Both the position numbers and the translations under genes were made by a program. Below the pieces are notes generated by a model. That model was not told the DNA's origin and did not search any database. It saw only the letters and a program-made list of their open reading frames with translations. A DNA stretch of 64,000 nt, taken from Desulfobacterales bacterium. Lineage in GTDB: Bacteria; Desulfobacterota; Desulfobacteria; Desulfobacterales; UBA11574. Position 1 is the first letter of the stretch. Each line of letters opens with the position of its first letter. Shown piece by piece: positions 1 through 64,000 of this stretch. The stretch spans positions 107-64,106 of the forward strand of contig JAQYVT010000006.1 of the NCBI GenBank assembly GCA_030145345.1, in the 5' to 3' direction.

Positions 1-921
1 GGGTACGACGTGATGGTTTTGGATGATCTTTCCACCGGCCACCGCGAACTCCTGACAGGGGGAAATTTTGTGGAAGGCAGCCTCGGTGATTCGGATTTGC
101 TGGATCGATTATTTTCGACCCACCGGATTTCAACGGTCATGCATTTTGCTGCGTTTTCGCTGGTGGGCGAATCCATGGAAAATCCTTTGAAGTATTATCA
201 TAACAACATGGCTTCGACCACAACGCTTTTGAGTGCAATGATTCGACATGATATCAAACGGTTTATTTTCTCTTCGACGGCCGCGGTGTATGGAGAGCCG
301 CTTGAACTGCCCATTACGGAGACGCATCCATGCAACCCCACCAACCCGTATGGTGCCAGCAAACTTGCCGTGGAAAGGATGCTCCAAGACTGTGATTCCG
401 CCTATGCCTTGAAATACGTCAGTCTGAGATATTTTAATGCATCGGGCGCGGATGAATCCGGATCCATCGGCGAAATGCATACCCATGAAACCCACCTGAT
501 TCCTCTGATTCTGAAAGTTGCATCCGGGGAACGTGAGAATATCAGGGTTTATGGTACAGACTACCCCACATTTGACGGAACCTGTGTAAGGGATTATATC
601 CATGTCAGCGATTTGACCCAGGCGCATTTGCTGGCACTGGAAAATCTTTTGCAGGGTGGAGAGAGTGCTGTGTATAATCTTGGAAACAACCGGGGGTATT
701 CGGTCAGGGAAGTTATCGACCTGGCCAGAGACGTCACCGGCCGGCCGATTCCCGTAATGGAAGCCGACAGACGGCCGGGGGATCCCGCAACACTGATTGC
801 AGGTTCCGATAAAATAAAACAATCGCTGGGCTGGACGCCTCGCTATGAAGATCTGGGAACGATCATCGAAACCGCTTGGAGATGGCATCGGAAGGACGCA
901 ACAGTGAGATTTGCACCATGA
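1..921 (+). CDS. galE: UDP-glucose 4-epimerase (5' end cut by window edge)
   Basis: Frame is open from base 1. SDR epimerase motifs are present (FSSTAAVYG, catalytic YGASK). Stop TGA 919-921 overlaps the next ATG (ATGA). Confidence 0.9.
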   Translation, partial: GYDVMVLDDLSTGHRELLTGGNFVEGSLGDSDLLDRLFSTHRISTVMHFAAFSLVGESMENPLKYYHNNMASTTTLLSAMIRHDIKRFIFSSTAAVYGEPLELPITETHPCNPTNPYGASKLAVERMLQDCDSAYALKYVSLRYFNASGADESGSIGEMHTHETHLIPLILKVASGERENIRVYGTDYPTFDGTCVRDYIHVSDLTQAHLLALENLLQGGESAVYNLGNNRGYSVREVIDLARDVTGRPIPVMEADRRPGDPATLIAGSDKIKQSLGWTPRYEDLGTIIETAWRWHRKDATVRFAP

Positions 922-2288
922 AAAAACTATCGAATGTATATCCGGTTCTTTTGGCCGGCGGATCCGGCACACGGCTGTGGCCCGTATCGAGAGAACGCCA
1001 CCCCAAACAGCTTGTTAAATTCATCGGAAAAGACTCACTGGTCCAAAGCACCGTCAAACGGCTGACGTCCTTTCTGGACATGGAAAATATCCGAATTGTC
1101 TGCGGACAAGAACATGTCCACGAGATTGCAAGGCAAATGAAAGAAATCGACCTATCTGCCGATGGAAAAATCATTGCCGAACCCTGCGGCCGAAACACTG
1201 CACCGGCGATTCTATTGGCCATGTTTCATATTCTCAAAAAAGAAGCGGATGCCGTACTGTGCATTTTTCCTGCGGATCATGTCATCCGAGATCGAAACGA
1301 ATTTCAGGAAAAACTGCGGTCCGCTGTAAAGGTTGCAGAAATGGGGCATATTGTGACCTTCGGAATAAAACCCCATTATCCGGAAACAGGCTACGGATAC
1401 ATCGAAGGCGCCGGCGAAGTCGGGGATGGCGCACTTTCCGTAAAAAGATTTGTTGAAAAGCCTGATCTGGAAACCGCCAAGAAATATATAGACGCCGGGA
1501 ATTTCTTTTGGAATAGCGGTATGTTTACCTTTAAAGCATCTGTAATGGCTCAAGAGCTGCGTGTTCACCAGCCCGAGCTTCTAAAAAAAATGACCCAATT
1601 GCCTTTCCAAGGAACTTCACCGTCTCAAAAAGCGTATGCGCAGTTGCCGAATATCTCCATCGATTACGCAGTGATGGAAAAAACAGACAAGACCGCTGTT
1701 TTGCCTTCGGACTTTGGATGGAGCGATATTGGGTCATGGAAGTCTCTTTATGATTTTATTCCAAAAGATACCAGCGGGAATGTTATTGACGGAGACGTGA
1801 TTTCAAAAGAAACCAGAAATTGTTTGATCATGGGGCATGAACGGCTGATCGCCACCAGCGGAATAAAAGACATGGTTGTCGTGGACACGCCGGACGCTGT
1901 TTTTGTTTCTGATATGGAAAACAGCCGGGATGTAAAATTCATTGTAGAAAAGTTGAAGGAAAACCGTCGGACTGAATATCAAACGCATAAAACAGTACAC
2001 CATCCCTGGGGAATCTCGACGACCTTGGAAAAAAATGATGATTTCAGTGTCGTTCAAGTGGAACTGTATCCAGGTTCAAAGCTCGAGATTAAAACCGGTA
2101 CATCGACGGTTGAACATCTGGTGGTCGCCAAAGGCCTGGCTAAAACAACGACCGATCATCAGCGCAGGACCTTAAAAAAAGGTCAGTCTCTGATGCTTTC
2201 GGAAAATCAGAGTATTCTTGTGGAAAACCCGGGGAAGGATTTGCTGGTCATTGTCAAGGTAAAAAGTCATGGATCATCTTCCGATTAG
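918..2288 (+). CDS. manC: mannose-1-phosphate guanylyltransferase / mannose-6-phosphate isomerase
   Basis: Start chosen at ATG 918 (MKKLSNVYPVLLAGGSGTRLWP nucleotidyltransferase motif) rather than the track start at 876. C-terminal cupin domain (HHPWG). The last 6 codons and the stop lie inside repeat element A. Confidence 0.9.
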   Translation: MKKLSNVYPVLLAGGSGTRLWPVSRERHPKQLVKFIGKDSLVQSTVKRLTSFLDMENIRIVCGQEHVHEIARQMKEIDLSADGKIIAEPCGRNTAPAILLAMFHILKKEADAVLCIFPADHVIRDRNEFQEKLRSAVKVAEMGHIVTFGIKPHYPETGYGYIEGAGEVGDGALSVKRFVEKPDLETAKKYIDAGNFFWNSGMFTFKASVMAQELRVHQPELLKKMTQLPFQGTSPSQKAYAQLPNISIDYAVMEKTDKTAVLPSDFGWSDIGSWKSLYDFIPKDTSGNVIDGDVISKETRNCLIMGHERLIATSGIKDMVVVDTPDAVFVSDMENSRDVKFIVEKLKENRRTEYQTHKTVHHPWGISTTLEKNDDFSVVQVELYPGSKLEIKTGTSTVEHLVVAKGLAKTTTDHQRRTLKKGQSLMLSENQSILVENPGKDLLVIVKVKSHGSSSD

Positions 2289-2598
2289 TTGTAGTTAATT
2301 GGGGTAAAATTAGTGGGTCATCTCCAATTGAGCAGGTGTGTTCCCAAAGGGTTCAAGGGGTCAAGGGGTCGAGTGCAAATGCTAAAGAATTACAAAGAGT
2401 TGAAAAAAATGAATCGGGTACGCTAAAAAAAGACATCGCAGAAATAGAAAGAATGTTAAAAGCGCTGATAAAGCTTTTAGAAAAAAAACCCTTGCCACCT
2501 TGATTCATCAAATCCTTGCCCCCTGCCTCCGGCCCACAGGGCCTAAGGCCCGGAGGGAATCCTTGGACCCTTTTCTCCAACTAAATTGGAGAAGAATC
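2271..2598 (+). mobile_element. TIR element with four-helix-bundle gene relic, copy A
   Basis: Left end is GGATCATCTTCCGATTAGTTGTAG; the right end reverse-complemented is GATTCTTCTCCAATTTAGTTGGAG (imperfect ~24-bp TIR). Interior holds a GGGTTCA-type heptamer array (2348-2372), relic ATG-LKNYKELK and ...IAEIERMLKALIKLLEKK* (2379-2503), a GC hairpin (2526-2556) and a terminal hairpin TTCTCCAA-N5-TTGGAGAA (2573-2593). Flanks are AAAGTCAT / AAAATAAT (6/8). Confidence 0.75.
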
Positions 2599-2633
2599 AA
2601 AATAATTAATAGAAATGGGATTGGAATACGATT

Positions 2634-3965
2634 ATGAGCGATAAAGACAGCACACGGTTGAGACTACTGGAAATGATCGAACAAAAAACGGCTCGAATTG
2701 GCATCATCGGACTCGGCTACGTCGGGTTGCCACTGGCGCTTCACTTCGGGAACGAAGGTTTTCACGTGATCGGTTTTGATCTGGATTCAAGAAAGATCGA
2801 TAAAATTCTTCACGGAGAATCCTATATCAAGCACATTCCTGCCGATATGATCAGAGAAATGACCGATGGAAAGCGGTTTGATGTTACCCTCGATTTTAGC
2901 CGCTTAAAGGAGACCGACTGCATTCTGATCTGTGTGCCGACACCGCTTTCCGATAAAATGGAGCCGGATTTGAGCTATCTTCTGGAAACCACCGAAACCA
3001 TTGCCGACAACCTGCGAACCGGGCAACTTATTGTTCTCGAGAGTACCACGTATCCGGGAACGACGGAAGAAATGCTTCTGCCTCGCCTTGAATCCAAGGA
3101 TATGAAGGTGGGAGAAGATTTTTTTCTCGCTTTTTCTCCCGAGAGAGAAGACCCGGGGAACAAGGAATTCACGGCAACCAATATTCCCAAAGTGGTCGGC
3201 GGCGTCACCCCTTCCTGCCTTGAAGTTGCCACGGCCACATACAACGCCATTACACGGGCGGTGCCGGTGTCTACTACCCAGACAGCTGAACTGACCAAGC
3301 TGTTGGAAAATACCTTTCGTTCCGTGAATATTGCCCTGGTCAACGAACTGAAAATATTGGCTCACAAAATGGGAATCGATCTTTTTGAGGTGATTAATGC
3401 CGCCTCCACTAAGCCCTTTGGGTATACACCGTTTTATCCCGGCCCCGGTCTGGGAGGGCATTGTATCCCCATCGACCCATTTTACCTGGCCTGGAAAGCC
3501 AAGGAGTATGATTTTTCCACCCGTTTCATCCAACTTGCCGGTGAGATCAACGTCTCCATGCCGTATTACGTGATTGAAAAAACCGTGGAAGCCCTCAACA
3601 AAAACAGGAAAAGCATCAACGGAAGCAACATCCTGATTTTGGGAATTGCATACAAAAAAGACATCGATGATGATCGGGAGTCTCCGGGGTATGCCATCAT
3701 GAAAATACTTTTGGAAAAGGGCGCAATTTTAAATTACAATGATCCATGGATACCCAAACTTCATACGACGCGGAAATACAATTTCCAGATGGAATCGACG
3801 CCCCTGACTCCGGACCTGCTTGCAAAAATGGATGCGGTAATCATTGTGACCGACCATAGTGACTATGACTATGCCGAGATTGTCAAGCATTCCAACTTGG
3901 TGATCGACACCCGAAATGCCACCAAAGGAATAAAAGGGGCAACGGAAAAGATTGTCATGGCATAA
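2634..3965 (+). CDS. nucleotide-sugar dehydrogenase (UDP-GlcNAc/ManNAc 6-dehydrogenase family, WecC/WbpA/TviB-like)
   Basis: N-terminal Rossmann motif IGIIGLGYVGLP and catalytic-region motif GGHCIPIDPFYL. Length is 443 aa. Confidence 0.85.
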   Translation: MSDKDSTRLRLLEMIEQKTARIGIIGLGYVGLPLALHFGNEGFHVIGFDLDSRKIDKILHGESYIKHIPADMIREMTDGKRFDVTLDFSRLKETDCILICVPTPLSDKMEPDLSYLLETTETIADNLRTGQLIVLESTTYPGTTEEMLLPRLESKDMKVGEDFFLAFSPEREDPGNKEFTATNIPKVVGGVTPSCLEVATATYNAITRAVPVSTTQTAELTKLLENTFRSVNIALVNELKILAHKMGIDLFEVINAASTKPFGYTPFYPGPGLGGHCIPIDPFYLAWKAKEYDFSTRFIQLAGEINVSMPYYVIEKTVEALNKNRKSINGSNILILGIAYKKDIDDDRESPGYAIMKILLEKGAILNYNDPWIPKLHTTRKYNFQMESTPLTPDLLAKMDAVIIVTDHSDYDYAEIVKHSNLVIDTRNATKGIKGATEKIVMA

Positions 3966-3973
3966 GAAATGAA

Positions 3974-4078
3974 GATCATCCCCGATTAGTTGGTGTAATT
4001 AGGGTAAAATAAGTGTGTCATCTCCAATTGAGCAAGACCTATTATATAGGATTCAAGGGTTCAAGGGGTCAAGGGGTC
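3974..4078 (+). mobile_element. truncated copy B of the TIR element (left end plus heptamer array only)
   Basis: GATCATCCCCGATTAGTTGGTGTAATTAGGGTAAAATAAGTGTGTCATCTCCAATTGAGCA matches the left ~62 bp of copies A, C and E. It is followed by GGATTCAAGGGTTCAAGGGGTCAAGGGGTC. No right end is present. Confidence 0.6.
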
Positions 4079-4097
4079 TTCTATAGGATTCAACAAT

Positions 4098-4137
4098 TTT
4101 AGGCAATTTAGGCATTTTAGCTCAATTTAGGCATTTT
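4098..4137. repeat. TTTAGGCA octamer array, left arm of an inverted repeat bracketing rfbA
   Basis: Units read TTTAGGCA-a-TTTAGGCA-t-TTTAGCTCA-a-TTTAGGCA. The reverse complement of 5058-5098 has the same unit order. Confidence 0.7.
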
Positions 4138-4157
4138 ACACAAATGAAAGGGAGAAT

Positions 4158-5051
4158 ATGAAAGGCATAATTTTAGCCGGCGGTTCAGCCACCCGACTCT
4201 ATCCGATCACCCGTGTTGTGAGCAAGCAGCTTTTGCCGGTCTATGACAAACCGATGATCTATTACCCGCTGTCCGTATTGATGCTGGCGGGGATCAGGGA
4301 AATACTCCTTATTTCCACGCCGGAGGATTTACCGTTATTCAAGAAGCTCTTTGGAGACGCTTCTCAACTGGGACTCTCTTTTTCTTATGAAGAACAGCCC
4401 CGACCCGAAGGATTGGCCCAGGCCTTTATAATCGGAAAATCATTTATTGGAAAAGATTCGGTCTGCCTGATTTTAGGGGATAACATATTTTACGGACATA
4501 GCCTTACAAACATTTTAAAGCGGGCAGTTCAACATAGAAAGGGAGGTCTTATTTTCGGATACCTGGTAAAAGACCCCGAACGCTATGGAGTGGTGGAGTT
4601 TGATCAGAATAACAACGTCATTGGAATCGAAGAGAAGCCCAAAAAACCAAAATCGAACTATGCAGTTCCAGGTCTTTATATTTATGACAACAACGTGGTC
4701 GATATTGCCAGAAATTTAAAACCTTCCGCCAGAGGAGAACTTGAGATTACCGATGTTAATCTGGAATATTTGAGAAGGGGGATGCTCAAGGTTGAACTTC
4801 TGGGAAGAGGTTTTGCATGGCTGGACACCGGAACCCAGGAAGCCCTTCAGCAAGCCGCCAGTTACGTCCAGGCCATCCAGGAAAGACAGGGACTTAAAAT
4901 TTCATGTATTGAAGAAATTGCATTCAACCTCGGTTACATCGGCAAAGAAGAACTTGCGAATCTGGCAGCCGACACGATGCAAAACGAATACGGCCGTTAC
5001 CTCATGGAGTTAATCGCCGAGGAGGAAAACAATACACACATAAATACCTGA
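4158..5051 (+). CDS. rfbA: glucose-1-phosphate thymidylyltransferase
   Basis: [18 protein letters not shown] motif, length 297 aa, RBS AAGGGAG at 4148-4154. Confidence 0.92.
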
Positions 5052-5057
5052 AAAGTA

Positions 5058-5098
5058 TAAAGTGCCTAAAGTGAACTAAAGTGCCTAAAATGCCTAAA
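5058..5098. repeat. TGCCTAAA octamer array, right arm of the inverted repeat bracketing rfbA
   Basis: Reverse complement reads TTTAGGCA-t-TTTAGGCA-c-TTTAGTTCA-c-TTTAGGCA. It is followed at 5103-5126 by a direct copy of 4101-4127. Confidence 0.7.
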
Positions 5099-5150
5099 GT
5101 TAAGGCAATTTAAGCTTTTTAGCTCACTTGATATCCGGAGGGATCCATGC

Positions 5151-5858
5151 CTATTTCAACTGGAAACGGATGGGCACCCGAACCCACATCTTTACTTTTT
5201 TTCCCCCCCGTGTTCCCGGATCAAACGTCCAATCTTTTATCGCAGCCATCGCCGTCCTGTCCAGAATAGGGTGTCCGCTGGAGGATAGAACCCGCAAATC
5301 AGCGGCCTTCCCGTTTTGGTCCACCAGTACCTCAAGCACCACCACACCCTGAAATCCTCTCTTTCGCGCGATTTGAGGATAGGGCGGGGGTGGGTTGATT
5401 CGATACAGGGGCCTGGCTTCACGGGTGATTTCATGGGCCGGAACCGGTGTGCCGTTTGCGACCGCCTTTTCAGGAACGGTCAATATTTCAGCTTGTACCG
5501 GCGTATCCGGAGCGTTTGAATCGTTGTCGATCGGTTCAGGGATTGCTTTGGGTAGATCCTTTTGCACGGGTTGAACAACCGGTTTAACGATTTTCTTGGG
5601 TTTGGGCTCAGGGTGACGTTTGTGCGCGGGTTTCTTTTTAACTATTTTAACCGGCACATGCTTTTGGATAGGGGGTTGCGGCGTTTTAACCGCAGGTTCG
5701 GATATGGGCATTTGAGGTTGCCGCTTGACCAATGTCATGGTCATGACCCGGGGTTTCTGACGATAAAACGGTGTTCTCTTGAGGGGGTTGTAGGTCCATC
5801 CCAGGAGAACCCCGTGTATCCCCATCGCCAATACCGTAGCTGTTAGTATTCGTTTCAC
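5151..5858 (-). CDS. tonB: energy transducer TonB
   Basis: N-terminal anchor, Pro/Lys-rich spacer and a TonB C-terminal domain (YPQIARKRGFQGVVVLEVLVDQNG). Overlaps exbD by 4 nt. Confidence 0.85.
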   Translation of the reverse strand: MKRILTATVLAMGIHGVLLGWTYNPLKRTPFYRQKPRVMTMTLVKRQPQMPISEPAVKTPQPPIQKHVPVKIVKKKPAHKRHPEPKPKKIVKPVVQPVQKDLPKAIPEPIDNDSNAPDTPVQAEILTVPEKAVANGTPVPAHEITREARPLYRINPPPPYPQIARKRGFQGVVVLEVLVDQNGKAADLRVLSSSGHPILDRTAMAAIKDWTFDPGTRGGKKVKMWVRVPIRFQLK

Positions 5859-6265
5859 TTTGCTTGTTCAGCTTCTGCCTGGAGAGAAATTCGATGGATG
5901 CCTGCCATCCGGATTTGATCCAGAACCTGGAAAAGTTTCTGGTATGGAAGACCGCGGTCCGCAAAAAGGAGTATTCCGGGTTCACTTGCAGATGCAGTTT
6001 TTGTTCTCAAAACCGATGCCAGATCGTCAAAGGGAACGCGTTTTTTGTCGACATATATTGTTCGGTCTGATTTTACGGTAACGGAAAGCACGAGTTCTTT
6101 GTCGATTTTAGCAGAAGAAGACGTGGGAAGCACAACCGGCAGACCCCGGTGCACCGCCATGGACAGCATTGCGTATATGAAAAAAACCAACAGGAGAAAC
6201 ACAATGTCGATCAAGGGTAGCATTTCGATACGGACTTTTTTGCCGGTTTTCACGTTGATTTTCAT
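5855..6265 (-). CDS. exbD: biopolymer transporter ExbD/TolR
   Basis: 136 aa with a single TM (MLPLIDIVFLLLVFF). Overlaps exbB by 4 nt. Confidence 0.88.
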   Translation of the reverse strand: MKINVKTGKKVRIEMLPLIDIVFLLLVFFIYAMLSMAVHRGLPVVLPTSSSAKIDKELVLSVTVKSDRTIYVDKKRVPFDDLASVLRTKTASASEPGILLFADRGLPYQKLFQVLDQIRMAGIHRISLQAEAEQAK

Positions 6266-6894
6266 TGGGTGCCTTCTTTAACCCGACCGTTGGGGTTGAC
6301 CAGTTTGTCAAAAACGATCTCAAGGCTGGTTGCATATTTTTCAATGGCCAGCGCGGCATTTTCAACCCGTGAATTAAAGTAGTTGTAAGGGAAGACCGAA
6401 AAAATGGCGATTCCGAGTCCGGATGCCGTTGTGATCAAAGCTTGGGCGATCCCGGCGGTTACGGCCTCCGGGTGTTCAATGCCTGTGGACCCCAGCACTT
6501 CAAAGGAAAGAATGATCCCGATGACGGTACCGAAAATACCCAGAAGCGGGGCCACGGTAATCATCGTGTCGATGATGCCCATATATTTTTGCATCCGCTT
6601 GATCTCTTCGGCGGCGGCAGCTTCCATGGCTTTGGCCATGGAAAACTCTCGATGAAGAATTCCGGTGATAAGAATTTTGAGGATATAGTCTTTTGAACCT
6701 TGGGTCTTTAATCTTATGGATTCCCAGTCACCAGAGCGGCACAGTTCAAGGACCTCATCGAGCAGGGCCTTGTCCCTGCTCATATCCATGCCGATCCAGA
6801 AGAGAATTCGTTCGATAATCACTGCCATCACAATAATGGAGCAGGCCAGCAACGGATACATGACCGGTCCGCCGCTGATAAATATGTCCAGCAT
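6262..6894 (-). CDS. exbB: MotA/TolQ/ExbB proton channel
   Basis: 210 aa with three TM segments and a conserved C-terminal channel region (TVAPLLGIFGTVIGII). Confidence 0.88.
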   Translation of the reverse strand: MLDIFISGGPVMYPLLACSIIVMAVIIERILFWIGMDMSRDKALLDEVLELCRSGDWESIRLKTQGSKDYILKILITGILHREFSMAKAMEAAAAEEIKRMQKYMGIIDTMITVAPLLGIFGTVIGIILSFEVLGSTGIEHPEAVTAGIAQALITTASGLGIAIFSVFPYNYFNSRVENAALAIEKYATSLEIVFDKLVNPNGRVKEGTQ

Positions 6895-6910
6895 AATTTC
6901 TCCTATTACA

Positions 6911-6945
6911 GGTTGAGCGGTTCAGGGTTCAACGTTCCGGGTTGG
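6911..6945. repeat. GGTTCA-type heptamer array
   Basis: GGTTGAGCGGTTCAGGGTTCAACGTTCCGGGTTGG. An array in the opposite orientation lies at 7071-7104. Confidence 0.5.
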
Positions 6946-7070
6946 AAAAATCTCCAACAGCTCGTATCAACGTGATACCGGCTACATCGTGGGTTCAAAA
7001 CCTTTCCACCCAATAGGTTATGGCAGGTATTCCGGGATTTGATCAATATTTTGTGCAATTCAATCGGTTG

Positions 7071-7104
7071 TAACCCTTGAACTTTGAACCCTGAACCTGG
7101 AACC
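7071..7104. repeat. TGAACC-type heptamer array (inverse orientation)
   Basis: TAACCCTTGAACTTTGAACCCTGAACCTGGAACC. Confidence 0.5.
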
Positions 7105-7190
7105 GATCAGTTTTGGTAACATTAACAGACGCCCACGGGCATAAACCCGTGGGAATCTGTTTTTGCGATGATAAACGAAACACTCGATGG

Positions 7191-9200
7191 TTAAAATTCA
7201 GCCGAAATCCCTGCAAGAAAGTTGATCTTTGGCGAAGGATAATACGCCTCCTCCCATGGAGAACTAAACGTGCTCAGAACGCCGTATTCCGAATATTCTT
7301 CATTGGTTAAGTTGTTGATATTTAAAAAGGCGGTTAGGTTTTTCCAGCGATATTTTAGTTTTGTGTTCAGAACGATATAATCGTCCTGCTCATCAAAGGC
7401 ATTTGCAAAATCACTCACAAACGGTCGTTCACCCACCCAATACCCGTTGACATTTAAGGTAAAGCCATACCCCAGAGAAAACAAGGTGTTTATGGTCGCT
7501 TTGTGTCTGGGGACGTTGGGGAATTTACTTCCATCATAATTGCCGCCGATGATTTCTGCATCCGTATACGTATAGCTCCCGCTCAATGTCATTTTTTTAT
7601 AAACTTTGCTGAGAACCACTTCCACGCCGTCCCGCCGGGTTTTTCCGTCCAGATTCACATTGGCGCCAAAGAATCCGCTGGCCGGGTCGTAAAGAATTTC
7701 ATCTTTCGTATCGATGTAAAAGAGATTCACATGTGCGAACAGGCTGGGTGTGAAATAATACCGAACACCGAGTTCATAATCGTCGGATGTTTGGGGCATC
7801 AGATCTGTATTTATGGTATTTGTATAAAAGTTGAACAGTTCATCCAGGACCGGATATCTGAAGCTGTGTGAAAAACTGAAATATGCATACGATTTTTTAT
7901 AAAAATTGTAATTGATACCGGCCGTGTAAAGATTCTCACTCATTTCAGTGGAATCCGGCGTGCTAGGCTTAAATTTAAATTTTGCTTTATCATACCGATA
8001 TCCGCCGGAAATGGAAAGACTGTCCAAAAGGTAGATTTCGTCATGGATGTAAAGCCCGTAGTTTTCCTTTTCCAGTTCAAACATCCCAACATCCGGATAA
8101 CCCAGGTACATGGTCGTGTTGGTGATATCTTCAGCAGCATTTTCGAAGTCCAGACCAAAAGTTAAACTGTTGTTGAATCCATATATCTTTTCTTTGAAAA
8201 CAAACTGGGGGGAAACTGCAAAGGTTTCAATGCCGGTATCCCCTTCATAGGTCCCGCCGGAAAATGAGCTAAAGAACAGTGAACTTCTATCTCTATAAGA
8301 AAAATCGACCTTAAACAGACTGTCATTCAAAAAGTATATTTCCGGCGCCAGTTTTACATAGTAATCCTTAACGTCGGCATAATCGTCCGGATGCAGGGTA
8401 TCTGTTCTCGAATAGCCATTTTCAAATTCGCTCTTTTTTATGGCGCCGGGCAAGCCGGTGTCGTCTTTATGATAGCCGCCGCTCAACTTGATTTTCATCC
8501 GGTCACCCACATAATACCCCAGATCGGCGCCCACGTCCCCGGCTTCGGTATCGCCGTTATCCCTGTATCCGTCGGAATTAAGATAACTCCCGGATATATC
8601 AAATGTTAAGTTGTTCGAAGATCCGCTGGCGGACGCACTCGCTCTGATCGTGTTATAACTTCCGGCGACCACCTCTGCATCGGTTTTAAATTCTTTTCCT
8701 TCCTTTGTTATAATATTGATCACTCCGCCGCCGGCGTTGTCGCCATAAAGGACGCTTCCTCTTCCGCCCCGGATGACTTCGATTCTCTCGACTCTGTTCA
8801 GAGAGAGCAGCGTCCAGTCGCTGCCACTCAGATCCGGTTGGTTGACTCGGCGTCCATCGACCAGTACCAGTGTGTTCAGCGTTGCGGTCTCTCCGAAACC
8901 CCGCAAATCGACGGTGTAGTTTCGTTGATTTCCGGCAATATCATTGACTTGAATACCGGCTTGGGTTCTCAAAAGATCCGGAATGTTGCGGGCGGTTGAG
9001 TTTTTAATGTCATTTTCAGTAATTACGGATACATTCGCCGGCACAGACGAAATTTTCTCCGCCTGTCGGGTGGCGGTCACCACCACTTCTTCCAGGGTTG
9101 TTTCCGACGCTTCATCCTTTTTTTCATCTTCTGCCTGACTGAATCCCGGGAGTATTAAAGCGATAAAAATAACCCAACAAACGATCCATCTTTTCATCAT
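7191..9200 (-). CDS. TonB-dependent outer-membrane receptor, probably for cobalamin/corrinoid (BtuB-like)
   Basis: Signal peptide, TonB box-like TLEEVVVTATR, plug plus beta-barrel, and terminal aromatic residue (..ISAEF). Lies directly downstream of a cobalamin riboswitch. Confidence 0.85.
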   Translation of the reverse strand: MMKRWIVCWVIFIALILPGFSQAEDEKKDEASETTLEEVVVTATRQAEKISSVPANVSVITENDIKNSTARNIPDLLRTQAGIQVNDIAGNQRNYTVDLRGFGETATLNTLVLVDGRRVNQPDLSGSDWTLLSLNRVERIEVIRGGRGSVLYGDNAGGGVINIITKEGKEFKTDAEVVAGSYNTIRASASASGSSNNLTFDISGSYLNSDGYRDNGDTEAGDVGADLGYYVGDRMKIKLSGGYHKDDTGLPGAIKKSEFENGYSRTDTLHPDDYADVKDYYVKLAPEIYFLNDSLFKVDFSYRDRSSLFFSSFSGGTYEGDTGIETFAVSPQFVFKEKIYGFNNSLTFGLDFENAAEDITNTTMYLGYPDVGMFELEKENYGLYIHDEIYLLDSLSISGGYRYDKAKFKFKPSTPDSTEMSENLYTAGINYNFYKKSYAYFSFSHSFRYPVLDELFNFYTNTINTDLMPQTSDDYELGVRYYFTPSLFAHVNLFYIDTKDEILYDPASGFFGANVNLDGKTRRDGVEVVLSKVYKKMTLSGSYTYTDAEIIGGNYDGSKFPNVPRHKATINTLFSLGYGFTLNVNGYWVGERPFVSDFANAFDEQDDYIVLNTKLKYRWKNLTAFLNINNLTNEEYSEYGVLSTFSSPWEEAYYPSPKINFLAGISAEF

Positions 9201-9242
9201 TGTCCTCCTTCCCTAAATTAGGTTTCATTTAGGGTCCGGGGC

Positions 9243-9512
9243 AAAAAAAACCCCGGACCGAATTTAATCGATCCGGGGATGTCCCATTTTTATCCTCAAG
9301 ATCCTTCTGGCAAACCTCAGTCCACGGTAGTTGTGCCATCTGTTCAGACAGGTTTTCTGACTTCCCCCCCCTTTTAGCAGCCTTCCCATCCATATTCGAC
9401 AGTGGCGCACAGAGGCCAAAAGGGGTCCCTTTACCCAATGGTGTTGGAAAAGGGTAGAGTTACAGCGGCGGGCCCGTCCCCGATTTTAACGGGGTTCCCT
9501 ATAAAGCTCAAA
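9243..9512 (-). promoter_or_regulatory. cobalamin riboswitch with intrinsic terminator
   Basis: Minus strand reads GGGAACCCCGTTAAAATCGGGGACGGGCCCGCCGCTGTAAC (B12-box core). The expression platform is CCCCGGA-N14-TCCGGGG followed by T8 (9243-9278). Confidence 0.88.
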
Positions 9513-9579
9513 TCGAGCATCTGAACAAAACAAAAAAACATTTAGAACAAATGATCCGGTTACGTCAAGAAAAATTTTT

Positions 9580-9846
9580 GGATCATCTCCCGATTCGTTG
9601 GGGTTGATTCAGGTAAAATAAGTGTATCATTTCCAATTGAGCAAGGGTGATTATAAAGGGTTCAAGGATTCCAGGGTTCGAGGGTTCGAGTGACCCGCCA
9701 CAAAAACAGGCGGATAAAAATGCTAAAAATTTACAAATTATAGCTGAAAAAAAGCATCGCAAAAATCGAAAGAATCTTAAAGGCATGGATTAAGTTATTA
9801 GAAAACAAACCCTTGGATCCTTGAATCCTCTTCTCCAACTTAATCC
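9580..9846 (+). mobile_element. TIR element with four-helix-bundle gene relic, copy C
   Basis: Left end is GGATCATCTCCCGATTCGTTGGGG. Interior holds a heptamer array (9658-9690), hairpin CCGCC-N-GGCGG (9693-9714) and relic ...IAKIERILKAWIKLLENKPLDP* (to 9823). The right end is shortened (TTCTCCAACTTAATCC). Flanks are AAATTTTT / AAATTTAT (7/8). Confidence 0.7.
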
Positions 9847-9892
9847 AAATTTATTTTTTCCTGGAAAACCTTGTCCTCAGGACCTGGGCTCT

Positions 9893-10960
9893 TCACCCTT
9901 TATCTGCAACGCCGGCTTCCTCAAACGTCAATACTTCATTAAAGACGCGAACCGCACCTTCCATGATACTCATGGCCAACGCACCGCCGGTGCCTTCACC
10001 CAGGCGCATCCCGAGGTCGAGAATCGGTTCTATCCCCAGGTATTTTAACATCACGCCGTGGCCGGCTTCTTCAGAGCGGTGTCCTGCAAAAATATAATCG
10101 ATGACCCTGGGGCAAAGAGTATGGGCGATCAAGGCGGAAGCTGTTGAAATGAAGCCGTCAATGACCACCGGACGGCCATAAAATGCTCCGGCCAAAACAC
10201 ATCCGGCAATCCCGCCGATCTCGAAACCGCCGACCTTGGCCAAAACATCCAGCCCGTCATCAGCATCCGGCCGGTTGACTTGAATTCCTTTTTTTACGAT
10301 GTCTTGTTTTATTCGAAGACCTTTGTTGTCAACACCGGTACCCCGGCCGACCATTTCTTCAGGGCTTAGGCCGGTGACAACACTTCCAATGGCTGCAGAG
10401 GGGGTGGTGTTTCCAATTCCCATATCGCCGGTGCCCAAAATTTCAAAACCTTTATGAAAAAGATCGGCGGCCAGTCGAAATCCGGTTAAAATAGATTTTT
10501 CAGCATCATCTCGCGACATGGCCGGACCCTTAACAAAGCTGGAGGTTCCTTGGGAAATTTTCTGGACGAACAGCCGATCCCCGCCGTCCAGTGATGCCGG
10601 GTCCAGCTGGGGGATAATACCCATATCCACCACCCAGACGTCCGCGCCGACGTGCCGGGATATGGCGTTGATTCCCGCACCGCCTTTTAAAAATGTTTGC
10701 ACCATGGCACCGGTCACCTCTTGGGGATACGCGCTGACACCTTCACTCGCAACCCCGTGATCTCCGGCCATCACCAAAACGGCCTTGCGCTTCACTGAAG
10801 GTTCAAGGGTCTTCTGGATGCCGCAAAGTCGTTCCGAAACTTCATGAAGCCTTCCCAGGGCCCGGGTCGGCATGACCAGTTGAGACGTTCGTTCACGGGC
10901 CTTTTGGATCCATGTCGTGTCCACCGGTTTGATTCCGTTTAAAATTTCTTCCAATTTCAT
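9893..10960 (-). CDS. cobT: nicotinate-nucleotide--dimethylbenzimidazole phosphoribosyltransferase
   Basis: Full-length CobT-like protein (GDMGIGNTT motif). Start moved to ATG 10960, 8 nt after AAGGAG; the track start at 10969 is a GTG inside the RBS. Confidence 0.92.
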   Translation of the reverse strand: MKLEEILNGIKPVDTTWIQKARERTSQLVMPTRALGRLHEVSERLCGIQKTLEPSVKRKAVLVMAGDHGVASEGVSAYPQEVTGAMVQTFLKGGAGINAISRHVGADVWVVDMGIIPQLDPASLDGGDRLFVQKISQGTSSFVKGPAMSRDDAEKSILTGFRLAADLFHKGFEILGTGDMGIGNTTPSAAIGSVVTGLSPEEMVGRGTGVDNKGLRIKQDIVKKGIQVNRPDADDGLDVLAKVGGFEIGGIAGCVLAGAFYGRPVVIDGFISTASALIAHTLCPRVIDYIFAGHRSEEAGHGVMLKYLGIEPILDLGMRLGEGTGGALAMSIMEGAVRVFNEVLTFEEAGVADKG

Positions 10961-10983
10961 ATGATTCACTCCTTTTCGTTAAC

Positions 10984-11208
10984 AAAAAAATCCCCAAGCG
11001 ATAATCGCTTGAGGATTTGCCATCTCCCCAAAGACAAAACTCAATGGCAGGTCTTCTGACTTTCGGATCGTTCTACTGGCCGCGCCTTCCCACCGACCTG
11101 AGGGTCGGCAGTGACGTATTGCGGCGTTGGTCCTCGATCACAGCGGCGGGTCCGTACCGGATTTTCACCGGTTTCCCTGTTCGCCCATTGGGCACCATTA
11201 AGTTGCAT
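10984..11208 (-). promoter_or_regulatory. cobalamin riboswitch with intrinsic terminator
   Basis: Minus strand reads CAGGGAAACCGGTGAAAATCCGGTACGGACCCGCCGCTGTG. Terminator is CAAGCGA-TTA-TCGCTTG plus T7 (10984-11017), just upstream of the cobT RBS. Confidence 0.88.
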
Positions 11209-11467
11209 CGTTAATTGTTTCAATTCAAATAGATTAACATGAATATCTTGTCAATATTTTTCCATGTTCGATCTTCAAAATCGAAAACGTCTCGCCGGAT
11301 ACGGAAACAATTCCGAAAAATATTTATATTTGAGAATAAAAAACCATTGTGTTTAGATGTGAAATACGATCAATCATATAAATATTTTAATTTTTTTATG
11401 GAATGCGTTTTTAAAAAGTTTCGGGAAATTTCTTTTTGAGAAATTCGGTCCAAGGAGGAATGAAATT

Positions 11468-12913
11468 ATGGTGGGTATTACATCCTACGGTGCTTACATA
11501 CCCTGGTACAGATTGAATCGCAAAATTATTTTTGAACAGTTTGGATGGTTCAATCCCGCAACGGCCGGTGTGGCAGTCGGCGAAAAAGCAGTTGCAAATT
11601 ATGATGAAGATACATTAACGATGGCTGTTTCCGCTGCTGTTGACTGCCTGACCAACGAAGATCGAGATTCCCTATACGGGCTGTTTTTAGCGTCCACGTC
11701 GCTTCCGTTCGCTGAACGGCAAAATTCAGTCATCGTTTCCGAAGCCCTTGATCTGGATTCAGGCATTCGAACGGCGGATTTCAGCGGCTCGATCCGGTCG
11801 GGAACATCGGCCCTTCTCTGCGCATTGGATGGTGTAAAAAACAAGAGAAGAATACTGGTATGTGCCGGCGACAACCGGATGGGGAAACCCGGAAGCTCTC
11901 AGGAACATACCTTTGGCGACGGTGCGGCCGCCCTTTTGGTGGGGAATGAAGGTGTCATCGCAGCGTTCAAGGGAGGCTATTCGGTTTCTCGGGACTTTAT
12001 CGACCATCGACGGACATCCATGGATAAATTCGGGTACGGCTGGGAGGAGAGATGGATCCGTGATGAAGGCTACGCAAAAATTATTCCTGAAGCGGCCCTG
12101 GGACTGATTCAAAAATATCATTTGAATGTCGGTGATTTTGCCAAGATTGTCATTGCATGCCCTGTTGCCGGCGCGCTCAAAGGATTGGTCAAAACATTGG
12201 GCGCGAGTCCGGATCAAATTCAGGACAATTTAATGGCCGATGTCGGGGATACCGGTACCGCCATGCCGCTGATGATGCTCGTAGCGGCACTCGAGGATGC
12301 AAAACCCGGAGACAAGATTCTCGTTCTCAGTTACGGCAGCGGAAGCGATGCCCTCTTTTTCGAGGCGACCGATGAGATCAAAAACGTTCAAAAAGAGAGA
12401 AAAGGCATCAAGGGCCATTTGGCCGAAAGAAATGACTTGCCCGTTTACAGCAAATATCTCGTCTTTAGAAACATGATTCCGTTGGATGTGGGGATTCGCG
12501 GAGAAGATATTTCCCCCACGGCCATGAGTGTCCTTTGGCGGGAAGGCAAGTGCGTTTCAGCCCTTGTGGGCTCGAAATGCCAGGCATGCGGTACGCCCCA
12601 GTACCCCCCACAGCGCGTATGTGTAAATCCCGATTGCGGCGTCATTGACCATATGGAAGATTTCCGTTTCTCAGACAAGATCGGAACCCTGACGTCGTAT
12701 ACCGGCGACAATCTGGCCTTTAGCTGGGACCCTCCCCAGATTTACGGGTTGGTGGATTTTAAAGAAGGGGGACGGTTATTTCTTGACCTGACCGATTGTT
12801 CACTGGACACGATTAACGTCGGGATGCCGGTTTCAATGCGCTTTCGCAGAAAATATTCGGATCCGCAAAGGGGATTTTTCGGTTATTTTTGGAAGGCGGT
12901 GCCCTTTAAGTGA
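11468..12913 (+). CDS. HMG-CoA-synthase-like thiolase-fold domain fused to a DUF35 Zn-ribbon/OB-fold domain
   Basis: The N-terminal ~345 aa align by eye with archaeal-type HMGCS (GITSYGAYIPWYR..., VLSYGSGSDA). The C-terminus has C371-x2-C374...C385-x4-C390 plus an OB-fold-like tail. RBS is AAGGAGGA. Confidence 0.7.
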   Translation: MVGITSYGAYIPWYRLNRKIIFEQFGWFNPATAGVAVGEKAVANYDEDTLTMAVSAAVDCLTNEDRDSLYGLFLASTSLPFAERQNSVIVSEALDLDSGIRTADFSGSIRSGTSALLCALDGVKNKRRILVCAGDNRMGKPGSSQEHTFGDGAAALLVGNEGVIAAFKGGYSVSRDFIDHRRTSMDKFGYGWEERWIRDEGYAKIIPEAALGLIQKYHLNVGDFAKIVIACPVAGALKGLVKTLGASPDQIQDNLMADVGDTGTAMPLMMLVAALEDAKPGDKILVLSYGSGSDALFFEATDEIKNVQKERKGIKGHLAERNDLPVYSKYLVFRNMIPLDVGIRGEDISPTAMSVLWREGKCVSALVGSKCQACGTPQYPPQRVCVNPDCGVIDHMEDFRFSDKIGTLTSYTGDNLAFSWDPPQIYGLVDFKEGGRLFLDLTDCSLDTINVGMPVSMRFRRKYSDPQRGFFGYFWKAVPFK

Positions 12914-12982
12914 AGAATCCGGGCCAAGAGGACCCGGCTTTTGGTTCACCCAATAGGGGTGAAGCTACCGTATATGCCGGCC

Positions 12983-13057
12983 GGAATGATGGCGTGCCGG
13001 AGTCGTGGGGCAAAAGCATGGCGTGATGGAGTATTGGAGTAATGGGCTGAAAAAAAT
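12983..13057. repeat. TGGAGTNN-type repeat, copy 1
   Basis: GGAATGATGGCGTGCCGGAGTCGTGGGGCAAAAGCATGGCGTGATGGAGTATTGGAGTAATGGGCTGAAAAAAAT is about 90% identical to 52071-52145. Confidence 0.7.
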
Positions 13058-13133
13058 GGCGCATTTGTCTTGTTGTTCCATAACCGTTAGGTAATACAAA
13101 AGATGAAAAGAACCGTACGGGAGGATACCCAAG

Positions 13134-14336
13134 ATGGCAAAAGGCATCAAAAACGAAGTCGCAATCATCGGCATGGGCTGCACCAAGTTCGGTGAATTGT
13201 GGCAAAAAAGTGCATCCGATTTGATCGTTGACGCATATCTGGAAGCGGTCGAAGATGCGGGAATCGACAAAAATGACATCGATGCCGCCTGGTTTGGCAC
13301 CTGCTTTGATGAGGTCAATGTGGGAAAAAGCGGATTGACACTTTCAAAGGCCTTAAAATTGCCTTTTATACCGGTAACGAGAGTGGAAAATTTCTGTACA
13401 AGCGGTACGGAGTCGTTTCGCGGCGCTTGTTATGCCGTGGCATCCGGATCCTGTGATATTGCCCTGGCTTTGGGTGTTGAAAAACTCAAAGACACCGGAT
13501 ACGGCGGCCTGCCCGATTTCGGGAATTTGTTGGGACTGGAAAATAGGAGCACGTTTCCCAATATGACGGCCCCCGGCGGTTTTGCCATGATGGCAACAAC
13601 CTATTTTGCCAAATACGGACTTTCTCCCGAAGCGGGGAAAAGGGCTCTGGCCCATGTATCGTCCAAAAGCCACCATAACGGCACCCTCCATCCAAAGGCA
13701 CACTTGAGAAAAGAAATCTCCATCGAAAAAGTCATGAAGGCGCCGATTATCGCCTGGCCGTTGGGGCTTTTTGATTGCTGTGGTGTGAGCGACGGGGCCG
13801 CATGCGCGGTCGTATGCCGCGCCGATATGGCCAAAAATTTCAGAGTTGATCCGATTTATGTTAAATCTCTTCAGATTGCCGTGACTTCCGGTGAAGAGAT
13901 GGCACACCAGCGCTGGGATTGTGCACATGTGGAAACGACGTGTCGAGCGGGAATAAACGCCTACAAGGAAGCCGGGATAACCCACCCGCGAGAAGAGATC
14001 GGCATGATGGAGCTTCATGACTGCTTTTCCATTACAGAATTCGTGACATACGAAGACCTTCAGATATCTCCCAGGGGCAGGGCAAGAGACGATGTGGAAT
14101 CCGGTTTTTTCGACCTTGACGGAAAAATTCCTTGTCAGACGGACGGGGGATTGAAATGTTTCGGCCATCCCATTGGTGCATCGGGCCTGAGGATGATCTA
14201 TGAAGTCTATAAACAACTTCAGGGAAGGGCGGATCGACGGCAGATCAGAAATCCAAGGTTGGGTCTTACGCATAATCTGGGGGGATTCCCCTGTATGTCG
14301 GTTGCGAGCGTCGGAATATTCGGAAATGAGCTTTGA
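13134..14336 (+). CDS. thiolase (archaeal / SCP-x type acetyl-CoA acetyltransferase-like)
   Basis: Nucleophile context VENFC88TSGT, plus C-terminal HDCF and CFGHPIGASG motifs. RBS is GGGAGGA. Confidence 0.85.
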   Translation: MAKGIKNEVAIIGMGCTKFGELWQKSASDLIVDAYLEAVEDAGIDKNDIDAAWFGTCFDEVNVGKSGLTLSKALKLPFIPVTRVENFCTSGTESFRGACYAVASGSCDIALALGVEKLKDTGYGGLPDFGNLLGLENRSTFPNMTAPGGFAMMATTYFAKYGLSPEAGKRALAHVSSKSHHNGTLHPKAHLRKEISIEKVMKAPIIAWPLGLFDCCGVSDGAACAVVCRADMAKNFRVDPIYVKSLQIAVTSGEEMAHQRWDCAHVETTCRAGINAYKEAGITHPREEIGMMELHDCFSITEFVTYEDLQISPRGRARDDVESGFFDLDGKIPCQTDGGLKCFGHPIGASGLRMIYEVYKQLQGRADRRQIRNPRLGLTHNLGGFPCMSVASVGIFGNEL

Positions 14337-14509
14337 CCGGGACGCGAGCACTTCGTACAATTGAATTGCGCGTCAGCCACCCCCGGATTCATTGCCCAGC
14401 TAGGGCCCGGTAGTTAAACCAAAGCGGGCAGTGCGGACCGGATGCTGCGTGCTGTGGGGGCTGAGAGAGAAAACCCTCAGCGACCCGATTATACCGGAAC
14501 CATTATATT

Positions 14510-14821
14510 TCAAAACGTTAGAACTTTATCCGCTTTCATAGACAATTCATAGAGATCATCCATCCAGGCAATAGGGCAAGTGCTCGATCCCTCCAGACCG
14601 TGGGATTTCATACACACCCCTCAGACGTAAAAATCGCCTTCATATTGGTTTATCTGCTCGATTATATTGAACTGTTCAGTGCTGCTTTGTTCAAAAAGAA
14701 CTCCTTTCCCAAGCATAAACACACTTACGTCATCTCCTTTTTTGACGGCGACGTTGGCTAACCGGATGGCATTGTAAGCAGTTTCCGCATCATCTGTAGA
14801 AATAATGAATAGAACATTCAT
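14510..14821 (-). CDS. DsrE/DsrF-like protein, predicted selenoprotein (in-frame UGA at 14621-14623)
   Basis: The 66-aa track ORF ends ...GDFYV-TGA. The same frame continues GVCMKSHGLEGSSTCPIAWMDDLYELSMKADKVLTF-TGA (stop 14510-14512). The UGA sits where DsrE-like proteins have the first Cys of the C-x2-C motif. A hairpin follows at 14587-14606. Confidence 0.65.
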
Positions 14822-14916
14822 GGCACGCCCCTTCTTATTCGAAATTATTTTTTAAGAGCACGGCCCAAAGCCAACCCGACGTTTTGGATGCCGGCGGCGT
14901 CCAAAAAGGTCCGTGT

Positions 14917-15858
14917 TCAGTGTTTTATAAAGCTTTCATGCTTTGTCGAGGAAACAACACATTCTGTCATAATGGCCTCAATCTGCTGATCTTTTTCATG
15001 CCAAAGTTGATTGACCCATTGTTGAATTTTTTGCCGGAAAGCTTTGTCTTCCTCATAATTCACACCCACGACATTCTCAGGAATGGGTAAGATCTTCACC
15101 CGCACCGTTATCCGGGGAATATTTCCAGTCAATAAATCCCAAAAATGCACCGGAGGTTCATTTTCCGGATAAACGATAGTAACGTCTAATACGTTTGACA
15201 AAATATCTCCCATACTGGAAAAAACCAAGGCAACTCCGCCTGCTCTTGGCAACAGGAGGTGAAGGTAAGGGGAGTTTTGTTTTTGATGTTTTTGAAAATC
15301 AAATCGGGTTCCCTCTAAAAAATTCATTACGGAAACCGGGAAACTTTTGAATTTTTCACAAGATTTTCGGGTCGCTTCCAAATCTTTCCCCCGAAGTTCA
15401 GGATGTTTTGCCAAAAACTGACGGGAATATCGTTTTAAAAACGGAAAATCCAATGCCCACCATGCCATGCCCAGAAGGGGAACCCAAATCAGCTCTTTTT
15501 TTAAGAAAAACTTGAGAAAGGGGATGCGGTGTTTAAAGATATGTTGAAGCACGAAGATGTCCGCCCATGAACGGTGATTGCTGACCACCAAGTAGGATCT
15601 CTTGGAATTGAGGTGTTCAATCCCCTGTACATCCCAGTGCACCTTATGCGTAATCCGAAAAAGGAAACTATTGCCTTCGATCCATAATGTTGCAATGAGG
15701 ATCAGTAGCCGCGAAATTTGATCTCTTATCCCAGCATGAGGGATAATTAATTTTATAAAGACAAATAGGAATAAAATGGAACACCACAATATTGTGTTGA
15801 GACTCAAGAATAGTAGTGAAAGTCCTCCTACCACAGACGATGGCAATGAATTCAACAT
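14917..15858 (-). CDS. lysophospholipid acyltransferase family protein (YihG-like)
   Basis: N-terminal TM segments, acyltransferase H-x4-D block (VVSNHRSWADIFVL), and a length similar to E. coli YihG. Confidence 0.75.
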   Translation of the reverse strand: MLNSLPSSVVGGLSLLFLSLNTILWCSILFLFVFIKLIIPHAGIRDQISRLLILIATLWIEGNSFLFRITHKVHWDVQGIEHLNSKRSYLVVSNHRSWADIFVLQHIFKHRIPFLKFFLKKELIWVPLLGMAWWALDFPFLKRYSRQFLAKHPELRGKDLEATRKSCEKFKSFPVSVMNFLEGTRFDFQKHQKQNSPYLHLLLPRAGGVALVFSSMGDILSNVLDVTIVYPENEPPVHFWDLLTGNIPRITVRVKILPIPENVVGVNYEEDKAFRQKIQQWVNQLWHEKDQQIEAIMTECVVSSTKHESFIKH

Positions 15859-16083
15859 AATAACTTTTCCCCGTAGCCAGAAAGCTTAATTCGGTTATTC
15901 GGGTCGGACCCAACTATTATACTAAAAAATCATACTAAACACGCCATTTCGGGCGGCTATTAAGCCTTAGCGTGCTCATTTTTCCATCAAAATCGTTGCT
16001 GTAAGACCCCTCACTCTCTTTAAGCCCATAAACATCTCCGGTTCTGACAACCTTTCTTCCGACTTTTAGGCAATCTCAGGTAG

Positions 16084-16123
16084 CAGTTCACAGGGTTCAG
16101 GGTCCGGGTTCAAGCTTCAGAGT
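16084..16123. repeat. GGGTTCA-type heptamer array
   Basis: CAGTTCACAGGGTTCAGGGTCCGGGTTCAAGCTTCAGAGT..., preceded by a TTTTAGGCAA unit. It abuts the stop of the CbiR-like gene. Confidence 0.5.
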
Positions 16124-16915
16124 TCAGGGCCCGTATTTTTCTAAAAAATTTAGTGAAGCTTTTAAATGATCGAATGAAAAGACCTCCAACGATACAACGC
16201 CTTCAAACTGTTTTAACAACTTAATGACGGTTTCTGCATCTTTTTTTGTCAACCGGTCCAACGGCAGATGGTCTTGATGATTGTCGACGCCGTGAAGATG
16301 CAAAATGGGCGTTCTTTTTTTATATTTGTTGAAAACAGTTACCGGGTCGAACCCGTATAACATCAGATGGCCCACGTCGATACAGACGGACAGATTAAAA
16401 TCCATCAAGATTTTTTCCACCCAATCCAGCGGGTAAGACAGGGTTTCAATGGATAACATTTCTCCGTTGATTCCGGCTGAAACCAGTTTATTTATACTGG
16501 TGTCAAGACGGTCCAGCCAGCCTTTGATCTTGTCACCGTCACCGCCGGCTTCGTCGTATGGAAGATGAAGCGTGTAAGTGCTGGGAGAGAGCGTCGCCGT
16601 AAGATCTATGACCTGTTTTACGGTTTCCAAAGCAAATTGCCGAATGGACCGTTCAGGGGCGCCCAGGGAAATATCGATGGGCAGATGAATGTTATAGGTC
16701 AGATCGAATTCATTGGCCAAAGAGAAAAGCTGTTTTACCGCATGAATGGATGGCAGACTGCCGGGGGTGCTTTCAAACAAAATAAGTTCGATTTCATCGA
16801 GATACGGGGCCAGCACTTTAACATTCTGTACATAGCCGTCCGGATAAATGAACGAGGTGGTTCCAATCTTAAAAGAAAATGCACCTTTATAGGATTTTGG
16901 AAGGGTAGGGTGCAT
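16124..16915 (-). CDS. xylose-isomerase-like TIM-barrel protein, possible cobamide-remodelling phosphodiesterase (CbiR-like)
   Basis: 263 aa with His/Asp/Glu-rich motifs typical of the AP-endonuclease-2 / sugar-phosphate-isomerase fold (LHLHGVDNHQDH, CIDVGH). Starts 13 nt downstream of cobS in the same operon. The CbiR assignment rests on context only. Confidence 0.5.
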   Translation of the reverse strand: MHPTLPKSYKGAFSFKIGTTSFIYPDGYVQNVKVLAPYLDEIELILFESTPGSLPSIHAVKQLFSLANEFDLTYNIHLPIDISLGAPERSIRQFALETVKQVIDLTATLSPSTYTLHLPYDEAGGDGDKIKGWLDRLDTSINKLVSAGINGEMLSIETLSYPLDWVEKILMDFNLSVCIDVGHLMLYGFDPVTVFNKYKKRTPILHLHGVDNHQDHLPLDRLTKKDAETVIKLLKQFEGVVSLEVFSFDHLKASLNFLEKYGP

Positions 16916-16928
16916 AAAAATTAATCGC

Positions 16929-17645
16929 CTATATTGAAATCAATAAAAAAAGTATCGACTCGGTCCATTCGGTCATGGCGCCCAGCATGTCGCCGGTGAT
17001 ACATCCCATACGTTTTTTATAGTACACAAGGATGACCGCAGTGCACACCACAAAAAGAAGGTTTAACCAGAGGCCTCTCCATCCTAAAAAATATGAAAGT
17101 ACCAGTGGAATCAGCAATCCCCAGAAAGCGGATACCTTCAACGGTTTGTCGAAAAAATCACGGCCGGTGCCGCCGCCAGGCCTTCCGTAGGGCAAAAAAC
17201 GGATGCCGAACAACATACCGCTTCTGGCATAGGCGGGAATAAGAATGAGCACCAACGTCCGATGGGCATCAAGATGCATAATCCCGGCCCATTTGACGGC
17301 CAATCCACAAACGATGGCCACAAGCCCCATAACACCGATGCGGCTGTCCTTCATGATCGCCAGTGCCTTGTCTCTGCTTCTGTGGCCCATGAGGCCGTCG
17401 GCGCTATCCCCCAGACCGTCCAGGTGAAGTGCGGCGGTGATCACCACGAGAAAGACGACGTCGAGAACCGCAACCACCGGTTTTGGCCAGAAATACAATG
17501 CAGCATGATCAAACATCGATACAAAGGCCCCTACGATCAGACCCACCACCGGAAAAAACGGCACCATACCTTTGGGGTCGTAAACCACGGATTTCCCTAA
17601 AGGAAGAAGGGTTAAAAATTGTATTGCAGCGATTAAACGGTTCAT
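16929..17645 (-). CDS. cobS: adenosylcobinamide-GDP ribazoletransferase (cobalamin synthase)
   Basis: Polytopic membrane protein with LDGLGDSADG motif. Start set at ATG 17645 (MNRLIAAIQFLT), which overlaps the cobU stop as ATGA. Confidence 0.9.
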   Translation of the reverse strand: MNRLIAAIQFLTLLPLGKSVVYDPKGMVPFFPVVGLIVGAFVSMFDHAALYFWPKPVVAVLDVVFLVVITAALHLDGLGDSADGLMGHRSRDKALAIMKDSRIGVMGLVAIVCGLAVKWAGIMHLDAHRTLVLILIPAYARSGMLFGIRFLPYGRPGGGTGRDFFDKPLKVSAFWGLLIPLVLSYFLGWRGLWLNLLFVVCTAVILVYYKKRMGCITGDMLGAMTEWTESILFLLISI

Positions 17646-18160
17646 TTTATTTCCACAGGAATACCCGCCACCATCCAAATGACGCGATCCACGCAGGCCG
17701 CTATTTTCTGGTTGGCAAATCCGGCGACGTCTCGGAAACGTCTGGCCAGGCTGTTTTCCGGGACGATTCCGGTTCCCACTTCATTGGATACCAGGATGAC
17801 CGGGCATTCGGTTTTTTCAAGCGATTGAATCAGTTGTTGAATGTGCATGTCGATGTTTTCCGGATCGTCGTTTTCCAAGATAAGATTGTTGATCCAGAGC
17901 GTCAGGCAGTCCACAAGGATCACATGTCCCCGGCGACTGTTTTCACGGATCGATTCAGACAGAAGAAGTGGCACCTCCAGTGTTTTCCAGTTTGGGTTTC
18001 TTTGTTTTTGATGGTGTAAAACCCGCTGTTCCATTTCTCTGTCCAGGGGCAGACAGGTTGCCATAAAAATTTTGTGCCCGGTCAGCTGCTCCGCCAAATG
18101 CAACGCATGACCGCTTTTGCCGCTTCTGCATCCGCCGATGATCAATACGGTTTCTTTCAC
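17642..18160 (-). CDS. cobU: adenosylcobinamide kinase / adenosylcobinamide-phosphate guanylyltransferase
   Basis: P-loop IIGGCRSGKS. Start set at GTG 18160, 8 nt after GGAG. The upstream part of the track ORF is read-through into repeat element D. Confidence 0.85.
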   Translation of the reverse strand: MKETVLIIGGCRSGKSGHALHLAEQLTGHKIFMATCLPLDREMEQRVLHHQKQRNPNWKTLEVPLLLSESIRENSRRGHVILVDCLTLWINNLILENDDPENIDMHIQQLIQSLEKTECPVILVSNEVGTGIVPENSLARRFRDVAGFANQKIAACVDRVIWMVAGIPVEIK

Positions 18161-18191
18161 AAATTCACTCCCGATTAATATTAGTATATCT

Positions 18192-18504
18192 GGTTCTTCT
18201 CCAATAAATCTTAATCCCCTGCTAATAATATCTGTGTTTCCAATTCGCAAACAGAACCCTAAGAGATGTAAAGCCTCCGAATGTAATCCATGGTTGTCTT
18301 TCTTCTTTTGGATTTTTTTTGTTATTCTATATATCTCTAAACAGAGTTCGTATGACTTTTGCCAAACTTTCAGGTTTTTCTAATTCTTAAGCATTTTTAT
18401 CCGCCTGTTTTGTGGCGGGTCACCTGAATCTTTGGAACCTTGATCCCTTGCACCCTTGAGTCATCAAATCCTTACAAAATCATCAAATCTTTTGGAGATG
18501 ATCC
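18192..18504 (-). mobile_element. TIR element with four-helix-bundle gene relic, copy D
   Basis: Plus-strand ends are GGTTCTTCTCCAATAAATC... and ...GGAGATGATCC. The minus strand carries hairpin CCGCC-N-GGCGG and relic MLKN*KNLKVWQKSYELCLEIYRITKK (from 18394). Flanks are GTATATCT / AGATATTT (5/8). Confidence 0.7.
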
Positions 18505-19286
18505 AGATATTTATGGGGTACCGGTGTAATTCGCGGAAAATTCCCCAGAGGACTTTCATCCACCAGCAGTGTGCAGCCGTAAGCCGCCTCTAAGGTCTGG
18601 AACGTGAGAACTTCGTCCGGATGTCCCAGACACATCATCTCTCCCTGGTTAAGGAGAAGCAATCGATCGCAGTACATCGCCGCAAGATTTACATCATGGG
18701 AAACCATTACAACGGTAATCCCTTTCTCCTTTTTGAGCTTTTCCATCAAGTCCATAAGCCGGGTCTGATGGGCAAGGTCGAGGGAAGCGGTGGGCTCATC
18801 CAGAAGGATAATTTCAGGTTCCTGGCAAATGGCTCTGGCAATGAAGACCCGTTGCTGTTCCCCGCCGCTTAACTGGTCCAGTTTCCGGTGGGCCAAATGC
18901 TCGACGCCGGTGAACGTGAGCGCTTGCTCCGCAATTTTTAAATCCTTCTCTTGTTCGACACCCAGCATCCCCAGATAGGGCGATCTCCCCATGAGTACCA
19001 CTTCAATGACGCTAAACGGAAAATCCACCCGCATCATCTGCGGGACAAAGGCCATGGTCTGTGCCAAATCTTTGCGGGTATAGTTTTCGAGGGTTCGATT
19101 CAGTATCTTCAATCGACCGTTTTTCGGTTTAAGAATACCCGCCATCACCTTCATCAATGTCGTTTTGCCGGAACCGTTCGGGCCGATGATAATAAAGAAA
19201 TCACCTTTGGTGACCGAAAAGCTCAGATCCTTTAGGGCCGGAATGTCTCCATAATAATAGTTCAGATTTTTGACGTCTATGGCCAT
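18483..19286 (-). CDS. btuD: ABC transporter ATP-binding protein (BtuD/FecE-type)
   Basis: Walker A GPNGSGKTT, signature LSGGEQQR, Walker B ILLDEP. The last 7 codons and the stop lie inside element D. Confidence 0.85.
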   Translation of the reverse strand: MAIDVKNLNYYYGDIPALKDLSFSVTKGDFFIIIGPNGSGKTTLMKVMAGILKPKNGRLKILNRTLENYTRKDLAQTMAFVPQMMRVDFPFSVIEVVLMGRSPYLGMLGVEQEKDLKIAEQALTFTGVEHLAHRKLDQLSGGEQQRVFIARAICQEPEIILLDEPTASLDLAHQTRLMDLMEKLKKEKGITVVMVSHDVNLAAMYCDRLLLLNQGEMMCLGHPDEVLTFQTLEAAYGCTLLVDESPLGNFPRITPVPHKYLDHLQKI

Positions 19287-19287
19287 A

Positions 19288-20298
19288 TTACCGTCGGGTT
19301 CTTTTCAATAAATAGATAAAGAGCGGTGCACCGATCATTGCGGTAATGACACCGGCGGGCATCTCCCCCTGTTCCGGGAGCGCCCTGGCCAGAACATCGC
19401 AGAAAACAAGATAAGCGCCGCCGCCCAACACACATGCCGGAACCAGCACCCGGTGGTCCGGCCCGAACAGAAGTCTCAGAAGATGGGGGACGACCAATCC
19501 GACAAATCCCACCAGCCCGCAATATGAAACAGTGGCACTGACCATAAACGAGGTGGCCACCAGCAAGGTCACCGTTACCGCCTTTACATTGACCCCCATG
19601 GTCTGGGCCATTTCTTTGCCCATCAGGAGCAGATTCATGGAATTGGAGAACCAAAACACGAGGAAAAAACACGGCAAAAGCATTGCAGCAAGAATTCCGA
19701 CCTGGAGCATGTCGACCATGGAAAGATCCCCCATGAGCCAGAAAATGATATTATGGAGCCGTGCATCCTGGGTCAATGAGAGCAGGAACATGATGACGGC
19801 CCCGCAGAAAGCATTCACCATTACGCCTGAAAGAAGAAGGGCATCTTTTTTCAGAATTGTTTGTCCGGAAGACATGACGAGAATCAATAAAAGTGTACCG
19901 ATACTTCCCGAAAAAGCCGTAAGACTGACCCCTGGAAATTTGGCGAATCCGATCAGGATGCCGATAATGGCACCGATGGCCGAACCCCCGGAAATGCCCA
20001 AAATATAGGGTTCGGCCAGGGGATTTTTCAATAGGGCCTGGAAAACCAACCCGCCCAGGGAAAGGGTCCCGCCCACCAGGGTTGCCAGCAAGATCCGTGG
20101 AAAACGGATTTTCCAGATGATGGTATCCAGCATGGGATCATGGGGTCCGATGCCCAAAAGATTTTGGATAACCGCCTTCATTCCGCTCTGACTGGACCCT
20201 AAAGAAAGGCCGAGGAACATGGCCGTAAGCAACACCAGCATCAGTGAAAAGGAAACAACCCACAGACGTTTTATCAGCACTGGTTTTTCGGTGTTCAC
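19288..20298 (-). CDS. btuC: FecCD/BtuC-family ABC permease
   Basis: 336 aa with about 9-10 TM segments and FecCD-family motifs. Overlaps btuF by 4 nt. Confidence 0.88.
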   Translation of the reverse strand: MNTEKPVLIKRLWVVSFSLMLVLLTAMFLGLSLGSSQSGMKAVIQNLLGIGPHDPMLDTIIWKIRFPRILLATLVGGTLSLGGLVFQALLKNPLAEPYILGISGGSAIGAIIGILIGFAKFPGVSLTAFSGSIGTLLLILVMSSGQTILKKDALLLSGVMVNAFCGAVIMFLLSLTQDARLHNIIFWLMGDLSMVDMLQVGILAAMLLPCFFLVFWFSNSMNLLLMGKEMAQTMGVNVKAVTVTLLVATSFMVSATVSYCGLVGFVGLVVPHLLRLLFGPDHRVLVPACVLGGGAYLVFCDVLARALPEQGEMPAGVITAMIGAPLFIYLLKRTRR

Positions 20299-21224
20299 TC
20301 TGCTTCCTTAAAAAGTTCGGGGTGGATCAATCTCACCAGCAGTTCAAGGCCGTCCACAAGCCGGGGCGTGGGGCGGTCGAAAAAATTGGAATCTTCGAGA
20401 AAAATACGCTGGTTTTGCACCGCGGGCAGATTGGGCCATTTACTCCATTCCGCTTTGACCTGTTCGAATATCGCTGCTCGTGCCATGGAAGTGATAATCA
20501 TCACTTCCGGCGACAGGGCCAGGACCTGTTCGCGACTGAACCGGGGATAGGCGATTGGGCCTTCCGCAAGATTGGTCCCACCGGCAAGAACAATGAGTCC
20601 ATGAATAAATGTATGGGTCCCAACCGATACGATGGGGGAGACACCGATTTGGAAAAAGACCCGGGGACGATAGGTAACGTTTGAAACCAGAGACTTGACC
20701 TTTTGTATCCGGAAATTCATGTTCTTCACCAAAAGGTCTGCCCTTTTTTCGGCATTGATGAGCCCCCCGATTTCAAGCACCGTTTGCAGAATCGTTTCTA
20801 AATTTTTCGGGTTTACGGCATATACGGGTATTTTAAGAGATTCCAGGCGCTGGGCGACAACTATCGGATTTCCGTCCTTGATGGCGATACAAAGATCCGG
20901 TTTTAATGCCACGATTTTCTCCAAATCGAGGTGAACATAAGAACCGACCTTGGGAAGTTTTTCAGCTTCAGGCGGAAAATCGCTGTACCGGGTAACACCG
21001 ATTAAATGACGTTCCTGACCCAGGGCAAAAATAATCTCCGTGATATTCGGCGCCAGGGATACAATCCGTCGGGGTTCATCCGGGACCGTAACGGTTCGTC
21101 CCAGCTGATCCGTCACAGTCCTTGCAAGGGATGGTCTGCCCAACAAGAGACTAACTGATGTCGCTGCCAGTAAAAAGATCCCCATGGATCTGAAATTCAA
21201 CATATGGAAAATTTTAAATGCCAT
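20295..21224 (-). CDS. btuF: periplasmic cobalamin/siderophore-binding protein (BtuF-like)
   Basis: Signal peptide plus class III substrate-binding fold (RIVSLAPNITEIIFALG). The start is uncertain (ATG 21224 or 21203); the track start at 21260 is a TTG inside element E. Confidence 0.8.
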   Translation of the reverse strand: MAFKIFHMLNFRSMGIFLLAATSVSLLLGRPSLARTVTDQLGRTVTVPDEPRRIVSLAPNITEIIFALGQERHLIGVTRYSDFPPEAEKLPKVGSYVHLDLEKIVALKPDLCIAIKDGNPIVVAQRLESLKIPVYAVNPKNLETILQTVLEIGGLINAEKRADLLVKNMNFRIQKVKSLVSNVTYRPRVFFQIGVSPIVSVGTHTFIHGLIVLAGGTNLAEGPIAYPRFSREQVLALSPEVMIITSMARAAIFEQVKAEWSKWPNLPAVQNQRIFLEDSNFFDRPTPRLVDGLELLVRLIHPELFKEAE

Positions 21225-21247
21225 TGGAGCCCATTCTAATAATATTT

Positions 21248-21657
21248 GGTTCTTCTCCAATTTAGTTGGAGAAGAGGGTCCAAGGGGTCAAGGATTTGAT
21301 GACTCAAGGATGCGAGGGTTTGTTTTCTAAATACTTTATCAGCGCCGTGAGGGCCCTTTCAACTTCCTCCGTATCATCCTTGAGAGCATTATTCTTCTGC
21401 TCTTTAGCATTCACTCGATTCCTTGGCCCCTTGAATCCTTTCAAAATATCTTTCTTCCTTTGGGAATTTTGCTGTTTTCTATATATCTCTAAACAGAGTT
21501 AGTATGACTTTTGCCAAACTTTCAACTCTTTGTAATTCTTTAGCCTTTCACTCGACCCCTTGAACCCTTGAACCCTTGAACCCTCTGGGATCACACTGAC
21601 TCAATTGGAGATGCCCCACTTATTTTATCTTAACTACAACGAATCGGGAGACGATCC
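21248..21657 (-). mobile_element. TIR element with four-helix-bundle gene relic, copy E (most complete, perfect TSD)
   Basis: Plus-strand ends are GGTTCTTCTCCAATTTAGTTGGAG... and ...CTACAACGAATCGGGAGACGATCC (17/24 inverted match). It is flanked by identical TAATATTT at 21240-21247 and 21658-21665. Terminal hairpin is at 21253-21273. Confidence 0.85.
21303..21557 (-). pseudogene. decayed four-helix-bundle protein gene (PF05635-like, 23S rRNA IVS protein / DGR Avd family)
   Basis: Minus strand reads (AGG in place of ATG) LKNYKELKVWQKSY*LCLEIY, then after a -1 frameshift KTAKFPKEERYF. A duplicated 5' module follows, then ...EEVERALTALIKYLENKPSHP*. It has lost its start and carries a stop, a frameshift and an internal deletion. 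Confidence 0.7.
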
Positions 21658-21671
21658 TAATATTTTTTCTC

Positions 21672-21945
21672 AAAAAAAAACCGGATCAAAACAGATCGAT
21701 CCGGGGATGTCCCTTTTTTATCCTCAAGATCACCACATGCCCCATATCCTCGGAGGCGGCGCCTTCTGCTCGGGCAGGTCTTCTGACTTCCCCCCTTGGT
21801 CTCTTTCAGCGACCTTCCCATCCCGAAAAAATTGGACAGTGGTGTACGACCATGCTAAAGGGCTCTCCTTGTCGTGTAAAACAAGAAGGGCGGGGTTACA
21901 GCGGCGGGCCCGTCCCCGAATTTCACGGGGTTCCCTATTAATCTC
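21672..21945 (-). promoter_or_regulatory. cobalamin riboswitch with intrinsic terminator
   Basis: Minus strand reads GGGAACCCCGTGAAATTCGGGGACGGGCCCGCCGCTGTAAC. Terminator is CCGGATC-N10-GATCCGG plus T9 (21672-21704). Confidence 0.88.
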
Positions 21946-22271
21946 ATACGAGCACCCGAACAGGATCTCTTCAAGTAATTAAAAAATAACAATAAAGTCA
22001 AGAAAATTTATGTTATCCTCATTTTTTGGGGCCTATTTCTTCCCTTTGCAATACTTCAAAAACAGTGATAAACATCAGGGAAGCCATAATGTCCTTGAAA
22101 CCTCCCATTTAACCATCTATCGCCGTCGCCGTTGGCCAGACAGAAATGTGGTGGTAGCCTAATGGGGAAAAATAATACCCGAATTGATCGCAAACAAACT
22201 GGGAGAACTATTATAAATGTTTTTGTTTTGGCGCATTCAGGATCGGCGGTCGATCAAGGGGTGTAAGTAAA

Positions 22272-23882
22272 ATGTACGATTTCATCATTATCGGTTCAGG
22301 ATTCGGGGGGAGTGCCAGCGCACTTCGATTGGCTGAAAAGGGTTACGAAGTGGCGGTTCTGGAAGCCGGCAAGCGATACCAGAGTGAAAATTTTCCCAAA
22401 AGCAACTGGAATATTTTCAAGTATCTTTGGCTCCCGTTCCTGCGCTGCTTCGGCATTTTACGTATCACGCTCCTTTCCGATGTTTTAATTTTGAGCGGTG
22501 CGGGCGTGGGCGGGGGAAGCCTTGGCTACGCCAACACGCTTCTTGAACCTTTGGACGCGTTTTACCAAGATCCCCAGTGGGCCCAAATGGGGGATTGGAA
22601 ATCGATTCTCGCACCCAATTATGAGACGGCAAAAAAAATGCTCGGGGTGACGTCCAACCAACAGGTATATCCGGCGGATGAACTGCTCCGCGAGTTGGCC
22701 GAGGAGATGGGCCGCGGTCATACATTCAGCCTTCAGGATGTGGGGGTTTTTTTCGGCGAACCCGAGAAAACCGTGCCCGATCCCTATTTTGAGGGAAAAG
22801 GGCCGGATCGTACCGGATGCTGCCTCTGCGGCGGTTGCATGATCGGTTGCCGGTATAATGCAAAAAACACCCTGGACAAAAATTACCTCCACTTGGCCGA
22901 AGGGCTGGGTGTGAAAATCTTTCCCGAGACCAAGGCGACCCTGATCAAAGAATATCCCGGTGGTGGCTACCAGGTGGATACCATTCGAACCACATCGCTT
23001 TTTTTCAGTGACCGGCGAACATTTCTGGCTAAAGAGATCGTTCTTGCCGCCGGTGTGTTAGGCACCGTCCCGTTGCTTTTAACGTGCAAAGAACAGGGAA
23101 CGTTGCCCGGACTTTCACCCATGCTCGGTTCGCGGGTCCGGACCAACAGTGAAACGTTAACGGCCGTTACCGCAAAAAACGACGCGGTGGATTACTCCAA
23201 AGGGATTGCCATTACATCGAGCATATATCCGGATGAAGTCACCCATATAGAACCCGTGCGCTATCCGGAAGGTTCCGACTTGATGAGTTTTTTAAGCACC
23301 ATCTTCACCGAAGGCGGCAACCCGTTCACACGCCCCTTGAAGTGGCTTTTAAATATCATTCGACACCCAATTCATTTTCTACGGGTTCTTTGGCCGTTTG
23401 GCTGGGCACGACGATCGATCATCCTTCTGGTCATGCAAACTTTGGATAACAGCGTCAAGGTCGATCTTGAGCGTCGATGGTGGTGGCCTTTTAAACGTTC
23501 GCTGATCTCAAAGCGTGAACATCGGCGGGAAAAGGTGCCGGTCTGTATTCCGAAGGCTCAGGAAGTAACCCGGGCACTGGCCCAAAAAACCGGCGGCATT
23601 CCACAGAGTGCCGTAAACGAGGTTCTTTTGAATACAGGCATTACGGCGCACATTTTGGGTGGATGCCCCATCGGACCGGATTCGAAACGCGGCGTTATCG
23701 ACGGGAAGAACCGAGTTTACGGCTATGAAGGTCTGTATGTTGTGGACGGATCGATGATACCGGCCAACCTGGGCGTAAATCCGAGCCTGACAATTACCGC
23801 CATGGCCGAGCATGCCATGAAACATATTCCACCCAAAAACCGGCGGGCGGCAAAGGAGCAAGCGGTCCATGCACGGTCTTAA
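22272..23882 (+). CDS. GMC-family FAD-dependent oxidoreductase (cholesterol-oxidase-like)
   Basis: N-terminal FAD-binding motif YDFIIIGSGFGGSASALRLAEKG and a C-terminal GMC domain (DGSMIPANLGVNPSLTI). Confidence 0.85.
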   Translation: MYDFIIIGSGFGGSASALRLAEKGYEVAVLEAGKRYQSENFPKSNWNIFKYLWLPFLRCFGILRITLLSDVLILSGAGVGGGSLGYANTLLEPLDAFYQDPQWAQMGDWKSILAPNYETAKKMLGVTSNQQVYPADELLRELAEEMGRGHTFSLQDVGVFFGEPEKTVPDPYFEGKGPDRTGCCLCGGCMIGCRYNAKNTLDKNYLHLAEGLGVKIFPETKATLIKEYPGGGYQVDTIRTTSLFFSDRRTFLAKEIVLAAGVLGTVPLLLTCKEQGTLPGLSPMLGSRVRTNSETLTAVTAKNDAVDYSKGIAITSSIYPDEVTHIEPVRYPEGSDLMSFLSTIFTEGGNPFTRPLKWLLNIIRHPIHFLRVLWPFGWARRSIILLVMQTLDNSVKVDLERRWWWPFKRSLISKREHRREKVPVCIPKAQEVTRALAQKTGGIPQSAVNEVLLNTGITAHILGGCPIGPDSKRGVIDGKNRVYGYEGLYVVDGSMIPANLGVNPSLTITAMAEHAMKHIPPKNRRAAKEQAVHARS

Positions 23883-26800
23883 AATCTACACCGGTAACCA
23901 CATGGAGATCCTTGCCGAGCAGCTGGCTCGAATCGTAAGGGAACCGCTTTCCGCTCCGTTTTCTCCAGAAATTATCGTTGTTCAGAGCAGGGGTATGGAA
24001 CGCTGGGTCTCTCTGGAGCTCGCCCGGCATAATGGCATTTGTGCAAACTGCCGTTTCCCCTTTCCAAACGTATTTTTAGAAGAAATTTTTAAAAAATTGA
24101 TCAAGGATCTTCCCGATGAATCCCCCTTTGCCCCCGTTACAATGACCTTCAGGATCATGAAACTTCTCCCGTCATGTAGTCATTTGTCCGGTTTTGAAAG
24201 TCTGAAAAAATATCTTTTGGATGATATAAAGGGGTTGAAGCTGTTTCAGCTATCGGAAAAAATTGCAGATCTGTATGATCAATACCTGGTTTTCAGGCCC
24301 GACATGATGTTACGGTGGGAAAACGGCAAGGAAGATCACTGGCAGGCACAACTCTGGCGACAACTTTCGTTGCCTGAAGAAAACCGGCATCGCGCCAGAC
24401 TCCGCAAGATCATTTTTGAGAAGATCAGAAAACAGCCCCATCCCATAGAAAATTTTCCCAGCCGGGTATCCCTATTCGGGATATCCTATTTACCCCCGTT
24501 TCATATAGAAGCGTTCGTCGAAATATCACGACGTTCTCAGGTGAATCTTTTTCTGATGAACCCGTGCAGAGAGTACTGGGCGGATATTGTTTCCGATCAG
24601 GAGACAATAAAGATCAGAAAGCGGCATGTCCAATCCGATGATACCCCTTCCAATCTCTACCTGGAAACGGGAAATCGGCTCCTGGCTTCCATGGGCGCAC
24701 TGGGCCGGAACTTTTTTTCAATGATCAGCGGACTCGATTGCCAGACAGACGAAATGTTTGATGATCATCCGGGTCATACCCTTCTTTCGAAGATCCAGTC
24801 GGATATTTTAAATTTAAACAACAGAACGTCTTCCCGGCCCCAAAATATTCCCGCCCCTGAAAATGACCCCTATTCTTTACCCCTTTGCGATTCTGATGGT
24901 TCGATTCAGATTCATTCCTGTCACAGTCCCATGCGGGAGATCGAGGTCCTTCACGACAACCTCCTGGCCGTGTTTGAAGAAGATCCGGAACTTTTGCCCA
25001 AAGACATCGTGGTCATGACACCCGATATCGAATTGTATGCACCGTTCATTCAGGCGGTGTTCGATGCGCAGACCGATAAAAAACTTCGGATTCCTTTCAC
25101 CATAGCCGACCGGAATATCCTAAAACAGAGCCGTATTATCGACGGGTTAATGTCCCTACTCGATCTCAAAAACAGTCGACTGGGTGTCACCTCTGTTATG
25201 GCTTTGATGGAAATAACGGAAATAAGAGAAACCTTCGGCATGTCTGAATCGGACATCGAAATTGCAGAACGCTGGATCAAGGAAACCAATATTCGTTGGG
25301 GGATCGATGCAAAATACCGCCAAGAGAAGGGACTGCCCGGGTTTGCTGAAAATACATGGAAAGCCGGAATCGACAGACTCCTTTTGGGATATGCCATGCC
25401 GGGTTATGACCGTAAAACATTCTCCGGAATCCTTCCCTATGACCCCATTGAAGGGGGTGACGTAAAAACCCTAGGGAAATTAATCAAATTTTTGAACAGG
25501 GTTTTCGCATGCGTACAATCTTTGGACACGGCACGAACATTCAGCGGCTGGCATATATTTTTCGATGAAATTATCGCCCAGTTTTTTTCTCCGGATGAGG
25601 ATTCCGAACGGGACATACATATTCTAAGGGGTATTTTGAATGACATGTCCAAAAAAGAAGCATCTTCCGGCTTTGATGCAACCGTGGAAATCGAGGTGGT
25701 CAGGTCCTATTTGGAACGACGTCTTGAACACGAGCAATTTCGCAGCGGATTTATTTCAGGCGGCGTAACATTTTGCGCCATGCTCCCCATGAGAAGCATC
25801 CCTTTTAAAATCGTTTGTCTCGTGGGGATGAACAGCGATGCTTTTCCGCGTAAAACTCAAACTCTGGGGTTCGATCTGATGGTCAAAAACCCCAGGATTG
25901 GCGATCGTAACCGGAGAAATGACGATAAATATCTTTTTCTGGAGGCGCTTCTATCCGCCAGAAACAGGTTGTACGTCAGCTATGTGGGGCAGAGTATCCA
26001 GGATAACACTCGGATTCCGCCATCGGTTCTGGTCAGTGAACTCATAGATTATATCCAAGACGGATTCGGTCTTTTAGAAGATCGGATCGTAACCCTTCAT
26101 CGGCTTCAAGCCTTTTCCCCCGAATATTTCAGACCCGACAGCAAGCTGTTCAGTTATTCCCAAGAGAATTTTTCAGCCGGTTCAAGATTGCATGACCGAA
26201 AAGAAGCTCCCACGCTGATTGCCGCCAAACTGCCTGAACTTTCCCATCAATGGAAAAATCTCGACATTAAAGACTTGAGCACCTTTTTCGGCAATCCAAG
26301 CAAGTTTCTTTTAGAGAAGCGCTTGGGCGTATATCTTCGCGATCCAGAAGCCGTTGCCGATCAAAGAGAAAATTTCAATTTAGATCATTTGGAAAAATAT
26401 ACGGTCGATCAAGAACTTGCGGCAAAAAAAATGTCGGGATTGAACTTAAAAGATTATTTCCCTGTGAAAAAAGCCTCCGGGCAGCTTCCCCATGGAAAAG
26501 TGGGCGAATTGGTTTTCAATGACCGGAGTCTGGATGCAGAAGATTTTGTCAGAAAGATTGGCGGCCATATCCAAAGCAAACGTTTCGATGATCGAGGATT
26601 TAAGCTCAATATCGCAGGGTTTAGCATAAGCGGTCGCATTGCTGATTTTTTTGAACAGGGACTGATTCAAATTCGATATGCAAAAATAAAACCTAAACAT
26701 ATAATAAATACATGGATTTATAACCTAGTAATTTATGCTTTAGATGAAGTTGACAATCCGGATCGGAGCCTCCTGTTGGGCAAAGATGCCGCCTGGGAAT

Positions 26801-27123
26801 TTAAGCCGGTTCCAGACGCCGCGGACCGGATACGTGATCTTCTTCGGTTCTACTGGAAGGGAATGTCGGAGCCGTTGCATTTTTTTCCCGATTCGTCGTT
26901 CGAATATGTTCGTCAGATACACGTGATGCACCGGACGAAACCGGCGGCCATGCATGCCGCACGAAAAAAATGGGCTGGGAGTGATTTTTCCCGAGGGGAA
27001 TCCGAAGATCCATATTTCGAGCGTTGTTTCGGCAAGATCGATCCTTTGGATGCGGTTTTTGAGAACATCGCAACGGAAATCTTTCTCCCTTTATTGGATC
27101 ATAGCGCTGAAATCGTATTATAA
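23869..27123 (+). CDS. recC: exodeoxyribonuclease V gamma subunit
   Basis: 1084 aa. The N-terminus (IVVQSRGMERWVSLELARHNGICANCRFPFPNVFLEEIF) closely parallels E. coli RecC. Overlaps the upstream gene by 14 nt and the downstream gene by 1 nt. Confidence 0.88.
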   Translation: MHGLKIYTGNHMEILAEQLARIVREPLSAPFSPEIIVVQSRGMERWVSLELARHNGICANCRFPFPNVFLEEIFKKLIKDLPDESPFAPVTMTFRIMKLLPSCSHLSGFESLKKYLLDDIKGLKLFQLSEKIADLYDQYLVFRPDMMLRWENGKEDHWQAQLWRQLSLPEENRHRARLRKIIFEKIRKQPHPIENFPSRVSLFGISYLPPFHIEAFVEISRRSQVNLFLMNPCREYWADIVSDQETIKIRKRHVQSDDTPSNLYLETGNRLLASMGALGRNFFSMISGLDCQTDEMFDDHPGHTLLSKIQSDILNLNNRTSSRPQNIPAPENDPYSLPLCDSDGSIQIHSCHSPMREIEVLHDNLLAVFEEDPELLPKDIVVMTPDIELYAPFIQAVFDAQTDKKLRIPFTIADRNILKQSRIIDGLMSLLDLKNSRLGVTSVMALMEITEIRETFGMSESDIEIAERWIKETNIRWGIDAKYRQEKGLPGFAENTWKAGIDRLLLGYAMPGYDRKTFSGILPYDPIEGGDVKTLGKLIKFLNRVFACVQSLDTARTFSGWHIFFDEIIAQFFSPDEDSERDIHILRGILNDMSKKEASSGFDATVEIEVVRSYLERRLEHEQFRSGFISGGVTFCAMLPMRSIPFKIVCLVGMNSDAFPRKTQTLGFDLMVKNPRIGDRNRRNDDKYLFLEALLSARNRLYVSYVGQSIQDNTRIPPSVLVSELIDYIQDGFGLLEDRIVTLHRLQAFSPEYFRPDSKLFSYSQENFSAGSRLHDRKEAPTLIAAKLPELSHQWKNLDIKDLSTFFGNPSKFLLEKRLGVYLRDPEAVADQRENFNLDHLEKYTVDQELAAKKMSGLNLKDYFPVKKASGQLPHGKVGELVFNDRSLDAEDFVRKIGGHIQSKRFDDRGFKLNIAGFSISGRIADFFEQGLIQIRYAKIKPKHIINTWIYNLVIYALDEVDNPDRSLLLGKDAAWEFKPVPDAADRIRDLLRFYWKGMSEPLHFFPDSSFEYVRQIHVMHRTKPAAMHAARKKWAGSDFSRGESEDPYFERCFGKIDPLDAVFENIATEIFLPLLDHSAEIVL

Positions 27124-28592
27124 TGAAACCTTTCTGGATTGCTTTGGGCATATTTGGACTTCTTTTTTCGATTCTATTTTCTTTTCGATTGGAGGTGTTT
27201 AAAAAATTCCATTGGGAGCCTGCTTCGTTGACTCCATCCTCCCTGAACGCCCTGCCTGAAAAAGATGCGTGGATGAATATATTGCTGAATGACCGTAAAA
27301 TTGGATCTTCACATACGGTATTTTCAAAAATCGAAGACGGATACCGCCTCGAAGAAACGGTCTATATGCGGCTCAATACCATGGGGCTCACCCAGGATAT
27401 GATTCTTAAAACCTTCGGCCGGCTCAATACAGATTTTACGCTGTCTTCATTCAATTTTGAGATGGGTTCGGGACGGTTCCAATTTTCAGCTCAAGGGTCT
27501 GTTTCCGGAAATGTGCTTTCCATAAAAACACACAGCTTCGGGTCCACCAAAGATATCCAAATCAGCGTCAGAGAAAAGATCTATATCCCTTCCGGGATAC
27601 TGAACGCTGCTGTTACATCTGAAATGAAAACCGGAGACGAATTTGCCGTCCAGGTTTTCGACCCTGTGAGTATGGCCAGTGAACCTGTCACGATCAAGAT
27701 GATGGGTCCGGAAAAAATCGTGAACATGGGACTTGAAAAAAACACGAAAAAGATGACCGTGTCCTATAAAGGGATAACACAGCTGGCCTGGATCGGAGAA
27801 AATGGTGATGTCATCCGGGAGAAAGGGCTTCTGGGAATCCGTCTCGAAAAAACAACCCGTGACGATGCGCTTTCCGGTTTACAAAAAGAACCTATTTTGG
27901 ATCTCACACAGCTTGCCTCCGTACCGTCCAATATGCGCATCGACCATCCCTTGCGGCTTAAAGGAATCGACGTTGAAATCACCGGTGTAAATGATAACAT
28001 TGTCCGGCTCCAAGGGGGGAGACAACGCTTAACAGATAACATCCTTACCATAAAGAAGGAGGATTTATCCGACCTTCCGGATGTTCTTGATAAAAACAAA
28101 ATGGGTGAAAACGAGAAGAGATTTTTAATGCCGTCCCCGTTTATAGAGTCCGATCATCCCAGCATACAGAATCTTGTAAACAAAATTGTGTCCGCCGATG
28201 ACAGACCTTTAATAAAAGCGAACAAACTGGTTGCCTGGGTCCGTAAAAATGTTGAAAAACGTCCGGTGCTTTCCCTTCCCGATGCCCTTGCCACCTTGGA
28301 AAATAGGGTGGGGGACTGTAATGAACATGCCGTGCTTCTGGCGGCCCTTGCAAGGGCCTCAGGTATCCCCGCCCGGATTGAAGTTGGACTCGTCTATTTG
28401 AACGGCAGGTTTTATTATCATGCCTGGAATCTTCTCTATGTTGGACAGTGGATAACCGCAGATTCGGTTTTAGGTCAGGTGCCGGCAGATGTCACCCACA
28501 TACGGTTTTCAAGTGGGGCCATGCACCAGCAGCTCGATTTGATGCGCATTATCGGAGAAATAAAATTAAAGATTACTGGATTGACAGAATGA
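27123..28592 (+). CDS. membrane-anchored transglutaminase-like protein
   Basis: N-terminal TM segment and a C-terminal transglutaminase core (GDCNEHAVLLAALARASGIPARIEVG...YHAWN). Confidence 0.75.
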   Translation: MKPFWIALGIFGLLFSILFSFRLEVFKKFHWEPASLTPSSLNALPEKDAWMNILLNDRKIGSSHTVFSKIEDGYRLEETVYMRLNTMGLTQDMILKTFGRLNTDFTLSSFNFEMGSGRFQFSAQGSVSGNVLSIKTHSFGSTKDIQISVREKIYIPSGILNAAVTSEMKTGDEFAVQVFDPVSMASEPVTIKMMGPEKIVNMGLEKNTKKMTVSYKGITQLAWIGENGDVIREKGLLGIRLEKTTRDDALSGLQKEPILDLTQLASVPSNMRIDHPLRLKGIDVEITGVNDNIVRLQGGRQRLTDNILTIKKEDLSDLPDVLDKNKMGENEKRFLMPSPFIESDHPSIQNLVNKIVSADDRPLIKANKLVAWVRKNVEKRPVLSLPDALATLENRVGDCNEHAVLLAALARASGIPARIEVGLVYLNGRFYYHAWNLLYVGQWITADSVLGQVPADVTHIRFSSGAMHQQLDLMRIIGEIKLKITGLTE

Positions 28593-29311
28593 TAGAACTT
28601 AAAAACCTGAGCAAAAAATACGGCAATCTTCTGGCCGTGGACACCCTCAACCTCAGGGTGTCGAAGGGAGAAATTTTCGGATTTATCGGTCCGAATGGTG
28701 CCGGAAAAACGACCACAATCAACATGATGGGCGGTGTACTTGCACCCACCTCCGGTGCGGTGATGATCTGCGGAATAAATATGGCGGATCAACCGGAACA
28801 CGCCAAAAGAAAAATAGGGTTTATTCCCGACAGAGCCTATCTCTATGAAAAACTTACCGGAATGGAGTTTCTGAAGTTCATTGCCGATCTCTACGATGTG
28901 GATGAAGATAGGTTTTTAAAAAAATCTCAAGAAAAACTGGACATGTTTTTTCTGTCTGATCGGTCGAATGAGCTCATCGAGTCCTATTCTCACGGTATGA
29001 AGCAGCGTCTGGTCATGGCCGCAGCGCTCTTACACGATCCCCAAGTGATTGTCGTCGATGAACCCATGGTGGGTCTCGATCCTCTGGCGATCAAGATGGT
29101 CAAAGACCATTTTAAACATCTAGCAGATGAAGGTGTCACCATTTTTATGTCGACCCATACGTTGAAAGTGGCCGAAGACATTTGCGATAAAATTGGCATC
29201 ATCCATAAGGGAACCCTTATCGCAACCGGTACTTATGAAGATTTGAGGCGAAATGTCCATGCTGAAGGGGCCGATCTTGAGCAGATATTCATCCGGCTAA
29301 CAGAACCATGA
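28589..29311 (+). CDS. ABC transporter ATP-binding protein
   Basis: Start set at ATG 28589 (MIELKNLSKKYG), an ATGA overlap with the upstream stop. Walker A GPNGAGKTT and Walker B VIVVDEP. Confidence 0.9.
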   Translation: MIELKNLSKKYGNLLAVDTLNLRVSKGEIFGFIGPNGAGKTTTINMMGGVLAPTSGAVMICGINMADQPEHAKRKIGFIPDRAYLYEKLTGMEFLKFIADLYDVDEDRFLKKSQEKLDMFFLSDRSNELIESYSHGMKQRLVMAAALLHDPQVIVVDEPMVGLDPLAIKMVKDHFKHLADEGVTIFMSTHTLKVAEDICDKIGIIHKGTLIATGTYEDLRRNVHAEGADLEQIFIRLTEP

Positions 29312-30996
29312 AAGACATTGTCACACTTTTGAGGCCGAGGATTTTTTCTTTTAAAAATAAGGGCCTTTTCAAAAACGACCGGGGAAGGCGGGTCAAGCTT
29401 TTTCTGTTCGGAACCATCGGCATATGTTTTTGGGGGGGAATATTTGCCACATCACTTCGGGTTCTCATTTACTTCAAAGAAATTTCAGAACTTGGTGATA
29501 TACTTGCGTATAAACTGCTTTCAATGATTCTTCTTACGTTTTTTTCGCTGCTTATTTTTAGCAGTATTTTAACATCCATTTCCAAGCTGTACCTCAGCAG
29601 AGATCTTTCTCTGGTGCATTCCATGCCGGTTTCAAGCTTCAAGATTTTTATTGCCAGGTCCATCGAAAGCACCCTAGACAGCTCTTGGATGGTAATTGTC
29701 TATACGCTTCCAATCTTTATGTCGTATGGGATTGTTTATCAGGCCGGATTCTTTTTCTACTGGGATATGATCATGGTCATTTTATCCCTGGTCATTATTG
29801 CATCGAGCACCAGCGTTATCCTGGTTGTTCTTGTTGTGAATTTTGTGCCGGCGAGCCGTATGAGAAACATGTCCATATTTTTTGGCCTATGTTTTTTTCT
29901 GATACTCTTTTTTGCCGTTCGATTTTTACAGCCGGAGCGGTTGGTCGATCCCGAAGTTTTTTCAACCGCCCTCGTTTATCTTAAATCCCTAAAGACACCT
30001 GCACCGCCATACCTTCCGAGCACCTGGGCTTGTGACAGCCTAAAGGCTGCACTGTCGGGTCATATTCAACACGGGATGTTTCACACGGCGCTCTCCTGGA
30101 CCTGGGCCGGCGTCATGGTATTTATGGCCATCATTATCGCAGATGCCGTATACTTCAAGGGGCTTTCAAAAGCGCACACGGCGCACGTCCGGCTTTTTAG
30201 AAACAGGTTTTCAGGAATCCATTTCCGAGGACTTCTGCCAGGTCCTGTGGGGGCCTTTATCTTCAAGGAGATTCGAACTTTTTTCAGGGATCAGACACAG
30301 TGGTCACAGCTGTTTCTTATTGCTGCACTGGTTGTCTTATATTTATACAATTTCAATGCACTCCCCCTAGAAAAAGCGCCGATAAAAACCGTTTATCTCC
30401 AGAATCTCCTTTCTTTTCTTAACATGGGTCTTGCGGGGTTTGTTCTGACTGCAATTACGGCCAGATTCGCGTATCCTGCGGTCAGCATTGAAAGGGAGGC
30501 CTTCTGGTTGGTTAAATCGGTTCCAATAACTTTGAGACGCTACCTCTGGATAAAGTTTTTTATCTATTTTCTCCCGTTGCTGATCTTAACCGAAATTTTA
30601 ATCATCGCAACAAACATCTTACTTAAAGTGACGCCGTTTATGATGGCGCTTTCAACAGCCACCATCTTTTTCCTGGTTCCGGGCGTCGTTGCGATGGGGA
30701 TCGGCTTTGGTGCGGCATATCCTGATTTTAAAGCGGACAATCCGGCTCAAACCGTGACGAGTTTCGGAGGGATTTTATTTATGATGGTGTGTGCCGGCTA
30801 TATCGGTGCCGTCATCTTTCTAGAAGCCGGACCTGTTTACAATATATTTATGGCGGATATCAAAGAAAGGGGATTGACCGTTTTTGAATGGACTTGGGTC
30901 ACAGGATCCTTTTTCCTGGTGTTTGTGCTCAGCATTGCCGCCATAATAATTCCCATGAAATTCGGGGAAAAAAGGCTGTCGGAACTTAAGGTATAG
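29308..30996 (+). CDS. large polytopic ABC-exporter permease (putative ABC exporter family)
   Basis: 562 aa with many hydrophobic segments. Overlaps the ATPase gene by 4 nt. Confidence 0.7.
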   Translation: MKDIVTLLRPRIFSFKNKGLFKNDRGRRVKLFLFGTIGICFWGGIFATSLRVLIYFKEISELGDILAYKLLSMILLTFFSLLIFSSILTSISKLYLSRDLSLVHSMPVSSFKIFIARSIESTLDSSWMVIVYTLPIFMSYGIVYQAGFFFYWDMIMVILSLVIIASSTSVILVVLVVNFVPASRMRNMSIFFGLCFFLILFFAVRFLQPERLVDPEVFSTALVYLKSLKTPAPPYLPSTWACDSLKAALSGHIQHGMFHTALSWTWAGVMVFMAIIIADAVYFKGLSKAHTAHVRLFRNRFSGIHFRGLLPGPVGAFIFKEIRTFFRDQTQWSQLFLIAALVVLYLYNFNALPLEKAPIKTVYLQNLLSFLNMGLAGFVLTAITARFAYPAVSIEREAFWLVKSVPITLRRYLWIKFFIYFLPLLILTEILIIATNILLKVTPFMMALSTATIFFLVPGVVAMGIGFGAAYPDFKADNPAQTVTSFGGILFMMVCAGYIGAVIFLEAGPVYNIFMADIKERGLTVFEWTWVTGSFFLVFVLSIAAIIIPMKFGEKRLSELKV

Positions 30997-31050
30997 CCTT
31001 GATGGCTCGAATCTAGGGCATCCTCGACTTTTGCTCAATTAGGGTAAAGG
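30997..31050. repeat. post-stop repeat containing GCTCAATT, copy 1
   Basis: GCCTTGAT...GGGCATCCTCGACTTTTGCTCAATTAGGGTAAA resembles 51160-51212. It starts immediately after the permease stop codon. Confidence 0.55.
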
Positions 31051-31427
31051 ACGAGGCTTTCCGTCCAGAAGGGCGAGGGGGATTGATGGGGCGCTAAATT
31101 CGGGGAGAATGCCGGCCAATAATCGATTTTTTTGAGAATTCATCAAGATAGACATTGTCAAAAATGAATTGTGTTTTATTATATTGCTTGTTGATTCAAA
31201 ATTGAAGATTCTTGCAGCTCCGTTGAAACGGGATTTACCTCCCGGTCGAACAGAAACGACAGATAGGGTTCACCCCGGCACGATCATAAACTAACTGCGG
31301 GGTGGGCAGGGGTGTCCTCGATTCAAAAAGGTTGCGGGGAATTCGAACGCTGTTGCAGTTCAAACAAATGATTATTTGCAACACGATCAAGTACAGATTT
31401 TAAATAAAAGTAGCGACAGGAGAACCA

Positions 31428-33818
31428 ATGGCTGAAACCGACAAAGATGACCTTATCAGCATAATTGATGAAAATGAAAAGGATGCACCGATACCGGATA
31501 CGCTTCCTTTGATTTCAGTACGAGATATCGTAATTTTTACGGATATGCTTCTTCCGCTGTTTATCGGGCGCGAAAAATCGGTTCGCGCTGCTGAGGCGGC
31601 GGTGGAGAAAGACGGATATCTGTTTTTAGCGGCACAAAAAGATCCGAACATCGAAAATCCGAAACCGGATCAGATTTATACAGTGGGTACCGTGAGCCGA
31701 ATTTTGAGGATGCTCAAACTTCCGGATGGACACGTAAAGTCCCTTGTACAGGGTATCGCCAAGGCACGGATCGTTAAATACGTTTCAAAAAAATCTTTAT
31801 ACCGTGTAAAAATAGAGATTATTCCGGACGAGCCGTTTGAAGATATCGATCTGGGGATTGAGGCGCTGATGCGGAATGTTCGAGAACACTCCGAAAAGAT
31901 TTTGGCATTGCGTGGCGAAATGAACAATGATGTCAGCGTCATTCTTGAAAATATCGATGACCCCGGGAAACTTGCTGACCTCGTGGCTTCAAATCTTAAA
32001 TTAAAAATCGATGAATCTCAGATGTTGCTCGAATTGATCGAACCCATGGAACGGTTAAAAAAAGTCAACGAGCTGCTGTCCCGGGAGGTGGAATTGTCCT
32101 CCATGCAGGCGAAAATCCAATCTGATGTGAGAGATGAAATTTCCAAGAGTCAGCGAGACTATTTTTTAAGAGAGCAGGTCAGAATGATCCACAGGGAACT
32201 TGGCGAAAGCGATGACCGGGCAAAGGAAATTCAGAATTTTAAAAGAAAAATAAAAAACGCCAAGATGCCGAAAATTGCGAGTAAAGAAGCTTTAAAACAG
32301 CTGAAACGCATCGAACAGATGCACCCTGACGCTGCTGAAGCCTCGGTAGTGCGGACATATCTGGACTGGCTGGTCGATATGCCATGGAGCAAAAGCAGCA
32401 AAGATGTCATCAATATCAAGAATGCCAAATCGGTTCTCGATAAAGACCATTTTGGGCTGAACAATATCAAAGATCGTATACTTGAACATCTCAGCGTACG
32501 TAAGCTTAATCCTAAAATGAAAGGTCCGATTCTTTGTTTCGTTGGCCCCCCCGGTGTGGGGAAGACCTCCCTGGGCCAGGCCATTGCAAGCGCCTTGAAC
32601 CGTAAATTCATCCGTATTTCTCTGGGCGGCATCCGGGATGAAGCTGAAATCAGAGGGCATCGTCGCACCTATATCGGTGCATTGCCGGGGCGGATACTGC
32701 AGGGGATGAAACAGGCCGGTACAAACAATCCTGTTTTCATGATGGATGAAATTGACAAGCTCGGATCCGATTTTAGAGGGGATCCTTCATCAGCGCTTTT
32801 AGAAGCCCTTGATCCTGAACAGAACTCAGCTTTTAGCGACCACTATCTTAATTTACCCTTTGATCTTTCAAAGGTCATGTTTATCCTCACAGCCAACCTG
32901 ACCGACACCATCCCGTCAGCGCTTCTGGACCGGATGGAGGTCATTACCCTGTCCGGATATACAGAAGAAGAAAAAAAGACCATTGCCCAGCGACACCTTA
33001 TACCGCGCCAGATAAAGGCGAACGGTTTGAAGAAAAAAACGGTGTCCATCAGTACGGGGGCGCTGGTTAAGGTCATGTCAGAATACACATCCGAAGCCGG
33101 TTTAAGGAACCTTGAACGTGAACTCGGTTCACTGTGTCGCAAGGTCGCGCGTAAGATTGCCGAAGGCGATAAAGGGCCATTTAAAATCACAAAAAACAAC
33201 CTGGAAAAATACCTGGGTGTCCCGAAATATTTTCCTGAATTGGACCAGGAAAATAGCCAGGTGGGTCTATCCACCGGTCTGGCTTGGACACAAGCCGGTG
33301 GTGAGGTTCTGTATGTGGAGGCATCGTTGATCGGCGGAAAAGGGGAGTTGATCATAACCGGCCAAATCGGAGATGTTATGCAGGAGTCCGCCCGAGCGGC
33401 GCTGAGTTATGCCCGTGCAAACCTTGGCAGCTTGGGCGTCAAAGAAAACATTTTTGAAAATAAGGATATACATATTCACGTCCCGGCAGGCGCAATTCCC
33501 AAGGACGGACCGTCTGCCGGCACTGCAATGGCCACAGCCCTTATCTCTGCGTTGACAAATAAACCGGTAAATCGAGATGTTGCCATGACCGGTGAAATCA
33601 CGCTAAGGGGCAGGGTTCTTCCTGTCGGCGGTTTGAAGGAAAAAGCGTTAGGGGCCTTGAGGGCCGGAATCCGCACCATCATTATTCCTGAAAAGAACAA
33701 AAAAGATTTGAAGGAGATTCCCTTGAACGTAAAGCGCAAAATCGACTTTGTTCCGGTTAAAAATATGGATAAAGTTCTTGCCCTTGCCATTGACGGTAAA
33801 GTTATGGACGACCGGTGA
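31428..33818 (+). CDS. lon: ATP-dependent Lon protease
   Basis: 796 aa with LON N-terminal domain, AAA+ Walker A GPPGVGKTS, and protease motif PKDGPSAGTAM. Confidence 0.95.
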   Translation: MAETDKDDLISIIDENEKDAPIPDTLPLISVRDIVIFTDMLLPLFIGREKSVRAAEAAVEKDGYLFLAAQKDPNIENPKPDQIYTVGTVSRILRMLKLPDGHVKSLVQGIAKARIVKYVSKKSLYRVKIEIIPDEPFEDIDLGIEALMRNVREHSEKILALRGEMNNDVSVILENIDDPGKLADLVASNLKLKIDESQMLLELIEPMERLKKVNELLSREVELSSMQAKIQSDVRDEISKSQRDYFLREQVRMIHRELGESDDRAKEIQNFKRKIKNAKMPKIASKEALKQLKRIEQMHPDAAEASVVRTYLDWLVDMPWSKSSKDVINIKNAKSVLDKDHFGLNNIKDRILEHLSVRKLNPKMKGPILCFVGPPGVGKTSLGQAIASALNRKFIRISLGGIRDEAEIRGHRRTYIGALPGRILQGMKQAGTNNPVFMMDEIDKLGSDFRGDPSSALLEALDPEQNSAFSDHYLNLPFDLSKVMFILTANLTDTIPSALLDRMEVITLSGYTEEEKKTIAQRHLIPRQIKANGLKKKTVSISTGALVKVMSEYTSEAGLRNLERELGSLCRKVARKIAEGDKGPFKITKNNLEKYLGVPKYFPELDQENSQVGLSTGLAWTQAGGEVLYVEASLIGGKGELIITGQIGDVMQESARAALSYARANLGSLGVKENIFENKDIHIHVPAGAIPKDGPSAGTAMATALISALTNKPVNRDVAMTGEITLRGRVLPVGGLKEKALGALRAGIRTIIIPEKNKKDLKEIPLNVKRKIDFVPVKNMDKVLALAIDGKVMDDR

Positions 33819-33819
33819 T

Positions 33820-34509
33820 ATGATAATCCTCGCTGTCGATACAGCTACCACAACCTGCAGTGTTGCCATTATTGATAAAAAGTCCGTGTTGGCGGAAGTT
33901 ACACTGCTCAGAGAAGAGACCCATTCAAAACATTTAATGGATATGATCCATACGGCCATCGGTTTTTCAGGACTTAAATTTTCTGATGTGGATGGTTTTG
34001 CCGTTGTCAGAGGGCCTGGATCTTTTACCGGTCTGCGTATCGGAATAACGACCGTTAAGGGGCTTGCGGCGGGATTAAAAAAGCCTCTGGTGGGCATTTC
34101 GAGCCTTGAAGCACTTGCAGCGCAGGTATCTCATTGGCCATATTTGATCTGTTCGCTTTTAGACGCTCGCCGAGGGGAAGTCTATGTTTCCAGATACAGG
34201 TTGATAGAGGGCCGTCTAAAAGAGGCGATGGGGGCGCAAGTCTGTGCCCCTGAAAATGCGATACGTGACATTAATGAGGCATGTATTTTTGTGGGCAATG
34301 GTGCTTTACTTTATCGGAAGATGCTATCGGACATGATGGGTGACGCAGCATTTTTTGCATCGATGCCCCAAAATACAATCAAAGCTTCAACCATAGCCTT
34401 TCTTAGCTTGAATAAATTTCAAAATAAAGATACGGACGATGTCCATAGGTTTATACCCCATTATATCCGAAAATCCGATGCAGAACTGAACTTGGCAAAT
34501 AATCCTTAG
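33820..34509 (+). CDS. tsaB: tRNA t6A biosynthesis protein TsaB
   Basis: Start set at ATG 33820 (MIILAVDTATTTCSVAII). The motif GPGSFTGLRIG is present. Confidence 0.85.
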   Translation: MIILAVDTATTTCSVAIIDKKSVLAEVTLLREETHSKHLMDMIHTAIGFSGLKFSDVDGFAVVRGPGSFTGLRIGITTVKGLAAGLKKPLVGISSLEALAAQVSHWPYLICSLLDARRGEVYVSRYRLIEGRLKEAMGAQVCAPENAIRDINEACIFVGNGALLYRKMLSDMMGDAAFFASMPQNTIKASTIAFLSLNKFQNKDTDDVHRFIPHYIRKSDAELNLANNP

Positions 34510-34562
34510 ACCGGCTTTTCCGCACGTCAATCCCCAAAATGCACATAAAATTTACGATAACC

Positions 34563-34818
34563 CAAATTGAGCGTTTCAAATCGTAACAGGAATATAAAAA
34601 ATAATAATTATAGATAAATATACCTCGCTAAAATCGCGAATAGATCTTATCCAATAGGTGAATGTATTTATGCAAAAAATTGTCACCCTTTGAAACCCTT
34701 CGGGATTGCCGATTTTACCGAATCTGCTGTGTTATGAGACATTTGCAGTAGCAGATTACGGCTGCATGTCCCATGCCTTGCATCTCCGGCAAACTCGACA
34801 ATCGCTCAATTTAGGTAT
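34563..34818 (+). repeat. structured intergenic repeat R3, copy A
   Basis: Homologous over ~260 nt to 61084-61340. Shared blocks are ATTGAGCGTTTCAAATCG (34566-34583) and a core at 34681-34818 with a CCC-UUCG-GGG hairpin and nested stems. Confidence 0.7.
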
Positions 34819-35083
34819 AAAAGACTTCAATAAAAACAAGATGCGATGTTCCATGAATGATCATTGCACAACAGCGCGAGTGAGACGAGCAGGGAAAAAC
34901 GATTATCATTGCGGTTATTATTGACAATTTAAGATCCATTTTGATATAAAATTAAGTTTAGGCTTTTTGAAATCTTATAACCCCAAACAGTTTATATATT
35001 TATTTTTTGATTTTCTCAATTTTGTTTGCCCGAATTTAGGGCAAATTAAAGTGCTCTGCAGCCCGTTAAACAAGGCAGATTAG

Positions 35084-35755
35084 ATGCATAAATTTTATAG
35101 GCCAGACTCGCCCAGTCATACCGCTTTTCCAGTGGCAAGTGCTGGGTATCCTTTTATATTTGCTTCTGTATTCGCGACGATTGTATTCGCCCTTTTGGAG
35201 TTGACCACTCTGGCCCTGATTGGACTCGCTGCCAGCTTTTTCATAGGTTATTTTTTCAGGGACCCGGACCGTGTTGTTCCCAATTTTAAAGGCGGTGTGA
35301 TTTCGCCGGCCGACGGCAAAATTATCTCAGCGGGTCCGGTGGACAACAGCCGGTTTTATGAAGGATCGTGCATTAAGATCAGCATCTTCATGTCGATTTT
35401 TAATGTTCATGTAAATCGTATTCCCCATGAAGGGCAGGTGAAAACGGTAAGTTATTATCCTGGAAAATTTTTTTCAGCAAATCTTGACAAGGCGTCCAGG
35501 CATAACGAACACAACGCAGTAACTCTGGAAACCGAAGAAGGGAAAAAAATCTCTACGGTTCAAATTGCAGGCCTGATTGCAAGACGTATTATTTGTAAAG
35601 TTCAGGAGGGTGACATCGTTGCCCGGGGACAGCGTTTTGGTTTAATATGTTTTGGGTCACGTCTTGATGTTTACCTTCCGCCGGACATAAATTTGAAAGT
35701 GACTGTCGGGGATCGGGTGAAAGCCGGAACATCCGTTTTAGGAGATTTGACATGA
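35084..35755 (+). CDS. psd: phosphatidylserine decarboxylase proenzyme (short type)
   Basis: 223 aa with the self-cleavage motif FGSR near the C-terminus. Overlaps pssA by 4 nt. Confidence 0.88.
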   Translation: MHKFYRPDSPSHTAFPVASAGYPFIFASVFATIVFALLELTTLALIGLAASFFIGYFFRDPDRVVPNFKGGVISPADGKIISAGPVDNSRFYEGSCIKISIFMSIFNVHVNRIPHEGQVKTVSYYPGKFFSANLDKASRHNEHNAVTLETEEGKKISTVQIAGLIARRIICKVQEGDIVARGQRFGLICFGSRLDVYLPPDINLKVTVGDRVKAGTSVLGDLT

Positions 35756-36570
35756 AAAGAACAAAAAGATTTAAAAAAGAAAAGTCGCGGCGTGGAATTT
35801 ACATACTGCCCAACATTTTTACATCGCTGAATCTTTTTTTCGGATTTTATGCGGTTATCGCTTCCGTAAACGGAAAATTTGTTGCTGCAGCTGTGGCGAT
35901 TATTATCGGCGTCATGTTTGATATCATGGATGGTAAAATTGCCAGAGCTACGAATACGACCAGCAAATTCGGTATTGAATACGATTCTTTGGCAGATCTA
36001 ATATCTTTTGGTCTTGCCCCTGGATTAATGGTATATTTGTGGGCCCTCAAGCCCTTAGGAAGAATTGGCTGGCTGGCAGCATTTCTTTTCTTGGCTTGCG
36101 GGGCGCTTCGCCTGGCACGTTTCAACTCCCAGGTGGGGACAATTAGCAGCGAACATTTTGTCGGTCTTCCGATTCCGGCCGGAGCAGGCATGGCGGCAAC
36201 AACCGTTTTATTTTGCCATAAATTCGGCATAGAAGGGAAAATAAATCCCATATTCATTCTTGTTTTGCTGTACATTCTTTCTTTTTTAATGGTTAGCACA
36301 ATAAAATATAACAGTTTCAAAAAGCCTGAACTGTTTAAAAAAATGAATTTCAATGTTCTGGTGGCGATCATCCTGATATTGATTTTTATCGCCGCTCAGC
36401 CATCCATTGCGCTATTTATGTTAGGCCTTGCGTATACCGTTTCAGGTCCTATCTTGAGCGTTCGGCATCATCGAAAAATAAAACCAAAAGTGACTGGATG
36501 TAACGGGGCAAATGAGCACGGATCAAGCCCATTTGGCCATAATATTAACAAAAGTACCGATATTCGCTGA
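35752..36570 (+). CDS. pssA: CDP-diacylglycerol--serine O-phosphatidyltransferase
   Basis: CDP-alcohol phosphatidyltransferase motif (DGKIARATNTTSKFGIEYDSLADLISFG) in a polytopic protein. Confidence 0.88.
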   Translation: MKRTKRFKKEKSRRGIYILPNIFTSLNLFFGFYAVIASVNGKFVAAAVAIIIGVMFDIMDGKIARATNTTSKFGIEYDSLADLISFGLAPGLMVYLWALKPLGRIGWLAAFLFLACGALRLARFNSQVGTISSEHFVGLPIPAGAGMAATTVLFCHKFGIEGKINPIFILVLLYILSFLMVSTIKYNSFKKPELFKKMNFNVLVAIILILIFIAAQPSIALFMLGLAYTVSGPILSVRHHRKIKPKVTGCNGANEHGSSPFGHNINKSTDIR

Positions 36571-36584
36571 TTGGATCTATCATT

Positions 36585-37667
36585 ATGTCAAAAAATTATA
36601 ACATTTCCGTAATTCCCGGTGATGGAACAGGGCCGGAGGTTGTTGCAGAAGGTATCAAAATTCTCAAAATCGTATCCGAAAAATTCGGTTTCAGCCTGAA
36701 TTTTAACCATTATGATTTGGGCGGGGAGCATTACATGGCGTCTGGAGAGATTTTGCCGGACTCCGTTCTGGAGTCATTGTCAAAAGCAGACGCAATCTAT
36801 TTGGGCGCCATCGGACATCCGGATGTAAAACCGGGCATTCTTGAAAAAGGCATTCTTTTAAAACTCAGGTTTTATTTTGACCAGTATATCAATTTGAGAC
36901 CGGTTAAACTCTATGAGGGCGTGCATACGCCGATAAAAGACAAGGGGCCGGAAGACATAGACTTTGTTGTGGTCCGGGAAAACACCGAAGGTCTTTATGC
37001 GGGCGCCGGTGGATGTTTAAAACGGGGCACGCTGGATGAAGTCGCAATCCAAGAATCGATAAATACCCGCAAAGGCGTGGAACGCTGCATCCGATATGCT
37101 TTTGAATATTGCAGAAAAAGAAACAAGAGAAAAAAGCTGACCCTTTGCGGAAAAACCAATGTATTGACCTTTGCATTTGATTTGTGGGAGCGTACTTTTT
37201 ATGAAATTGCAGATGAGTACCCTGATATCGAGACAGATTATGCACACGTCGATGCCATCTGCATGTGGATGGTGAAAAACCCGGAGTGGTTCGATGTTAT
37301 CGTTACGGATAATATGTTTGGAGATATAATAACCGACCTGGGCGCAATGATTCAGGGGGGGATGGGCATTGCCGCCGGAGCAAACATCAATCCTGAAGGA
37401 ATTTCAATGTTTGAACCCATCGGTGGGTCTGCTCCAAAATATACCGGCAAACAGATCATTAACCCGATTGCCGCCATTTCCTCGGCTCAGATTATGCTCG
37501 AGACCCTGGGCGAGTCAACGGCTTCATCCTTGATAGAGGCGGGTGTTATGAAAGTACTGCGGGACGACCTCAAAGATGTTGCCGCAGGGAAAATGGGGTA
37601 TACGACACAAGAAGTTGGAGATCTTGTGGCAGATTATATTATTGGGACGGCCAATCATGTCGAATAA
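36585..37667 (+). CDS. leuB: 3-isopropylmalate dehydrogenase
   Basis: 360 aa isocitrate/isopropylmalate dehydrogenase family protein ([19 protein letters not shown]). Confidence 0.93.
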
Positions 37668-38679
37668 AAAATTTAATGTCGCCGTTGCAGGTGCGACAGG
37701 TGCTGTGGGAAATCAGATGATCACCTGCCTGGAAGAAAGGAATTTTCCGGTTAAGTCTATTAAATTTTTGGCATCCCGGCGTTCTGTGGGCCGTAAACTT
37801 GATTACAAGGGCAATGCCATTGCTGTTGAGGAATTGAAGGCGGATTCTTTTAAAGGTATCGATATCGCCCTTTTTTCGGCCGGGGGCGGTACCAGTGAAA
37901 AATTTGCCCCTTTTGCGGCCCGGGACGGATGCGTGGTGGTTGACAATTCAAGTGCGTGGCGGATGGATCCCAAAGTTCCCTTGGTGGTTCCCGAAGTGAA
38001 TCCCCATGCAATTGCACAATTCACCCATAAAGGTATCATCGCAAATCCGAACTGTTCGACCATCCAGATGGTGGTTCCACTACACCCATTGCACCAGAAA
38101 TATGGGATCAAACGGATCGTGGTTTCAACATATCAGGCTGTTTCAGGAACCGGTAAAAAGGCGGTTGATGAACTCGATGCACAGACCCGGTCGATTCTCA
38201 ATTTCAAACCGTATGAAACCGAGGTCTACCCACACCCCATCGCGTTTAACTGCCTTCCCCACATCGATGTGTTTCTGGAGAACGGCTATACCAAAGAAGA
38301 AATGAAAATGGTCCATGAAACGAGAAAGATTCTGGAAGACGATACCATCGGGGTGACAGCAACCACCGTTCGTGTGCCGGTATTTTACGGTCATTCAGAA
38401 TCGATTAACATTGAGACCATTGAACATGTTTCTGCTGAAGCGGTGAGGGCTTTGCTCGAAGAAACTTCCGGGGTTAAAGTCGTTGATGATCCCCACAACA
38501 ACATTTATCCGCTTGCCATTGATGCTGCCGGCCAGGACTTGACGTTTGTGGGTCGTATCCGTGAGGATGAGTCGATTTCAAACGGCATCAACATGTGGGT
38601 TGTGGCCGATAATATCAGAAAGGGCGCTGCAACCAATACGGTACAGATTGCAGAAATCTTGGCAAAAGACTATTTATAG
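37657..38679 (+). CDS. asd: aspartate-semialdehyde dehydrogenase
   Basis: Start set at ATG 37657 ([18 protein letters not shown]). Active-site context IANPNCST. Confidence 0.93.
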   Translation: MSNKKFNVAVAGATGAVGNQMITCLEERNFPVKSIKFLASRRSVGRKLDYKGNAIAVEELKADSFKGIDIALFSAGGGTSEKFAPFAARDGCVVVDNSSAWRMDPKVPLVVPEVNPHAIAQFTHKGIIANPNCSTIQMVVPLHPLHQKYGIKRIVVSTYQAVSGTGKKAVDELDAQTRSILNFKPYETEVYPHPIAFNCLPHIDVFLENGYTKEEMKMVHETRKILEDDTIGVTATTVRVPVFYGHSESINIETIEHVSAEAVRALLEETSGVKVVDDPHNNIYPLAIDAAGQDLTFVGRIREDESISNGINMWVVADNIRKGAATNTVQIAEILAKDYL

Positions 38680-38690
38680 GGAGTTTAGAT

Positions 38691-39158
38691 TTGGAGCGCG
38701 TACCCATTACAAAAGAGGGTTATCAGGCCCTGAAGAAAGAACTGGATTATCTTAAAAGAGTTGAACGGCCCAAGAATATAAAGTCCATCGAAGAGGCCCG
38801 TGCTCACGGGGATATCACTGAAAACGCAGAGTTTGAAGCTGCCAAAGACAGGCAGGCATTTATTGAGGGGCGGTTAAATGAATTGACATACAAGCTATCC
38901 AGAGCAGATATCATCGATCCTCAAAAGCTTCCAAAGGATCGCGCTGTATTTGCCTGTTCTGTAATACTTGAAAATACCGATACCGGTGAAAATGTCGAAT
39001 ATCAGCTCGTGGGAACTGATGAAGCGAACATTGAGGAAGGACGCATTTCCGTGTCTTCGCCCCTGGGGAAAGCCGTCATCGGCAAAAAACCTGGAGATGA
39101 AATTTCTTTGGAAGCCCCAGGTGGAAAAAGATACTATGAACTGGTAGAAATATTGTAA
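38691..39158 (+). CDS. greA: transcription elongation factor GreA
   Basis: 155 aa with TTG start 8 nt after AGGGAG. Conserved GDITENAEFEAAKDRQ motif. Confidence 0.92.
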   Translation: MERVPITKEGYQALKKELDYLKRVERPKNIKSIEEARAHGDITENAEFEAAKDRQAFIEGRLNELTYKLSRADIIDPQKLPKDRAVFACSVILENTDTGENVEYQLVGTDEANIEEGRISVSSPLGKAVIGKKPGDEISLEAPGGKRYYELVEIL

Positions 39159-39176
39159 ATTGAACATTGTGATGGT

Positions 39177-39353
39177 CTCGTAAAAAGTCCGGTTTGCTCG
39201 CTCAGTGACCATTTGGTCGCGTTTCAATCTGTGTTTCTAAATTTCAAGAATTCGTCGCAAGGGCTTCAAACAGCTTAAAATTTTTAACGCATCATCGCTT
39301 GAAACACTGGATGCCAAACGATCAGATATCGATCACAAAAGACTTTTTACGAG
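39177..39353. mobile_element. MITE-like element, family 1, copy 1
   Basis: Terminal inverted repeats CTCGTAAAAAGTC ... GACTTTTTACGAG. Internal sequence is homologous to 47158-47341. Confidence 0.7.
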
Positions 39354-39411
39354 TTTGTCAACACTTGCCAACATTTTAAAATAATTAATAACACATTAAC
39401 GGAGGTTTTTC

Positions 39412-39651
39412 GTGGCGCGTATAACCATAGAAGATTGCTTGAAACGGGTAAAAAACCGGTTTTTACTGGTCAACATGGCGGCCAAGCGTGTAAGGCAGAT
39501 CCGTGAAGGATCCGAATACCTGGTCAGTTCACCGAAGAACGAAGATATCGTCGTCGCCCTGCGCGAAGTCGCAGCGGGAAAGATCGCAATTCAAGAAGAA
39601 AAAAAAGAAGAAGAAACAAAGGAACTCTTAGAATTAGAAGAAAATCCATAG
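39412..39651 (+). CDS. rpoZ: DNA-directed RNA polymerase subunit omega
   Basis: 79 aa with GTG start after GGAGG. Typical MARITIEDCL...NRFLLV...AKRVRQI N-terminus. Confidence 0.88.
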   Translation: MARITIEDCLKRVKNRFLLVNMAAKRVRQIREGSEYLVSSPKNEDIVVALREVAAGKIAIQEEKKEEETKELLELEENP

Positions 39652-39669
39652 GAGGCCGACACTTTTCTT

Positions 39670-40401
39670 TTGCCAAAGTACAGCTATGCCTACAAGGTGC
39701 TAAAAAGAAATATTGGGAAGGCGTTGCACCGGTATGATATGATCTCTGATGGGGATCGAATTTTAGTCGGGCTTTCAGGAGGCAAAGACAGTTTCACGCT
39801 GATGTGGATGTTGAATGAACGACTGAAGCGTATCCCCATAAATTATGAACTGTTTGCAGTGTATATCGATCCCGGATTTGAGGAAGGCTTCAGTGAACCC
39901 CTGGCCGAATATTGGCATAGAACAGGCCTTGAACTCAAAATTGAGCATACGGATTACGGAGTTTTGGCCCATAGCTCTCAAAATCGTGAAAACCCGTGTT
40001 TTTTATGTTCCAGGTTGCGCAGAAAACGCCTTTTTGAAATTGCGGATGAACTGGGATGCAACAAGCTGGCTCTGGGACACAACAAAGACGATATTATCGA
40101 GACGTTATTTTTGAACATATGCTATGCCGGAGAGATCAGTACGATGATGCCCGCCCAGTCTTTTTTCCAGGAAAGATTTACATTGATAAGGCCTCTTGCT
40201 TTTGCTGACGAAGATGTTATAAGACGATTTGCAACAGAAAAAGGTTGTCCGGATTTTATCAATCCATGTCCGAGCGCAAAAGTTTCCAAACGGCAGGAAA
40301 TTAAGGGGCTATTACAGCAGCTCTACAGAAGCAACAGGAAAATTAAAGGGAATATTTTCAGAGCCATGGGCCATGTGAAGACGGATTATTTGTTAAAATG
40401 A
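39670..40401 (+). CDS. ttcA: tRNA 2-thiocytidine biosynthesis protein TtcA-like (PP-loop ATPase)
   Basis: PP-loop SGGKDS and the Cys motif NPCFLCSRLRR. Confidence 0.8.
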   Translation: MPKYSYAYKVLKRNIGKALHRYDMISDGDRILVGLSGGKDSFTLMWMLNERLKRIPINYELFAVYIDPGFEEGFSEPLAEYWHRTGLELKIEHTDYGVLAHSSQNRENPCFLCSRLRRKRLFEIADELGCNKLALGHNKDDIIETLFLNICYAGEISTMMPAQSFFQERFTLIRPLAFADEDVIRRFATEKGCPDFINPCPSAKVSKRQEIKGLLQQLYRSNRKIKGNIFRAMGHVKTDYLLK

Positions 40402-41183
40402 AAGACATTCAAAATCAATTCGATCATCGCAACATTCCAATCGACAAAGTCGGCATTAAGAATCTTAAATATCCCATAACAGTGCTCGATCGGAAAAACA
40501 ACTTTCAGCACACCGTTGCTTCCATAAGCATGTATGTCGATTTGCCTCACAACTACAAAGGGACTCACATGAGCCGTTTTGTAGAGATGCTGCATTTGTT
40601 TCGTCCGGAGGTCTCTTTAAAGAAAATTTCCGTTATTCTTGAAGAGATGAAAGAATATTTAAATGCAGCTTCGTCCAACATCGAAGTAACATTTCCTTAT
40701 TTTATTGAAAAAAAATCCCCCATCAGCAAATCCCTCGGCCTGATGGACTACGTGTGCAGTTTTTTGGGCTCAAGCGACCCCGACGGCAAGATCGATCTCG
40801 TATCCGTGGTCGTTGTTCCGATATCTTCCGTCTGTCCTTGTTCAAAAGAGATCAGTGATGCAGGCGCCCATAATCAACGGGGTCAAGTCATGCTCAGCAC
40901 GCGGTTTAAAAAATTTATCTGGATCGAAGATATGATTGAGCTGGTAGAGGGGACGGCTTCATGCGAAGTATACTCTGTCCTCAAACGTATGGATGAAAAA
41001 CATGTGACGGAAAAGGGCTACAATAACCCCAAATTTGTTGAAGATATCGTCAGAGACGTCGCTGACAAGCTGAAACAGGACAGCAACATAACCTGGTTTT
41101 CCGTGAGTGCGGAAAATTTTGAGTCGATCCACAACCACAGTGCATATGCTTCAATTACCAGCGGAAAAAAACCCAATTTTTAA
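40398..41183 (+). CDS. folE2: GTP cyclohydrolase FolE2 (type IB)
   Basis: 261 aa with GTHMSRF and CPCSKEIS motifs. Overlaps ttcA by 4 nt. Confidence 0.88.
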   Translation: MKDIQNQFDHRNIPIDKVGIKNLKYPITVLDRKNNFQHTVASISMYVDLPHNYKGTHMSRFVEMLHLFRPEVSLKKISVILEEMKEYLNAASSNIEVTFPYFIEKKSPISKSLGLMDYVCSFLGSSDPDGKIDLVSVVVVPISSVCPCSKEISDAGAHNQRGQVMLSTRFKKFIWIEDMIELVEGTASCEVYSVLKRMDEKHVTEKGYNNPKFVEDIVRDVADKLKQDSNITWFSVSAENFESIHNHSAYASITSGKKPNF

Positions 41184-42421
41184 TCCAGATTGCGCAAGAG
41201 TATATCCATAATTGGATTCGGCGACTTCCCCGATGTATTTATCAGCAAAACAAATGAATATAACCTTCCTTCTTTATTTTCTACATAACCGGCCCGTGTA
41301 TGGATACCGTTGAGGGTTCCTGTTTTGTAGAAAGCTTTCCCCATTCTGCGCATGAGAAAATGATAGGGCGCAAAAACTTTGAGTATTTTGTAAAGGCTTA
41401 CCGCTGACATCCGGTTTTTTCTCGATATCCCTGAACCTTCCACAAGTCGAAAATTATCGATTTTAAGAATATTTTTCGCATATGCTGATGCTGCCTGAAC
41501 ACCATTTTCCAAGGTCCCCGGAGGCCCGTATGCTTTTGCACCGCACGTGATGAGCAACTGATTGGCCATAAAGTTATTTGAATATTCGAGAAGTTTTGAT
41601 ATGACCTGCATCAATGAAAAACTGGAAACATATCTGAAGATAAGTTTGTCGTTGTCGTTTTGAACCTTTTCTGTTCTTATTCTACCGGCGAACTGTATCG
41701 CCTCTTTTTTTAAGAAATATAGAAGAAGATGACCCGAATAAAGTGTGTTTTCATTTCTTTGAGAGGAAAATAGAATTCTGCCGTGATCCAGTTGAGCGGC
41801 ATCGATTTTTTCTTGAACAAACGGCAATAGCGGCGTTTGGGGCTCGGCACTGACAAAAATGCCGTTGGGGTTGCGCTTGAAATTGATCGTGTTGAAATTT
41901 ACACACAGCGCGCCGATGGGAGCGTCGTAGGGTTCATTTGACCGATTAACCCCGGGGATTGCGATGGGGGTTTTAAAATATGAATCATCGAGAACCAGAT
42001 CGTTTATATGATTAAGTTCAATACCCGGTATGGATTTGAGATCGCGTGCAATTTTCGCCAAAGCTTCTGAAATGAGAAGGGGGTCTCCATATCCTTTTAC
42101 TTTTAGATTTGAATGATGGTCTTGATAAAACTCGGTGACAAATCTGTAATCCGGACCCAGATAATGGAGGGCCACAAGCGCCGTAAATATTTTCAGGGTC
42201 GATGCCGGGACAAGCTGAATGTCGGCATTTTTTGAAAAAACAATCCGTCCTTGGGGATCTGCAACCAGAATCGCATCCCGATCTCCAATAAAATGATTTA
42301 GAACAGCGAGTTTTTCGGCATAAAGATGTTGGGTTACCCCGAAATTCAATAGACAAAAAAGAAGTAGAAACCGCCATGTGGCGGCGCTAAAGGATGGTTT
42401 TGATTTTGGCGATAAATACAT
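41180..42421 (-). CDS. dacB: D-alanyl-D-alanine carboxypeptidase/endopeptidase (PBP4 family)
   Basis: Signal sequence, S-x-x-K motif (ASTLK) and a PBP4-like length. Confidence 0.8.
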   Translation of the reverse strand: MYLSPKSKPSFSAATWRFLLLFCLLNFGVTQHLYAEKLAVLNHFIGDRDAILVADPQGRIVFSKNADIQLVPASTLKIFTALVALHYLGPDYRFVTEFYQDHHSNLKVKGYGDPLLISEALAKIARDLKSIPGIELNHINDLVLDDSYFKTPIAIPGVNRSNEPYDAPIGALCVNFNTINFKRNPNGIFVSAEPQTPLLPFVQEKIDAAQLDHGRILFSSQRNENTLYSGHLLLYFLKKEAIQFAGRIRTEKVQNDNDKLIFRYVSSFSLMQVISKLLEYSNNFMANQLLITCGAKAYGPPGTLENGVQAASAYAKNILKIDNFRLVEGSGISRKNRMSAVSLYKILKVFAPYHFLMRRMGKAFYKTGTLNGIHTRAGYVENKEGRLYSFVLLINTSGKSPNPIMDILLRNLD

Positions 42422-42442
42422 GGAGTAGATTTTTTATGACGG

Positions 42443-42907
42443 TTACTTTTTGTTTGGGCAACAGATCCTTCTGCTGTCCACAATAAGGGTCACCGGCCCG
42501 TCGTTGATCAAAGATACATCCATCATGGCTCGAAATCGACCGGTTTTCACAGTAACGCCTTTCTGGCGGACCTGTTCAACAAATATCTGGTACAGTCCGG
42601 CAGCATGATCCGGAGCTGCGGCTTGGACAAAAGATGGGCGTCGGCCTTTTTTGCAATCTCCCAACACGGTGAACTGGGAGACAACCAGCATTTCGCCGGC
42701 AGTATCCACCAAAGAACGGTTCATTTTACGATTTTCATCTTCAAAAATTCTTAAATTCACGATCTTGTCCGCAAGGTATTCGGCATCATCGGTTTTATCC
42801 GCTTTTGCAATCCCTAAAAGTACCAAAAGACCTTTGCCGATTTTTCCGACCAATTCATTTTCGACGGTTACAGAACCGGATTTAACCCTTTGTATTACGG
42901 CACGCAT
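42443..42907 (-). CDS. dtd: D-aminoacyl-tRNA deacylase
   Basis: Start set at ATG 42907 ([13 protein letters not shown]). C-terminal NDGPVTL motif. Confidence 0.9.
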
Positions 42908-43286
42908 ATTTAAACATCTCCGAAAACCTACAATTTGCTGGAAATAAAGGAAGTTTTGCTCGGGTATTTTTGTTTTCATCCTATTCTCCCAAAACACATT
43001 ATTCAAGCATTTTTCCAAAAAATCGATAGAGAATCGCCTTTTTTAAAGACGTTCCCGGCCGGCGCAGCCGGATGCCAAACTTGTAGGTTTCGTAAAACTT
43101 GATTGTACAGAAATTCCCTAATTTAAACGCTGCGACCCGGGTATCGGGGCGTTTCGAAGGAATAATATAACTTGAGACTTGATTTAATGAAGAGTATTAT
43201 TTTATGATCCTTACAATCTATCTTCCTCAAAGAACCAAATATCCTAATTTTAAAAAGCTGAGTATGCTTCAAAAGGTAAGAATCTT

Positions 43287-45716
43287 ATGGAGAATATAAC
43301 CAAGGAACTGCCGGCTGTTAAGAAAAAATTTCATATTATTTTGGAAGCAATGTCAGAAGGAATTTTAGAAATAACTTCTAAAGGAAAAATTGTTTTTGCC
43401 AATCCCGCGGCTATTTCTCTGTGCAATATCCCCAAGAAAAAACTGTTGGGGTCAATTTTTACCCAGCTTTTTTCAACAGATGCGGGTCAAAGCATGGTCG
43501 AACTTTTAAAAACTCCCAGGAAAAAATTGGAGACAGTAACGGTCGAATTTCCTCTGGTTCTGAATGAATATCTGGTTAAAATAAAAATATTATCTTGGGA
43601 TAAGGAAGAAGATACACGTGTCGTAATTTTAAGTGATATTACCGAACAGGAACGGGCGAGGGAAGTCATCCGATTGCGCAACCGCGAGCAGCGGTTGCAC
43701 ACCCAGACACGCCAGGCATTTAATTCAAGTCTAAATTTGGACCAGGTTATCGTTAGCGTTTTGGAAGAAGTGCGTCGATTGATGGGCGTGGTCGGCAGCT
43801 CAATATGGTTGATCGATCGAGACACCGGGGAGCTGGTCTGTGAGCAGGCCACCGGCGATTATGGCGAAACTTTGCGCGGTTGGCGATTGGCACCTGGAGA
43901 GGGTCTGGCCGGATGGGTGGTGCGCCACGGCGAAAGCTCGATGACTCCGGACACGTATTCTGATGAACGGCATTATAAGGAAGTGGATCAGGTCATTGGA
44001 AAGAATATGCAGTCCATCCTCACAGTCCCTTTGCATGTCAAGGGAGATGTCATCGGCGTGCTCCAAGTGGTGGATACAGAAACCGGACGATTCGATAAAA
44101 ACCATCTCGCCTTAATGGAGTCCCTCGCAGGATCAGCGGCCATCGCCATCGAGAATGCTCGACTCTACGAAAAAGCACGTCAGGAGATTTCCATCCGAAA
44201 ACAGACCGAAGCGGCCCTTCGTGAGAGTGAAAATAAATATCGGACCGTTCTTGAAGCAAACCCTGATTCGGTTATGGTTTGTGATATGGAAGGGCGGGCA
44301 ACTTATTTGAACCCGACATTCACGAAGGTTTTTGGATGGACCTTGGCGGAATGTTTGGGCAAAAAAATGGACATGTTTGTTCCTGAAGAAAATTGGCCTG
44401 AAACCAATGAAATGATAGAAAAAGTCCTCGCCGGAGAAAATCTGTCGGGCATTGAAACGTTCCGGTACACGAAAGCAGGAGATATTATCCCTGTAAGCAT
44501 CAGCGGCGCCATTTATCATGATCGCGATGGAAATCCTGTGGGTAGCGTGGTTAATTTGCGAAATATTTATGAACAGAAAAAGCTGGAGGCTCAAATCCAA
44601 CAAGTACAGAAAATGGAGGCCATTGGCACCTTAGCCGGTGGTATCGCACATGACTATAACAACCTGCTTATGGGAATCTTGGGGAACGCATCTCTCATGA
44701 CTTTTGATCTGGATGCCAATCATCCGCACTATGAAAAATTAAAAAATATCGAGAAATACGTTCAGAGCGGTGCAGATCTTACAAAGCAGCTTTTAGGGTT
44801 CGCAAAAGGGGGAAAATATGAAGTAAAACCCATTGACATCAATGATGTGGTCGGACAAAGCTCAGAGCTGTTCAGTCGAACAAAAAAAGAGATCAGAATA
44901 CATCGAAAAATTCAAAAAAATATATGGGCGGTGGAGGCGGATCCGAATCAGGTGGAGCAGGTGTTGTTAAATCTCTATGTAAACGCCGGTCAAGCTATGC
45001 CCGGCGGCGGAGAGCTATTTCTTCAAACAGAAAACGTCACACTTGATGACCGCTATCCCCGACATTTTTCCGTCCAAGCCGGAGATTATGTGAAAATATC
45101 TATTAGGGATACGGGAATCGGTATGGATGAAAAGACCATAAAACGGATATTCGACCCGTTTTTCACCACAAAGGATATGGGCAGAGGTACCGGTCTCGGC
45201 CTTGCCTCTGCGTATGGTATCATCAAAAATCACGGCGGCATCATTAACGCACACAGCACTTTAAATAAAGGGACGACGTTTAATGTCTTTCTTCCGGCTT
45301 CTGACAAAAATATCCTAAAAACTAAATCCTTGAATCAAAAAACCCTAAAGGGCGTTGGAAACGTACTGCTTGTTGATGATGAAGAGATGATCCTTGATGT
45401 TGGCAGTCAGATTCTTGAAAACCTCGGCTACGGCGTCCTATCGGCCAGAAGCGGTACAGAAGCCATCGAAGTCTATCGGGCACATCAAGATGAAATCGTT
45501 TTGGTCATATTGGACATGATCATGCCGGATCTGGGAGGCGGGGAGACTTACGACAGACTCAAAAAAATAAACCCTGAAATCAAAATTCTCCTTTCCAGCG
45601 GGTATAGTATCAATGGTCAGGCTTCTGAAATAATGGATCGGGGGTGTAATGGCTTTATTCAGAAACCTTTTAACATAAAACAACTGTCACGTAAAATTAG
45701 GGATGTCATCGATTAG
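43287..45716 (+). CDS. hybrid sensor histidine kinase/response regulator (PAS-GAF-PAS-HisKA-HATPase-REC)
   Basis: H-box GGIAHDYNNLL, G-boxes DTGIGM and GTGLGL, and a C-terminal receiver domain (LLVDDEE...DMIMPD). Confidence 0.88.
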   Translation: MENITKELPAVKKKFHIILEAMSEGILEITSKGKIVFANPAAISLCNIPKKKLLGSIFTQLFSTDAGQSMVELLKTPRKKLETVTVEFPLVLNEYLVKIKILSWDKEEDTRVVILSDITEQERAREVIRLRNREQRLHTQTRQAFNSSLNLDQVIVSVLEEVRRLMGVVGSSIWLIDRDTGELVCEQATGDYGETLRGWRLAPGEGLAGWVVRHGESSMTPDTYSDERHYKEVDQVIGKNMQSILTVPLHVKGDVIGVLQVVDTETGRFDKNHLALMESLAGSAAIAIENARLYEKARQEISIRKQTEAALRESENKYRTVLEANPDSVMVCDMEGRATYLNPTFTKVFGWTLAECLGKKMDMFVPEENWPETNEMIEKVLAGENLSGIETFRYTKAGDIIPVSISGAIYHDRDGNPVGSVVNLRNIYEQKKLEAQIQQVQKMEAIGTLAGGIAHDYNNLLMGILGNASLMTFDLDANHPHYEKLKNIEKYVQSGADLTKQLLGFAKGGKYEVKPIDINDVVGQSSELFSRTKKEIRIHRKIQKNIWAVEADPNQVEQVLLNLYVNAGQAMPGGGELFLQTENVTLDDRYPRHFSVQAGDYVKISIRDTGIGMDEKTIKRIFDPFFTTKDMGRGTGLGLASAYGIIKNHGGIINAHSTLNKGTTFNVFLPASDKNILKTKSLNQKTLKGVGNVLLVDDEEMILDVGSQILENLGYGVLSARSGTEAIEVYRAHQDEIVLVILDMIMPDLGGGETYDRLKKINPEIKILLSSGYSINGQASEIMDRGCNGFIQKPFNIKQLSRKIRDVID

Positions 45717-45764
45717 GGAACGTTATTTTAACTCGGCATAAGCGGTGACATCCTCAAGGTTCAA

Positions 45765-47108
45765 TCAAGCAACCAGTAAAATTCTTAGATCCATTACATT
45801 GGTATTGGTGGGGCCCGTTATTAAAAGGTCGTCGAGTTTTGCAAAAAAATGATACGCGTCATTGTTTGCAAGGAAATGATACGGATCCAACCCCATCCCT
45901 TTGGCCCGCTCCAACGTATATGTATCGGAAAAAGCCCCGGCCGCATCGGTAGGCCCGTCCGTACCATCCGTGCCCCCGCTGAGAACAACAACATTCTTGT
46001 GACCCGAAATATCAAAGGCTGCTGCAAGCGCAAACTCTTGATTTCGTCCGCCCAAACCATTTCCTGAAATGGTGACTGTTGTTTCCCCGCCGGAAAGAAT
46101 ACAGGCGGGTGGAGATAGCGGGTTCCCGGTTTTAAGGATTTCCTTGGCGATGGCGCCGTGGATTTGTGCAGCATATCGAGTTTCACCGACAATCATTGAG
46201 GACAGTAGAATGACGTTGTATTCCAGGCCTTCGGCTTTCTCTTTGGCAGCCATTAGGGATTCAATGCTGCTGGCGATAATTAGATTTTGCGTTCTTTTAA
46301 AAGCAGGGTCGCCGGCTTTCGGCGTTTCAGGTATTTTACCGGAAATTCCGGATTCAATATGATTTAAGATGCTTTCGGGTATTTTGTCTTTGATGTGGTA
46401 TCGTTCTAAAATTTCCATGCAATCGGCAAACGAGCTTGAATCCGGCACCGTCGGCCCTGATGCGATGATATCAAGGTCATCTCCCACCACGTCTGAAAGT
46501 ATTAGGGAAATAATGGTGGCAGGATATACCGCTTGTGCAAGCCTGCCGCCTTTTATTTTTGAAGTATGCTTTCGCAGGGTATTTATTTCATGAATGGTGG
46601 CGCCACAGGAAAGGAACACTTTGATGGTGTCCTGTTTGTCCTTTAGGGTAATGCCGTTGAAAGGAAGCGGGAGCAAGGCTGACCCCCCTCCTGAAATAAG
46701 GCACAATATCAGGTCGTCCTTTCCTGATTTTTTCGCAAGATTCAGTATGGCATGTGCCCCCTTTTCTCCGTTTGGGTCCGGAAAAGGATGCCCGGCTTCG
46801 ATAAGATTGATTCGTTGAAGGTCGGCAAGATGATCATATTTTACGGTGATCATACCTTCTGAAATCCTCTCCCCAAGAATATCCTCTAAGCCTGCCGCCA
46901 TCGGAGCCGTGGCTTTTCCCGCGCCGATCACATACAGATTTTTATATTGAGGGAGGTGATATGTCCGATTCCCCACAAAAAGGGATTCACCGTCAAGTTT
47001 GCAGCACCGCTTGATGGCAGCTCCCGGCTCAACGGCTTGTAATCCTTTGTAAAAAATTTCAGCCGCATCCTTTTTCATTGCGGAGATGCTTTTTGAATGA
47101 ATACCCAT
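45765..47108 (-). CDS. glycerate 2-kinase / hydroxypyruvate reductase family protein (DUF4147 plus MOFRL)
   Basis: 447 aa with the MOFRL-family C-terminus (LSGGTDGTDGPTDAAGA). Confidence 0.85.
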   Translation of the reverse strand: MGIHSKSISAMKKDAAEIFYKGLQAVEPGAAIKRCCKLDGESLFVGNRTYHLPQYKNLYVIGAGKATAPMAAGLEDILGERISEGMITVKYDHLADLQRINLIEAGHPFPDPNGEKGAHAILNLAKKSGKDDLILCLISGGGSALLPLPFNGITLKDKQDTIKVFLSCGATIHEINTLRKHTSKIKGGRLAQAVYPATIISLILSDVVGDDLDIIASGPTVPDSSSFADCMEILERYHIKDKIPESILNHIESGISGKIPETPKAGDPAFKRTQNLIIASSIESLMAAKEKAEGLEYNVILLSSMIVGETRYAAQIHGAIAKEILKTGNPLSPPACILSGGETTVTISGNGLGGRNQEFALAAAFDISGHKNVVVLSGGTDGTDGPTDAAGAFSDTYTLERAKGMGLDPYHFLANNDAYHFFAKLDDLLITGPTNTNVMDLRILLVA

Positions 47109-47157
47109 AAGTGCTCGGTGTTGACTGTATGCTCATTTTGAGAAATATCTTAACATG

Positions 47158-47341
47158 ATAAACTCGTAAAAAGTCTTTTGCTCGCTCCGCAAGCAATTTT
47201 GGGATTCATGACTCGCCCGGCTAAATTGCAAGAACTCGGGCTAACGCCCTCAAACAGCTTGCAATTTTTAACGCCAGACGCATCATGAATCTTTCTCCAA
47301 AATTGCTCGATGTCGCTCACAAAAGACTTTTTACGAAGCCG
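47158..47341. mobile_element. MITE-like element, family 1, copy 2, with 10-bp direct repeat
   Basis: 17-bp inverted repeats TCGTAAAAAGTCTTTTG / CAAAAGACTTTTTACGA. Identical TCTTAACATG at 47148-47157 and 47342-47351 flanks the element. The interior folds as a long imperfect hairpin. Confidence 0.8.
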
Positions 47342-47419
47342 TCTTAACATGGATCAAATGTAAAAATTATATGTTGAACAATTCCAACTGTCAAAGAGAA
47401 ACTCCTTGCGTTTGTATTC

Positions 47420-47448
47420 TTGACAAGAACCGGAGATAAACGTATTCT
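47420..47448 (+). promoter_or_regulatory. sigma70-like promoter candidate
   Basis: TTGACA-N17-TATTCT, upstream of yqgE. Confidence 0.35.
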
Positions 47449-47585
47449 CTAAAAAAGCATAGCCTCCTTATACAACCCTTGCTTCAGTGTACTCACCTGG
47501 CGCACACTTGCGAGGTGGCGGGTAAGTATGCCGCCTAAAAAAGATGATTCCGAATACGTCAAAGACGTCTTTTTGGAGACAAAAT

Positions 47586-48155
47586 ATGGAAAATAATTCC
47601 CCGGATACTTTTAAAGGTCAGTTTCTCATGGCCATGCCTTCGCTGCTTGATCAGAATTTTTACCAGACCGTTACCTGTATTTGCGAATATGCTCCGGTAG
47701 GGGCTTTGGGTATTGTGGTAAACAGAGTTCATCCTGCCTTGTCTGGAAAGGATATTTTTGATGAGCTTAAAATGGAGTTTGCATCCAGCGCGGACTCCAT
47801 TCCCATACACATTGGAGGACCGGTTCATATGGGTGAGATCTTTATACTCCATGGACCCCCGTTTGGTTGGGAGGGGTGCCGTATGATTACGCCGAGGCTT
47901 GCCCTAAGCAATACCCGGGATATTCTGGAGTCGCTTGCCATGGTTAGGGGCCCAAAATCATTTATTATTGCCCTTGGGTGTGCCGGCTGGGGACCCGGAC
48001 AGCTGGAGTCGGAAATAAAAGAAGACGCCTGGCTGACATCTCCTATTTTTGAAGAAATTATATTTGATATGCCGATTGAAATACGCTGGGAACAATCTTT
48101 AAAAAAGATCGGTGTAGATCCGGCCTTGCTTTTGAACAAATCCGGTCATGCATAA
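47586..48155 (+). CDS. yqgE: YqgE/AlgH family protein (UPF0301)
   Basis: Start set at ATG 47586 (MENNSPDTFKGQFLMAMPSLLDQNF). Contains GWGPGQLE. Confidence 0.85.
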   Translation: MENNSPDTFKGQFLMAMPSLLDQNFYQTVTCICEYAPVGALGIVVNRVHPALSGKDIFDELKMEFASSADSIPIHIGGPVHMGEIFILHGPPFGWEGCRMITPRLALSNTRDILESLAMVRGPKSFIIALGCAGWGPGQLESEIKEDAWLTSPIFEEIIFDMPIEIRWEQSLKKIGVDPALLLNKSGHA

Positions 48156-48259
48156 CATATTTTAGGTATTAAAAAAAATGTAAACAAAGGTTTATACCAG
48201 CCGTTTCCCCCGTTTTATTCCCCATCAAATACCGTTTTTCTTAACACTGCGATAAGATA

Positions 48260-48403
48260 TTATTTCGATTTTGCTTTCTTTTTCGGTTTCTTTTTTTTAA
48301 GACAAACTTTGTCTTTCCTTACAAATGCACAGAGTTTGGGATTGTAATATTCTTTGCAATTTAAGGGATTGTATAGCGGGCATTCAGGATGTTTTTCTGA
48401 CAT
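48260..48403 (-). CDS. small Cys-rich, Lys-tailed protein (47 aa), hypothetical
   Basis: Absent from the track because it is under 60 aa. ATG at 48403 follows AGGGA by about 11 nt. Product is MSEKHPECPLYNPLNCKEYYNPKLCAFVRKDKVCLKKKKPKKKAKSK. A TTGTAA-N17-TATAAA promoter-like site lies upstream on the minus strand. Confidence 0.35.
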   Translation of the reverse strand: MSEKHPECPLYNPLNCKEYYNPKLCAFVRKDKVCLKKKKPKKKAKSK

Positions 48404-48665
48404 GGATCAAATTTTCCCTTCATCTATAGGTTTCCGTCTTAAAAACGGGCTTTTTTGCATAATAAAAAGATTGAAATCATTTATATCATAAATTTTCATA
48501 TCTTACAAGGCATTATGTCCCTAAGACAAAAAATGAAATATTTCGATTTGTGAAAAAAGGGGCACCCGATCACGGGTGTACCGGACAAGTGTATCACGGG
48601 AGAACCGTAAAATGTTGAATATGGAATACGATATTTTTTCCCCAAAGGAATCAAAGGAAATCACT

Positions 48666-48694
48666 TTGACAATTAATTTAATACATTGTAATAA
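48666..48694 (+). promoter_or_regulatory. sigma70-like promoter candidate
   Basis: TTGACA-N17-TAATAA. Confidence 0.3.
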
Positions 48695-48805
48695 AAAGCG
48701 CCGCTAGGCATTATGCCTTGAGTTTATCGGCCAACGTAATCGTGAAAGCTTGGATGGGGTGTTAATATTTTCGATGCTAAAAAATTAAAGGTTTTGCAAA
48801 GATGA

Positions 48806-48832
48806 TTCCTTGTCCGCTACACAAGGATTTTT
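48806..48832 (+). terminator. intrinsic-terminator-like hairpin in the leader of the dynamin-like gene
   Basis: TCCTTGT-CCGCTAC-ACAAGGA followed by TTTTTT, 53 nt upstream of the ATG at 48885. Confidence 0.5.
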
Positions 48833-48884
48833 TGGAATGGATACCCAATAAAGATTTTTAAGTATCTGTCAAAATTAGAAATTA

Positions 48885-51158
48885 ATGGTTAAAATGACGA
48901 CATACAACTCACTTAAAGAAGATATTCTTCAGATAAATAAAGATATTTCCGGTCTTTTTCCCGATGCCCGATCGATCACCGGAGCGTCAGACCATACGTT
49001 TGCAGACTGGCAGAAAACTTGTGACGCTATAAAAAGTCAGATGTCCGGAGAGATCATTCGCGTTGCGGTTGTCGGCCCGATTAAATCCGGTAAAAGTACA
49101 TTTATAAATTCACTTTTTAAAGGCGAATACTTAAAGCGAGGGGCTGGAGTTGTGACATCCATTGTTACCCGCGTTCGCAACGGAAAAAAGCTTAAAGCAA
49201 AACTGTTGTTCAAATCCTGGGATGAGATCAACTCGGATATGGAGCAGGCGTTGGTTCTGTTCCCCTCCTTAGAGTGGCGCAATGAAAATTACAGATTTGA
49301 TATACGGCAAAAAAAAGAGCGGATGGACCTTGAAAAGGCGCTCATTTCCCTAAATTCAGAACACCTAATTTCCAATGGTGCCCGGAATGTAAATAATATA
49401 CTTTTGACATCCTACCTTAAAGGATACGAAAAGATAAAAGATAGGATTTCACTTGAAACACAGACGAGTCAATACGAAAATGAGCTGTTTTCTGAGCACT
49501 GGACTTTTGTGGGAGATGGGTCTATGGCGGTTTATCTGAAAGATATTCAGCTGGAAATCGACTCAGGAAATATCGACAGCAATATCGAAATTGCGGATTG
49601 TCAGGGCAGCGATTCTCCGAACCCGCTTCACCTTGCCATGATACAGGATTATCTGCTCTTAACGCATCTTATTGTATATGTTATCAGCAGCAGAACAGGA
49701 CTTCGCGAAGCGGACATAAAATTTTTATCCATCATCAAAAAAATGGGGATTTTAGACAATATACTTTTTGTAATTAATTGTGATTTTAGTGAACATGAAT
49801 CGATAAATGATCTTAAATTTCTGATTAAAAACGTAAAAGAAGAACTTGCATTGATCAAACCATCTCCGGAAATTTATTCCCTATCCGCACTGTTTAACCT
49901 GTTCAAAGCTCAACGTGCGAATCTGTCACAAAAAGATCGGCTTAGACTGGAACAGTGGGAAAAAGAACCGGAACTTACCGCTTTTTCAGACTCAGAAACA
50001 GCGCGGTTTGAATCATCTTTTTACCATCGGCTGACCCGGGGAAGTTATTCCCTTTTGTTAAAAAATCATCTTGAACGTCTTCGCATAATTTCATCCGGAA
50101 TGGGGCGTTGGATATACTTCAATCAGGAAATGCTTACACGAGATGCCCACAGTGCCAATGAGATCGTTAAAAAGATAAAGAAGCATCGGAAAGGGATGCG
50201 TCAGATCAAGTCGGTGATAAAAAATACGCTGGCTGGTTCCACGAAAAAAATTAACCATGATCTAAAAACGGATATTGAACGTTTTTTTGATATCCGATCC
50301 GGTGATCTATTGCAGGGTATTATAGAATTTATTAGAGATTATAAAATATCTTACCAAAAGTATGAAGAAAATCTTAAAGCTTCTGGATTCCCGAACACCC
50401 TCTATCTGGTATTTCAGGAATTCAAGCAAGCACTCGACACTTACATGACCGAAACAATAAATCCTGAAGTCATCCGTTTTATGAGAGAAAAAGAGAAACG
50501 GATTCATGAACATCTCGAGTCCATCTCAGATCCATTCGATGCCATGGTTCAGGATGCCATTGTTGGCTATAACGGCATGATGGAAAATTTTGGAATCGTC
50601 CGTTCTTTTGAAAGTCCCGAAAGGATCGATCTTCCGGATATCGATACGATCAAAGCGATCACAGGGTTAACCCTTCCGCCGGCAGTTGCATACATGCGCT
50701 ATACGGCTAAAATAAAAACCGAAGCGGTGATGCGTCTTGGTTTTTATACGGTTGTTAAGTTTTTTAAAAAATTATTAAAAAAACCGATTGAAAGGAAAAA
50801 TGAAGAGGGAATACTCGCGCTCGAGGCGGGTGTTTTGCGAATGAAACGTGAAACAGAAAGATCGATGGCTTTTTTTTTCAAAGATTATCAAGAGAACATC
50901 AAATTCCAATATATGAATAAAATTGTTGAGGCGGTATCAAACAGCCTTTATGCGTCGCTGATCGATCGTTTTCAGGCGTATGCCGCAGATCTTTCAAATA
51001 CCGTTGAACTGATAAACGATAAGTTGATTGACAAGGAGCAGGCGTCGACAACACTTCAAGAGATAGCGGTTACTGCCGGAAAAATCGAAGAAAAGATAAA
51101 CACCGTATGCGAAAATATCAGGAAATTCGCATTGGCCGATGTACAAACAGTTGTCTGA
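48885..51158 (+). CDS. dynamin-family GTPase (bacterial dynamin-like protein)
   Basis: G1 motif VVGPIKSGKSTFINSLF, G3-like DCQG, and a long helical C-terminal region. Length 757 aa. Confidence 0.7.
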   Translation: MVKMTTYNSLKEDILQINKDISGLFPDARSITGASDHTFADWQKTCDAIKSQMSGEIIRVAVVGPIKSGKSTFINSLFKGEYLKRGAGVVTSIVTRVRNGKKLKAKLLFKSWDEINSDMEQALVLFPSLEWRNENYRFDIRQKKERMDLEKALISLNSEHLISNGARNVNNILLTSYLKGYEKIKDRISLETQTSQYENELFSEHWTFVGDGSMAVYLKDIQLEIDSGNIDSNIEIADCQGSDSPNPLHLAMIQDYLLLTHLIVYVISSRTGLREADIKFLSIIKKMGILDNILFVINCDFSEHESINDLKFLIKNVKEELALIKPSPEIYSLSALFNLFKAQRANLSQKDRLRLEQWEKEPELTAFSDSETARFESSFYHRLTRGSYSLLLKNHLERLRIISSGMGRWIYFNQEMLTRDAHSANEIVKKIKKHRKGMRQIKSVIKNTLAGSTKKINHDLKTDIERFFDIRSGDLLQGIIEFIRDYKISYQKYEENLKASGFPNTLYLVFQEFKQALDTYMTETINPEVIRFMREKEKRIHEHLESISDPFDAMVQDAIVGYNGMMENFGIVRSFESPERIDLPDIDTIKAITGLTLPPAVAYMRYTAKIKTEAVMRLGFYTVVKFFKKLLKKPIERKNEEGILALEAGVLRMKRETERSMAFFFKDYQENIKFQYMNKIVEAVSNSLYASLIDRFQAYAADLSNTVELINDKLIDKEQASTTLQEIAVTAGKIEEKINTVCENIRKFALADVQTVV

Positions 51159-51159
51159 G

Positions 51160-51212
51160 ATGCCTTTGATCTGGGGCGTCCTCGACTTTCGCTCAATTGG
51201 GGCAATACCAAA
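51160..51212. repeat. post-stop repeat containing GCTCAATT, copy 2
   Basis: GCCTTTGATCTGGGGCGTCCTCGACTTTCGCTCAATTGGGGCAA, immediately after the dynamin-like stop codon. Confidence 0.55.
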
Positions 51213-51242
51213 TAACCGATGACGACAGGGGAGGTATTAATT

Positions 51243-52028
51243 ATGGGTGATAAACAGACCAGAATCATCGCTGTGGCCAATGAAAAAGGTGGCGTTGGTA
51301 AAACCGTAACCGTCATTAACCTTGCAGCGGCTTTATGCAAGGAAGGGAAAACCGTTCTTGTCGTGGACATGGACCCGCAGTTTAATGCGACACGAGGACT
51401 CGGCGTCGAAGTTAAAGAGGATATGTTGACTGTGTATGATCTCATAAAAGACCATCGATCGATTAAATCGGCGGATGTAATTGTACCGACAGGATGGGAT
51501 GGGCTCGACCTTATACCGTCTCATGTGGATCTTGCCGGTGCGGAGATTGAACTTGTTGATGAAGCAGGACGCGAAAACCGGTTAAAAGATGCTCTTGAAA
51601 GCATATACGGCGTATATGATTTTATAATTCTTGATACACCTCCCAGCCTTTCACTGCTGACGGTCAATGTATTGTCCTATGCCAAAGAGGTTATTGTTCC
51701 GTGTCAGACGCATCCGTATGCTTATTCAGCACTGGATGAGCTTTTTGATACCATTTTTGCCGTCCGGGAAAACATCAACACGGATCTTAGAGTGACCGGT
51801 GTTGTTGCGACATTATTCGACTCTCGAACCCGAATCAGTCATAGCATTTTGGAGAAACTGAAAAATGATTCAAGATATTCTGATTTGCTTTTCGACACGG
51901 TAATAAGGACCAATACCACCATTGCCGAAAGTGCCGGAGTCGGTAAGCCTGTAATTTTTTTCAGACGGAGCAGCTACGGTTCAGAAGATTATACCCGTTT
52001 CGCACAAGAGTTGCTGAATCCGAATTGA
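51243..52028 (+). CDS. ParA/Soj/MinD-family ATPase
   Basis: Start set at ATG 51243, 8 nt after GGAGG. Deviant Walker A is NEKGGVGKT. Confidence 0.85.
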   Translation: MGDKQTRIIAVANEKGGVGKTVTVINLAAALCKEGKTVLVVDMDPQFNATRGLGVEVKEDMLTVYDLIKDHRSIKSADVIVPTGWDGLDLIPSHVDLAGAEIELVDEAGRENRLKDALESIYGVYDFIILDTPPSLSLLTVNVLSYAKEVIVPCQTHPYAYSALDELFDTIFAVRENINTDLRVTGVVATLFDSRTRISHSILEKLKNDSRYSDLLFDTVIRTNTTIAESAGVGKPVIFFRRSSYGSEDYTRFAQELLNPN

Positions 52029-52070
52029 GCCGAAACAATAAAAAGGCCCATCTTAGATTCCGTCACGCGG

Positions 52071-52185
52071 GGAATGATGGCGTGCTGGAGTGGTGGGGCA
52101 AAAGCATGGAGTGATGGAGTATTGGAGTAAAGGGCTGAAAAAATTGTTTTCCCATTACTCCAACACTCCATTATTCCAATATTCC
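52071..52185. repeat. TGGAGTNN-type repeat, copy 2, forming a long hairpin
   Basis: The left part matches 12983-13057. Arms at 52108-52134 and 52151-52177 are imperfectly complementary. It lies between the convergent parA-like and ycaO genes. Confidence 0.7.
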
Positions 52186-52217
52186 AGCTCAGCCGGTTAA
52201 GATGGCATAGCCGCAGA

Positions 52218-53948
52218 TCAGTTCCGCCGCAGCTTAACCAAATTGTCTCTTGCAAAGTCTATGGATGGATCCATTGCCAATGCTGTTTCATAATATTGTA
52301 TGGCTTTTTCCGTTTGGCCCATATCCCGATAATTTGAGGCAATATTCGCATAGTCAATGGCGGAACTCGGATCGAGCTGTAGAACTTTTTTGAAATACGC
52401 TATGGCCTTTTCGTGTTCCTTGAGTTTAAAATGGCTGAACCCCATTAAGTTATAAATATCTGTTCTATCCGGGTCATACTTTTCAGCCTGTTTTAATGCG
52501 GCGAGGGCTTCACGGTATTTTCCCATTTCATTTAAGCAGACGCCCATGTAAGAATAGATGCTGGGTATATCCTCTTTTGTCGGGTCGAGTTCCAGAGACT
52601 GGGTGAAATATCTGAAAGCTGTTGCGGGGTCATTGAGAGCGAGGTGGCATGAACCGAGATAAAATTTGACGTAATATTTTCCCTTGAGTATATTTTCGAT
52701 CCTTTTAAGTTCTTTGATGGCCTTTTCGGGTGTTTCGTTTTCGGCTATAATTTTGCTCGAGAACATCCCCACACTGGTCCCGAGAGATCGCTCCCTAAAA
52801 TGTGCCCCCGGTATTATGGTATAGAACGCCGGTATTTCAAGGCCGGGATGCGTGGTGTTGACGACGATGACGTCCAACCCTTTTATTGCCAAAGCAGATA
52901 TGCAGTTTTCCACTTCCACTTTGATATTTTCGTTTGAAAGTTGGGGTAGGCTTTTAATATCTGTTTTGACTTCAGGATTGACAATAAAATCCGCATCCTC
53001 AATTTTCGTGAATTTGGGAAGGCCGCTGGCCACATAATTGGAGGCGGTATTAAAATCGCCGGCAAGTTGAGCCACTTCTGTAAGGGCACGGCTTAACGCC
53101 TTTTGTGGATCAGGTGTAGTTCCGGCTGTCCACACAATTTCACTTTTTCCCGGAAATGTAGACGGGTCATACGCCAGCGCCCCCACGGTAGGGATCCCCA
53201 TATCCAGGGAAAAATCTGAAAGGTATACTTCAACCCCGGCGCGTCTGTATTTTTGTATCATTTCCACAACGATCGGATCTGTCGCTGAATCTAAAGAAAT
53301 TGCAGGTACTTTCAGGCGGTTTTGACTGACAATGGACGACACGTGCCTTTCCACGATTTCACAGATGCCCTGGGAAAGGGCTTCTTCGACGCAATTGCCG
53401 GCAGATGGACCATTGAATTCGTTGATTGTAAAAAACCAGTTAAAAGGAATAACGACTTCTTGATTTCGGGTTAGATTAAACCCCTTTGTCCATTTCAAAG
53501 GCAGGGTTTCAAATATCTTTCGGGCCAAGTCCAAATCTTCTGAATCATCGTGAACAGATTGAGCGATCATCTCAAACGGAATTGCGTTTTCCGCAACATT
53601 ACAATACTGTTCAACAAAAAAGTTTTCAGAATCTTTGCAGAAACTAAAGAAGCTAAACCGTTCTGCCAGCTCCATCACAGCGCTGGCTTCAGCCTGCTGG
53701 GGGGTGGCGCCTTTTCCCATCTGTTTTTTCGTTCCAATAATTTCCACTGCATCCTTGCCGCAGCTGCTGAAATAAATCGGGATATCCAATCTTCCGTTAT
53801 CGATCCTTACCGTATATTCAAGGATGTCCATATCCACCTTTTTTAATTTCTCCCTAAAGTGTTTCACAGTTTCTTCAGGCGAAATTATCTTGTCCTGGTC
53901 CAGCGTAAAGCGCTTGAAAGCGTCCTTTAATACAATCTTATGTGTCAT
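52218..53948 (-). CDS. ycaO: YcaO-domain protein with C-terminal TPR repeats (E. coli YcaO-type architecture)
   Basis: The N-terminal ~400 aa form a YcaO domain (GKGATPQQAEASAVMELAERFS). The C-terminal ~170 aa are TPR repeats. Length 576 aa. Confidence 0.8.
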   Translation of the reverse strand: MTHKIVLKDAFKRFTLDQDKIISPEETVKHFREKLKKVDMDILEYTVRIDNGRLDIPIYFSSCGKDAVEIIGTKKQMGKGATPQQAEASAVMELAERFSFFSFCKDSENFFVEQYCNVAENAIPFEMIAQSVHDDSEDLDLARKIFETLPLKWTKGFNLTRNQEVVIPFNWFFTINEFNGPSAGNCVEEALSQGICEIVERHVSSIVSQNRLKVPAISLDSATDPIVVEMIQKYRRAGVEVYLSDFSLDMGIPTVGALAYDPSTFPGKSEIVWTAGTTPDPQKALSRALTEVAQLAGDFNTASNYVASGLPKFTKIEDADFIVNPEVKTDIKSLPQLSNENIKVEVENCISALAIKGLDVIVVNTTHPGLEIPAFYTIIPGAHFRERSLGTSVGMFSSKIIAENETPEKAIKELKRIENILKGKYYVKFYLGSCHLALNDPATAFRYFTQSLELDPTKEDIPSIYSYMGVCLNEMGKYREALAALKQAEKYDPDRTDIYNLMGFSHFKLKEHEKAIAYFKKVLQLDPSSAIDYANIASNYRDMGQTEKAIQYYETALAMDPSIDFARDNLVKLRRN

Positions 53949-53994
53949 AATTTACCTTTTTTGTAGATTTTGGTCCGGATATTTTGAATTGCAA

Positions 53995-54145
53995 CCGCTC
54001 GCACAGTTGAATTTCGGGATTCAACAGAGCGAGCGCATACCCCTCTGCCAAATCGGTGATAATGTTTAACGCTTAATAACAATACAAGCTCCTAAAAATA
54101 TGAGATTTATAATTTCCTGGCGCAATTTGAAACGCTCATTTTAGT
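53995..54145 (-). repeat. partial third copy of the 5' part of repeat R3
   Basis: The minus strand shares AATGAGCGTTTCAAATTGCGCCAGG (54123-54140 core) and TTAAACATTATCACCGATTTGGCAG with copy B. The R3 core is replaced by the hairpin CTCGC..TTGAAT-N6-ATTCAA..GCGAG. Confidence 0.5.
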
Positions 54146-54225
54146 TTATATTAAATAATAACCACCCGGGTCAATTCTTTTTGGCCGTTCAGGTTGCCGG
54201 AAGGTTTTTTTGCCGATTTTTTGAA

Positions 54226-54254
54226 TTGACTGCCTTCTTTCAAATTGATATGGT
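54226..54254 (+). promoter_or_regulatory. sigma70-like promoter candidate for tRNA-Ala
   Basis: TTGACT-N17-TATGGT, ending 17 nt before the tRNA. Confidence 0.4.
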
Positions 54255-54270
54255 TCAAAAAATATCTTGT

Positions 54271-54343
54271 GGGGATGTAGCTCAGTTGGGAGAGCGCGGC
54301 GTTCGCAACGCCGAGGTCGAGGGTTCAAATCCCTTCATCTCCA
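54271..54343 (+). tRNA. tRNA-Ala (anticodon CGC)
   Basis: Cloverleaf drawn by hand. Acceptor stem GGGGATG/CATCTCC has the G3:U70 alanine identity pair. Anticodon loop is TTCGCAA, T-loop GGTTCAAATCC. CCA is not encoded. Confidence 0.9.
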
Positions 54344-54357
54344 TATCTAAAAAATCG

Positions 54358-54395
54358 AGGACTTGGAGGTTCTATCTCCAAGTCCTTATTTTTTT
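54358..54395 (+). terminator. rho-independent terminator
   Basis: AGGACTTGGAG-N7-CTCCAAGTCCT followed by TATTTTTTT. Confidence 0.85.
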
Positions 54396-54411
54396 GTCGA
54401 TGAGATCTTTT

Positions 54412-54623
54412 TGCGTGTTCAGGGGGTGGGCCTCCCCGTTTCACTCTGGCGTCTGCGTGTCCGGTCATTTCAACGAGTTGGCAGCGGTGGCATTTCTGCC
54501 CCCTCCGCGTTCTCCCGCGAAAACCTTGCGGGAGCCGCAGTCTTCCCCATGGCTAAGTCGTTGAAACGACCAAACCACGATGCCAATATCGTTACACGAG
54601 GAAGCACACCCCCTGAACACGCA
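54412..54623. mobile_element. MITE-like element, family 2
   Basis: Perfect 17-bp terminal inverted repeats TGCGTGTTCAGGGGGTG / CACCCCCTGAACACGCA. Flanked by GATCTTTT at 54404-54411 and 54625-54632. The GC-rich interior has several hairpins. Confidence 0.7.
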
Positions 54624-54815
54624 CGATCTTTTTAATTGATCGGTTGTTTTTTTTTGTGAAACTGGTATAGTAAAAGAACAATAAAAAGGGAATCGATATT
54701 TCTTACATAAATATTCACCACAACCCCAATGGAGCGAATTTTGTTTGCGGTCCGTTGGGATATTGCCTGCAATCCACTCGGCGACGACGCTCAGAAGGTA
54801 AGGATCAATTATATT

Positions 54816-55403
54816 ATGGCACGCACGGCTGAAATTAAACGGGAGACCAAAGAAACCGAAATTAGTGTAAAGCTAAATTTGGACGGAAGTGGACAAGTCA
54901 AGATATCCACAGGCATACCTTTTTATGATCATATGCTGACACTTTTTGCAGTTCACGGTTTTTTTGACCTCTCCGTGGATGCAACGGGAGACATTGATGT
55001 CGATTATCATCACACAATAGAAGATTCCGGGCTTGTCCTCGGGGATGCTTTTAACATGGCTTTAGGAGACAGAAAAGGCATACAGCGATTTGGTTATGCC
55101 GTTACACCCATGGATGATGCACTGGCTTCTGTTGCCGTTGATTTGTCAAAACGTCCTTTTCTGGTTTGCAATGTCCCGCCAAAAACGAACATTGACGGAA
55201 ATACCTTCACCGCTCTGACCAAAGAATTTTTAAGAGCATTTTCAAACCGATGTGGGATGAATCTTCATGTCAATGTTTTTTACGGTGAAAATGAGCATCA
55301 TATTAATGAATCGATTTTTAAAGCTGCCGGAAGGGCTCTGGATCAGGCCGCTTCTATTGATGTTCGGATAAAAGATATTCATTCATCAAAAGGTACCTTG
55401 TAA
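54816..55403 (+). CDS. hisB: imidazoleglycerol-phosphate dehydratase
   Basis: Start set at ATG 54816 (MARTAEIKRETKETEI). Motifs HHTIED and HHINES are present. Confidence 0.92.
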   Translation: MARTAEIKRETKETEISVKLNLDGSGQVKISTGIPFYDHMLTLFAVHGFFDLSVDATGDIDVDYHHTIEDSGLVLGDAFNMALGDRKGIQRFGYAVTPMDDALASVAVDLSKRPFLVCNVPPKTNIDGNTFTALTKEFLRAFSNRCGMNLHVNVFYGENEHHINESIFKAAGRALDQAASIDVRIKDIHSSKGTL

Positions 55404-55463
55404 CTGTAAAAAATCCTTCAATGGCAATAAATTCCGGTAAAGGAATCACCCTCAAAAGGCGTC

Positions 55464-56180
55464 ATGTTTAAAAAAACTGACCGAGAAAAAAAACCGAAAT
55501 TGCTTAGCGCTTTTCTTTTGGCGGTTATGCTTCTTGTATCGGCATGTGCAAAAGATACCGTCGTTAAAGATCGCCCCCCCATGCCGTTTGAGGTAAAAAA
55601 AATTCTAATTTTTCCTTTTGAAGATATGGCCGGAGTGTATGGACAAAATATTGATGCCCGCTGTCCGGTCTGCGGCAAAGTGTTCATGACCGGCCCGGTA
55701 ACTGAAAACGCTACCCGAATCCTGACGGATCAGGTGTTCATTTTACTAAAAGAACGAAAAGATATTGAGCTCATACCCGCCAGCCAGGCCCGGGGAGTTA
55801 TGTCAGGTTTGCGGGCAGGAAGTAAAAATGCCTTGTCAGAACAAGATTTATGGATTGAAACAGGACGCGATCTGGGTGCCGATGCCGTAATCGTCGGGCA
55901 TCTCTACCGTTTCAGAGAACGCATCGGTACGAAATATTCCGTCGAGGTTCCCGCCTCTGTGGCATTTGATATCCATCTTATCGGTGTGAGGGATGGACGT
56001 TCGTTGTGGGGCGGCAACTTTGATGAAACGCAACAGTCACTGTTTGAAGATCTTTATCAACTGGGAACCTTTTTACGCAGAGGGGGCAAGTGGATTACGG
56101 CACAGGAGTTGGCCGTATCCGGTCTTGAAGATATGCTTGACACCTTTCCCGCTTCAGCCAAGGGGTTAAAGAATCAATAG
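55464..56180 (+). CDS. hypothetical lipoprotein
   Basis: Lipobox LLVSAC after a basic N-terminus. No family was recognised by eye. Lies between hisB and hisA. Confidence 0.55.
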   Translation: MFKKTDREKKPKLLSAFLLAVMLLVSACAKDTVVKDRPPMPFEVKKILIFPFEDMAGVYGQNIDARCPVCGKVFMTGPVTENATRILTDQVFILLKERKDIELIPASQARGVMSGLRAGSKNALSEQDLWIETGRDLGADAVIVGHLYRFRERIGTKYSVEVPASVAFDIHLIGVRDGRSLWGGNFDETQQSLFEDLYQLGTFLRRGGKWITAQELAVSGLEDMLDTFPASAKGLKNQ

Positions 56181-56184
56181 AACT

Positions 56185-56916
56185 ATGGATGTTATACCTG
56201 CAGTCGATATTAAAAATGGAAAATGTGTGCGGCTTTTTCAGGGAAAAATGGATGCAGAAACCGTTTTTTCCGATGATCCCGCCGCCATGGCCAAGAGATG
56301 GGAGGATGAAGGCGCTGAATTAATTCATGTTGTCGATCTTGACGGGGCAATTGAAAAAAGTCCTCAAAATCTCGGTTCAATAAGAAAAATCATTAATAGT
56401 GTCGATGCCCATATACAGGTTGGGGGTGGAATCCGGAACGAAAAAACCATCAGGATGTTCCTCGAAATCGGGGTTAAAAGGGTTATTATTGGTACCGAGG
56501 CCATTCGAAATCCGAAACTCGTTAAGGATGCATGCAAAGAATTTCCTGGACAAATTGTTGTAGGGATCGATGCCCGAAACGGATGGGTTGCAATTGAAGG
56601 ATGGACAAAGACAACTCAAGTCAAAGCTGTCGATCTTGCAATTCAGTTCGAAGACAGCGGCGTCGCCGCCATCAATTTTACGGATATTCACAGAGATGGA
56701 ATGCAGACAGGACCGAACATCGAGGAAACCCGGAGATTGGCGGAAGCTGTTAACATACCGGTGGTTGCTTCAGGCGGCATTTCATCCATAGAAGATATTC
56801 AAAATCTAATGCCTTTAGAAACCGTCGGCGTTGTCGGCGTTATTACCGGAAGGGCACTCTACAGCGGCAGCTTGAAGCTCAAGGAAGCCATCGAGGTTCT
56901 AAAAAAACAAAAATAA
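56185..56916 (+). CDS. hisA: ProFAR isomerase (1-(5-phosphoribosyl)-5-[(5-phosphoribosylamino)methylideneamino]imidazole-4-carboxamide isomerase)
   Basis: N-terminus MDVIPAVDIKNGKCVRL, plus HVVDLDGA and ASGGIS motifs. Confidence 0.93.
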   Translation: MDVIPAVDIKNGKCVRLFQGKMDAETVFSDDPAAMAKRWEDEGAELIHVVDLDGAIEKSPQNLGSIRKIINSVDAHIQVGGGIRNEKTIRMFLEIGVKRVIIGTEAIRNPKLVKDACKEFPGQIVVGIDARNGWVAIEGWTKTTQVKAVDLAIQFEDSGVAAINFTDIHRDGMQTGPNIEETRRLAEAVNIPVVASGGISSIEDIQNLMPLETVGVVGVITGRALYSGSLKLKEAIEVLKKQK

Positions 56917-56959
56917 CGCGTATGGTCAATATATCGAGTAGATTTTAACGACTACATTC

Positions 56960-56988
56960 TTGACAAAACAAATTTTAATCGTTACTAT
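56960..56988 (+). promoter_or_regulatory. sigma70-like promoter candidate upstream of dnaG
   Basis: TTGACA-N17-TACTAT. Confidence 0.4.
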
Positions 56989-57267
56989 TTTAGGTTAAAA
57001 TATTAAGGAATTAATCGTTGCTGTTCGGTGGAAAGTTATTTCTCCTTGATCCGTGAATATATTTGAGGCTTTGGCTCGTAGACTTTTTAGAAATTCCTTA
57101 AAAATTGGCTTTTCAATGAGACTTGTCCCTAAAAAAGATAAAGATCTTCAATTATATCAACCTGAGCACACAATTAAAGTTATAAGGCTTCATCCTGTTT
57201 AAGTCCTCCCATCATTATCAATTCCGAATTTGTCGTTCATTCCATTTATTGATGGAGGTTGGTCTTT

Positions 57268-59052
57268 TTGGCAGTTTATATTCCTGAAGATAAAGTTTTA
57301 GAAATTAAAAATGCGGCGGATATTGTGGAGGTCGTTTCGGACGCCGTATATCTGAAAAAAGCCGGGAAAAACTTCGTTGGTCTCTGCCCTTTTCATTCGG
57401 AAAAAACCCCTTCTTTTACCGTAAGTCCTCAAAAACAGATATTTTATTGCTTCGGTTGTGCCACCGGCGGAAACGTTTTCAGTTTTATTATGAAGCGCGA
57501 TGGTATTTTATTTCCCGATGCGGCGTTGATGCTCGCCAGAAGATATGGAATCCATATCCCCACTCGAACCCTGTCTCCGGAACAAAAAAGGCGAATCAAT
57601 GAAAGGGAAGGCATGCTGTCTGTAAATAGACAAGCGATGGATTTTTATCGCCAAGAACTGCTTGGAAGTCCTTCGGGAAAGCGCGCGATGGCCTATCTAA
57701 AGAAACGAGGGCTGAGCAGAGAAATCATCGATACCTTTTGCCTTGGATATGCGCAGGAAGGCTGGGATCATCTGTTAAACTATTCCTCGAAAAAAGGGAT
57801 ACCGTCGAGCATGCTTGAAAAATCCGGATTGATTGTTCAAAGGAAAAACCAAGATGGTTTTTACGATCGTTTTAGAGGACGTATAATATTTCCGATTTTC
57901 GAATCAAATATGCATGTAATTGGATTCGGGGGCCGGGTCCTCGGTGATTCCATGCCGAAATATCTTAACTCGCCGGAAACGCGATTATATAACAAAAGCC
58001 GCTCGTTGTACGGTCTGCATTTGGCTAAATTAAAATGTAGACAGAGTGAAGCGGTTTACATCGTTGAGGGGTATTTTGATTTATTGGCCCTGCATCAGCA
58101 TGGCATTCAGAATTCCGTCGCAACCTTAGGGACATCGATTACAGCCGACCATGTTCAGATTCTTAGGGGATTTATCGGGAAAAATGGTAAGGTCATACTT
58201 GTCTTTGATTCAGACGATGCCGGTATCAAGGCAGCCCAAAGAAGCATAGCAATATTTGACAAAGGATATATTGATGCTAAAATTCTTGTTTTACCTGAGG
58301 GATACGATCCGGATTCATATCTATTCGAATTCGGAGTCGACGCGTTTCTGGATCTTGTTTCCGAAGCGCAGGGTATCATCCCTTTTCTCATGAATTCTGC
58401 TGTTAAGAGGTACGGACTTTCCAATGAAGGAAAAATCCGTGTGATTTCAGAGTTGAAAGAACCTCTGGCATCTATCAATGATAAAGTGGCAAGATCTTTA
58501 TACATCAAAGATCTTGCCGAGTGTATCAACATCGATGAGTCTGCTGTTCTGGAAAGGGTTCGAAAAATAACGCTTCGGAAGGGTGCCCCTTTTAAGGATC
58601 AAGGAAAAGTTCTGAAAAGCAAATGGGACCGAATAGAGCGGCAGATCATTACAATGATGCTGGAATTTCCACAAATATCTTCAGAAATCGCCGAGCGTAA
58701 TATACTCGACCTTTTTGAAGATAATGACTTAAGGTCCATTGGACAAACGATACTGAAGAACAAAGATCGCTCTGGAATGGGTGTGTCTGATCTGATTGAT
58801 TTAATCGGCAATAAAGCCCAAAAGAACTTGGTATCCTCTCTGGCGATCGGGGAGGATATTTGGAATCATGAGGCATGCCTTGGTATTATAACCCGGTTTG
58901 AATCGATACGAAATAAAGATAAAAATTTGTTGATGGAAAAAATAAAAGAAGCGGAAGCGACGAATGATACCGAATTGCTTTTGAAGTTGTTGACTAAAAA
59001 ACAAAAGATGGCAGTGCTCGCTGAAAAAAAGAAGATGGCGCTGTTGAAATAA
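57268..59052 (+). CDS. dnaG: DNA primase
   Basis: Zn-finger CPFHSEKTPSFTVSPQKQIFYCFGC and a TOPRIM domain (EGYFDLL, DSDDAG). TTG 57268 is preferred because it lies 9 nt after GGAGG; the track start at 57259 abuts the RBS. Confidence 0.9.
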   Translation: MAVYIPEDKVLEIKNAADIVEVVSDAVYLKKAGKNFVGLCPFHSEKTPSFTVSPQKQIFYCFGCATGGNVFSFIMKRDGILFPDAALMLARRYGIHIPTRTLSPEQKRRINEREGMLSVNRQAMDFYRQELLGSPSGKRAMAYLKKRGLSREIIDTFCLGYAQEGWDHLLNYSSKKGIPSSMLEKSGLIVQRKNQDGFYDRFRGRIIFPIFESNMHVIGFGGRVLGDSMPKYLNSPETRLYNKSRSLYGLHLAKLKCRQSEAVYIVEGYFDLLALHQHGIQNSVATLGTSITADHVQILRGFIGKNGKVILVFDSDDAGIKAAQRSIAIFDKGYIDAKILVLPEGYDPDSYLFEFGVDAFLDLVSEAQGIIPFLMNSAVKRYGLSNEGKIRVISELKEPLASINDKVARSLYIKDLAECINIDESAVLERVRKITLRKGAPFKDQGKVLKSKWDRIERQIITMMLEFPQISSEIAERNILDLFEDNDLRSIGQTILKNKDRSGMGVSDLIDLIGNKAQKNLVSSLAIGEDIWNHEACLGIITRFESIRNKDKNLLMEKIKEAEATNDTELLLKLLTKKQKMAVLAEKKKMALLK

Positions 59053-59091
59053 AAAAAGTTGCTCACTGGCGTCTAAGGGAGGCTCAGCTAT

Positions 59092-60855
59092 ATGGCAAAA
59101 AAAGCCGCTAAAAAAACAAAAAAAAGAAAAAATATAACCCCAAAAACCCTGGAGAAGCTGATTTCAAAAGGAAAACAAAAGGGTTTTTTAACGTATGATG
59201 AGATTAACAAGGCGCTTCCAGAGAACATGTTTTCACTGGACCAAATCGATGAAACGCTCATCATGTTTAACGAGCTCAATATTGAAATCATCGACGAGAA
59301 AAAGAATAAGCTGCCCGCCGTAAAAAAAATGAAAGTTTCGGACACGTCTGCTCCTGATTTTGGATCAGTAACGGATCCTGTTAAAATGTATTTACGAGAA
59401 ATGGGACTGGTGACCCTGCTAAGCAGAGAAGGTGAGGTGGTCATCGCCAAGGAGATTGAAGCCGGTGAACGGGAAGTTTTGAGGGCGTTAATAGACACCA
59501 CCGTTGGTGTAAATTGCATATTGGAACTTGGGAGACAAGTAGAAAGCGGGGAGTTGCGACTCAAGCAGGTATTAAGGGATGTCCGGGAAATGGACGATGA
59601 GGACACGTACGTTGATGAAGCGCTCCAGATCGATAATTTATTAAAAACAATACATGCGATTCAGTCGGTTCATGAAGAAATTGCGGTGTTCAGGGAGAAA
59701 CTTTTTTCATCCAATCTCGATCCTGATGAACAGCGTCGTATCCGAAGATGCGTCACTCGAAGAAACAAAAAGATTTTCGAACTGCTAAAAGATTGGCGTT
59801 TTGAAAATGTCGTGTTGGACAAAATTGAGAAACTGATCAGAGAGGATATCGAATGGTTCGATTCCAGAAATAAAATGATGCTGATGTGCGCGGATAAGCT
59901 GGGCACATCCGTTAAAGATCTTCGTGCCAAGCTCACAACCAAAAAAAAGTTCTCTGCATGGATCAGTCCCCGTTGTGATCTGACAAAAGAGGAGATCGAT
60001 CTACTTTTTACCGAGTTCGAGAGAATCAAAAATCAGATTGCAGAACAAGAATATGCCATTAAGGCCGGAAGCCGCTCTTTAAAAAGGATTATGTCCAATG
60101 TTGATGAAGGGCGTTATATCGCAAAACTTGCCAAAGGTGAACTGACCAAGGCCAATTTGCGCCTTGTGGTCAGTATTGCCAAAAAATATACCAACAGAGG
60201 GCTGCAATTTCTTGATTTGATTCAGGAAGGGAATATCGGCCTTATGAAGGCCGTCGACAAATTTGAATATCGGCGTGGATATAAATTCAGCACGTATGCC
60301 ACATGGTGGATACGACAGGCCATTACAAGAGCCATTGCAGATCAGGCAAGGACCATTCGAATTCCGGTTCATATGATCGAAACCATCAATAAGCTTATTC
60401 GTACATCCAGGTACCTTGTGCAGGAGCTTGGAAGAGAGCCGACGCCGGAGGAGATCGCGGAAAAAATGGAGGTCCCTTTGGTCAAGGTGCGGAAAGTTTT
60501 AAAAATTGCAAGGGAACCGATTTCTTTGGAAACCCCTATCGGGGAAGAAGAGGATAGCCACCTGGGTGATTTCATAGAAGATAAAAAATTTATGTTACCT
60601 TCAGATGCTGCTGTAAGTCTTAATCTTGCCGAACAGACCCGAAAGGTTCTTGCAACCTTGACGCCACGCGAGGAAAAGGTGTTGCGCATGCGGTTTGGGA
60701 TCGGCGAAAAGGCTGACCATACCCTTGAAGAGGTGGGGCAGGATTTTACCGTAACCCGGGAAAGGATCCGGCAGATAGAAGCAAAAGCTTTGAGAAAACT
60801 TAGACATCCCACCAGAAGCCGTAAACTGAAAAGTTTTATCGAACAGACACAATGA
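59092..60855 (+). CDS. rpoD: RNA polymerase sigma factor RpoD
   Basis: 587 aa. Region 2 ([28 protein letters not shown]) and region 4 ([12 protein letters not shown]) are present. Confidence 0.95.
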
Positions 60856-60957
60856 TTTTGGAATGTTGCATTGTGAAAATGTCGTTTTAGTGCTATCGAT
60901 AAGAGCTTGACAAAATAAACTTATGGGGATAGGTAATCTACGCTTGCATTGCTTTGT

Positions 60958-61030
60958 GGGCCCATAGCTCAGCTGGCAGAGCCACCGGCTCATAACCGGT
61001 CGGTCCCTGGTTCGATTCCAGGTGGGCCCA
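60958..61030 (+). tRNA. tRNA with CAT anticodon (elongator Met or lysidine-modified Ile2; not an initiator)
   Basis: Acceptor stem GGGCCCA/TGGGCCC has a G1:C72 pair. Anticodon loop is CTCATAA, T-loop GGTTCGATTCC. It lacks the three G:C pairs in the anticodon stem and the C1:A72 mismatch expected of tRNA-fMet. Confidence 0.85.
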
Positions 61031-61083
61031 TCAGTTTGTCGATGATGGGGACCAGGTCCACCCGTTTAACACTTTCTTGTACC

Positions 61084-61340
61084 TATATTGATCGTTTCAA
61101 ATTGCGCCAGAGAAATATAAATTTAATAATTTTGAATCTTTAAAGTACTTTAAGGCATTAAACCATATCACCGATTAGGTAGATATGAATGCAAACAAGA
61201 ATGTCACAATTTGAAACCCTTCGGGCTTGCCGATTTTACCGAATCTGTTGTGTTGCAGGACGCTTGCGGTAGTACACTACAGCTGCGCGCCCTGCGCCTT
61301 GCATCTTCGGCAAATTCGACAATCGCTCAATTTAGGTTTA
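61084..61340 (+). repeat. structured intergenic repeat R3, copy B
   Basis: Homologous to 34563-34818. Core at 61202-61340 starts TGTCACAATTTGAAACCCTTCGGGCTTGCCGATTTTACCGAATCTG. Confidence 0.7.
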
Positions 61341-61447
61341 AAAATATCGTATGGTCTTGCATACTCTATAGACCTGTAAGACACGTATGTTATTTTCCTT
61401 ACGATATCGCGCATGAGATGTGGGAATTAAAGGTTATAAAGAAGTTA

Positions 61448-61480
61448 AGGCGTGGTTATAAAAATAACCACGCCTTTTTT
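61448..61480 (+). terminator. strong rho-independent terminator
   Basis: AGGCGTGGTTAT-AAAA-ATAACCACGCCT followed by TTTTT. Confidence 0.8.
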
Positions 61481-61566
61481 GCGAAATACGAATGACAGAC
61501 AATTTTCCGAATCTTTCATAAACAAAATTTAGATTTTATTTCATCGAAATGCGTGGGTAAAATATT

Positions 61567-62685
61567 ATGGAAGCTACGATCGCCGATATCATCAAGGCAA
61601 TGGAAATCATCGCGCCAAGCTGGTTGGCAGAAGAATGGGACAATGTGGGGCTACAGATTGGAAAAAAGAACTGGCCGGTCCGAACCATCTGGGTTGCTCT
61701 GGACCCTACACCTCAGGTGGTGGGTGATGCATCTAGAAGCGGTGTCGACCTTTTAATCACACACCACCCCCTGATATTTGAGCCTTTAAGATCTATCCAG
61801 CTTGAAAGGCCTGAAGGATCCATTATTCAAACGGCACTTCAGGCCCAGATGGCAATATTTTCAGCCCATACCAATTTTGACAATGCAAACGACGGACTCA
61901 ACGACGCCTTGGCACGCCGGATCGGGCTCGAAGACCTGAAAGTTTTGAGAAATTCCAGACAAGCTGAAACGTATAAGCTGGTTGTATATGTGCCGGTGGG
62001 GTATGAGAAGGTCATTTTGGGGGCACTTTTCGAAACCAATGCCGGTGAAATCGGTTCCTATACCTGCTGTTCTTTCAGAAGTAACGGTAAAGGCACGTTT
62101 AAGCCGGACACTTCATCAAAGCCCTTCTCCGGCAAAATCGGTGAAATTTCTCATGTGGATGAGGTGAGAATCGAAACACTTGTTCGAAACAATGATCTAA
62201 GTCGAATTGTTGAACATGTTCGAAAACACCATCCTTATGAGACCATGGCGTACGATATTTATCCGCTACTAACCGATGAGAACAGGCACGGTACAGGACG
62301 CATCGGCGTGCTTGATAAAAAAATGGACCTTCTTTCTTTTGCGTTGTCCATCAAGAAGAAATTGGGCCTTAACTCCGTAAAAGTCGCTGGAAACCACGAA
62401 TTGGAAGTAAAAACAGCAGCTGTGTGTACCGGGAGCGGTTCCAGCTTGCTGAACGACTTTATCGCTTCTGAAGCACACGTTTATATTAGTGGAGATTTAG
62501 GGTATCATGTGGCAAGAACGATAGAAGCCGCAAACTTAGGACTCATCGACATCGGGCATTTTGCATCAGAGCATCTGATCGTTGATGTGCTTACAAATCG
62601 GCTTAAAAAGGTCCTGTCTGAAACCGGAATTGATGTAACAGTTGAAGCATATAGACTTGAAAATGACCCTTTTATGATAGTATAA
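61567..62685 (+). CDS. Nif3-like dinuclear metal-centre protein (YbgI family, with inserted domain)
   Basis: Motifs AEEWDNVGLQIG and ITHHPLIF, and a C-terminal histidine cluster. Length 372 aa. Confidence 0.88.
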   Translation: MEATIADIIKAMEIIAPSWLAEEWDNVGLQIGKKNWPVRTIWVALDPTPQVVGDASRSGVDLLITHHPLIFEPLRSIQLERPEGSIIQTALQAQMAIFSAHTNFDNANDGLNDALARRIGLEDLKVLRNSRQAETYKLVVYVPVGYEKVILGALFETNAGEIGSYTCCSFRSNGKGTFKPDTSSKPFSGKIGEISHVDEVRIETLVRNNDLSRIVEHVRKHHPYETMAYDIYPLLTDENRHGTGRIGVLDKKMDLLSFALSIKKKLGLNSVKVAGNHELEVKTAAVCTGSGSSLLNDFIASEAHVYISGDLGYHVARTIEAANLGLIDIGHFASEHLIVDVLTNRLKKVLSETGIDVTVEAYRLENDPFMIV

Positions 62686-62775
62686 TAGCAATGCTTGGAC
62701 AAAACAACCCTGTTATGGCATGTTGAATTCGATGGTTTTCCAATTGATTAATTAAAGATGAATGGATAAAGCGAT

Positions 62776-63489
62776 ATGAGAGAACAGATAGAAGTTCTTG
62801 TAAAACTACAACAGATCGAGACGGAAACCGTCCAGATTAAATCGGCATTAAATGATGTGTCTCAAAGACTCGAAGATCTTGATTCCGGAGTCAAAATCTT
62901 TGAACAAACCATCGAAGCGCAAGAGCGCATTATCAATGACCTGAAAAAACAGTATCGGGACTATGAATCTAATGTACAATTGAACCTTGAAAAGGAACAG
63001 AAGATCCAGGCTAAACTGAGATCTGTAAAGAACAACAAGGAATACCAGGCGTTGTTAAAAGAGATCGAGGATGTAAGGGGAAAAAATTCGGAAATTGAAG
63101 ATAAAATGATAGAATTCCTGGACCGAATGGATATAACAGAGACGATAATCGCGACGAAAAAGGATGAATATATAAATATTTTTGAACGTGCAAAAAGTGA
63201 AAAAGAAAGCATCAAACAGAACGCGGAAGCCAGCGAGAAACGGCTTGCTGAACTCGACATGGAAAGCGCGGAAGTCTCCGGATTGGTTGACCCTAAATTC
63301 CTGAAAAGATACTTGATCATAAAAGAACAGGACCCCGGTGAACTTGCAGTTGTTCCCGTAAAGGATGCTGTTTGTCATGGATGTAATGTTAATATCCCTC
63401 CACAATTGTATAACGAACTTTTTCGCTGTGACAGTCTGAGGTTCTGCCCCAACTGTCAGAGGATTATATATTATATTAAACCCTCATAA
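62776..63489 (+). CDS. coiled-coil protein with C-terminal C4 zinc ribbon (COG1579-like)
   Basis: Long heptad-rich region followed by CHGC...CPNC. The order Nif3, Zn-ribbon protein, rnpB is a commonly seen arrangement. Confidence 0.75.
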   Translation: MREQIEVLVKLQQIETETVQIKSALNDVSQRLEDLDSGVKIFEQTIEAQERIINDLKKQYRDYESNVQLNLEKEQKIQAKLRSVKNNKEYQALLKEIEDVRGKNSEIEDKMIEFLDRMDITETIIATKKDEYINIFERAKSEKESIKQNAEASEKRLAELDMESAEVSGLVDPKFLKRYLIIKEQDPGELAVVPVKDAVCHGCNVNIPPQLYNELFRCDSLRFCPNCQRIIYYIKPS

Positions 63490-63490
63490 T

Positions 63491-63875
63491 TACGGTCCGA
63501 GTCGTCCAGACGATCGCTGGATCCAATACGTGGTCCAGAGGAAAGTCCGAACACCATAGGGCAGGGTGCTCCATAACGTGGAGTCACGGTAACGTGAAGG
63601 AAAGTGCAACAGAAAGTATACCGCCCTGCATTCAGCAGGGTAAGGGTGAAAAGGTGCGGTAAGAGCGCACCAGTTCTTCGGGTGACCGGAGAAGCTTTGT
63701 AAACCCCACCCGGTGCAAGACCAAATAGGGGAGTGTTTGAGAATGGCCCGTTCAAGCTCCCGGGTAGGTCGCAAGAGGTGCCGGGCAACCGGCACTCATA
63801 GATGAATGATCGTCACCCGGCTGAGGGCAACCTCATCCGGACACAGAATTCGGCTTACGGACTGCTCGGACCGTA
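63491..63875 (+). ncRNA. rnpB: RNase P RNA, bacterial type A
   Basis: Conserved blocks GAGGAAAGTCCG, ACAGAAAGTATACCGCC, GGTAAGGGTGAAAAGGTGCGGTAAGAGCGCACC, AGACCAAATAGGGG and TAGATGAATGATCG. P1 pairing is ACGGTCCGAG / CTCGGACCGT. Confidence 0.93.
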
Positions 63876-63959
63876 TAAAAATTTACAGGTTTTACGAGGT
63901 CATTGTCGAAAAAACCGTCCACGGCGGTTTCTTGAACCTTAAAGGAGATGATGTAGATA

Positions 63960-64000
63960 ATGAAATTTCAAAAAACTGTTTGCGACATCTCTTTTGCAGA
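63960..64000 (+). CDS. 5' end of an unidentified gene (runs off the window)
   Basis: ATG at 63960 lies about 9 nt after AAAGGAG. The frame (MKFQKTVCDISFA) stays open to the window edge. Confidence 0.3.
   Translation, partial: MKFQKTVCDISFA

Follow-up and report, generated by a model that had tools for sequence, protein, structure and literature searches.

The cobalamin riboswitch upstream of the btuFCD-cobU-cobS operon of a Desulfobacterales bacterium is separated from the first gene by a segment of 410 bp bounded by short direct repeats. Two questions arise: what this segment is, and whether the operon behind it is still controlled by B12. We analysed the locus within a stretch of 64,000 nucleotides (the window), together with related genomes and metagenomes. 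It is highly probable that the segment is a decayed non-autonomous transposable element, namely an ISL3-derived mobile insertion cassette (MIC) eroded to a MITE, with B12 control probably retained.

The aptamer of the operon (positions 21756-21974, minus strand) matches Rfam family RF00174 at 91.6 bits, against a cut-off of 31.5; relatives without the insertion score 93.3 and 91.8 bits. It is followed by the intrinsic terminator of the expression platform (21672-21704, minus strand), which consists of CCGGATCGATCTGTTTTGATCCGG and T9, with a 9-pair stem at 21704-21681 and the T-tract at 21680-21672, and is kept in relatives. The first gene, btuF (20295-21224, minus strand), encodes a periplasmic B12-binding protein (PF01497, 1.5e-30), and the identities of btuF, btuC, btuD, cobU and cobS were confirmed with Pfam. 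The riboswitch and gene order proposed by an earlier note, made from the sequence alone, are thus correct.

The segment, called copy A here, occupies positions 21248-21657 and starts 8 nt past the T-tract of the terminator and 23 nt ahead of the btuF ATG. It is placed on the minus strand, which is the sense both of the gene it once carried and of the btuFCD operon. Both of its ends directly abut a perfect duplication of 8 bp, which reads TAATATTT on the plus strand and AAATATTA on the operon strand; the two copies lie at 21240-21247 on the btuF side and at 21658-21665 on the terminator side. The plus strand of the element starts at 21248 with GGTTCTTCTCCAATTTAGTTGGAG, and 17 of its 24 positions are identical to the 5' terminal inverted repeat (21634-21657, minus strand), GGATCGTCTCCCGATTCGTTGTAG as the reverse complement. 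The 3' terminal inverted repeat (21248-21275, minus strand) includes a perfect 10-bp hairpin, TCTTCTCCAA-N5-TTGGAGAAGA, at 21251-21275. The terminal match, the abutting flanks and the hairpin had all been described in the earlier note; each was recovered, the hairpin being longer than stated there. The 24-nt end of copy A is found again in the window at 2575-2598 with one mismatch, where no occurrence is expected.

Ten syntenic contigs of related Desulfobacterales (L001-L009 and L163), representing four distinct BtuF sequences 87-88% identical to that of the window, have an empty site with a single 8-mer, and one further contig contains a remnant. The empty sites read ...T9-G-N3-AAAATATTA|TTAGAATG..ATG, and the window has exactly 410 + 8 additional bases. 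The distance from the end of the T-tract to the btuF ATG is 29 nt in these contigs. Both the form of the empty site and a spacing of about 30 nt after excision had been anticipated from the window sequence. The remnant belongs to the closest relative, L162 (BtuF 90% identical); it is 85 bp long, lies at the same site and has the same derived end variants. Copy A inserted into the target AAATATTA, 8 nt beyond the T-tract, before the window lineage and this closest sampled relative diverged from their common ancestor.

The window contains five copies of the family (A-E). Copy B (2270-2598, plus strand; 329 bp) has flanks ATTATTTT and ATGACTTT, which match at 6/8 positions. Copy C (9579-9844, plus strand) ends 11 bp upstream of a TTGACG hexamer preceding a second cobalamin riboswitch (9330-9539, minus strand). 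Copy D (18193-18505, minus strand), an older copy with a decayed duplication, lies in the last codons of btuD, between btuD and cobU; its site is empty in L001 and L006-L008 and is filled or contains a remnant in four lineages. Copy E (3974-4078, plus strand) is partial, with only the 5' end and a repeat array.

Outside the window, a genome collection was scanned with a degenerate pattern for the ends. Of the 28 hits, about two thirds lie in unrelated phyla and are due to chance; related elements were found in Desulfobacterales and Thermodesulfobacteriota MAGs. The 21-nt end motif occurs in at least 120 metagenome contigs, and the cassette family is large in Desulfobacterota. Copies sharing the ends of copy A, whose absence would have refuted the insertion according to the earlier note, are therefore present both in the window and in many metagenomes. 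The elements are 198-693 bp long, and the only ORF in them is a PF05635 gene or its remnants. Among 26 elements with both ends defined, the 8-bp duplication is perfect in eight, matches at 7/8 positions in three and at 6/8 in seven; hence a match of at least 6/8 is observed in 18 of 26 elements, against 0 of 78 offset controls. The duplicated sequences differ across all elements of the family. One of them, L137, is rearranged internally in the way copy A is, yet it sits at another site and is flanked by a perfect duplication of its own. Duplication-based searches among the metagenome hits revealed no long family members with a transposase; a 1588-bp candidate in L061 with a 7/8 duplication, considered as an autonomous copy, was rejected, as it contains ordinary host genes.

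These data support the insertion of a transposable element with an 8-bp target duplication, as the earlier note had claimed. The reading of the 410 bp as ordinary conserved leader, with a chance repeat in AT-rich context, could appeal to the 8-mer TAATATTT, which by itself is not rare (8 occurrences in the window vs 4.1 expected), and to AATATT, which is also palindromic, but it has practically no probability left and is refuted by the ten syntenic contigs without the segment and by its membership in a repeat family whose other copies have duplications of their own at many sites.

Translation of the copies and scanning of stitched peptides revealed the former content of the element. Copy A contains a pseudogene (21304-21546, minus strand) of a four-helix-bundle protein, PF05635 / TIGR02436. 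Its start codon ATG is now AGG (21546-21544), and it has an in-frame TAA, a frameshift and an internal deletion or rearrangement, where a partial block 'array + ATG CTA AAG' occurs a second time (21438-21407); the C-terminal remnant ends at TGA 21306-21304. Remnant peptides match PF05635, TIGR02436 and NF008911, and the stitched peptide scores E = 2.8e-7 with PF05635 and 7e-8 with NF008911. Just upstream of the former start codon there is an array of 8-bp tandem repeats (21549-21583, minus strand), GGGTTCAA three times and then GGGGTCGA; intact family copies have such an array at the same position. An inverted and degenerate array of the same repeats lies beyond the former gene (21274-21318, minus strand). 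At the RNA level, the two arrays are predicted to pair with each other.

Two longer elements have intact genes, and neither contains a transposase. The 567-bp element L084 encodes an ORF of 123 amino acids (PF05635, 6e-40; PDB 2GSC, 4e-24). The 693-bp element L014 has the same type of ends, a perfect duplication and a different intact PF05635 gene; its protein belongs to a different subfamily and gave no tblastn match to the window copies. The search for homologues found 471, mostly truncated. Thus copy A is not an anonymous MITE, but a decayed cassette that once carried a PF05635 four-helix-bundle gene as its passenger. The product of such a gene is homologous to Avd (PF22296 / NF033474), which serves diversity-generating retroelements as an accessory protein: the intact L084 ORF also matches bAvd at 2.8e-8, below the cut-off of that model, and one remnant weakly matches NF033474. 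However, its best family is PF05635, and no reverse transcriptase, template repeat or variable repeat is found nearby.

The ISL3 partner of the cassette was found by inspecting the neighbours of orphan ends. L159 contains an insertion sequence of 1353 bp that encodes an ISL3 transposase (PF01610, 6.7e-69). Copy A is identical to this element over the 3' terminal 27 nt and agrees with it in 24 of the first 34 nt at the 5' end. The cassette ends also align with the ends of the ISL3 elements P0259 and P0318, and the 5' terminal inverted repeat of copy A aligns with the 5' ends of all three. The ten copies of P0318 are identical, and all ten have perfect 8-bp duplications. In P0259, assembled into short-read contigs, mismatched flanks recur between contigs; these were treated as assembly chimeras and excluded from the duplication counts. 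The three matching elements come from metagenomes other than that of the window genome. Desulfobacterota ISL3 elements with matching ends are about 1.35 kb long and have neither the arrays nor the PF05635 gene.

Published ISL3 examples have ends of the form GG..TCTTC, duplicate 8 bp of AT-rich target and prefer intergenic positions (PMC9782665, PMC11952509); one has the inverted repeat GGGTCTTCGGA and the duplication AAAATAAG (PMC9782665). Copy A resembles ISL3 insertion sequences, MITEs and MICs in all these respects: its inverted repeats begin with GG, following the pattern GG(N)TC(N)TC, its duplication is 8 bp long and AT-rich, and it is intergenic. It encodes no PF01610 (DDE_Tnp_ISL3) transposase, and is therefore filed as ISL3-derived or ISL3-mobilisable rather than as an ISL3 insertion sequence. 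MICs were defined by ISfinder/ISsaga (PMC3129680). Copy A has the features expected of a MITE or MIC, that is, ends matching an insertion sequence, a duplication of the parent length, small size without a transposase, and empty sites. Like ISL3-derived MITEs and MICs, the cassette lacks a transposase, occurs in multiple copies and at one end agrees with L159 in 27 of 27 nt. Unlike them, it carries or carried a PF05635 passenger, enclosed by 8-bp tandem repeats in inverted arrays. In the searchable literature we found no account of PF05635 cargo in an ISL3-derived cassette family, nor any link between ISL3, PF05635/S23p and repeat arrays; subscription journals and ISfinder entries lie outside this search.

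The intact cassette, about 570 bp long and without a transposase, would be moved in trans by a DDE transposase of the ISL3 family recognising the common ends, whose staggered cuts would generate the 8-bp, usually AT-rich, target duplication. A tblastn search with an ISL3 transposase found no such gene, neither within the 64 kb of the window nor at the syntenic loci. As the window holds no transposase, we infer the mobilisation in trans, and we assume a cognate enzyme in this genome. The earlier note spoke of a cut-and-paste insertion; the insertion stands, while the cut-and-paste mode is not established, the 8-bp duplication being compatible with either mode. The ends of copy A are of the ISL3 type, and the ISL3 family was described as replicative in a 2025 preprint (PMC11952509).

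Several known systems share features with the cassette. Correia/NEMIS, ERIC, RUP and BOX elements are bacterial MITEs (general review, PMC2229807). They are co-transcribed with their neighbours as hairpin-forming RNA. They differ from the cassette in their ends, duplications (TA for Correia) and parent transposases, and none of them is known to derive from a PF05635 gene cassette. Like copy A, they are small inverted-repeat elements residing in untranslated regions of operons, and copy A, like them, could affect mRNA processing, stability or promoters.

A second group is formed by ORF-bearing intervening sequences of 23S rRNA, known from Leptospira and Coxiella burnetii (PMC4990558), which encode the same protein family, S23p / PF05635, named "23S rRNA intervening-sequence protein". 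Like the cassette, they have tandem repeats of 7-8 nt, variable in number, directly before the start codon and an inverted copy of the repeat downstream, with a predicted long stem around the ORF, and the ORF is often decaying through deletions. Copy A thus has the repeats, the S23p/PF05635 ORF as a pseudogene and the predicted stem, but not the 23S location: it lies in an mRNA leader, the family also occupies other intergenic sites, and there is no rRNA in the window. A genuine ORF-bearing intervening sequence, from Azospirillum lipoferum 4B (L195), was examined for comparison. It has no ISL3-type ends, whereas copy A has both these and the 8-bp duplication.

A further parallel comes from Nostoc plasmids, where ISL3 elements contain both a transposase and a four-helix-bundle gene (pCC7120gamma, NC_003267.1, 13,0xx-15,5xx; Nostoc HK-01 plasmid3). 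Like the cassette, they have inverted repeats of the form GG(N)TCTTG... and, directly within each end, inverted arrays; their PF05635 gene is situated at the 3' side. The cassette looks like such an element minus the transposase gene. On the other hand, the Nostoc elements belong to a different phylum, have heptamer rather than octamer repeats, are 2.3-2.6 kb long and are autonomous.

The lack of an ISL3 transposase in the window and at the syntenic loci stands against the ISL3 cassette, as do two further observations. Firstly, the ends of copy A match each other at only 17 of 24 positions. Secondly, cassettes with a PF05635 gene and arrays but without ISL3 ends occur in Nostoc operons and in the Azospirillum 23S rRNA gene, and thus ISL3 may not be the only means of spread. 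One could go further and assume that the four-helix-bundle gene and its arrays move by means of their own protein or by some non-ISL3 mechanism, the ISL3-like ends being incidental. The cassettes just named, in cyanobacterial operons and in a 23S rRNA gene, would fit this assumption; moreover, Ralph and McClelland (1993), as cited in PMC4990558, proposed that the ORF encodes a mobility function. However, in the cassette family the limits set by the duplications fall exactly at the ISL3-type ends, the duplication has the length seen in the cognate ISL3 elements, perfect duplications at unique sites also flank copies whose gene is dead or deleted, and there is no known transposase chemistry for a four-helix-bundle protein. 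We consider self-mobility very improbable, and retain the ISL3-derived cassette.

If so, how is the operon regulated? The B12-dependent decision would still be made at the terminator upstream of copy A, and read-through transcripts would cross the 410 nt, which have a long predicted stem and no convincing terminator, so that btuFCD-cobUS would still be expressed. Sequence comparison indicates that the riboswitch, the terminator and btuFCD have been under purifying selection since the insertion. Between the two lineages bearing the insertion (window and L162), the dN/dS ratio is 0.21 for btuF, 0.10 for btuC and 0.16 for btuD, and the 344-nt region from promoter to terminator has only 13 window-specific substitutions (3.8%), compared with approximately 15% expected from synonymous divergence. 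No strong intrinsic terminator is predicted inside copy A on the operon strand. This, together with the purifying selection, argues for read-through and retained control, and on balance we favour the view that B12 control of btuFCD-cobUS survived the insertion. What speaks against it is L162, a sister lineage that shares the insertion and has lost about 200 nt of its aptamer; this would fit riboswitch control becoming dispensable after the insertion.

By analogy with the intervening sequences, RNase III might cut the array stem in the leader, severing the riboswitch from the btuF mRNA and altering its stability or translation. The long-range array stem is predicted with z-scores of -3.3 in copy A and -4.5 in the intact L084 element. 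The arrangement of array, PF05635 ORF and inverted array is that of a genuine intervening sequence in helix 45 of the Azospirillum 23S rRNA, and the cassette resembles the Coxiella element, which is excised by RNase III (PMC4990558). However, pairing between the 5' and 3' arms of one element is barely stronger than between arms exchanged among elements (-48.9 vs -46.1 kcal/mol, median rank 0.34). This difference is too weak to count as covariation support for constraint at the RNA level, and thus provides no evidence of selection on an RNA stem over DNA-level symmetry. Processing of this kind seems distinctly unlikely.

Another possibility, still unlikely but somewhat less so, is that an outward promoter of the element or its junction makes btuFCD-cobUS expression constitutive, leaving the riboswitch largely irrelevant. 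A promoter-like site directed towards btuF occurs inside copy A (21333-21362, minus strand): TTGAAA-18-TAAAGT with TG before the second hexamer, recognised by its match to the consensus only. A candidate hybrid promoter at the 3' junction, found by eye, consists of TTGGAG, a 16-nt spacer and TAGAAT 8 nt before the ATG. Donation of an outward -35 hexamer was reported for ISL3 elements (PMC11952509), and in L162 btuFCD is intact and under purifying selection without the aptamer. Finally, the 3' end lies just upstream of a co-directional gene start in 51 of 70 family copies (51:19, p = 2e-4). On the other hand, the aptamer of the window lineage retains its high score with 13 lineage-specific substitutions in 344 nt, and the terminator is intact, which would be unexpected if the riboswitch no longer mattered. 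Promoter-like sites in the region are no more common than in shuffled sequence (2 vs 1.8), and the candidate -35 box at the junction matches at only 3/6 positions. Restricted to sites between co-directional genes, the orientation bias shrinks to 10:6 and is not significant; it was therefore dropped as proof of an outward promoter, and we read the pattern as a preference for positions near gene starts.

The locus is a clean natural experiment, in which a foreign segment of 410 nt, predicted to be highly structured, was placed between a transcription-terminating riboswitch and the first gene. The insertion was tolerated through about 0.24-0.32 synonymous substitutions per site (window vs L162), the aptamer of L162 being lost later. 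The natural alleles, namely empty, full, remnant, and remnant without the aptamer, make the spacer capacity of a riboswitch leader testable. In terms of annotation, Desulfobacterota MAGs list hundreds of proteins of 45-100 aa as 'four helix bundle' or 'hypothetical' that are pieces of decaying cassettes.

The analysis also joins three things: a widespread family of small cassettes in sulfate reducers, the transposases of the ISL3 family, and PF05635, the protein of rRNA intervening sequences. To our knowledge, the route by which ORF-bearing intervening sequences spread at the DNA level has been suspected since 1990-93 and never identified, and the PF05635 protein, whose structure was solved, has had a blank in place of a function for decades. 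Avd, which assists a reverse transcriptase, offers a model for a role of PF05635 in ISL3 transposition. We tentatively suggest a possible broader reading: the unit of a four-helix-bundle ORF and inverted arrays found in 23S intervening sequences may be ISL3 cargo, perhaps an accessory gene, ISL3 may be its route of spread, the PF05635 protein may act in or on transposition, and the leader containing copy A may be processed by RNase III, which would separate the riboswitch from the operon after transcription. The three-way link thus gives a concrete hypothesis, open to testing, on how intervening sequences arose and move and on what PF05635 does.

A 410-bp element, copy A, lies at positions 21248-21657 of the window, between btuF (20295-21224; Pfam) and the terminator of its cobalamin riboswitch. 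It starts with GGTTCTTCTCCAATTTAGTTGGAG at 21248 and ends with ...CTACAACGAATCGGGAGACGATCC at 21657, the ends matching as inverted repeats in 17 of 24 positions, and TAATATTT directly flanks it on both sides. The riboswitch (21974-21756, minus strand; Rfam, 91.6 bits) is followed on its 3' side by the terminator, CCGGATCGATCTGTTTTGATCCGG plus T9 (21704-21672, minus strand). The genes btuC, btuD, cobU and cobS (Pfam) are located downstream of btuF, which is adjoined by a hairpin with a perfect 10-bp stem (21251-21275). Re-examination of the sequence found the inverted-repeat ends, the abutting 8-mer, the riboswitch, the terminator and btuFCD-cobU-cobS all as the earlier note had described. In its AT-rich context the 8-mer is common, with 8 occurrences in the window against 4.1 expected. 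By itself it is no proof, and the case rests on comparative evidence.

By its BtuF homologues the window belongs to Desulfobacterales. The closest of these proteins are 87-90% identical, and syntenic contigs were taken for six of them. The empty site predicted in the earlier note was observed in ten syntenic contigs (L001-L009, L163). It reads ...CCGGTTTTTTTTT-G-N3-AAAATATTA/TTAGAATG...ATGGC, where slashes mark junctions, and the filled site of the window reads ...AAATATTA/GGATCGTC...(410 bp)...GAAGAACC/AAATATTA/TTAGAATG. The length difference is exactly 410 + 8 bp, and 29 nt separate the end of the T-tract from the ATG in the empty-site contigs. The finding is real, and its interpretation as an insertion was correct. 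In L162, the closest relative (90% BtuF identity), a remnant of 85 bp is left: the 5' inverted repeat with some 60 nt next to it, plus the final three bases of the opposite end. Since this remnant occupies the site of copy A and carries its variants, for example CGATTCGTTG and a short TTAAGAT(A/T)AAAT spacer, there was a single insertion event, in the ancestor shared by the window lineage and L162. The insertion post-dates the split from the empty-site lineages, and about 325 bp of the element were lost later in L162.

Searches with a degenerate pattern of the ends found true relatives only in MAGs of Desulfobacterales, Syntrophobacterales and Thermodesulfobacteriota, and the 21-nt hairpin end gave hits to at least 120 contigs from metagenomes. 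In the 26 elements for which both ends could be defined, the flanking 8-mers agree in 8/8 positions in eight cases, 7/8 in three and 6/8 in seven, versus 0 of 78 offset controls at 6/8 or better. The perfect duplications are all distinct (ACAAAAAA, AGATAGAC, ATTATTGA, ATAGCAAA and others), and thus are target duplications, not element sequence. The internal rearrangement of copy A is also present in contig L137, at a different site that has a perfect duplication of its own; either the element moved in its rearranged form, or a rearranged master copy gave rise to both. At one locus represented in four JGI metagenomes (L038-L041), the same cassette insertion with duplication ATAAATAA varies between samples by 32-38-bp deletions removing one or the other inverted repeat and by the number of 8-bp repeats. 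These copies are decaying within populations.

One orphan end, in contig L159, is the end of a 1353-bp insertion sequence encoding a 424-aa protein with domains PF01610 (DDE_Tnp_ISL3, 6.7e-69), PF13542 and PF14690. This insertion sequence agrees with copy A at all of the 3' terminal 27 nt and at 24 of the first 34 nt from the 5' end. The transposase has thousands of relatives; the best 120 are 75-100% identical, and many of these are on 1.3-1.6-kb contigs, as expected since repeats break assemblies. The related ISL3 element P0318 has ten identical copies in one long-read assembly, with a perfect 8-bp duplication in 10/10, and the 5' end of another, P0259 (GGATCATCTCCGAATTAGTTGTAGGTAAAAGGGAAATAAAGTG), aligns with the cassette 5' end over about 45 nt. 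A published ISL3 element has the same hallmarks, inverted repeat GGGTCTTCGGA and 8-bp duplication AAAATAAG (PMC9782665). Because its ends and 8-bp duplications match those of ISL3 elements, copy A is a mobile insertion cassette, as ISfinder uses the term (PMC3129680), that derives from ISL3 and has decayed to a MITE. Such a cassette would be mobilised in trans by an ISL3 transposase; no ISL3 gene was found in the 64-kb window. The insertion is a non-autonomous ISL3 derivative, an already known type of element. According to a 2025 preprint, ISL3 elements are replicative, can donate an outward -35 hexamer and are enriched at intergenic positions, perhaps due to a tropism for AT-rich regions (PMC11952509).

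Translation of copy A on the operon strand gives ..RLKNYKELKVWQKSY*LCLEIYRK.., in a second frame ..TAKFPKEERY.., and further on ..EEVERALTALIKYLENKPSHP* (asterisks, stop codons). The stitched peptide matches PF05635 (23S_rRNA_IVP, 2.8e-7) and NF008911 (7e-8), and the family-consensus peptide scores above the cut-off for both PF05635 and TIGR02436 ("four helix bundle protein"). The gene is dead in copy A: its start codon ATG is changed to AGG at 21546, and it has an in-frame TAA, a frameshift and a large internal deletion, accompanied by a second, incomplete block of array plus ATG CTA AAG. The N- and C-terminal remnant as a query retrieved 471 proteins from Desulfobacteraceae and Deltaproteobacteria MAGs, labelled "four helix bundle" or "hypothetical", nearly all of 45-102 aa and internally deleted. 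Intact genes occur in a 567-bp element with a perfect duplication (L084; 123-aa ORF, PF05635 6e-40, PDB 2GSC, the Xanthomonas S23p pentamer, 4e-24) and, with a different PF05635 gene, in a 693-bp element with the same type of ends and perfect duplication ATATTTTA (L014). The full cassette begins with a 5' inverted repeat and about 50 nt that include CATCTCCAATTGAG; then come 3-5 tandem 8-mers (GGGTTCAA) reaching almost to the ATG, the ORF, inverted 8-mers, and a 3' inverted repeat that contains the hairpin. It has no transposase.

Five cassette copies were found in the window, all at 2.2-21.7 kb: copies A, B (2270-2598), C (9579-9844), D (18193-18505) and the partial E (3974-4078). Thus the first 22 kb, rich in B12 and nucleotide-sugar genes, hold all five, and the remaining 42 kb (22000-64000) hold none. 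This clustering may reflect local hopping, regional permissiveness or chance. Copy D, between the btuD 3' end and cobU, is in the same operon as copy A. It entered the last btuD codons at AAATATAT, replacing the last four (IHRE*) by LDHLQKI*, so that the C-terminus ...PHKYIHRE* became ...PHKYLDHLQKI*, and moved cobU about 330 nt off btuD, a gap of only 4 nt in relatives. Copy D is older than copy A and is shared by the window, L162, L004 (113 bp) and L163 (a remnant of about 30 bp), but absent in L001 and L006-L008; the four lineages show decay stages of 312, ~330, 113 and ~30 bp. At a second cobalamin riboswitch locus (riboswitch 9539-9330, TonB-dependent receptor gene 9200-7191, copy C region 9540-9844), only 11 bp separate the end of copy C from a TTGACG hexamer that lies downstream of it and precedes the riboswitch. 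With copies A and C adjoining, an element thus neighbours two of the window's three B12 riboswitch loci. Inverted arrays of 9-10-nt tandem repeats also surround a nucleotidyl-transferase gene (4158-5051, PF00483), upstream at 4096-4138 (AATTTAGGCA-type), directly after truncated copy E, and downstream at 5058-5100 (TGCCTAAAG-type). The layout recalls the cassette, but the gene is host-type. Further intergenic 7-8-mer arrays at 7072-7104, 16091-16129, 13018-13045 and 52106-52186 (CCTTGAA, CAGGGTT, ATGGAGTA and CCAATACT) were not matched in BLAST with the element family; they may be remnants left as solo arrays, or arrays of other types.

As to the consequences of copy A, we infer that B12 control is probably retained. 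The riboswitch terminator, the decision point, is upstream of copy A and intact. Within copy A, the one candidate from a scan of the operon strand was a weak terminator-like hairpin lacking a T-run; after the 3' hairpin the sequence reads ACCAAAUAUUAUU, with no U-tract. The RNA of copy A has a predicted long stem between the arrays (z = -3.3). Between the window and L162, dN/dS is 0.21 for btuF, 0.10 for btuC and 0.16 for btuD (dS 0.24-0.32), and the 344-nt promoter-riboswitch-terminator region has only 13 window-specific substitutions (3.8%); the synonymous rate predicts about 15% for this branch, most of which post-dates the insertion. These two independent signs suggest that the arrangement still works. 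Against retained control counts the loss of the aptamer, of about 200 nt in L162 and also in L004, which never had insertion A; no cobalamin riboswitch was detectable upstream of btuF in either relative (L162:1-330; L004:3360-4000), in the stretch that is syntenic to window 21225-22271. In L162 the promoter and terminator persist, together with the first ~35 nt of the leader. L004/L005 likewise retain promoter and terminator, but the roughly 150 nt between the two are unrelated sequence, and the neighbouring GMC oxidoreductase gene is missing; btuFCD are intact in L162 and L004/L005 despite the missing aptamer. Bypass of the riboswitch by another promoter is possible but doubtful: two promoter-like sequences point into btuF, but both are weak. 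RNase III processing of the leader, which could accompany either retained control or bypass, is unlikely. The insertion supplies a set of natural leader alleles; this, and the ISL3 link described below, raise it above the routine.

A tblastn search of plasmids with the intact ORF gave 37 records, mostly cyanobacterial. A 542-bp Geminocystis unit (ends GGCTCTTCTACAGT / GGTTCTTCTACTTT, perfect duplication AATAAAAA) has inverted GGGAAAA/GGGAAGA-type arrays around the four-helix-bundle gene. In Nostoc, Calothrix and Pseudanabaena the gene lies between operon genes: cas6 and cas4, two ribonucleotide-reductase subunit genes, or an AAA ATPase gene and parB. At the Nostoc operon loci inverted heptamer arrays bracket it, but ISL3 ends are not recognisable. 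In the CRISPR-Cas locus of Pseudanabaena galeata pPg_01 (L185, 46268-46627), it is found between cas6 and cas4, with some 15 tandem AAAAGCT heptamers flanking it; cassette insertions of this sort may account for earlier reports that associate the domain with CRISPR. An ISL3 transposase and the four-helix-bundle gene share one 2566-bp unit in Nostoc PCC 7120 pCC7120gamma, with perfect 24-bp inverted repeats (GGTTCTTGGCAACTTTTGGTGATC) and inverted GGCAGAG arrays, and Nostoc HK-01 plasmid3 has the same arrangement.

In Azospirillum lipoferum 4B (plasmid AZO_p2, L195:3436-3910) the gene lies within a 23S rRNA gene, at the position of helix 45, as part of a true ORF-bearing intervening sequence: heptamer array, ORF and inverted array, with 36-nt arms 86% complementary and without ISL3 ends. 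The same features are described for the Coxiella intervening sequence, in which a variable number of GACAGAT heptamers precede the S23p start codon, the ORF decays and RNase III excises the insert, its origin being unclear according to the authors (PMC4990558). The Azospirillum heptamers (GAGGACG/GATGACA/GAGGACA, ending CAGAAAGG) resemble the Coxiella repeats and the GGCAGAG/GGCAGAA arrays of the Nostoc ISL3 elements. Our literature search found no paper linking ISL3 with the PF05635 family or such arrays. Copy A reveals that the ORF-bearing intervening-sequence module is linked to ISL3 transposons, and we hypothesise that the link extends to the rRNA intervening sequences.
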